A stretch of 26,963 nt of DNA, taken from Thermomicrobiales bacterium. Lineage in GTDB: Bacteria; Chloroflexota; Chloroflexia; Thermomicrobiales; UBA6265. Under the pieces are notes generated by a model that saw nothing but the letters and a program-made list of their open reading frames with translations, ran no database searches and was not told the origin of the DNA. The stretch covers positions 1 through 26,963 of the forward strand of contig DASQCG010000112.1 of NCBI GenBank assembly GCA_035634825.1. Direction: 5' to 3'. The translations under genes and the position numbers were made by a program. This document shows positions 1 through 26,963 of this stretch, piece after piece; position 1 is the first letter of the stretch, and each line of letters opens with the position of its first letter.

Positions 1-35
1 CGTGTAGCGATTGTCTATACGGCGCAAGCAGCATG

Positions 36-1310
36 CTATTCGCTGATAGGAGTGGCGGTGGTTGGGGAGAGGGCAGCGAGTAGGGTGTCGGGGATGGGGA
101 TTGTTGTAGCGCAGCCGGCGGTGGCGAGGCAGTCCGCCTCAACTCTGGCGAGTTCGGCGAGGGCGTCGATCGGGACCGACGCCTGATTGCCTTGCGGGAC
201 GAGATGCAGCCGGGCGATGTCCGGCCCGATCCGGACGGCAATGATCAGGGCGTGCGGGTCGCTCGGACCGCCGCCACCTGAGGCATATGAGAGCGCGACG
301 GTTTGATCGCCAAGCGCGACACCCGCCTCTTCGGTGCGTATGTCCCCGTAGAACGGGTTGGTGGCCAGGATGTCCGGCAGATCGGATGTCCACGCCTTGG
401 CCGCCTCGGCATCGGGAAAGTGGAGCAGGGTCACGCCGAAGAGCGCGCCATCGACCTCGGCCGTATCAATTCCCTGCCAAAGCTGGTAGACATCGAGTGC
501 GTCCCGGTAGGTGTCGGTGCGCAGACCGGTGGCATCGGACGATTCACCCTCGAGTGGGATGTCGACGCCGGTAATCCGGTAGTAGGCATCATCGAAGGTG
601 ACCACCTCGGCGTCGGTGTGCGCAATGCGGACAACGCGGGCGCCGAGCGCTGAGTCGATCACCGGCGATTCGGCGATCCGGTTTTCCATGGTCGTGGCCA
701 GTGTCTTCAGCAGATCGATGTCCGGATCGACGCGCTCGGCGGTCGGGTACTGGATGACGTTGACGCCGGCGATGAGCGCGCCCATGCGGAAGGTGAGATC
801 GAGCGAGCGGAACTGGCGGCCGGTTTGGCTGCTGAAGCCACGCTCGCTGGTCAACTCGGACTGTTGTCCGAAGGTTTGATTCAGCGGGAGATCCTTTGCC
901 GCCGCGACGGTCGATTCGTCCTCGAGAAATTCAAACCCGGCCCGCGCGCCATCGGCATTGGTGTACTCGGTGACGTACGAGCGAATGACCTGATCCGGTT
1001 GAGATGGGTCGGCCTTCGACGGGTGGCTGAGAAAGCTGACGTATTCGCGCTGCCAACCGATGCTGGTCAGGCGTTCGGCGACCTCGTCTGAATCGGCGCC
1101 CTGACCGATGTAATCCGCCCGATCACGCGCCGCGTCAGCGACAGAATGAACAAACGCTCCTTGATGGAGCCATCCGGATTGATCGAGGTCTGTCGGGCGG
1201 ATGGTCAGCGCCGGGAGGTCGGGCGCTGGGGGAGGCGATTGGGCTGAGGCAGGTGTCGCCAGAACGGCCATGAGAAGAAGTACCGCCGCAACCTGTCGAA
1301 ATTGAGCCAC
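36..1310 (-). CDS. Exported hypothetical protein with two tandem PknH-like/PsbP-like (sensor-type) domains
   Basis: Part of ORF 36..1730. Likely start is GTG at 1310 with AAGGGG 6 nt upstream, followed by a Sec signal peptide (MAQFRQVAAVLLLMAVLATPASA-Q). Two similar halves: SYVTEYTNADGARAGF...FRMGALIAGVNV and VTLLHFPDAEAAKAW...VRIGPDIARLHL. The fold call is inference. Confidence 0.65.
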   Translation of the reverse strand: MAQFRQVAAVLLLMAVLATPASAQSPPPAPDLPALTIRPTDLDQSGWLHQGAFVHSVADAARDRADYIGQGADSDEVAERLTSIGWQREYVSFLSHPSKADPSQPDQVIRSYVTEYTNADGARAGFEFLEDESTVAAAKDLPLNQTFGQQSELTSERGFSSQTGRQFRSLDLTFRMGALIAGVNVIQYPTAERVDPDIDLLKTLATTMENRIAESPVIDSALGARVVRIAHTDAEVVTFDDAYYRITGVDIPLEGESSDATGLRTDTYRDALDVYQLWQGIDTAEVDGALFGVTLLHFPDAEAAKAWTSDLPDILATNPFYGDIRTEEAGVALGDQTVALSYASGGGGPSDPHALIIAVRIGPDIARLHLVPQGNQASVPIDALAELARVEADCLATAGCATTIPIPDTLLAALSPTTATPISE

Positions 1311-1410
1311 GCATATCCCCTTCCGATATGAAAGTCGCTGAAATATATCCCAGGCTTGCAAGACTCGCCGTGCGCACAACTTCATTTGCGCTTCACGAGC
1401 GCGCTGCAGA

Positions 1411-2559
1411 GTGAATAGTGAAAGCGCCCCGGGGAGTGGGCGCCGAAACCGAAAGTGCCCCCTGCCTGTGTTCCATGCCGCCCTGCACCACGCCCGGACA
1501 TTGGGCGCCCGTTTTGCGACGCCAATCTGGATTCTGCTGCTGATCGTTTCGGCCAGCGTATTCGTGACGCGCCACGGCGCTGAGGCCCTCCGTGGCCTCG
1601 GAGCAATTGCGCAGAGCGATCCCAAGTGGGTGATCACCGTCCTTGCGGCGCAACTCGGCACGATTGCCTTGATCACGATGAAATACCGCACGCTCTTCGG
1701 TCGGCTGGGTGTGCAAGTGCCGCCGTTCACGATGGCGCGGGCCTACATTCGCCGGCACGTCATCGGTGTGGTCGTGCCGTTTGGTGGACCAGTCGGGCTC
1801 GTCCAGTTCGTCAAGGACCTCGAGCGGCAGAATATCCGGAGCGGCACGACGCTCTGCGCATCGTTGATGGCGACGCTGGTGAACGAGATTTCGTTCTTCC
1901 TGTATCTGATCCCGACGTTTGCCTGGCTCGCGATCTCGGGACGCGCCACGTCGTTGATGCTTGTCGGCATGATCACGCTCGGCACGATTGTCCTGGTCGT
2001 TCTGACGTCACTGTTGATCATGATGTTTCGCGGTTCGGTGCCGGCGTGGCTGGCCGCCCGGATCCCGGCCCGGATCGAGGAGAGCATCGCCGAGATTCAG
2101 GCGCACCACTTTGGCGTGCGTGATATCGCGGTCGGGATTCCCTATGCGCTCGGAGTCAATTTCGCCGGACTGCTGATGCTGGCGGCATCGCTTCAGGCGG
2201 TCGGGCAGCATCCGAGTTTGACGACCTTGCTGGTGGCCAGGGTCGGCGCCTCGCTGGCGATCCTGGCGCTCCCGATCTTCCAGGGAGCCGGCGCCGTCGA
2301 GCTGACGGTTATCGGGGCGCTGCATGCCGGCGGCGTGCCGGTGGCCGATGCGATTGCGGCGACGCTACTGTTCCGGATCGGCCAGTTCTGGGCGCCGTTG
2401 GCGATCGGCGGCGCGGCGATCATACCGTGGGAGCGGTGCGATCCGCGGTCGTGGCGACCATTCCCGATGACCGCGACGAGGGTCATCGCGACCGTGGCCA
2501 CGACGGCGCTGGTGGTGGCGCCGATCGGGTTGTTCCTGAAGGCCATCGACGTGATGTAG
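1411..2559 (+). CDS. UPF0104 / lysylphosphatidylglycerol synthase transmembrane (flippase-like) domain protein
   Basis: Multiple hydrophobic helices; motifs VPFGGPVG, PIFQGAGAVE and ATLLFRIGQFWAPLAIG are typical of the family. Start uncertain (1411 GTG or a later GTG/TTG). Confidence 0.75.
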   Translation: MNSESAPGSGRRNRKCPLPVFHAALHHARTLGARFATPIWILLLIVSASVFVTRHGAEALRGLGAIAQSDPKWVITVLAAQLGTIALITMKYRTLFGRLGVQVPPFTMARAYIRRHVIGVVVPFGGPVGLVQFVKDLERQNIRSGTTLCASLMATLVNEISFFLYLIPTFAWLAISGRATSLMLVGMITLGTIVLVVLTSLLIMMFRGSVPAWLAARIPARIEESIAEIQAHHFGVRDIAVGIPYALGVNFAGLLMLAASLQAVGQHPSLTTLLVARVGASLAILALPIFQGAGAVELTVIGALHAGGVPVADAIAATLLFRIGQFWAPLAIGGAAIIPWERCDPRSWRPFPMTATRVIATVATTALVVAPIGLFLKAIDVM

Positions 2560-2591
2560 GAATACGGCGGCGCGCGTATCGGTCTGCGATT

Positions 2592-2601
2592 ATTGCGCAA
2601 T
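2592..2601. promoter_or_regulatory. Perfect 10-bp palindrome ATTGCGCAAT overlapping the MFS start codon; possible repressor operator
   Basis: The palindrome is seen directly and includes the first two bases of the ATG at 2600. No obvious SD precedes this ATG. Function is inferred. Confidence 0.35.
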
Positions 2602-3904
2602 GCAATCTGTGCGCTCCTTCGGCCAACGTACCTTCGCCTCACTCTCCGTTCGTAATTACCGGCTGTTCTTCATCGGGCAGGGGATCTCGCAGTGCGGGAG
2701 CTGGATGCAGAGCATCGCCCAGGGGCTGCTCGTGCTCGAGCTGACCGGTTCGGGCACGGCGCTCGGGCTGGTGATTGCCCTGCAGAACTTGCCGGTGCTG
2801 TTCTTCGGACCGTGGGGCGGCGTCATGGCGGATCGCTTTCCGAAGCGGTCCATCCTGTATGTGACGCAAGCGCTCTCGGGAATGCTGGCCCTGACCGTCG
2901 GCGTGCTGGTCATTACCGATCTGGTCCAGCTCTGGATGCTTTATGTGCTGGGATTGATGCTCGGTTTCATCACCGTGTTCGACAATCCGGCACGGCAGAC
3001 CTTCGTGCGGGAGATGGTCGGAGCGGAGCGGTTGACGAATGCGGTCTCGCTCTCCTCGATGGAATTCAACCTGGCCCGGGTGATCGGCCCATCGATCGCC
3101 GGGATATTGGCGGCCACGATTGGGCTGGGCGCCTGCTTCATCGCCGATGGGCTGTCCTACATTGCGGTGCTGACTGTGCTCGTGATGATGCGGGCCGACG
3201 AGTTGCGGCCGGCGGTTCGGGTCGCGAGTGGCAAAGGGCAGCTCATGAACGGGCTGCGCTATGTGCGGACCCAGCCGGTACTCCTGAACACCTTGATCAT
3301 GATGGCGATCGTCGGCATGTTCACCTACGAGTTTTCGGTGATGCTGCCGCTCTTCGCGGAGTTCACGTTCGATTCCGGACCGGGCGCATATGCCTCGATG
3401 ACGGCGGCGATGGGCGCCGGGGCGGTGGTCGGTGGCTTGTTTGCGGCCAGCCGGCGGCGATCCACACTCGGGATGTCGGTTGCCGCCGGCGCGCTTTTCG
3501 GTGCGTCAGTAATGATTACCGCGCTCATGCCGACGCTTCACCTGGCGGTTGCGTCGCTGCTGATCGTTGGCTTCTTCTCGATCACGTTCACGTCGCTGGC
3601 CAATGTGACACTCCAGCTCAGCAGCGCATCGGATATGCAGGGGCGGGTGATGGCGCTCTGGTCGATGGCTTTTCTGGGCACGACGCCGATCGGCGGTCCC
3701 GTGATGGGCGCGATCGGTGAACATGCCGGCGCGCGCTGGGCCCTCGCGATCGGCGGTTTCGCCGCGATCGTGGCGGCCGGGGTCGGATTGCGAGCGTGGT
3801 TGAAATCGAGAAGTCGAGAAGTAGGGTTGAAGGCGAGCAGGCGAGCAGGCGAGCAGTTGACCCCACTAGAAACCAGAAACGAGAAACTGGAAACTCCTTC
3901 GTAA
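2600..3904 (+). CDS. MFS transporter (MFS_3 / transmembrane secretion effector-like)
   Basis: N-terminus RNYRLFFIGQGISQCGSWMQSIAQGLLVLELTGS, motif A-like GGVMADRFPKR, DNPARQTFV, MQGRVMALW; about 12 hydrophobic segments. Confidence 0.9.
   Translation: MQSVRSFGQRTFASLSVRNYRLFFIGQGISQCGSWMQSIAQGLLVLELTGSGTALGLVIALQNLPVLFFGPWGGVMADRFPKRSILYVTQALSGMLALTVGVLVITDLVQLWMLYVLGLMLGFITVFDNPARQTFVREMVGAERLTNAVSLSSMEFNLARVIGPSIAGILAATIGLGACFIADGLSYIAVLTVLVMMRADELRPAVRVASGKGQLMNGLRYVRTQPVLLNTLIMMAIVGMFTYEFSVMLPLFAEFTFDSGPGAYASMTAAMGAGAVVGGLFAASRRRSTLGMSVAAGALFGASVMITALMPTLHLAVASLLIVGFFSITFTSLANVTLQLSSASDMQGRVMALWSMAFLGTTPIGGPVMGAIGEHAGARWALAIGGFAAIVAAGVGLRAWLKSRSREVGLKASRRAGEQLTPLETRNEKLETPS
3806..3895 (+). 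repeat. Cluster of short tandem repeats (8-mer x2, 8-mer x3, 7-mer x4) in the MFS 3' tail
   Basis: TCGAGAAG x2 (3806-3821); AGGCGAGC x3 (3831-3854); AGAAACC/AGAAACG/AGAAACT/GGAAACT (3868-3895). Confidence 0.8.
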
Positions 3905-4020
3905 CCCTCAACCCCTTCTGTCGCCTGCTTGTGCCGCCGGTTACCATGGGCGGACTAGTGTTCCGCGCATCGACGTCTGACCGCGCGGGCGCGAACCCGC
4001 TCGCAGTATCCGGAGGCGAC

Positions 4021-4968
4021 ATGGAGCTCGGAGGCATTCACCACCTGACCGCGATTTCGGCCAGGATCCGTGACAACCACCACTTCTACACGCAGACAAT
4101 GGGCATGCGGCTCGTCAAGCGCTCCGTCAACCAGGACGATGTCTCGGCGTATCACCTCTTCTACGCCGACGCCAAAGGCAGTCCGGGCACGGACCTGACC
4201 TTCTTCGACTGGCCGGTGCCGCCCGAACGCCGCGGCACGCGTGCGATCGTGCGGACCGCGCTGCGGGTCTCGGGCAAGGCGACGCTCGACTGGTGGAAAC
4301 AGCGGCTGGACGAGAAGGGCGTCAAGGCTGGCGATGTCGTGGAGCGAGATGGGCGATCGACGCTCGATCTCGAGGATGCCGAGGGACAGCGACTGGCATT
4401 GATCGATGACGGCGGCGCGGGCGATGCCTTCCCGTGGGATCGCAGCCCGGTCCCGGCCGAGCACCAGATCCGCGGGTTGGGTCCGATCACGCTCAGCGTG
4501 CCGCTGCTGGAACCGACTGATGCCCTGCTCCAGAGCGGCCTGAAAATGCGCAAGGTTCGGGAGTACGACGATCTGCCGCACTCCGAGCGGTCGGTCCACG
4601 TGTACGAGATGGGACCGGCCGGACCGGGGGCCGAGTTGCATGTCGCGGTTCAGCCGGATGGGCCGGTCGCGATGCAGGGCGCAGGCGCAGTGCACCACGT
4701 CGCCTTCCGGATCCCGGATGACACATACGACGACTGGGCGAACCGGCTGAACGACCTCGGCATCCCGAACAGCGGCAAGATCGACCGCTACTGGTTCCGG
4801 AGCCTCTACTTCCGCGAACCGAACGGGATCCTGTTCGAGATCGCGACCGATGGGCCCGGCTTCGGTGTCGATGAGGACATGGCGACGCTCGGCGAAAAGG
4901 TCGTGCTGGCGCCGTTCCTCGAGCCACGGCGGGATGAGATCATCGCCAACCTGAAGCCGATTGACTGA
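4021..4968 (+). CDS. Ring-cleaving dioxygenase, glyoxalase/VOC superfamily (MhqA/MhqE/MhqO-like)
   Basis: GGAGG SD before ATG 4021. Motifs GIHHLTAIS, LVKRSVNQDD...YHLFYAD, GTDLTFFDW, GAVHHVAFR, DRYWFRSLYFREPNGILFEIATDGPGF. Confidence 0.93.
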   Translation: MELGGIHHLTAISARIRDNHHFYTQTMGMRLVKRSVNQDDVSAYHLFYADAKGSPGTDLTFFDWPVPPERRGTRAIVRTALRVSGKATLDWWKQRLDEKGVKAGDVVERDGRSTLDLEDAEGQRLALIDDGGAGDAFPWDRSPVPAEHQIRGLGPITLSVPLLEPTDALLQSGLKMRKVREYDDLPHSERSVHVYEMGPAGPGAELHVAVQPDGPVAMQGAGAVHHVAFRIPDDTYDDWANRLNDLGIPNSGKIDRYWFRSLYFREPNGILFEIATDGPGFGVDEDMATLGEKVVLAPFLEPRRDEIIANLKPID

Positions 4969-4988
4969 GAGGACCAAAGGAAACCACC

Positions 4989-5648
4989 ATGCGAGAGTCC
5001 ACATTGGACTTCGTCCATCGCTACATCCCACCGAATCCCGACGCGGAAGGCGTCTCAGGTATGACGCTGCTGGCGCTTCACGGAACCGGTGGGGACGAGG
5101 CCGACCTGATTCCGCTGGCGCAGGCGATCCTGCCCGGTGCCGGCGTGCTCAGTCCGCGCGGCAAAGTGCTGGAAGGGAATGCCCCGCGCTTCTTCCGGCG
5201 GCTTGCCGAGGGCGTGCTCGACCAGGAGGATCTGAAGTTCCGGACCGCCGAGTTGGTCCAGTTCGTCGAGGCGGCGTCGGCTGAGTACGGGTTCGATCGC
5301 GCCAGCGTGGTGGCGGTCGGATTTTCGAACGGCGCCAACATCGCGGCCAGCATACTCCTGCGTTACCCCAATGCGCTGCGGGGAGCCGCGCTGTTGAGCC
5401 CGATGCTGCCGTTTGAGCCCGAGTCGACGCCTGACCTGGGCGAGACGGATGTCTTCATCGGTGCGGGCCGGACCGATCCCCTCGTGCCGGTCGAGCAGGT
5501 CAAGCACCTGGCGGATCTGCTCAAGTCTGGTGGCGCGAACGTGACCGTGCACTGGGATCAAGGCGGTCACACGATCTCGCCATCGGAGCTCAAGGCGGCC
5601 CAGAAGTGGGCGGCGGGCATCGTCGAGGCGGCCGAGCAGTTCCGATAG
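4989..5648 (+). CDS. Alpha/beta hydrolase, phospholipase/carboxylesterase family (MhqD-like)
   Basis: LLALHGTGGDE, SPRGKVLE..PRFFRR, nucleophile elbow GFSNGANIA, Asp in GRTDPLVP, His in GGHTI. Confidence 0.92.
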   Translation: MRESTLDFVHRYIPPNPDAEGVSGMTLLALHGTGGDEADLIPLAQAILPGAGVLSPRGKVLEGNAPRFFRRLAEGVLDQEDLKFRTAELVQFVEAASAEYGFDRASVVAVGFSNGANIAASILLRYPNALRGAALLSPMLPFEPESTPDLGETDVFIGAGRTDPLVPVEQVKHLADLLKSGGANVTVHWDQGGHTISPSELKAAQKWAAGIVEAAEQFR

Positions 5649-5668
5649 CTGGGCTGCTGATACGGGAA

Positions 5669-5690
5669 GGAGCGGGCAGTGGCCCGCTCC
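5669..5690. terminator. Hairpin between convergent genes; probable bidirectional terminator
   Basis: GGAGCGGGC-AGTG-GCCCGCTCC, a 9-bp perfect stem between stops at 5648 (+) and 5703 (-). Confidence 0.65.
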
Positions 5691-5702
5691 CGATATTTGA
5701 TG

Positions 5703-6836
5703 TTATTTCCCCGCGATGACCGTTAGTGTCATGCCGGCATCGTAGTGCCCGGTCAGTGCGCAAACGAGTTGGTAGTCGCCTGCCTGGGCGAAGGCGACCT
5801 CGATCTCCCGCATCGCGCCCGGGGCAAGGTCATCGACCGGGATGACTCCGAGCGCCACGTGATGCAGTTCCTCCATGTCCTTCCCGCCGATGCCCGGCAT
5901 ATCGGGTAGAACCATGAACTCGTGCGGGAGTAAGCCGGTATTCGTTACGACGAAGCGATAGGTCTGGCCGGTGTGGAACTCTGCCGGGGAGGCAGTCACC
6001 GCGAATTCGTCGAGTGTCACGTTGACGACGATCGCATCAGACTGTACGGCCGGCGTGCCCGGTGTCGCCTCGCCGTACCAGGCCGCTCGCCAGCCCGTCA
6101 TCTGGTCGATCTCGCGCTGCTGGGCGTCGATGATCTCGTGGGCGATGTCCTTGAGTTCCTGGTGCTTCGCATTCGCAAGGGCTGCCTGCGCCATCATGAT
6201 CGCGCTCTGGTGATGGGGAATCATCATGTCGATGAAGGCGAGATCGAAGGAGCCGGTGACTGAGCAGAGTGAGGCGACGTCCATGGTCGGATCCATGTGC
6301 ATCGATCCCATGCTCTCCATGAGGTCCGACATGCCGGGCATCATCTGGTCCATATTCTGCATCTGCATCATGTCGGCCATCGTGACGGGTGGGGCATCCT
6401 GGTACCACTGGGATCGCCAGGTCTGAAGTTGCGCGATCTCTGCGTCCTGCGCATCGACGATTGCCGGGGCCAGGGCGCGAATCTCCTCGTGCTCGCCCCG
6501 CGCAAGTGCAACCTTGGCCATGGCGACGGCGCCCTCATGGTGCGGGATCATCATGTCGATGAACGCGAGGTCGAACTCAACGTTCATCATCATGCCGTGA
6601 CCAGGCGTACTTCCCATGCCCATGTTTCCGCCCGCGGGCATGCCGTTCATGCCCGCGGCGCCGGTTGGAGTGGCAAGACCGGTACAGGCGCTTCCCGGGG
6701 TGGGAGTTGCGGCATGATGGGCCGAATGGTCCGGTGTCGGCGTGCTGGCGAGGCTGCCGCTGGTCAGCCCAAACACGATCGCCAGGGCCGCGACGAATAC
6801 GGTTAAAAGTCGCATCAATGATGTTCCAAAATCCAT
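5703..6836 (-). CDS. Exported DUF305 (CopM-like, two HH-containing repeats) protein fused to a C-terminal cupredoxin domain
   Basis: Signal-like N-terminus; two repeats DLAFIDMMIPHH...AQ..EI.Q...WR..WY; Met-rich linkers; cupredoxin ligands in PHEFMV...CALTGHYDAGM (C-x4-H-x4-M). Start ATG 6836 with AGGAGG upstream (the ORF track starts at GTG 6863). Confidence 0.88.
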   Translation of the reverse strand: MDFGTSLMRLLTVFVAALAIVFGLTSGSLASTPTPDHSAHHAATPTPGSACTGLATPTGAAGMNGMPAGGNMGMGSTPGHGMMMNVEFDLAFIDMMIPHHEGAVAMAKVALARGEHEEIRALAPAIVDAQDAEIAQLQTWRSQWYQDAPPVTMADMMQMQNMDQMMPGMSDLMESMGSMHMDPTMDVASLCSVTGSFDLAFIDMMIPHHQSAIMMAQAALANAKHQELKDIAHEIIDAQQREIDQMTGWRAAWYGEATPGTPAVQSDAIVVNVTLDEFAVTASPAEFHTGQTYRFVVTNTGLLPHEFMVLPDMPGIGGKDMEELHHVALGVIPVDDLAPGAMREIEVAFAQAGDYQLVCALTGHYDAGMTLTVIAGK

Positions 6837-6846
6837 GACCTGATTT

Positions 6847-6930
6847 GGCCTCCTGTCTGACACGGTCAGCCACCAGCCTGCGCCGGCGGGATTCTCTGAT
6901 TCCGGTCAGGCGGCCTAATTCAGGAAGACC
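6847..6930 (-). promoter_or_regulatory. Predicted SD-sequestering RNA structure linking the end of the upstream small ORF to the DUF305-cupredoxin ribosome binding site
   Basis: On the mRNA, GGUCUUCCUG (6930-6921, in the last leader codons) can pair with CAGGAGGCC (6855-6847, contains the SD). This encloses hairpins CCGCCGGC-GCAG-GCUGGUGG and CUGAC-CGU-GUCAG. Folded by hand only. Confidence 0.5.
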
Positions 6931-7364
6931 TGGAGGAGAGCCCGGCGCACTCCGGGCGGGTAAACCGGTTCGATCGAGACGACCGGGATTTCTTGCCCGG
7001 TCGCGCCTCGCAGGCAGACTGCGGTGTCGACTGGTCCGGCCGCGAGGCGGTGGAGATCCGGAGCGGGGATCGGATTATTGACGCGGACGAGGCCGCAATC
7101 AGTCAACTCCGGGCAGAAATCCGTTGGACACGGGGAGTTGGTTAACGGGGGATGTATCGCCAGATCGGTCTCGTACAGGAGTCCGTCGTGCATCTCGCCG
7201 AATGGGTGGGCTAGGTTGATCTCGACGACACCTGCGGGGATCGGAGTGTCATGCGGATGCGCGGCCATGGCGACGTCGTGGCTGACCAGGGCGATGGCAA
7301 TGAGTGCTATCAGCACCGGCCAGGTCATTAGCAGCGGTCTAGTCAATGCGCGCAGGCGACTCAT
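6915..7364 (-). CDS. Small exported His/Cys-rich protein; candidate copper-responsive leader peptide
   Basis: Signal peptide ending AMA, His-rich segment, C-x4-C-x5-C motif (CPTDFCPELTDC), Pro-rich spacer, C-terminus YPPGVRRALLQVFLN. ATG 7364 has GAGG upstream; alternative TTG start at 7388 has AAGGAG upstream. Confidence 0.7.
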   Translation of the reverse strand: MSRLRALTRPLLMTWPVLIALIAIALVSHDVAMAAHPHDTPIPAGVVEINLAHPFGEMHDGLLYETDLAIHPPLTNSPCPTDFCPELTDCGLVRVNNPIPAPDLHRLAAGPVDTAVCLRGATGQEIPVVSIEPVYPPGVRRALLQVFLN

Positions 7365-7425
7365 CAGTATCCTCGATGCCGGTCGCAAATCGGCCCCACT
7401 CCTTTCAGTCTACGACCGCCCCGGT

Positions 7426-7446
7426 TCGCCGGAGTCATGCCGGCGA
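7426..7446. other. Stem-loop just downstream of the copB stop
   Basis: TCGCCGG-N7-CCGGCGA, 7-bp stem, no U-tract; attenuator or mRNA-stabilising role possible. Confidence 0.4.
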
Positions 7447-7460
7447 CCCTGAATCGGGCA

Positions 7461-9662
7461 TCACTGCGGGCGGATATCAACGCTGCGCAGGAGCTGGGCG
7501 TTGAGCGCGACGATGATGGTCGACGCGCTCATCATGACGGCGCCGGCGGCCGGTGGCAGGTTGATCCCGAACGGCGCCAGAACCCCGGCGGCGAGCGGGA
7601 TCGCGATGACGTTGTAGCCGACTGCCCAGCCCAGGTTTTCGACCATCTTGCGGTAGGCGGCCCGGGAAAGATTGCGCACGCCGACGACCGCGCGGGGGTC
7701 GCTTGTAGCCAGGATCACCCCGGCTGATTCGATGGCGACGTCGGTGCCGGCGCCGATCGCGATGCCGACATCGGCCCGGGCCAGGGCCGGTGCGTCGTTG
7801 ACGCCGTCTCCCACCATCGCCACGGTCGCGCCACGCTGCTGCAACTCGGCGACCTTGCTCTCCTTGTCCTCCGGCAGAACCTCGGCAAAGACTTCGTCGA
7901 TCCCCAGGTCCGACGCGACACCCTCGGCGACCGAACGGGCATCACCGGTGATCATGACCACGCGCACATCCTGCTGGTGCAGCTCGGCGACCGCCTGGCG
8001 TGACTCCGGGCGGACCTGATCCTCGAGGGCCAGCGCGCCGATCACCTGCCCATCGCGCACGACATGCAGGATCGCCGCGCCGCGTTCCTGCCATGCTTGT
8101 TCGTGCTCAGCGAGCGTGGACGGAATTTCCAGCTTCCGCTCGCGAAGCATCGTTGGCCCACCAACCGAGACCTCCGCCCCGTCGACGGTCGCCTCGACCC
8201 CGCGACCGGCAATCGCGCGGAAGTCAGACGCCTTGGGTACATGGAGCTCCCTCTCCTGCGCGGCCTGGACGATTGCCCGGGCGAGCGGGTGCTCGCTATC
8301 TGCCTCGACCGCCGCGGCCAGGGCCAGCAGCTCATCTTCCGCGACATCGACGGCGGCGAGGTCGGTCACGACGTGCTCGCCGAGGGTCAGCGTGCCGGTC
8401 TTGTCGAAGAGGACGGTATCGACCAGGCGCATTCGCTCCAGCGCCAGCCGGTCCTTGACCAGGATTCCGTTGCGGGCCGCGATTGACGTCGAGATCGCGA
8501 TCACGAGCGGAATTGCCAGGCCGAGGGCGTGCGGGCAGGAGATCACCAGCACCGTCACGGTGCGGGTGATCGCCTCCTCGACGTCGCCGATCAGCGACCA
8601 GACGACGAAGGTGATCAGGCCGGCGCCGACCGCCACGTAGAAGAGCGCGGCGGCAGCGCGATCAGCCAGGGTCTGCGCGCGGGATTGCGATGCCTGAGCC
8701 TCGGCGACCAGGCGCTGAATGCCGGCCAGGGTAGTGTCGTCGCCAGTCGCTTCGACCCTCTCCCGGATCGCGGAGCCGGCCACTACCGAGCCGGCCACGA
8801 CCCGGTCGCCGGTGCCGCGCTCAACCGGGCGGGACTCGCCGGTGATCATCGATTCGTCAAGCTCGGCTTGGCCCTCGACGATTCTGCCGTCGGCCGGGAC
8901 GCGGCTGCCCGGACGGACCAGTACGACATCGCCGTTCTGAAGATCGGAGATGGCGACTCTTTCGGTGCCGTGATCGGTGATGCGTTCGGCCTCATCCGGC
9001 AGCAGCGCGGCGAGGGCGCTCAACGCGCCCTGAGCCTGGCCGATGGCGCGCATTTCCTGCCAGTGGCCGAGGAGCATGATCGTGACCAGCAGGGCCAGCT
9101 CCCACCAGAAGTCGAGGTCGAGCAGACCGAGTGTGGTGGCGGCGCTGGCCAGGAAGGCGACGCTGATCGCCAGCGAGATCAGGAGCATCATGCCCGGCGT
9201 GCGGGCGCGGATTTCGTCCAGTCCCCCCTTCAGGAAGACGGTGCCGCCGTAGAGGAAGACGACCGTGCCGAGGACCGGGGCGATCGCGTTGCTGCCGGGA
9301 AAGGACGGCATCGAGAAGTTGAGCCAATCCTGGACCATGTCGCTGTAGAGCACGACCGGGATCGTGAGCAGCAGCGAAAGCCAGAAGCGGCTGCGGAACA
9401 TCTCGACGCTGTGGCCGGCGTGCTTGTCGTGACCGACATGTGGGTCATGGTCAGCATGGCCACCCGGCGCGATGGCCTGATGATCGATGTCGCGGTGGTC
9501 GGAGATGTCACCCCGGCTGGTCATGTCGTCGTGGTCATGGTCCGCGGGTTTGGGCGGCGCGGGGTGATGATCGGAGTGAGGCGAGTGATCCAACTGTTCC
9601 TCCGCGTCCTGGGGGTACGCCGAACCTTGGGGCACCGAGATCGTCTGGCGGAACCGAGTCAT
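7461..9662 (-). CDS. copB: Copper-translocating P1B-3-type ATPase (CopB-like) with His-rich N-terminus
   Basis: CPH transmembrane motif (SCPHALGLA), DKTGTLT, TGES, SEHPLA, MVGDGVNDAPALA, YN and MSAST in the late helices; His/Asp-rich N-terminal tail. Start ATG 9662 or leaderless GTG 9686. Confidence 0.93.
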   Translation of the reverse strand: MTRFRQTISVPQGSAYPQDAEEQLDHSPHSDHHPAPPKPADHDHDDMTSRGDISDHRDIDHQAIAPGGHADHDPHVGHDKHAGHSVEMFRSRFWLSLLLTIPVVLYSDMVQDWLNFSMPSFPGSNAIAPVLGTVVFLYGGTVFLKGGLDEIRARTPGMMLLISLAISVAFLASAATTLGLLDLDFWWELALLVTIMLLGHWQEMRAIGQAQGALSALAALLPDEAERITDHGTERVAISDLQNGDVVLVRPGSRVPADGRIVEGQAELDESMITGESRPVERGTGDRVVAGSVVAGSAIRERVEATGDDTTLAGIQRLVAEAQASQSRAQTLADRAAAALFYVAVGAGLITFVVWSLIGDVEEAITRTVTVLVISCPHALGLAIPLVIAISTSIAARNGILVKDRLALERMRLVDTVLFDKTGTLTLGEHVVTDLAAVDVAEDELLALAAAVEADSEHPLARAIVQAAQERELHVPKASDFRAIAGRGVEATVDGAEVSVGGPTMLRERKLEIPSTLAEHEQAWQERGAAILHVVRDGQVIGALALEDQVRPESRQAVAELHQQDVRVVMITGDARSVAEGVASDLGIDEVFAEVLPEDKESKVAELQQRGATVAMVGDGVNDAPALARADVGIAIGAGTDVAIESAGVILATSDPRAVVGVRNLSRAAYRKMVENLGWAVGYNVIAIPLAAGVLAPFGINLPPAAGAVMMSASTIIVALNAQLLRSVDIRPQ

Positions 9663-9665
9663 CGG

Positions 9666-9680
9666 TACCCCGCCCGGGTA
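9666..9680. promoter_or_regulatory. CsoR-type operator 1 (TACCC-N5-GGGTA)
   Basis: TACCCCGCCCGGGTA lies between the predicted transcription start and the copB ATG; it matches the G/C-tract inverted repeats bound by CsoR/RicR-family repressors. Confidence 0.75.
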
Positions 9681-9691
9681 TATCACATCTG

Positions 9692-9720
9692 ATTTTACCC
9701 GGCAGGGGTATCCTGTTCAA
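9692..9720 (-). promoter_or_regulatory. Sigma70-type promoter of the copper operon
   Basis: Minus strand TTGAAC (9720-9715), 17-nt spacer, TAAAAT (9697-9692). Confidence 0.8.
9696..9710. promoter_or_regulatory. CsoR-type operator 2 (TACCC-N5-GGGTA)
   Basis: TACCCGGCAGGGGTA fills the -35/-10 spacer and overlaps the -10 element. Confidence 0.8.
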
Positions 9721-9811
9721 GGCTCCGGGTGACCAGACGTGGCGTGGGCGCACCCTGTCGACGACGCGGGGCGCATAATGCCGGTGATTGATCAGGGAAG
9801 GAGGGTCTTGC

Positions 9812-10261
9812 ATGGCTACGATCCGGATCAGGGCCAACCGGCGGCTCAACGCCGCGTCCGATCGGGTCTATCGCTGCATTGCCGACTACCGGACGCATCA
9901 CCCGGCGTTCCTGCCGCCTGCGTTCTCCGGCTTCACAGTCGAGGAGGGTGGAGTCGGGGCCGGTACGGTCATCCATTTCACGCTCAAGGCCGGCGGTCGC
10001 ACGCAGACGTTCCGGCAGCGCGTATCGGAGCCCGACCCGGGCCGGGTGTTGACCGAGACGACGATCGGCACCCAGAACAGCACGACCTTCACCGTCACGC
10101 CTGAGGGCTCCGGCAGTAACGTCGCGATCATGACCGAATACGAAGGCGACCACGGTCTGAGTGGGATGATCGAGCGGTTCCTCGCGCCGCTGCTCCTGCG
10201 CCGCCTCTACAAGGACGAGCTGCAGCGACTGGACACCTACACCCGGACCAATCCGATCTGA
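9812..10261 (+). CDS. SRPBCC (polyketide cyclase/dehydrase-like, START fold) family protein
   Basis: AAGGAGG SD before ATG 9812; VYRCIADY..H.P.FLP, GGVGAGTV, EP.PGRVL.E, TTFTVTP, and a C-terminal helix LYKDELQRL. Confidence 0.85.
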   Translation: MATIRIRANRRLNAASDRVYRCIADYRTHHPAFLPPAFSGFTVEEGGVGAGTVIHFTLKAGGRTQTFRQRVSEPDPGRVLTETTIGTQNSTTFTVTPEGSGSNVAIMTEYEGDHGLSGMIERFLAPLLLRRLYKDELQRLDTYTRTNPI

Positions 10262-10268
10262 GCCGGCC

Positions 10269-11213
10269 TCACTGGTTGGCGACGGCCATCGCCGGACCGT
10301 GCCAGACGCCGACCGACCGCCGGCCGCCCACGGAGTAGAGAATCGCGTTGATCTCGGCTCCGAGGAAAAAGACAATCCCGGTCAGGTTCAGGAATACCAG
10401 CAGGACGATCACGGCGCCCACGGCTCCGTACGCGCTGCCGGGGTTGGAGATGCTCATGTAGAGTCCGAACCCAGCCACCAGGGCAAGCCAGAGCACGGTC
10501 GCCACGATCGTACCAGCGGAAACCCAGCGGAACGGCAGATCGACATTCGGCCCAGCCCAGTACAGCACGGCCAGCGCCAGCATGATGCCGAAGATGCCCA
10601 GCGGCCAGCGGGCAATGCTCCAGATCGTATTGAATGCTGAGCCAACCCCGATCCAATCGGCCAGCCAATTGCCAATCTGCTGGCCGAAGACCAGCAGGGC
10701 GACAACGGCATTTACGAAAAGGACCAACAAGAGCGTCAGGCCGAGTTGTATGCCCTTCTTCTTGAGGAAGGAGCGGTCTTCCTCGACGTCGTAGGCGCGG
10801 TTGAACCCGGTTATCAAGGTGCCGATCGCGTTCGAGGCGGCCCAAAGCGCGAGGATTCCGATCAGGATCACGCCCAGGCTGGCAGCATTGCCGCCGACCT
10901 TGGCGACCGCGTTGTCGACCATCCGCAGCAGCATTTCCTGGGTGTCGGCGGGCGCATGCTTCTTGATCGCGTCCTGTATGTTCTCGACGACGGGGACGTT
11001 CGTTACCTCGTTCAGCAGCGCCGCGAACAGAACGGTCAGGAGGATCAGCGGGGGAATCGAAAAGGTCCAGCTATAGGCAAATGCACCGGCCATGGTCGTG
11101 ACCTGGTCGGCCCCGATCTTCTTGTACGCTCGCTTGGCGAGCTCCTTGGCCGGAATCCGGGTGAAGTCGTCCTTCAACTGGGCTAACGTCGATGCATGAT
11201 CATCCGAGGACAT
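10269..11213 (-). CDS. YihY/virulence factor BrkB family membrane protein
   Basis: AGAFAYSWTFSIPPL, ALWAASNAI..L..GFNRAY, LY..GPN, SAYGAVGAVIVLLVFL....FFLGAEINA; AAAGGAG SD. Confidence 0.92.
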   Translation of the reverse strand: MSSDDHASTLAQLKDDFTRIPAKELAKRAYKKIGADQVTTMAGAFAYSWTFSIPPLILLTVLFAALLNEVTNVPVVENIQDAIKKHAPADTQEMLLRMVDNAVAKVGGNAASLGVILIGILALWAASNAIGTLITGFNRAYDVEEDRSFLKKKGIQLGLTLLLVLFVNAVVALLVFGQQIGNWLADWIGVGSAFNTIWSIARWPLGIFGIMLALAVLYWAGPNVDLPFRWVSAGTIVATVLWLALVAGFGLYMSISNPGSAYGAVGAVIVLLVFLNLTGIVFFLGAEINAILYSVGGRRSVGVWHGPAMAVANQ

Positions 11214-11315
11214 GGCGGGCTCCTTTCCGGCTGAGCGGATGCTGGGATATTGCCCCGATAACCGTTGAAAGCCCTCCCACTGTATGGAGCCGACATTCGA
11301 CGGGCCGGTTTTGGG

Positions 11316-12326
11316 CTACAGCCAGATCTTGAGGTGGTCGATGATCTCGAAGACCAGCCAGCCGATGCCGATGCAGACCGGCACGGTGATGACCCAGGCG
11401 CTGACGATCCGCCCGGCGACGCCCCAGCGCACGGCCGAAGCGCGGCGGGTGGCGCCGACGCCGAGGATTGCCGAGGAGATGACGTGCGTCGTGGAGACCG
11501 GGATACCAAGGCGGCTGGCGACCTCGATCACGCTCGCCGCCGCGGTCTCGGCCGCGAACCCGTCGATCGGGCGGAGCTCGACGACCTTGAGCCCCATGGT
11601 TCGTACGATCCGCCAGCCGCCGATGGCCGTGCCGAGGCCCATGGCCGTCGCGGAAGCAAGGATCACCCAAAGCGGGATGTGCCACTCGGTTCCGGACCAG
11701 CCGTAAAAGCTGGCGAGGGCGAGCGAGATCACGCCCATTGTCTTCTGGGCGTCGTTGCTGCCGTGGCTGTAGGCCATGAAGGCGGCAGACAGGATCTGTG
11801 CCCGGCCAAAGACGCGCTCAACCAGGCGGGGTCGCCAGCGGGCGACCAGCCAGATCAGGCCGAAGATGATCGCGAATGCGCCGATGAATCCGAGCAAGGG
11901 TGAATAGACCATGCCCTTGAGGACTTTGCTGACGCCCTCGAAGATGATCGCCTCGGTCCCGGCCGCGGCGATGCCGGCGCCGACAATCGAGAAGACCAGA
12001 GCGTGGCTGGAGCTGGACGGGATGCCATACCACCAGGTGATCAGATTCCAGGTGATCGCCGCGATGAGCGATGCGCCGACCAATTCCATCGTGGCCAGCT
12101 CGGGCGGAATGATGCCCTTGCCAATGGTCGTCGCGACGGCGGTTCCGGTCAGGGCGCCGAGGACGTTCATGACTGCGGCCATCAGCACGGCGCGTCCCGG
12201 ACTGAGCACCCGGGTGGCCACCGAGGTTGCGATCGCGTTGGCGGTGTCGTGGAAGCCGTTGATGAAGTCGAAGCCGAGACCGAGCGCTACGATGATGATC
12301 AGGACGATCAGATCGGAGCTAGGCAT
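11316..12326 (-). CDS. pit: Inorganic phosphate transporter, PiT family
   Basis: Both PiT signatures present: GFHDTANAIAT and HGSNDAQK; also PSSSSHAL and PVSTTH. Confidence 0.95.
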   Translation of the reverse strand: MPSSDLIVLIIIVALGLGFDFINGFHDTANAIATSVATRVLSPGRAVLMAAVMNVLGALTGTAVATTIGKGIIPPELATMELVGASLIAAITWNLITWWYGIPSSSSHALVFSIVGAGIAAAGTEAIIFEGVSKVLKGMVYSPLLGFIGAFAIIFGLIWLVARWRPRLVERVFGRAQILSAAFMAYSHGSNDAQKTMGVISLALASFYGWSGTEWHIPLWVILASATAMGLGTAIGGWRIVRTMGLKVVELRPIDGFAAETAAASVIEVASRLGIPVSTTHVISSAILGVGATRRASAVRWGVAGRIVSAWVITVPVCIGIGWLVFEIIDHLKIWL

Positions 12327-12960
12327 ATTTGATCAGGATGCCTTCGAGCGTGTGGCCGATGTTCTCGCCCTTGTCGGTGGCGCTTTCGAGTAGTGCGTAA
12401 ATCTCGCCCCAGCGGAGCGCCTTGATGATCTGCGGGACCTCGGTTACGCCGTCGTACAGCGCGGCGAGGGCCTGGTTGAGGGCATCGTCGGCCTCGTTTT
12501 CGAGCCGGTGGAGCTCGAGCGCGCATCGCTGAATCTCGCTGACCTTTTTCCCGGCCTGTTCCAGGTAGGGGATGCCCGTGGCGAGTGTCTCGGCCTGCTC
12601 GAGAAGGATCTTGCAGAGGAGGCGGGCCGGTTCGGTCGGCATTCCCATCTGGTAGAGCCAAATCCGGCGGCCGGCCTCCTCGAGACCATCGACGAAGTCG
12701 TCCAGCATGCTGGCCAGATCGCGGATGTCATCCCGGTCGAGCGGGGTGACGAAGGTGCTGTGGAGGGCTTGGTAGATGCGATGCGTGATGTCGTCGCCGG
12801 TGTGCTCGAGGTCGCGCAGGCGGCGGACCTTGCGTTCGGTATCTGGGCCAAATTCGACGATTTCAGTGAGGAGCTTGGCGGTTTCGAGGGCATTTGCGGC
12901 GGATTCGGTGAAGTGGTCGAAAAATTGCTCATCCCGTGGCAGGAATCGCGCCAATACCAT
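12319..12960 (-). CDS. DUF47 family (PhoU-like) PiT accessory protein
   Basis: GAGGAG SD before ATG 12960; LEHTGDDITH...TFVTPLDRDDI..L...LDD, ENEAD; its stop overlaps the pit start. Confidence 0.93.
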   Translation of the reverse strand: MVLARFLPRDEQFFDHFTESAANALETAKLLTEIVEFGPDTERKVRRLRDLEHTGDDITHRIYQALHSTFVTPLDRDDIRDLASMLDDFVDGLEEAGRRIWLYQMGMPTEPARLLCKILLEQAETLATGIPYLEQAGKKVSEIQRCALELHRLENEADDALNQALAALYDGVTEVPQIIKALRWGEIYALLESATDKGENIGHTLEGILIKYA

Positions 12961-13066
12961 CGCTGTTGCTCCTCGGGTGTGGACCAGGGTCAAACGTGCT
13001 GCCATTGAAAATATTAACAGTCTGCATGCCGAAGCGGGGTCCTGGAATGACCCGCCGCCGGTACAT

Positions 13067-14509
13067 TCAGGACGTTGCCTGGGGATTCCCGGAGAGGGCG
13101 ATGCGTGAGTTGGCGATGATACCCACGGCGGCAACTACCACGAGGACGGCGAAGAGCGCGGTGAATCGCTCGCTTTCGCCCTCGCCCGGTTTGCTGACGA
13201 AGACGATAGCCAGCGCGGTCGAGCCGATGACGCTGCCCAGGTAGCGCGCGGTCGAATAGATGCCCGAGGCGGAACCGGCGCGCTGGACTGGGACTGCTTC
13301 GACCGCGGTCGCCTGGACCGAGGCCCCGGCCACGCCGAGTCCGAGCCCCATTAACCCAAGCGCCATCGCGACCGGCCAGAGCGTCGTGCCGCCGATTGCG
13401 ATGGTCAGGCCGGCCATCCCCAGGAACAGGGCGACCGCGCCGACGACGGCGGGCACCACCCGGCCGCGCGCATCCATCCAGCGCCCACCGATTGGTCCGG
13501 CCAGGGCCGAGAGGGCGGAAAGTGCGGCCAGCGTCAGGCCGGTCACGCGGGAGTCGTGGCCGCGGACGCGCTCGAGATAGAGCGGAATCGCCAGCAGCGT
13601 CGTGTACATGACCAGGTTGCTGATCCCGACCGACGTGCAGGCGGCGGCGAAGGCTCTGGTGCGGAAAAGGCGCAGATCGACGACCGGCGCGGGGCTGCGC
13701 AGCTCCCAGAATACGAACCCGGCTCCGAGACCGAGTCCGCCGAGGGCGAGGGCCACGCCCAGGGCCGGTTGACCGAGCTTCAGGAGCGTCGGCACGACGA
13801 TTAGCGCGGCCAGGGTCGCCGCGAAGAGGGAGGACCCGGCGATATCGAAGTGCGCTCGATGCGTCTCCTCCCGGGCAGCGTCGGCACGTGGCAGGCTGCG
13901 AAGTCCGAGCCCGATCGCTATCGCGACGACCGGCACGTTCATCCAGAAGATCGATTGCCAGCCGAACCAATGGACCAACAGGCCGCCGATCGGCGGACCG
14001 GAGGCCGCAGCGGCACTGGCCGCCATGCCGATCGTGCCGAAGGCGGAGCCGCGGCGCTCGGGCGGGACTCCCTCGCGGACCATCGCCGCGCCGTTCGGGA
14101 AGGAGAGCGCGCCGGCCAGGGCTTGCTGGGTGCGGAAGATGATCAGCACGAGCAAGTTCGGGGCAAAGGCGCAGCCGGCCGAGGCGATCGCGAACCAGGC
14201 CAACCCGAACAGGTAGACGCGCCGGCGGCCGTAGAGATCGCCGAGGCGACCGCCGATCGGCTGGCCGACGGCCATCGCGACCAGGTAGATGGTGACGAGC
14301 CAGGCGGTCGCCGTGACTGAGACGCCGAAGGCGTCCTGGATGTCGGGCAGGGCGACCGCGATCATCGTCGAGTTGAGCGGCGCGAGCGTCGTGCCGACGG
14401 CAACGGTCAGCAGGAGCCAGCGCGTGCGGGACGCCTCCGACCGTGCGGACTCGATCTCGCGGGCGGGCGGTGACGCGCTCGCCGGCTGGACGTGGCTCTC
14501 GGTCGTCAC
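13067..14509 (-). CDS. MFS drug/metabolite exporter, DHA2 (EmrB/QacA-like)
   Basis: APLNSTMIAVALPDI, motif A GRLGDLYGRRR, GPPIGGLL..FGWQSIFWMNVP, VVDLRLFR; GTG start overlaps the upstream TGA (GTGA). Confidence 0.9.
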   Translation of the reverse strand: MTTESHVQPASASPPAREIESARSEASRTRWLLLTVAVGTTLAPLNSTMIAVALPDIQDAFGVSVTATAWLVTIYLVAMAVGQPIGGRLGDLYGRRRVYLFGLAWFAIASAGCAFAPNLLVLIIFRTQQALAGALSFPNGAAMVREGVPPERRGSAFGTIGMAASAAAASGPPIGGLLVHWFGWQSIFWMNVPVVAIAIGLGLRSLPRADAAREETHRAHFDIAGSSLFAATLAALIVVPTLLKLGQPALGVALALGGLGLGAGFVFWELRSPAPVVDLRLFRTRAFAAACTSVGISNLVMYTTLLAIPLYLERVRGHDSRVTGLTLAALSALSALAGPIGGRWMDARGRVVPAVVGAVALFLGMAGLTIAIGGTTLWPVAMALGLMGLGLGVAGASVQATAVEAVPVQRAGSASGIYSTARYLGSVIGSTALAIVFVSKPGEGESERFTALFAVLVVVAAVGIIANSRIALSGNPQATS

Positions 14510-16194
14510 TCAGGTACGTTGAGCATCACGATGCCGCGGCTTCCGTCCACCGTGATGCGCTGCCCAGTCTTGATTGCGCTGATGGCCCCGGCCGCCCCGA
14601 CGACTGCCGGGATGCCGTACTCGCGGGCGACGACCGCACAGTGGCTGAGCGGTCCGCCGGTCTCGGTGACGATGGCCACGGCGACGCCGAAGAACGGTGT
14701 CCAGGCCGGCATGGTCGTCATCGCGACCAGGATTTGGCCCGGCTGCAACGCGGTCGCCTCGCTGAGATTGCGGGCGACGAACGCCTCACCGGTGGCGACC
14801 CCGCGCGAGCCGGCATTGCCCATGAGTTGATCGGGCGCCTCAGCTGGCCGGGGCGGTGCTCCCCAGAAACTTCCCATACCCCGGATCATCAGGTTGTCTT
14901 CGGTCGGCGCTTGGGGTGGAGGGCCAAGGAATGGCGGCGGTGTCAGCGTCATTGCGTGCTCCATCCCGGCGCGGCGCTCGGCGACCATCGTCCTGGTCTG
15001 TTCGCGACTCGATTCGTCGATTGGACTGCCCAGGAGATCGCGGATCTCCTCGAGCCGGAGCATGAAGATATCGTCCGGCGACTCAAGCACTTCGGCCGAA
15101 ACCAGTCGCTTGCCGACCTGCAGGAACAGCAGGCGGGTCCAGGCGACACTGTGCTGGTCGATGTAGAAGTTGTGATCTTCCTGAAGTTGCGCGGCGGTCC
15201 GCGCGGCCTGAACCATAGCCTCGAACTGCTGCCGGACCGGTTCCGGGTAGTTTGCCAAGCGCTCGCGCGCGGCGTTCAGCGCCTCGTCGGCGGCGCGTGC
15301 CTTCTCGACATGGTCCGCGTTCGTATCGAAGTGATTGATGAGGTACGAGCGGACGGCGGATAGCGGGATCATCAGATTTTCGCGCCAGGTCGGGGTCATA
15401 ATATCGAAAAGGTCGGAGCGGTATCCGAACGCATCCAGGTAGCTATCGACGTCGTCGAGAAAGGCGCGGCCCTCCTCCGACAAGCGGAGCTGCTGGATCA
15501 GCGAGTCCATTGGAGTGTCTATGATGAGCCGATCCAGCCCGGTCGTGCGGGCGGACTCCGCGAGATCGGACAATCCGATGCCGGCCGCGACGCTTCGGGT
15601 GAGGCGTCCGCCGAGGAGGGCATGCGCATCGGCCTCAGTTTCGCCGAAAAGGTCGGCATAGAACTCGTCGTAGATTTGCATGGCCAGCATCATCGGCAAC
15701 ACGGTCCGGAAGTGGATTGTCCAGAGCTCGGCCCGGAGCTCCTCGAATTCGCCAAGCATCGACACGATGTCAGCCAGCGGAGCCGTTGCACTAACGTGTT
15801 CCATGGCGATGAAACGGTCGATGATCTGTCGAGTACGTGGCAGGTGCTCGGCGTTCCAGCGGTCGGCCAGGCGAGCGACCTCGCCTTTCATGGTCGCCTC
15901 GAGCGCTTCTCCTCCGGATAGGGCTTCTTCTGGGCTGGCCGGCTCGATCATTTCGACCCGGTCATATTGGTAGAAGTTCTGGTATCGGATGTGCATCGCC
16001 TTGAAGGGCACACCGAATTCCCGCATCGCCTTCTGCCAACCATAGAACGTGCTGGGCTGCAGTGACTGCTGAAGTGGGCTTATCGGGTCCGGGTTATGCA
16101 TCTTGTCCATCGAGTACGTGAGATTGGCGTCCGCCGGGTCGTCCCAATGCACAGGAAAGTCAGGGGTACTGGCTGGCGCGTCGATTACGGTCAT
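14506..16194 (-). CDS. PEP-utilizing enzyme: substrate-binding region plus C-terminal phospho-His swivel domain (C-terminal part of an RPH/phenylphosphate-synthase-like dikinase)
   Basis: C-terminal ILVAMTTMPAWTPFF...VTETGGPLSHCAVVAREYGIPAVVG with the catalytic His; helical middle region FGYRS....PTWRE and EDHNFYID; no ATP-grasp domain. AGGAG SD before ATG 16194. Confidence 0.85.
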   Translation of the reverse strand: MTVIDAPASTPDFPVHWDDPADANLTYSMDKMHNPDPISPLQQSLQPSTFYGWQKAMREFGVPFKAMHIRYQNFYQYDRVEMIEPASPEEALSGGEALEATMKGEVARLADRWNAEHLPRTRQIIDRFIAMEHVSATAPLADIVSMLGEFEELRAELWTIHFRTVLPMMLAMQIYDEFYADLFGETEADAHALLGGRLTRSVAAGIGLSDLAESARTTGLDRLIIDTPMDSLIQQLRLSEEGRAFLDDVDSYLDAFGYRSDLFDIMTPTWRENLMIPLSAVRSYLINHFDTNADHVEKARAADEALNAARERLANYPEPVRQQFEAMVQAARTAAQLQEDHNFYIDQHSVAWTRLLFLQVGKRLVSAEVLESPDDIFMLRLEEIRDLLGSPIDESSREQTRTMVAERRAGMEHAMTLTPPPFLGPPPQAPTEDNLMIRGMGSFWGAPPRPAEAPDQLMGNAGSRGVATGEAFVARNLSEATALQPGQILVAMTTMPAWTPFFGVAVAIVTETGGPLSHCAVVAREYGIPAVVGAAGAISAIKTGQRITVDGSRGIVMLNVPE

Positions 16195-16267
16195 CGCAGG
16201 GTGCTCCTCTCCATATCGGATACGCACGGGTCCGGCACACTGCCGGCACGGGGAATCAGGTGATTCG

Positions 16268-17227
16268 CTACGCGACGGGTTTGCCGATGGTTGTGATCGG
16301 ACGGGCCTGGAACAGGTGCAGTCGGTCTCCGACGAGACCGCCTTCGAGGTCGACCGGGTGACCGAACTCGACCGCGAGCTTCCGGGTGAATGTGGCGATT
16401 GTGGCTGCCTGGGCGTCCGCGAGGGCGGGCAGGCGGCGCATGGCTCGTGGCACCGGAACGTGGCGCGTCCCCTCCGCGGCCGACTCGTCGGCCACGATCA
16501 TCGTCTCCTTGTCGCCGATCGTGTACGCAAGGATGGCGCCGGAGAGGCCGACCGTAATGTTGTCCGGCGTGACGATGCCGGAGACGATTGCCTCGCCCAA
16601 ACCCCATGCCGCGTTGATGACGACGTGGTCCTGGTTGCCGGTGACGGGGTCGGCGGAGAAGGCCACGAAGGAGACATCGCAGGGTACGAGCTGCTGGGCA
16701 ATGACGGCGATCGCGATGTCGTCGACGAGCCCCGAGGATCGGCGGTAGGTGATCGATCTGTCTGTCCAGAGCGAACCCCAGCAGCGACGGACCGCGGCCA
16801 CGAAGGCTTCCTCGGTCGTGACGCCGAGGATCGTATCGTGGAGGCCGGCAAAGGAGTAGCCTCCGCCGTCTTCATCGATGGCGGAGGAGCGGACGGCGAT
16901 GCGGGGCTCGGGACCAATGCGCTCACGGAGGACAGACCAGCCACGGCGAACGGTGTGCTCGACGGCGCCGGGCAGGGGAGTGTCGGCAATGGCCTGGCGA
17001 ACGGCGACCTCTGCTCCTGCGGCAAGGTGGGCGAGGCGCGAGGCCAGGGCGAGATGGGCGGCGAGATCGCGGTAGGCGTGGGTGGTGAAGGTGATCGCCG
17101 GCGGAACCGGCGCGCCGAGCGAGAAGAGCCGGCTCAGGCTGGCGCCTTTGCCACCGACCAGATCCCGACCGTGACATGCACCGTCAAGCCAAACGAGGCG
17201 ATCATCCTGCATCGGCAGCACGCCCAT
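16268..17227 (-). CDS. Stand-alone PEP/pyruvate-binding (ATP-grasp) domain of the PPDK/PEP-synthase type
   Basis: GGKGASL, AVRSSAIDED...SFAGLHDT, CWGSLW..R...YR, WGLGEAIVSG.VTPD, FQARPITT; ends without a His domain. Confidence 0.88.
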   Translation of the reverse strand: MGVLPMQDDRLVWLDGACHGRDLVGGKGASLSRLFSLGAPVPPAITFTTHAYRDLAAHLALASRLAHLAAGAEVAVRQAIADTPLPGAVEHTVRRGWSVLRERIGPEPRIAVRSSAIDEDGGGYSFAGLHDTILGVTTEEAFVAAVRRCWGSLWTDRSITYRRSSGLVDDIAIAVIAQQLVPCDVSFVAFSADPVTGNQDHVVINAAWGLGEAIVSGIVTPDNITVGLSGAILAYTIGDKETMIVADESAAEGTRHVPVPRAMRRLPALADAQAATIATFTRKLAVEFGHPVDLEGGLVGDRLHLFQARPITTIGKPVA

Positions 17228-17364
17228 CGCAGATCCCCAGCGCGATTGTTGTGGAAATATTAACGCCGACCATCATACACCACGGCAAATATCGGGCCGC
17301 AGCATCTCGAATTTCGGTGGATTACGCAGGTCGCTATGCGATTCCAGCAAATATGGTTTGCGGT

Positions 17365-17408
17365 CCCGAACGTATCGCGCGGAGGGTATTCGGCGCGATA
17401 CGTTCGGG
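17365..17408. terminator. 16-bp perfect hairpin at the end of the sugar operon; probable terminator
   Basis: CCCGAACGTATCGCGC-N12-GCGCGATACGTTCGGG, immediately after the stop at 17421 (minus strand); no U-tract. Confidence 0.7.
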
Positions 17409-17420
17409 CCTGGATTGTGG

Positions 17421-18182
17421 CTAGCCGGCCAGGGATTGCATGCCTTTTAGGCTGATTTGGGCGTCGGCGAGCGGGTCTTCGGGGTTGTCCTGCTCGACGA
17501 TGTACCACTCGGTGGTGCCTTTGGTCGTGTCGATGATCGTGCGCAGGTCCATGTGACCGGTGCCGATCGGGGCGTCGTGGCGGTCGGCGCCCTCGCCCTG
17601 CATGTCCTTGAAGTGGAGCAGCGGGTAGCGCTTGGGCGATGCCTTGAGCAACCCGAGCGTGTCCGCCCCGCCGTAGGTCGACCAGTAGCAATCGAGCTGG
17701 AGCAGGACGAGCGACGGATCGGTCTCGGCCATGATCAAGTCCCAGAGCGTGGTTCCATCGCCGCCGGGGATCGGCGCGAACTCGAAGTCGTGGTTGTGGT
17801 AGGCGAGCTGCAGACCGCACCGGGCGACATCCTCGGCGATCGGATTGAGGGTGGCGACGAACTCTTGCGCGGCCTTCATGCTGTTGCGGTGATCCTCGCC
17901 GATCCACGGCACGACCGCGTACTGGCAGCCGAGCGTGTGCAGATCGGAGCAGACCGATTCAGCGTCGGTCAGCAGGGTGGCGTACGGGACATGCGCGCTC
18001 GGCGCACTCAGGCCGCCGGCATTCATCTCGGCCCGGACCTCGGCCGCGGTGTGGCCGTGGAGACCGGCGAACTCGACGGCCGGATAACCCATCTCGGCGA
18101 TCGCCCGGAGCGTGCCGAGGAAGTCAGTCGTGGCTTTGGTGCGGACGGTATAGAGCTGCAGGCAAATCTGGTCGCGGTTCAT
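17421..18182 (-). CDS. Sugar phosphate isomerase/epimerase family TIM-barrel protein (AP_endonuc_2)
   Basis: LQLYTVR, VEFAG, LAYHNHDFEF, LQLDCYW, LLHFKD, IGTG..D, YIVEQD. Confidence 0.9.
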   Translation of the reverse strand: MNRDQICLQLYTVRTKATTDFLGTLRAIAEMGYPAVEFAGLHGHTAAEVRAEMNAGGLSAPSAHVPYATLLTDAESVCSDLHTLGCQYAVVPWIGEDHRNSMKAAQEFVATLNPIAEDVARCGLQLAYHNHDFEFAPIPGGDGTTLWDLIMAETDPSLVLLQLDCYWSTYGGADTLGLLKASPKRYPLLHFKDMQGEGADRHDAPIGTGHMDLRTIIDTTKGTTEWYIVEQDNPEDPLADAQISLKGMQSLAG

Positions 18183-18217
18183 TGGTTCCCTCCCCCTGTC
18201 TGATGTTTCGATTGCGG

Positions 18218-18235
18218 GAGCGCGGGGCCGCGCTC
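18218..18235. other. Small intercistronic hairpin
   Basis: GAGCGCG-GGGC-CGCGCTC, 7-bp stem between the Gfo and TIM-barrel genes. Confidence 0.4.
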
Positions 18236-18248
18236 GGGGTCTCGTGCC

Positions 18249-19346
18249 CTAGAACGTGGTTTCGAGCGAGACGGTCTCGCCGGAGGCCGCTCCCTTGGCG
18301 GCCGCGAGCATGATGTCGAGGACGTGGCAGGCGTGCTCCGCCGTCAGGATCGGCTCCTCCTCGCCGCGCAGACAACCGATGAAATGGGGCACGCCGGCCC
18401 CGATCAGGTTGCCGTGCGGGCTCGCGACCGGCGGTTGGACGGTCTGCCAATCCTCGATGCCGAGCGGTGACTCGTCCCGAATGAAGATATCGACCGGGCC
18501 GTTGGCGTTGTACCACTCCTGCGTCGAAAAGCTGACCGTGCCGCTGGTCCCGTGCAGCTCGAGCGCCGGCATTTTCGTTCGCGGCACAGCGAAGCTGGAG
18601 AGAATCTGGGCGAAAACGTTGTTGCCGAAATCAAGGTGAATAAGCATTTGATCGTTTGTGCCGACCTCGATCTCGGTACCGAGCAGCCGCTCGATCAGGA
18701 CGGTCCGCTTCGGGATCACGATGCCGCCGAAGGACTGGATCCGCTTGACGGGGCCGAGCAGGCCGGTGATCGCGTGGAGAACGTAAACGCCGGTGTCGAT
18801 CAGCGGGCCGACGCCGGCGGTGTAGAAGACGGCCGGATCGCCGGTGTACTGCCGCCAGCCCGAGGGGCCCATGTTCGCCATCTGCGCGACCGCGAGGGTG
18901 GGCTGGCCGATCTTGCCGGCTTCGATGACGCGCTTCAGCCAGCGCATCCGGTTCGTCGCCATTACCGCCGGCGCGCAGAAGAGCAGCTTGCCCTTCTGCT
19001 TCGCGAGCGCGATCAACTCCTGCCCATCGTCGACCGATCCGGCCAGCGGCTTCTCGCTGAAGACATCGAGGCTGGCGTTGAGGAGTGCGGTCGTAACTTC
19101 GCAATGGAGCGGCGCGGGGGTGAGGTTGACGGCAGCGTTCAGGCCCGGGTGTTGGAGTAGAGCATCGAGACTGGTGACAGCGACCGCGCCGGGAAACAGG
19201 GCCGCAGCTCGCTTCGCCCGCTCCTCGAGCGGGTCGAAGCAGACGGCGACCGCGGCCGAGCCGCCGGCGATGACGGGCGCCAGACCCGGAAAGTAGGTGC
19301 GGAAGGCGACATCGCCGCAGCCGACGATACCAAGCGCGATCGTCAC
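18249..19346 (-). CDS. Gfo/Idh/MocA family NAD(P)-dependent oxidoreductase
   Basis: Rossmann GIVGCGDVA, NLTPAPLH, VFSEKPLA, GPLIDTGVY, LELHGTSGTV; GAGGAG SD before the GTG start. Confidence 0.92.
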   Translation of the reverse strand: MTIALGIVGCGDVAFRTYFPGLAPVIAGGSAAVAVCFDPLEERAKRAAALFPGAVAVTSLDALLQHPGLNAAVNLTPAPLHCEVTTALLNASLDVFSEKPLAGSVDDGQELIALAKQKGKLLFCAPAVMATNRMRWLKRVIEAGKIGQPTLAVAQMANMGPSGWRQYTGDPAVFYTAGVGPLIDTGVYVLHAITGLLGPVKRIQSFGGIVIPKRTVLIERLLGTEIEVGTNDQMLIHLDFGNNVFAQILSSFAVPRTKMPALELHGTSGTVSFSTQEWYNANGPVDIFIRDESPLGIEDWQTVQPPVASPHGNLIGAGVPHFIGCLRGEEEPILTAEHACHVLDIMLAAAKGAASGETVSLETTF

Positions 19347-19382
19347 GAAGGTACTCCTCTCATATCAAACATCCAATTTCGT

Positions 19383-20408
19383 TCAGGCATCGACCTCGCC
19401 AGATCCATAGAGATGGCAGCGCACCCAGTGGCCAATCGCGACGTCGACCGCGCCGGGCATCACCTCACGGCAGACCGGCATCACACGTGGACAACGGGCG
19501 GCGAAGGGGCAACCGGGCGGAGGCTCGACCAAGGGCGGCACCTCGCCTCGTGCCTCGACCCGGGTCCGTTGCGCGCGCGGGTCCGGTACGGCCGAGAGCA
19601 GCAGCTTCGTATAGGGATGGGCGGGAGCCGAAACCAGCTCCTCGCTCGGCGCGCCCTCGACCATCCGGCCGGCGTACATGACATGGGTGCGATCGCCGAT
19701 GTACCGGGCGCTGGCGAGGTCGTGCGTGATGTAGAGGTAGGCAAGACCGCGCTCGTGCTTGAGTCGCTCCATCAGGTTCAGGATGCCCATCCGGATCGAG
19801 ACATCGAGCATCGAAATCGGCTCATCGGCCAAGAGCAGCTTCGGATCAGGCGCCAGGGCCCGGGCGATCGCAACGCGCTGGCGCTGCCCGCCCGAGAGCT
19901 GATGCGGGAACTTGGACGCGTAGGTTGCGGCTGGCTCCAGTCCGACGGTCTTGAGCAGCTCGTACATCGCGTCCCGCGTCTCACCCCGGCCGTGGGTCTT
20001 CTTGTGGATCTTGAGCGGCCGGGTCAGGTGGTAGCCGATCGAGTGGACCGGGTTGAGCGAGCCGAAGGGGTCCTGGAAGACCATCTGGACCTCGCTGCGG
20101 TAATGCAGCGACGGACCCCTCGGTTCCTTGGCGAGAACATCGACGCCGTTGAAGCGGATCTGGCCAGCGGTTGGCTCGATCAGGCGCGCGATCAGGCGCG
20201 CGGTCGTGCTCTTGCCGCTGCCGGATTCGCCGACGACCGAGATCACCTCGCCCCGATGGACGCTGAAAGAGACGTCCTGGAGTGCGTGTAGGTTGATAGT
20301 CTGGAACAGGCCGCCGATCGGGAACTGCTTGCTGAGCCGCTTGACCTCGAGGAGTGGGGAGCTCGTCTCAAGCTGGTGTTTGACGGGGTTCGCGATCGCC
20401 TGGGCCAT
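19383..20408 (-). CDS. Oligopeptide/oligosaccharide ABC transporter ATP-binding subunit (OppF/AppF-like)
   Basis: Walker A GESGSGKST, QMVFQDP, signature LSGGQRQR, LLADEP, C-terminal HPYT and GCPFAARCP. Confidence 0.95.
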   Translation of the reverse strand: MAQAIANPVKHQLETSSPLLEVKRLSKQFPIGGLFQTINLHALQDVSFSVHRGEVISVVGESGSGKSTTARLIARLIEPTAGQIRFNGVDVLAKEPRGPSLHYRSEVQMVFQDPFGSLNPVHSIGYHLTRPLKIHKKTHGRGETRDAMYELLKTVGLEPAATYASKFPHQLSGGQRQRVAIARALAPDPKLLLADEPISMLDVSIRMGILNLMERLKHERGLAYLYITHDLASARYIGDRTHVMYAGRMVEGAPSEELVSAPAHPYTKLLLSAVPDPRAQRTRVEARGEVPPLVEPPPGCPFAARCPRVMPVCREVMPGAVDVAIGHWVRCHLYGSGEVDA

Positions 20409-20430
20409 GGCTCTTCCTAACTAATGGTGA

Positions 20431-21438
20431 TCACGAATAGAGGTGACAGGCGACCCAATGTCCGGGTCGGACCTCGCTCAATTGCGGCTCGATCTCGGCG
20501 TGCCTCGGCTGGAACTTCGGGCAGCGTGGATGGAACCGGCAACCGGTTGGCGGACAGGACATATCCGGTGGGCTGCCGGGGATGCCGGTCAGACGGATCT
20601 TCTCGCCGGTCAAGGTCGGGAAGGAGGTCATGAGCCCCTTCGTATAGGGATGGAGCGGATTGGCGAAGAGCTCGGCCGCCGGGGCCAGCTCAACGATCTG
20701 GCCGGCGTACATGATCGCGATCCGATCCGAGAACTCGACCAGCAAGGAGAGGTCGTGGGTGATAAAGAGGATCGAGAAGCCGAGGCTGGTCTTGAGATCC
20801 TCGATCTGCTGCATGATCTCCTTCTGCACGACGACGTCGAGCGCTGTTGTCGGCTCGTCGAGGATCATCATTGGTGGATCGAGGGCGAGGGCCATCGCGA
20901 TCATCGCGCGCTGGCGCATACCGCCGGAAAACTCGTGCGGGTAGGATTCGATCCGCTCGGCGTCGATCCCGACGATCTCGAGCAGCTCTTTCGCGCGCTC
21001 CCTGGCAGCTGGCCGGGAGCGGGAGGGGTCGTGCGCTCGAATGACATCGACCATCTGATCGCCGACCGAGAGGACCGGGTTGAGCGCATTCATCGCGCTC
21101 TGGAAGACCATCGAGATCTGCTCCCAGCGGAAATCCTCGAGCTGCGTATCGGACATCGCGAGGATGTCCTGGTCCCGAAAATGGACGTCGCCGCTGGTGA
21201 TGATCGCGGGTGGGCCGAGCAGGCGAAGCAGGGCGAGCGCGACGGTCGACTTGCCGCAACCGGATTCCCCAGCCAGGCCGAAGACTTCTCCGGGCGCAAT
21301 GTCGAAGCTGATGCCATCGACTGCCCGCACCGCTCCCTCCACCGCCTGGTACTCGACAGCGAGGTTGTGGACCTCGAGTAGCGGTTCAATGTCGGTCCGG
21401 AGGTGTGCGGCCGGTTTCGGGGTTGCCTCACGCAGCAT
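20431..21438 (-). CDS. Oligopeptide/oligosaccharide ABC transporter ATP-binding subunit (OppD/AppD-like)
   Basis: GESGCGKST, FQSAMNALNP, FSGGMRQR, ILDEPTTALD, HPYT, GCRFHPRCP. Confidence 0.95.
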   Translation of the reverse strand: MLREATPKPAAHLRTDIEPLLEVHNLAVEYQAVEGAVRAVDGISFDIAPGEVFGLAGESGCGKSTVALALLRLLGPPAIITSGDVHFRDQDILAMSDTQLEDFRWEQISMVFQSAMNALNPVLSVGDQMVDVIRAHDPSRSRPAARERAKELLEIVGIDAERIESYPHEFSGGMRQRAMIAMALALDPPMMILDEPTTALDVVVQKEIMQQIEDLKTSLGFSILFITHDLSLLVEFSDRIAIMYAGQIVELAPAAELFANPLHPYTKGLMTSFPTLTGEKIRLTGIPGSPPDMSCPPTGCRFHPRCPKFQPRHAEIEPQLSEVRPGHWVACHLYS

Positions 21439-22474
21439 GGCGCACCACCGGAGTCGCGCGGCCGGCCTTGCGCAAGCTGCGGCCCGACTTGCGGAGCGCG
21501 TCGCTGGCGAGTCGCTGGGCCCGCAGGCGCGGATTTGTCACCTCATCCACCGCGTAATTGATCAGAGCGAAGGCGAAGGCAACCAGGGCAATCGCGAGGC
21601 CGGAGGGAATCACGGTCCACCAGGCGCCTGTCAAGAGCGCACCGCTGTTGCCTGCCCAGTAAAGGTTCGTGCCCCAGCTGATCACGCTCGGGTTGCCAAG
21701 GCCGAGGAACTGGAGCGCGCTCAGGGCGCCGATTGCGTAGATCGTCGTCCCAAACATGTTGGCGGCTGCTAGCGAGGTCATGTTGGGGAAGATCTCCACG
21801 AAGATGATCCGGAATGTGCTCTCGCCGCTGACCTCGGCGGCGGAGACGAAGTCCTTCTCACGCAGCGAGAGTGTCTGCGAACGGAGGACGCGTGCACCCC
21901 ACGCCCAGCTCGTCACGGTCAGGACGGCGATGAAATACCACGAGCCGCCGCTGCCGAGGAAGCCAACCAGCACCACCAGCAGAGGCAAGGCGGGAATGAT
22001 CAGGAAGACATTGGTGATCAGGGAAAGCAGATCGTCGATCTTGCCGCCAAAGTAGCCGGCGGTCATGCCAATCAGGGCAGAGAGCATCGTGGTCAGGATG
22101 CCAACCATGATACCGACCCCAAGGGTCTGGCGGGCTCCCCAAATTGTTTGATCGAACACATCCTGACCTGCTCCGGTGGTACCGAACCAGTGCTCGCTGG
22201 ATGGGGCGAGGTGGCGGCGAGAGACAATGTCGTTCGCATCGCCAGGCGAGATGACCGGAGCGAGGATCGCGACGGCAAAGAAGAAGAGCAGCATTAGCGC
22301 ACCGGCGACCGCCTTGCGGTTATGGAGGAAGGGCCGGACGCGCTCGAAGGTCGGCGCGCGCAGGCCGCGACGCGCGGGAATCTGGTCGCCCTGGCCCTGG
22401 GGAATCGTCACCACACCGGCAATCGTCCCGGCCGGTGCCGTCGCTGGGCGTTCCTCTGCTCGTTGCTCGATCAT
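21428..22474 (-). CDS. ABC transporter permease (OppC/DppC-like)
   Basis: PSSEHWFGT...GQDVF, EAA-like loop FVSAAEVSGES..RIIF.EIFPN, LQFLGLG. Confidence 0.93.
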   Translation of the reverse strand: MIEQRAEERPATAPAGTIAGVVTIPQGQGDQIPARRGLRAPTFERVRPFLHNRKAVAGALMLLFFFAVAILAPVISPGDANDIVSRRHLAPSSEHWFGTTGAGQDVFDQTIWGARQTLGVGIMVGILTTMLSALIGMTAGYFGGKIDDLLSLITNVFLIIPALPLLVVLVGFLGSGGSWYFIAVLTVTSWAWGARVLRSQTLSLREKDFVSAAEVSGESTFRIIFVEIFPNMTSLAAANMFGTTIYAIGALSALQFLGLGNPSVISWGTNLYWAGNSGALLTGAWWTVIPSGLAIALVAFAFALINYAVDEVTNPRLRAQRLASDALRKSGRSLRKAGRATPVVRHAA

Positions 22475-22501
22475 CCGCTTCCTCCCGTCACCCTACGGCG
22501 A

Positions 22502-23479
22502 TTAGCGTGATCGGACCCGTGGGTCCATCCGAACATACAAGATGTCCACGAGAAAATTGGCGGTGAGCACGGCCAGCGTGATCATCAGGAATAACCCCTG
22601 CATCAGTGGATAATCGAGGCCGCGGACCGCGTTCAGGAGCTGGTAGCCGAGTCCTGGATATGAAAAGACGACCTCAGTGATGAGCGCGCCGCTGAGGACG
22701 AAGCCGAGCGCCATGCCGAACGCGGTGATGTTTGGCAGCAGGGCATTCCGGGCGGCGTACGCAAACATGACGCGCCGCTGGGACAGTCCCTTCGCCTCAG
22801 CCATCGTCACGTAATCCTCTGCCAGGACCCCAATCATCGTATTGCGCATGCCGAGCACCCACCCGCCGATCGAGACGACGATGATGGTCGCTGCCGGGAG
22901 TATGAGGTGCGATCCGACGCTCCTGATGAATTCCCAGTCCCAAGCAGGGCTCAATCCCTCGGCATAGGCATGGCGCAGCGGGAACACATCCCACTTGAAT
23001 CCGAGGAAGAAGAGGGCGACCGCTGCGAGCCAGAAATAGGGGAAGCTTCCAACGAAGATGAGCAGAGGCGGAAGAACCGAGTCGACCATTCCGCCGCGTT
23101 TCCAGGCTCCGACGATTCCGAGCACACAGCCGATCACGAAGCTGAGGATGACGGCGGTCAGGCCGAGCAGCAGTGTCCAGGCCAGTCCAGTCTTAATGAC
23201 ATCAGTGACCGGCGCGGGGAAATAGACGAAGGACGTGCCGAGGTTCCCGCTAAAGACGGACTTGACATAGTTCCAGTACTGGACTGGGAGCGGATCATCG
23301 GACAGCCCGTAGGCCTGCTTCATCGCTTCGATTGCTTCGGGCCGCATCCGGCCCTGGGCACGGGCAAATATCACCGAAGCCGGATCGCCCGGCATCATTC
23401 GTGGCAGCAGGAAGTTCAGCGTGAGTGATGCCCAGGCCGCAATCAGGTAAAAGCCAAGGCGGCGAAGAATGAATCTCAC
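22502..23479 (-). CDS. ABC transporter permease (OppB/DppB-like)
   Basis: MPGDPA, YGL.DDPL..QY, EAA loop DYVTMAEAKGL, EVVFSYPGLG, DYPLMQG. GTG start at 23479 with GGAGG SD (the ORF track extends to 23512). Confidence 0.93.
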   Translation of the reverse strand: MRFILRRLGFYLIAAWASLTLNFLLPRMMPGDPASVIFARAQGRMRPEAIEAMKQAYGLSDDPLPVQYWNYVKSVFSGNLGTSFVYFPAPVTDVIKTGLAWTLLLGLTAVILSFVIGCVLGIVGAWKRGGMVDSVLPPLLIFVGSFPYFWLAAVALFFLGFKWDVFPLRHAYAEGLSPAWDWEFIRSVGSHLILPAATIIVVSIGGWVLGMRNTMIGVLAEDYVTMAEAKGLSQRRVMFAYAARNALLPNITAFGMALGFVLSGALITEVVFSYPGLGYQLLNAVRGLDYPLMQGLFLMITLAVLTANFLVDILYVRMDPRVRSR

Positions 23480-23600
23480 GAATTGAACCCTCCTCTGCGC
23501 TGAGTCGAGCAATGCAGCAATGCGTCACCCTGAATCTACCGCTTTCGTCAATGCGGTGCGCAACGCTCCGACACGGATTGCCTTGCCTTTGGCCATGGGA

Positions 23601-23636
23601 CCAGATCGGGGCCGACCAGCCTCGGCCCCGATCTGG
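23601..23636. other. 15-bp perfect stem-loop directly after the binding-protein gene
   Basis: CCAGATCGGGGCCGA-N6-TCGGCCCCGATCTGG; this is the typical position of an mRNA-stabilising or attenuating hairpin that raises binding-protein levels relative to the permeases. Confidence 0.7.
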
Positions 23637-23646
23637 AGGAGGTTGG

Positions 23647-25422
23647 CTAGGACGCGGGCCGCGGCTTGATCGTGGTCAAGGACAGGCACCGCTCGGTGTA
23701 TCCGTAGCACGACAGGATCGTGTACGGGTTGTCCGCGTCCGGGAAGTCGATGAACCGGGTGGAGTTGTACTCACCCCACTGCGGACCGGGGAAGAGGGGG
23801 ATCGCCGGGAACTTCTCGACGAAGAGCGTCTGGAGCTGGTTGACCATCTCCGCTTTCGCCGCGTCATCGGTCGAGGCCGCGAAATCGGCGAGAAGCTTGT
23901 CGGCGTCGGCATCCTTGAATCGGTGCCAGTTCTCGTTGCCAACCGTGCCGATGTCTTCGTATGTCAACGACGACATCTGCCCGCGGTAGTAGTTGTACGG
24001 AGTCGGACCACCGGCGCTCCAGCCGATCGAGATATCGAATTCGCCCTTGGTGACCTTCTCGTACCAGGCGGCAAAGTCGTAGGCCTTGACCTCCGCCTTG
24101 ATACCGATCTCCTCGAGGTTTTGGGCAATGATCTGGACAGACTGCACCCAGTCGGACCAGCCGGTGACGACATTGATCTCGTACTTCATCTCGCTGCCGT
24201 CCGCGAGTTTGCGGACATCGCCGTCCTTGGCTAGGCCGGCATCGTCGAGCAGTTTGTTGGCCGCGTCGACATCGCGGGTGACTGCCGCCGCGCCGCTGTC
24301 AACCGCGGACTGGCTCTTCCAGGTTGGGTAGGCGTCGCTGAGACCCGTTGCATCGGCCGGTTGCGTGTAGTCGTACATCGCGATCTGGACGATCTGGGCG
24401 CGATCAAGCGCCATGCTGAACGCCTTGCGCACATTGACGTCGTCGAACGGCGCCTTCGTGCAGTTGACGTAGAGCATGACTTCGTCACCGGTGGCAGGGA
24501 ACCAGTAGTGGTTGTGCTCCGGGTCCTTGGAGACGTAGGCGTTCTCAATGTCAGGAATGAAGTTGGATGCCCAGTCGATCTCGCCGTTGACCGTTGCCAG
24601 GTTGGCAGTTTCGTTGTCGGGGAGAGCCGGGAAGCGAAAACCCTTGATGTAGGGCTTGCCTTCCTGCCAGTAGTTCGGGTTGGCAAGGACCTCGTAGTAC
24701 TGGGCCTCGAACTTGCCAATCTCAGTGAAGGGGCCTGAACCGACCGGGTTTTCGTTTGTGAACGTGACCGGATCCTCGACGTCCTTCCAGATGTGCTCCG
24801 GAACGATCATCGACTCACCAATGTCCCACAGGCCGGGCGTGAACGCCTCGCTGAAGGTGAACACGGCCGTTGTGTCGTCGGGCGCCTCAATCTTGGTCAC
24901 GTACCCGTCGAGCACAGCGCGAGCGCCGCCTGCGCCACCCGTGAGCGCGGTTTTCTCCTTCATCAGATTGAAGGTGAATGCCACGTCCTTGGCCGTGAGC
25001 GGGGTGCCATCGGACCATTTCACACCCTCGCGGATGGTGAAGGTGAGGGTCTTGGCGTCGGCCGAGAACTCCCATTTCGTGGCCAGCCATGGCAAGGTCT
25101 CGCCATTGATTACGTTGTAGACGAGGAGGGGCTCGTAGACCCCACAGTGGGTTGGCCAGCGAACGCTTCCCTCGTTCAGGAGCGGGTTGAAGTTCCGCAG
25201 CCACGTCTGCTGAGCTTCGGTGGAAACGGAAACCAATTCGTCTTGCCGGATGTCCTGCGCAAGCACGGTGCGGGTACCAAGCTTGATACCGGTTGCTCCG
25301 GCTGCGGCGAGTCCCAGTGATCGCCAGAGCAATTGGCGACGGTCCATCTCCGCTTTCTTCAGCTGCGTCGCTGCGTCGAGTACGAGCTTTCGGGCTTCCC
25401 CGGTCGATCGATCAGAGCCCAT
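23647..25422 (-). CDS. ABC substrate-binding protein, family 5 (OppA fold), probably oligosaccharide-binding
   Basis: NFNPL, YEPLL..N...GE..PWLATKW, FTIREGVKWSDGTPLTAKDVAFTF, NPVGSGPF, NP.YW; twin-arginine signal DRRQLL; GGAGG SD. Confidence 0.93.
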   Translation of the reverse strand: MGSDRSTGEARKLVLDAATQLKKAEMDRRQLLWRSLGLAAAGATGIKLGTRTVLAQDIRQDELVSVSTEAQQTWLRNFNPLLNEGSVRWPTHCGVYEPLLVYNVINGETLPWLATKWEFSADAKTLTFTIREGVKWSDGTPLTAKDVAFTFNLMKEKTALTGGAGGARAVLDGYVTKIEAPDDTTAVFTFSEAFTPGLWDIGESMIVPEHIWKDVEDPVTFTNENPVGSGPFTEIGKFEAQYYEVLANPNYWQEGKPYIKGFRFPALPDNETANLATVNGEIDWASNFIPDIENAYVSKDPEHNHYWFPATGDEVMLYVNCTKAPFDDVNVRKAFSMALDRAQIVQIAMYDYTQPADATGLSDAYPTWKSQSAVDSGAAAVTRDVDAANKLLDDAGLAKDGDVRKLADGSEMKYEINVVTGWSDWVQSVQIIAQNLEEIGIKAEVKAYDFAAWYEKVTKGEFDISIGWSAGGPTPYNYYRGQMSSLTYEDIGTVGNENWHRFKDADADKLLADFAASTDDAAKAEMVNQLQTLFVEKFPAIPLFPGPQWGEYNSTRFIDFPDADNPYTILSCYGYTERCLSLTTIKPRPAS

Positions 25423-25453
25423 CGTTGCGCCTCCGTCCTCCCAGATGTTCCTG

Positions 25454-25473
25454 AGCCGGCGCCGCCGCCGGCT
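25454..25473. other. Hairpin between lacI and the binding-protein gene
   Basis: AGCCGGCG-CCGC-CGCCGGCT, 8-bp perfect stem. Confidence 0.45.
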
Positions 25474-25525
25474 GTCCTGTTATGTGCCGCGGTGGCCCAG
25501 GTGCCGACCGCGAATAGGACCACTG

Positions 25526-26617
25526 TTACGCGCACGCCGACATCACCGGCGCATCCTCCAAATGGCTGACCAACTCCTCCAAGGGCGTCGCATCCGTCCG
25601 GGCTGCTTCACCGCAACCGCACGAGCCGCGCGGACTGAGCGCCGTGCCCAGGTAGACGTGCTCTGTCGGCCCATCCGGGTTCGCGATTCGTTTGAGCAGC
25701 AACTCGACAGCGGTGCGCCCGAGATTGGGAATCGACTGCTGGAGCGTCGACAAACCTGGATAGTTGCGGGTGTGGACGGAGAGTCCGTCAAATCCCATCA
25801 CGGCGACATCGTCGGGGACCGAGAGCCCGGCTTCGGCGATCGCCCGGGTTGCGCCGACGGCCATCGTGTCGCTGCCGCCGAAGACAGCATCGGGTCGGCC
25901 TTCGGGACGCTCGAGCAGGTGACGCATGGCCAGGTATCCGCTCAACTCGGTGAAGTCGCCCGGCTCGACCAGGGACGAATCGACGGGGATGCCGGCCTCG
26001 CTCAACGCCGCCTCGTAGCCTGCCTTGCGTTCGTTGGCGGCGGCGATGGTGCATGGTCCGGGGATGTGGGCGATCTGGCGGTAGCCATGGTCGATCAGGT
26101 GGGCGACGGCCTGCCTGGCCGCGTCCGCGTTGTCGATGTCGACGGTCGGGAGTGTCGGATGGCGGCCGATCATGACGGCAGGCATGCCATCGGCGGCGAC
26201 TCGGCCGGCAAATGGATCGCCGATGACGCTGGTCGAGAGGATCACGCCGTCGATGTGGCGGCCGCGGATGACCCGCTGGTAGATGCGCTCGGCCGAGATC
26301 GGGTCGTTTTCCGGCTCCATCATCAGCATCAGCCCGTAGTCGGCCTCATTGCAGGCATCGACGACGCCCTGGACCATCTCCGGGAAATAGGGGTCGCTGA
26401 AAATGAAGCTGACTTCGCCGGGAATGCGCAGGCCGAGCATGCGGGTACGGCGAGAGGCGAGGGAGCGGGCGGCGGCGTGCGGCTGGTAGCCGTACTCCGT
26501 GATGATCTCGTTGACGCGTGCCCGGGCGTCGTCGCTCACCCGCTTGTCGCCGTTGACGACACGGGAGACGGTAGACCGGGACACCCCGGCGATTCGGGCA
26601 ATCTCTTCGAGATTCAC
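25526..26617 (-). CDS. LacI-family transcriptional regulator
   Basis: HTH LEEIARIAGVSRSTVSRVVN, hinge YQPHAAARSL, periplasmic-binding-protein fold with VDIDN, VFGGSD..A.G, VPDDVAVMGFD, LSTLQQ. Confidence 0.96.
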   Translation of the reverse strand: MNLEEIARIAGVSRSTVSRVVNGDKRVSDDARARVNEIITEYGYQPHAAARSLASRRTRMLGLRIPGEVSFIFSDPYFPEMVQGVVDACNEADYGLMLMMEPENDPISAERIYQRVIRGRHIDGVILSTSVIGDPFAGRVAADGMPAVMIGRHPTLPTVDIDNADAARQAVAHLIDHGYRQIAHIPGPCTIAAANERKAGYEAALSEAGIPVDSSLVEPGDFTELSGYLAMRHLLERPEGRPDAVFGGSDTMAVGATRAIAEAGLSVPDDVAVMGFDGLSVHTRNYPGLSTLQQSIPNLGRTAVELLLKRIANPDGPTEHVYLGTALSPRGSCGCGEAARTDATPLEELVSHLEDAPVMSACA

Positions 26618-26636
26618 GTATTTGGCGTCCCCTGTA

Positions 26637-26650
26637 TGAGAGCGCTCCCA
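26637..26650. promoter_or_regulatory. LacI operator of CelR/CebR type (TGAGAGCGCTCCCA)
   Basis: Matches the palindrome TGGGAGCGCTCCCA at 13 of 14 positions; lies between the promoter and the lacI start. Confidence 0.8.
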
Positions 26651-26665
26651 CGGCTGATGGGCCAG

Positions 26666-26693
26666 AGTCTAACAGTGATTTGTGCAATGTCAA
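26666..26693 (-). promoter_or_regulatory. Sigma70-type promoter for the lacI-ABC operon
   Basis: Minus strand TTGACA (26693-26688), 16-nt spacer ending in TGT (extended -10), TAGACT (26671-26666). Confidence 0.8.
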
Positions 26694-26717
26694 GGAGACA
26701 GTCGGGGAGCCTGCGGG

Positions 26718-26963
26718 TCAGCCCAGGCCGGCTTCGCGGGCGCGAATGACGGCCTCCACCCGATCGGCGACCTGCAGCTTGCCGAAGATGTTGCTGACGT
26801 GGTTGGCAACGGTTTTCGGGCTCAGGCTCAGCTCCCGCGCGATCTCGGGGTTCGAACGGCCCCGGGCGACGAGGTGAAGGATCTCCCGCTCGCGTTCGGT
26901 CAACGACGGGAAGACGACTGCTGGCGGAGCGGAGCGGTCGTGCGCGAAGTAGGCGAGGACCCG
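26718..26963 (-). CDS. NarL/LuxR-family response regulator, C-terminal HTH part (5' end outside the window)
   Basis: Open frame to the window edge: RVLAYF...FPSLTEREREILHLVARGRSNPEIARELSLSPKTVANHVSNIFGKLQVADR. Confidence 0.92.
   Translation of the reverse strand, partial: RVLAYFAHDRSAPPAVVFPSLTEREREILHLVARGRSNPEIARELSLSPKTVANHVSNIFGKLQVADRVEAVIRAREAGLG

Follow-up and report, generated by a model that had tools for sequence, protein, structure and literature searches.

The window, that is, the whole 26,963-nt stretch of DNA analysed here, carries on its minus strand a small open reading frame (ORF) between a gene for a copper ATPase and a gene for a DUF305-cupredoxin protein. The original prediction had placed an ORF between these two genes, and it is found at the predicted position and on the predicted strand. 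The three genes are as follows:

Positions 7461 to 9686, minus strand: copper-translocating P1B-type ATPase with a His-rich N-terminus (TIGR01511, 2.1e-175).
Positions 6915 to 7364, minus strand: leader-type ORF of 149 aa, from ATG 7364 to the stop TAG at 6917-6915 (ORF list and translation).
Positions 5703 to 6836, minus strand: DUF305 gene, whose exported product carries two DUF305/CopM repeats and, at its C-terminus, a cupredoxin-like domain (Pfam/NCBIfam).

The longest form of the ORF begins at an in-frame TTG (7388) and spans 157 aa. We favor the 149-aa form from ATG 7364, since eight of the nine close homologues use the equivalent ATG and have lengths of 137−149 aa, and since a conserved GAGG lies 7−8 nt 5′ of this codon. 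The DUF305 gene starts at ATG 6836 and has its Shine-Dalgarno sequence (SD), GGAGG, at 6853-6849. Its product matches Pfam DUF305 (5.5e-53) and NCBIfam CopM (9e-34), together with weak matches to cupredoxin/CopI.

Among the homologous loci with enough downstream sequence, all but L032, which has no DUF305 gene, carry the DUF305 gene 3′ of the ORF, and the synteny expected from the original prediction is thereby borne out. The two are separated by 57−103 nt in 22 of the 23 folded loci and by 200 nt in L039, and their pairing is kept also where the flanking genes are unrelated. The P1B-type ATPase gene lies 5′ of the ORF only in some loci, its place being taken elsewhere by a WYL regulator (L037) or an ABC transporter (L038); it is context only and stands outside the conserved module. 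This module is best explained as two genes, the leader ORF followed by the gene for the DUF305 copper-binding protein. A read-through fusion of the two was rejected, because close relatives have gaps of 76, 77 and 78 nt, which cannot all preserve the reading frame. A consensus scan of positions 6700-7600 yielded no promoter, and a terminator scan of the same region found a single terminator-like site, located inside the DUF305 coding region. Rfam returned only sub-threshold chance matches on 6700-7500.

The ORF product is one of about 50 Thermomicrobiales proteins that make up an unannotated family, with 9 close and about 40 distant homologues. A pattern search gave roughly 80 metagenomic and 39 genomic matches beyond those that tblastn confirmed. 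Thermomicrobiales are part of the Chloroflexota, the phylum to which the host had been assigned in the original prediction. No Pfam or NCBIfam model matches the ORF product or any of 17 further family members; DUF2946 (PF11162) in particular is not matched by hmmscan at E≤1 in the window protein or in these 17 members. The family is therefore not DUF2946 by sequence. In place of the CXXC/CxxxC copper motif of the DUF2946 type, a single Cys is invariant family-wide, and instead of RAPP or PPP 2−3 residues before the end there is a PPG 11 residues before the end, followed by VRRALLQVF[LR][IN]-stop. To describe the ORF as analogous to the DUF2946-type upstream ORFs, with a different motif, was thus the right framing. 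In a protein-language search, the nearest named clusters are DUF2946, CzcI and DUF6769 (scores of 0.91−0.94), which share few features with the family and serve as a lead only. DUF6153 (PF19650) is a family of small proteins that adjoin DUF305 genes in Actinobacteria; when the whole genome was searched in all six frames with PF19650 at E≤10, the ORF was not matched, hmmscan was negative as well, and a literature search on DUF6153 found no paper that mentions the family. Structural neighbours in the ESM Atlas have TM-scores of 0.24−0.32, which are meaningless since the model is disordered. Judged by sequence, the family is new.

The elements on which the original prediction was built are all present in the window protein: the hydrophobic N-terminus, the His residues (seven in total), the motif C-x4-C-x5-C, whose C90 precedes the last residue by 59 positions, and the C-terminus. 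They are arranged as follows:

Positions 7263 to 7337, minus strand: N-terminal signal or anchor, hydrophobic at residues ~10-28 and continuing into H29-D30-V-A-M33-A34 (AlphaFold2 and alignment).
Positions 7095 to 7130, minus strand: Cys motif C79-x4-C84-x5-C90 (two alignments).
Positions 6969 to 7094, minus strand: spacer from the invariant Cys to the C-terminal motif, conserved in length and not in sequence.
Positions 6918 to 6968, minus strand: C-terminal peptide P133-V-Y-PPGVRRALLQVFLN149, a candidate arrest or tunnel-interacting sequence (alignment).

Conservation across the family is limited to three parts: a hydrophobic helix at the N-terminus that ends in H-D-x-x-M-A, a single Cys, and the extreme C-terminus. 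The conservation figures given here come from an alignment of 43 sequences, the codon comparison from 24 loci, and the RNA folding from 23 loci. In all members the N-terminus opens with a basic region that leads into about 18 hydrophobic residues, and AlphaFold2 predicts a helix over residues 3−34 (pLDDT 84−97). H29 is invariant, and D30 and M33 are at least 90% conserved in the 43 sequences; the H29-A34 block possibly represents an A-x-A signal-peptidase site, a set of metal ligands at the outer membrane face, or both. The Cx4Cx5C arrangement, which had been read as the copper motif, is indeed present in the window but is restricted to the close subgroup. Distant members have a single Cys, and C90 (TGC, 7097-7095) is the only Cys that is invariant throughout the family.

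The spacer between this Cys and the RR of the C-terminal motif measures 48−51 aa in 41 of the 43 members, although pairwise identity within it is only 14%. The segment between the conserved His and the Cys is equally divergent (14% identity), yet its length ranges from 40 to 65 aa. AlphaFold2, run with the 43 sequences, predicts terminal helices only, the second being a short C-terminal helix at residues 139−148, with no fold between them and pLDDT below 50 for residues 45−130.

The C-terminus reads P-x-x-PPGVRRALLQVF[LR][IN] directly before the stop, and the copy in the window ends in YPPGVRRALLQVFLN, with the PPG codons at 6959-6951 and the RR codons at 6947-6942. Its last 14 residues have a pairwise identity of 85%, compared with 14% in the middle of the protein, and the motif stays near-invariant down to an overall identity of 22−30%. 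The conservation that the original prediction had called for is therefore found across the whole family. More specifically, all 24 loci have R, R, A, L, Q and V without exception, using 2−4 synonymous codons for each of them; the second Leu is present in 23 of the 24, with five codons in use. This synonymous variation over R-R-A-L-L-Q-V indicates that selection acts on the peptide. The P-P pair is at least 90% conserved in the 43 sequences, while the Gly of PPG is replaced by D, E, T, R or A among the 24 loci. All of the roughly 50 motif-bearing members end at the same final residue, and the stop is UAG in 16 of the 24 loci, against 29% genome-wide. In the alignments, this pattern of conservation is that of known arrest leaders, and we know of no arrest sequence that the motif resembles. 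A sorting signal of the sortase or PEP-CTERM type was rejected by inference, the hydrophobic tail being only 8 residues long and following a basic pair.

These observations bear on the main rival reading, possible but less likely than the sensor discussed below, in which the ORF encodes a stable, membrane-anchored or secreted, disordered His/Cys copper-handling protein, and in which the RNA helix P1 described below provides plain translational coupling with no regulated arrest. Such a protein might, for example, shuttle Cu between the exporter and the DUF305/CopM protein, with its C-terminal helix docking on the partner, a version that we hold just as tentatively. The obligate synteny with DUF305 suits a protein partnership equally well, the His-rich composition and the invariant Cys, His and Met would fit Cu(I) binding, and the predicted helix at 139−148 could be the docking motif of the mature protein. 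A disordered tether, however, gives no reason for a Cys-to-C-terminus distance of 60 ± 2 residues, fixed while the sequence has drifted until only 14% identity is left and while the other spacer covers a length range of 25 residues. The lack of a predicted fold and the common end residue also argue against a stable product, as does the proximity to DUF2946/CzcI/DUF6769-type leaders in the protein-language search, which we treat as a lead only. When the mature ORF product was modeled in complex with the DUF305 protein, the pLDDT of the partner was ~29, and the model was given no weight either way.

The RNA from the end of the ORF to the DUF305 start is predicted to fold into the following elements:

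Positions 6902 to 6924, minus strand: helix P1, 5′ strand (MFE and ensemble folds; consensus fold of 7 close loci).
Positions 6839 to 6866, minus strand: helix P1, 3′ strand, which holds the DUF305 SD (GGAGG, 6853-6849; CAGGAGGCC, 6855-6847) and the SD-to-AUG spacer (folds).
Positions 6870 to 6889, minus strand: inner hairpin P2, enclosed by P1, with 8 bp and a 4-nt loop (RNAalifold and hand-anchored alignment).

The core of the P1 5′ strand consists of G6915, the last base of the TAG, together with GCC-G-CCUG (6915-6907); CCUGA/UU in the last codons and ACCGG downstream lengthen it. The favored partner of the SD in the window is this last stop base with GCCGCCUG (6915-6907), in a duplex of -16.1 kcal/mol, and the ensemble probability of the pairs between the SD and the post-stop bases is 0.5−1.0. 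Overall, the predicted fold has one long nested helix that encloses a single conserved inner hairpin, and not the multibranch with two inner hairpins that had been proposed. In P2, RNAalifold counts three of the eight pairs as keeping their pairing through two-sided changes, and the hand-anchored alignment has five pairs with more than one pair type. The MAFFT alignment misaligns the SD of two loci, so that RNAalifold reports P2 and a weak alternative from it, and not P1. This alternative, in which the post-stop GGCC pairs with GGGC of the R-R-A codons, comprises 3−4 bp and was too weak to build on.

Pair-probability analysis assigns the stop and post-stop bases as the main partner of the SD in 10 of the 23 loci, including five of the seven close ones. 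Cognate duplexes of stop region and SD region average -17.0 kcal/mol, compared with -12.9 kcal/mol for non-cognate combinations (23 loci, permutation p<5e-5, a value that is overstated since the loci are phylogenetically related), and the advantage persists with one representative of the close group. P1 is clear in about 13 of the 23 loci; a subgroup ending in TGA, with spacers of 57−61 nt, has weak or different pairing. Furthermore, the last five codons and the stop are nucleotide-invariant in the seven close loci, whereas the same holds for 7 of 40 other degenerate codons of invariant residues upstream (Met and Trp set aside). In this GC-rich genome the predicted SD pairing is of ordinary strength, ranking at the 44th percentile among 375 genes that have a GGAGG SD. 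What gives it weight is its conservation and co-variation, and not its energy. Genes are commonly coupled by an SD that the end of the upstream gene occludes, and this ordinary strength, like a conserved SD-sequestering helix as such, would equally be seen if two partner proteins were plainly coupled.

The original prediction had named the last codons, GGUCUUCCUG (6930-6921), as the anti-SD that closes the multibranch, and had a ribosome on these codons free the SD. The two sequences can indeed pair (-13.6 kcal/mol), folding predicts this segment as the partner of the SD in L003 and L027, and its codons are nucleotide-invariant in the close group. In the window, by contrast, the ensemble probability of these pairs is ~0, and a fold forced to contain them is less favorable by 6.6 kcal/mol. 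Five of the seven close loci and several distant ones use the post-stop sequence as partner, and the co-variation lies between the stop and post-stop bases and the SD flank. The part that stands is an SD predicted to be sequestered in a co-varying helix, but its partner is chiefly the stop and the ~10 bases after it, and the exact mechanism first proposed is very improbable. Those refuting conditions of the original prediction that computation could address, on the motif, the synteny and the sequestered SD, all turned out in its favor.

To compare ribosome positions, we used models in which the ORF body was assumed to be occupied; with a 28-nt footprint mask alone, the SD re-pairs in silico with CUCCUCC of the Leu-Leu codons behind the ribosome. 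With a ribosome at the stop, the median unpaired probability of the SD rises from 0.22 to 0.50, with an increase in 19 of the 23 loci. With a ribosome at the PPG, whose edge lies ~20 nt short of P1, the SD is not opened. The proposal that a ribosome on the final codons frees the SD thus holds in the model for the stop codon but not for the PPG, the predicted release of the SD being confined to ribosomes on the stop or close to it. On this modeling, it looks as though the ORF's own translation unmasks the ribosome-binding site of the DUF305 gene.

The PPG itself would offer another pause site. PPG is a strong EF-P-dependent stalling triplet, the P-P pair is at least 90% conserved, and the Cys-to-PPG distance of 47 residues is near the 43−47 residues from Cys to PPP in CutF. 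A plain EF-P-dependent polyproline stall of this kind, as at the CutF PPP, would leave the RRALLQVFLN tail with some other role. Such a stall is very improbable here, as SD opening is not predicted at that position and as the Gly varies while the RRALLQV downstream does not.

We place about even confidence in our preferred reading of the ORF as a CutF-like, cis-acting nascent-chain copper sensor with a new arrest motif, for which we infer the arrest, the copper binding, the direction of regulation and the route of export. In such a sensor, the N-terminal hydrophobic helix would target the nascent chain to the Sec translocon, and the remaining chain would form an unstructured His/Cys thread. 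At the end of the ORF, the invariant last 14−17 residues (PxxPPGVRRALLQVFLN) would occupy the upper exit tunnel and delay termination or the final steps of elongation. [quoted passage not shown] Force profiles place the translocon at 45−50 residues from the peptidyl-transferase centre, with periplasmic events sensed at ~53−70 residues (10.1101/2021.02.06.430026). Copper bound at the Cys would alter the pulling force on the chain and hence how long the pause lasts. Together with the ~10 bases that follow, the stop codon would serve as the 5′ strand of P1, whose 3′ strand holds the DUF305 SD, so that a ribosome dwelling at the stop would hold P1 open and the DUF305 gene would be translated. A bolder version, which we regard as rather unlikely though conceivable, is a non-DUF2946 class of transmembrane nascent-chain metal sensor with a molecular ruler. 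Here, Cu(I) might bridge the Cys, ~60 residues back and just past the translocon, and the His, Asp and Met of the anchor, clamp the chain, cancel the pulling force and prolong the pause at UAG/UGA, with DUF305/CopM made only when copper is present outside the cell.

The closest comparison is CutF of Rhodobacter capsulatus (cutFOG; DUF2946). Both are small ORFs directly 5′ of an exported copper-detoxification gene, and both have an N-terminal Sec signal and a Cys ligand in a poorly conserved body, each putative in the ORF product, and a conserved, Pro-containing basic C-terminus. In CutF, an intergenic stem-loop shields the downstream SD, and the model is that a Cu-prolonged stall melts this stem-loop (PMC9973294; 10.1101/2025.02.05.636593). 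A stem-loop over the downstream SD is common to both, predicted by folding in our case, and the Cys-to-Pro-motif distance of 47 aa in the ORF product compares with 43−47 aa in CutF. In contrast, there is no sequence homology, the ORF product has one invariant Cys where CutF has CxxxC, and the C-terminus is PEPEGPPPRL-stop in CutF and PPGVRRALLQVFLN-stop here, with the PPG 11 codons before the stop. The predicted productive pause also differs, lying here at the stop codon. Furthermore, the downstream gene is a multicopper oxidase for CutF and DUF305/CopM here, in Pseudomonadota and Thermomicrobiales hosts, respectively.

CruR of Bordetella pertussis (bp2923; DUF2946) is an upstream ORF that senses copper and combines a Cys motif with a conserved C-terminal arrest motif, the spacing between the two being important (PMC9426467). 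The ORF product likewise has a Cys motif and a conserved C-terminus at a set spacing, and little structure is predicted for either protein. CruR works by Rho-dependent termination within a long, C-rich spacer that is unstructured, whereas the 78-nt spacer here is highly structured and occludes the SD. CruR also needs no signal peptide to sense cytoplasmic Cu, and its motif is RAPP, which is absent here.

SecM, VemP, MifM and the candidates of Fujiwara et al. 2024 share with the ORF product an N-terminal localisation signal, a spacer of more than 30 aa and a conserved C-terminal sequence of ~17 aa, together with an SD-sequestering stem opened by the stalled ribosome, an opening that is modeled in our case. 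SecM, VemP and MifM monitor Sec or YidC and precede secA, secDF or yidC, while the ORF precedes a copper protein and carries candidate metal ligands at a fixed distance from its end. Set against four published in-silico criteria for arrest peptides (PMC10987492), the locus departs only in the kind of downstream gene. It has an ORF of unknown function just 5′ of the putatively controlled gene, an N-terminal secretion signal or transmembrane segment, and a spacer of ~100 aa with a C-terminus of 85% identity. As expected of an SD-sequestering helix that upstream translation opens, the pairing of the SD lies inside the footprint of a ribosome at the ORF end and is conserved and co-varying.

Stop-codon arrest is the mode of TnaC and SpeFL, which are cytosolic leaders of 24−34 aa that bind a small molecule inside the tunnel. 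The predicted productive pause with the stop codon in the A site resembles theirs, but the ligand site here would be ~60 residues away and outside the ribosome.

If the ORF product is instead a stable protein, it would still be a new, unannotated copper-handling partner of DUF305 proteins. To our knowledge, only DUF2946 (CutF and CruR) has so far been known to couple nascent-chain copper sensing to a downstream gene. If the nascent-chain sensor is real, an unrelated family in another phylum would have arrived at the same logic, meaning that the strategy evolved more than once, and a new arrest sequence, possibly one acting at the termination site, would join a short list. The fixed spacer of ~60 residues would provide a natural test of how force or ligand binding is transmitted across the membrane to the peptidyl-transferase centre, and the leader would give the first functional handle on the regulation of DUF305/CopM genes in Chloroflexota.

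The candidate copper-sensing leader is an open reading frame (ORF) between a copper ATPase gene and a DUF305 gene, all on the minus strand.

Features of the leader locus (window positions)
7461-9686, minus strand, upstream of the ORF: copper P1B-type ATPase with a His-rich N-terminus (TIGR01511, 2.1e-175)
7388, minus strand: TTG start of the longest form of the ORF (ORF listing)
7364, minus strand: favoured ATG start of the ORF, product of 149 aa (homologues and conserved GAGG)
6917-6915, minus strand: TAG stop of the ORF (ORF listing and translation)
6853-6849, minus strand: GGAGG, Shine-Dalgarno sequence (SD) of the DUF305 gene
6836, minus strand: ATG start of the DUF305 gene, whose exported product has two DUF305/CopM repeats and a cupredoxin-like end (Pfam/NCBIfam)

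The ATG at 7364 was favoured because eight of nine close homologues are 137-149 aa long and a GAGG is kept 7-8 nt upstream of it. The protein features described in the original prediction were all found, namely a hydrophobic N-terminus, seven His, the motif C79-x4-C84-x5-C90 and the ending YPPGVRRALLQVFLN, and the original observation holds, well beyond what chance would give. C90 sits 59 residues ahead of the last residue, and the stop lies 78 nt from the DUF305 gene.

The spacer of about 96 nt between the ATPase and the ORF (7365-7460, minus strand) is conserved in the equivalent spacers of homologous loci (L001-L008). More specifically, a GC-rich hairpin with co-varying arms (e.g., GGAGCCACGGGG/CCCTGTGGCTCC in L001) directly follows the ATPase stop, succeeded by the near-invariant block CGTCGTAGACTGAA and the GAGG SD of the ORF. 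This arrangement may represent a processing or terminator-like hairpin and a promoter for the leader-DUF305 pair; consensus scans of the spacer matched neither a terminator nor a promoter. Judged by eye from translations, the flanks of the copper operon (3796-5648 and 9788-11213) hold unrelated genes, namely ORFs of 390 aa (glyoxalase/dioxygenase-like), 219 aa (esterase-like) and 157 aa and a gene for a 314-aa membrane protein, and no CsoR, CopY or MerR-type copper regulator was seen adjoining the operon.

The ORF is a genuine gene and the founder of an unannotated family. A word-indexed search returned nine relatives of its product, an exhaustive HMMER search 13 representatives, and a profile search 48 proteins, all of which lack Pfam domains. 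When the window protein and 17 members were compared with Pfam and NCBIfam by hmmscan, no relevant match appeared at E<=1. The named genome records carrying the ORF are Thermomicrobiales MAGs. Within the genome collection, the family to which the window belongs has it in 9 of 36 other genomes (a tally that counts one unpublished genome, G011, which entered no other part of the analysis), four sister families in 0 of 24, and the rest of the phylum in 1 of 400 sampled. The pattern RRALLQV[FY][LR][IN] hit 95 stretches of metagenomic and 42 of genomic sequence, of which tblastn confirmed 15 and 3, respectively, as relatives of the window protein; the others may be more distant members, similar at the C-terminal motif alone. 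One locus, L005 (ENA contig_184132, 6001-6396 and surroundings), is the same locus in another assembly, on a near-identical 36.6-kb contig. Many of its genes, the leader (P0006) and the DUF305 gene among them, are frameshifted or fragmented, which looks like an error-rich long-read assembly and not biology.

A DUF305 gene follows the ORF in every locus with enough downstream sequence except L032; in 22 of 23 foldable loci it starts 57-103 nt past the ORF stop, and in L039 it starts 200 nt past it. This synteny holds beside unrelated upstream neighbours (a WYL regulator in L037, an ABC transporter in L038), and the ATPase precedes the ORF in some loci only, so that leader plus DUF305 forms the conserved unit. 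Distant loci encode a DUF305 protein without the cupredoxin domain; in most of them it is about 240-260 aa long and has no extra domain. In some distant loci (L015, L028) the DUF305 protein measures 400-415 aa and carries a C-terminal extension that is not related to the cupredoxin domain of the window's DUF305 protein. At L032:684-1171, where there is no DUF305 gene, a 114-aa Cys-rich protein (starting MPHQINADMRECIANCSDCHNTC) is encoded 143 nt beyond the family member; it had no Pfam match and presumably resembles four-helix-bundle copper-storage (DUF326-type) proteins.

Conservation is concentrated at the C-terminus. Across a 43-sequence alignment, H29, C90, R140, R141, A142 and Q145 are invariant, and D30, M33, P133, P136, P137, G138, V139, L143, L144 and V146 are at least 90% conserved. 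Pairwise identity is 85% over the last 14 residues, 40% in the N-terminal helix, 31% around the Cys and 14% in both spacers. Cx4Cx5C is confined to the close subgroup, and many distant members have a single Cys. The stop directly follows PPGVRRALLQV[FY][LR][INV] in all of the approximately 50 motif-carrying members. Among 24 distinct loci, the codons for R, R, A, L, Q and V vary synonymously (2-4 kinds each) and never alter the residue, and the second Leu is retained in 23; the peptide itself, and not the RNA alone, is therefore under selection.

In 41 of 43 members, 48-51 residues separate the invariant Cys from the RR pair (exactly 49 in 22), whereas the equally divergent His-to-Cys segment spans 40-65 residues. 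The only conserved positions in the Cys-RR spacer are prolines near its ends. AlphaFold2, run on the 43-sequence alignment, predicted an N-terminal helix (3-34, pLDDT 84-97), a short C-terminal helix (139-148, pLDDT 65-73) and no other structure; residues 45-130 fell below pLDDT 50, and the ESM Atlas model has a pLDDT of 0.45. A folded domain thus does not explain the fixed spacer length. The product may instead be a stable copper-handling protein that is simply coupled in translation to the DUF305 gene; we rate this main rival as less likely than a nascent-chain sensor. If a ribosome stands on the stop codon, about 60 residues separate the invariant Cys from the peptidyl-transferase centre. 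In E. coli, force-profile studies indicate that SecYEG is reached at 45-50 residues and that events in the periplasm register at about 53-70 (10.1101/2021.02.06.430026). By these distances, the Cys would just have come out at the outer face, close to the H-D-x-x-M end of the signal anchor, while the conserved C-terminal peptide fills the tunnel.

The SD of the DUF305 gene is indeed paired in the window, as originally predicted, but the anti-SD assignment to the last ORF codons needs correction, as the main partner is the stop and post-stop sequence.

Partners of the SD of the DUF305 gene
UAGGCCGCCUGA, stop and post-stop: duplex -16.1 kcal/mol, ensemble probability 0.5-1.0
GGUCUUCCUG, originally proposed codons: duplex -13.6 kcal/mol, ensemble probability about 0

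Forcing the originally proposed pairs changed the fold energy from -60.6 to -54.0 kcal/mol. The seven close loci all share one architecture (weakest in L003), in which helix P1, formed by [last codons]-UAG-GCC-N-CUG and CAG-G-A-GGCC-[spacer], surrounds P2, a hairpin of 8 bp. RNAalifold counted three of eight P2 pairs as maintained through two-sided changes, and a hand-anchored alignment showed several pair types at five of the pairs. Co-variation of P1 is not visible in the close group because both strands are conserved there. The last five codons and the stop are nucleotide-invariant in this group, compared with 7 of 40 other degenerate codons for invariant residues upstream, which points to RNA-level constraint on exactly the bases extending P1. 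Distant loci do co-vary: UAG-GCC-GA-CC-[variable] pairs with [complementary variable]-GG-AG-GC/U, with P1 arms such as AUCGCG/CGCGAU, GUUGC/GCAAC and GUCCCUG/CAGGUGAC and last-codon/SD-spacer pairs GGUG/CACC and UGAUC/GAUCA.

Across 23 loci, duplexes between the last three codons, stop and 15 nt and the 24 nt before AUG plus AUG were stronger for cognate than non-cognate combinations (-17.0 versus -12.9 kcal/mol; with a single close-group representative, -15.2 versus -12.0), with permutation p<5e-5 in both cases, an optimistic value given that the loci are related. P1 is clear in about 13 of the 23 and weak or different in a TGA-ending subgroup with 57-61-nt spacers. The unpaired probability of the window SD (0.26) is at the 44th percentile of 375 same-genome genes with a GGAGG SD, so energy alone is no evidence, and the case for P1 rests on conservation and co-variation. 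No Rfam family matched. Furthermore, in the MFE fold the PPG (GCCCGG) and RRA (CCGGGC) codons pair perfectly into a local hairpin of 6 bp (6959-6939, minus strand), and the CCC, CGC and CGG codons of this stretch are nucleotide-invariant in the close group; RNAalifold gave a weak alternative pairing RRA codons with the post-stop GGCC. This hairpin may be a by-product of codon choice.

With a ribosome modelled with the stop in the A site, leaving mRNA free only from 10 nt after it, the SD unpaired probability rose in 19 of 23 loci (median 0.22 to 0.50), whereas with the P site on the second Pro of PPG there was no rise (0.20). A productive pause is accordingly expected at the stop codon or right beside it, when the tunnel would contain the entire 14-17-residue conserved peptide. 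UAG serves as the stop in 16 of 24 loci (29% genome-wide) and AAU as the last Asn codon in 13 of 15 (34%), and the bases of both belong to P1.

Similar logic is known from DUF2946 copper leaders. In R. capsulatus, CutF combines a Sec signal, CxxxC, a C-terminal PEPEGPPPRL-stop and a stem-loop shielding the cutO SD, and in the published model Cu on the exported nascent chain prolongs the stall so that the stem melts (PMC9973294; 10.1101/2025.02.05.636593). CruR of B. pertussis carries CXXC and RAPP and acts through Rho (PMC9426467). The present family shares this logic and places its Cys 47 residues from the Pro motif (43-47 in CutF), but differs from DUF2946 in all three respects compared: model match, Cys motif, and type and position of the C-terminal motif. 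It has all four in-silico hallmarks by which arrest peptides have been sought (PMC10987492), its kind of downstream gene aside. The nearest named clusters in a protein-language search, DUF6769, DUF2946 and CzcI, share few features with it and serve as a lead only.

The originally proposed copper-sensing arrest leader withstood computational attempts at refutation and is plausible. Arrest and copper sensing themselves are inferred, and we give about even chances to a CutF-like nascent-chain sensor; variants share what neither it nor the stable protein accounts for. Whichever of the two holds, sensor or stable protein, the family is new, unannotated and linked to DUF305 genes.
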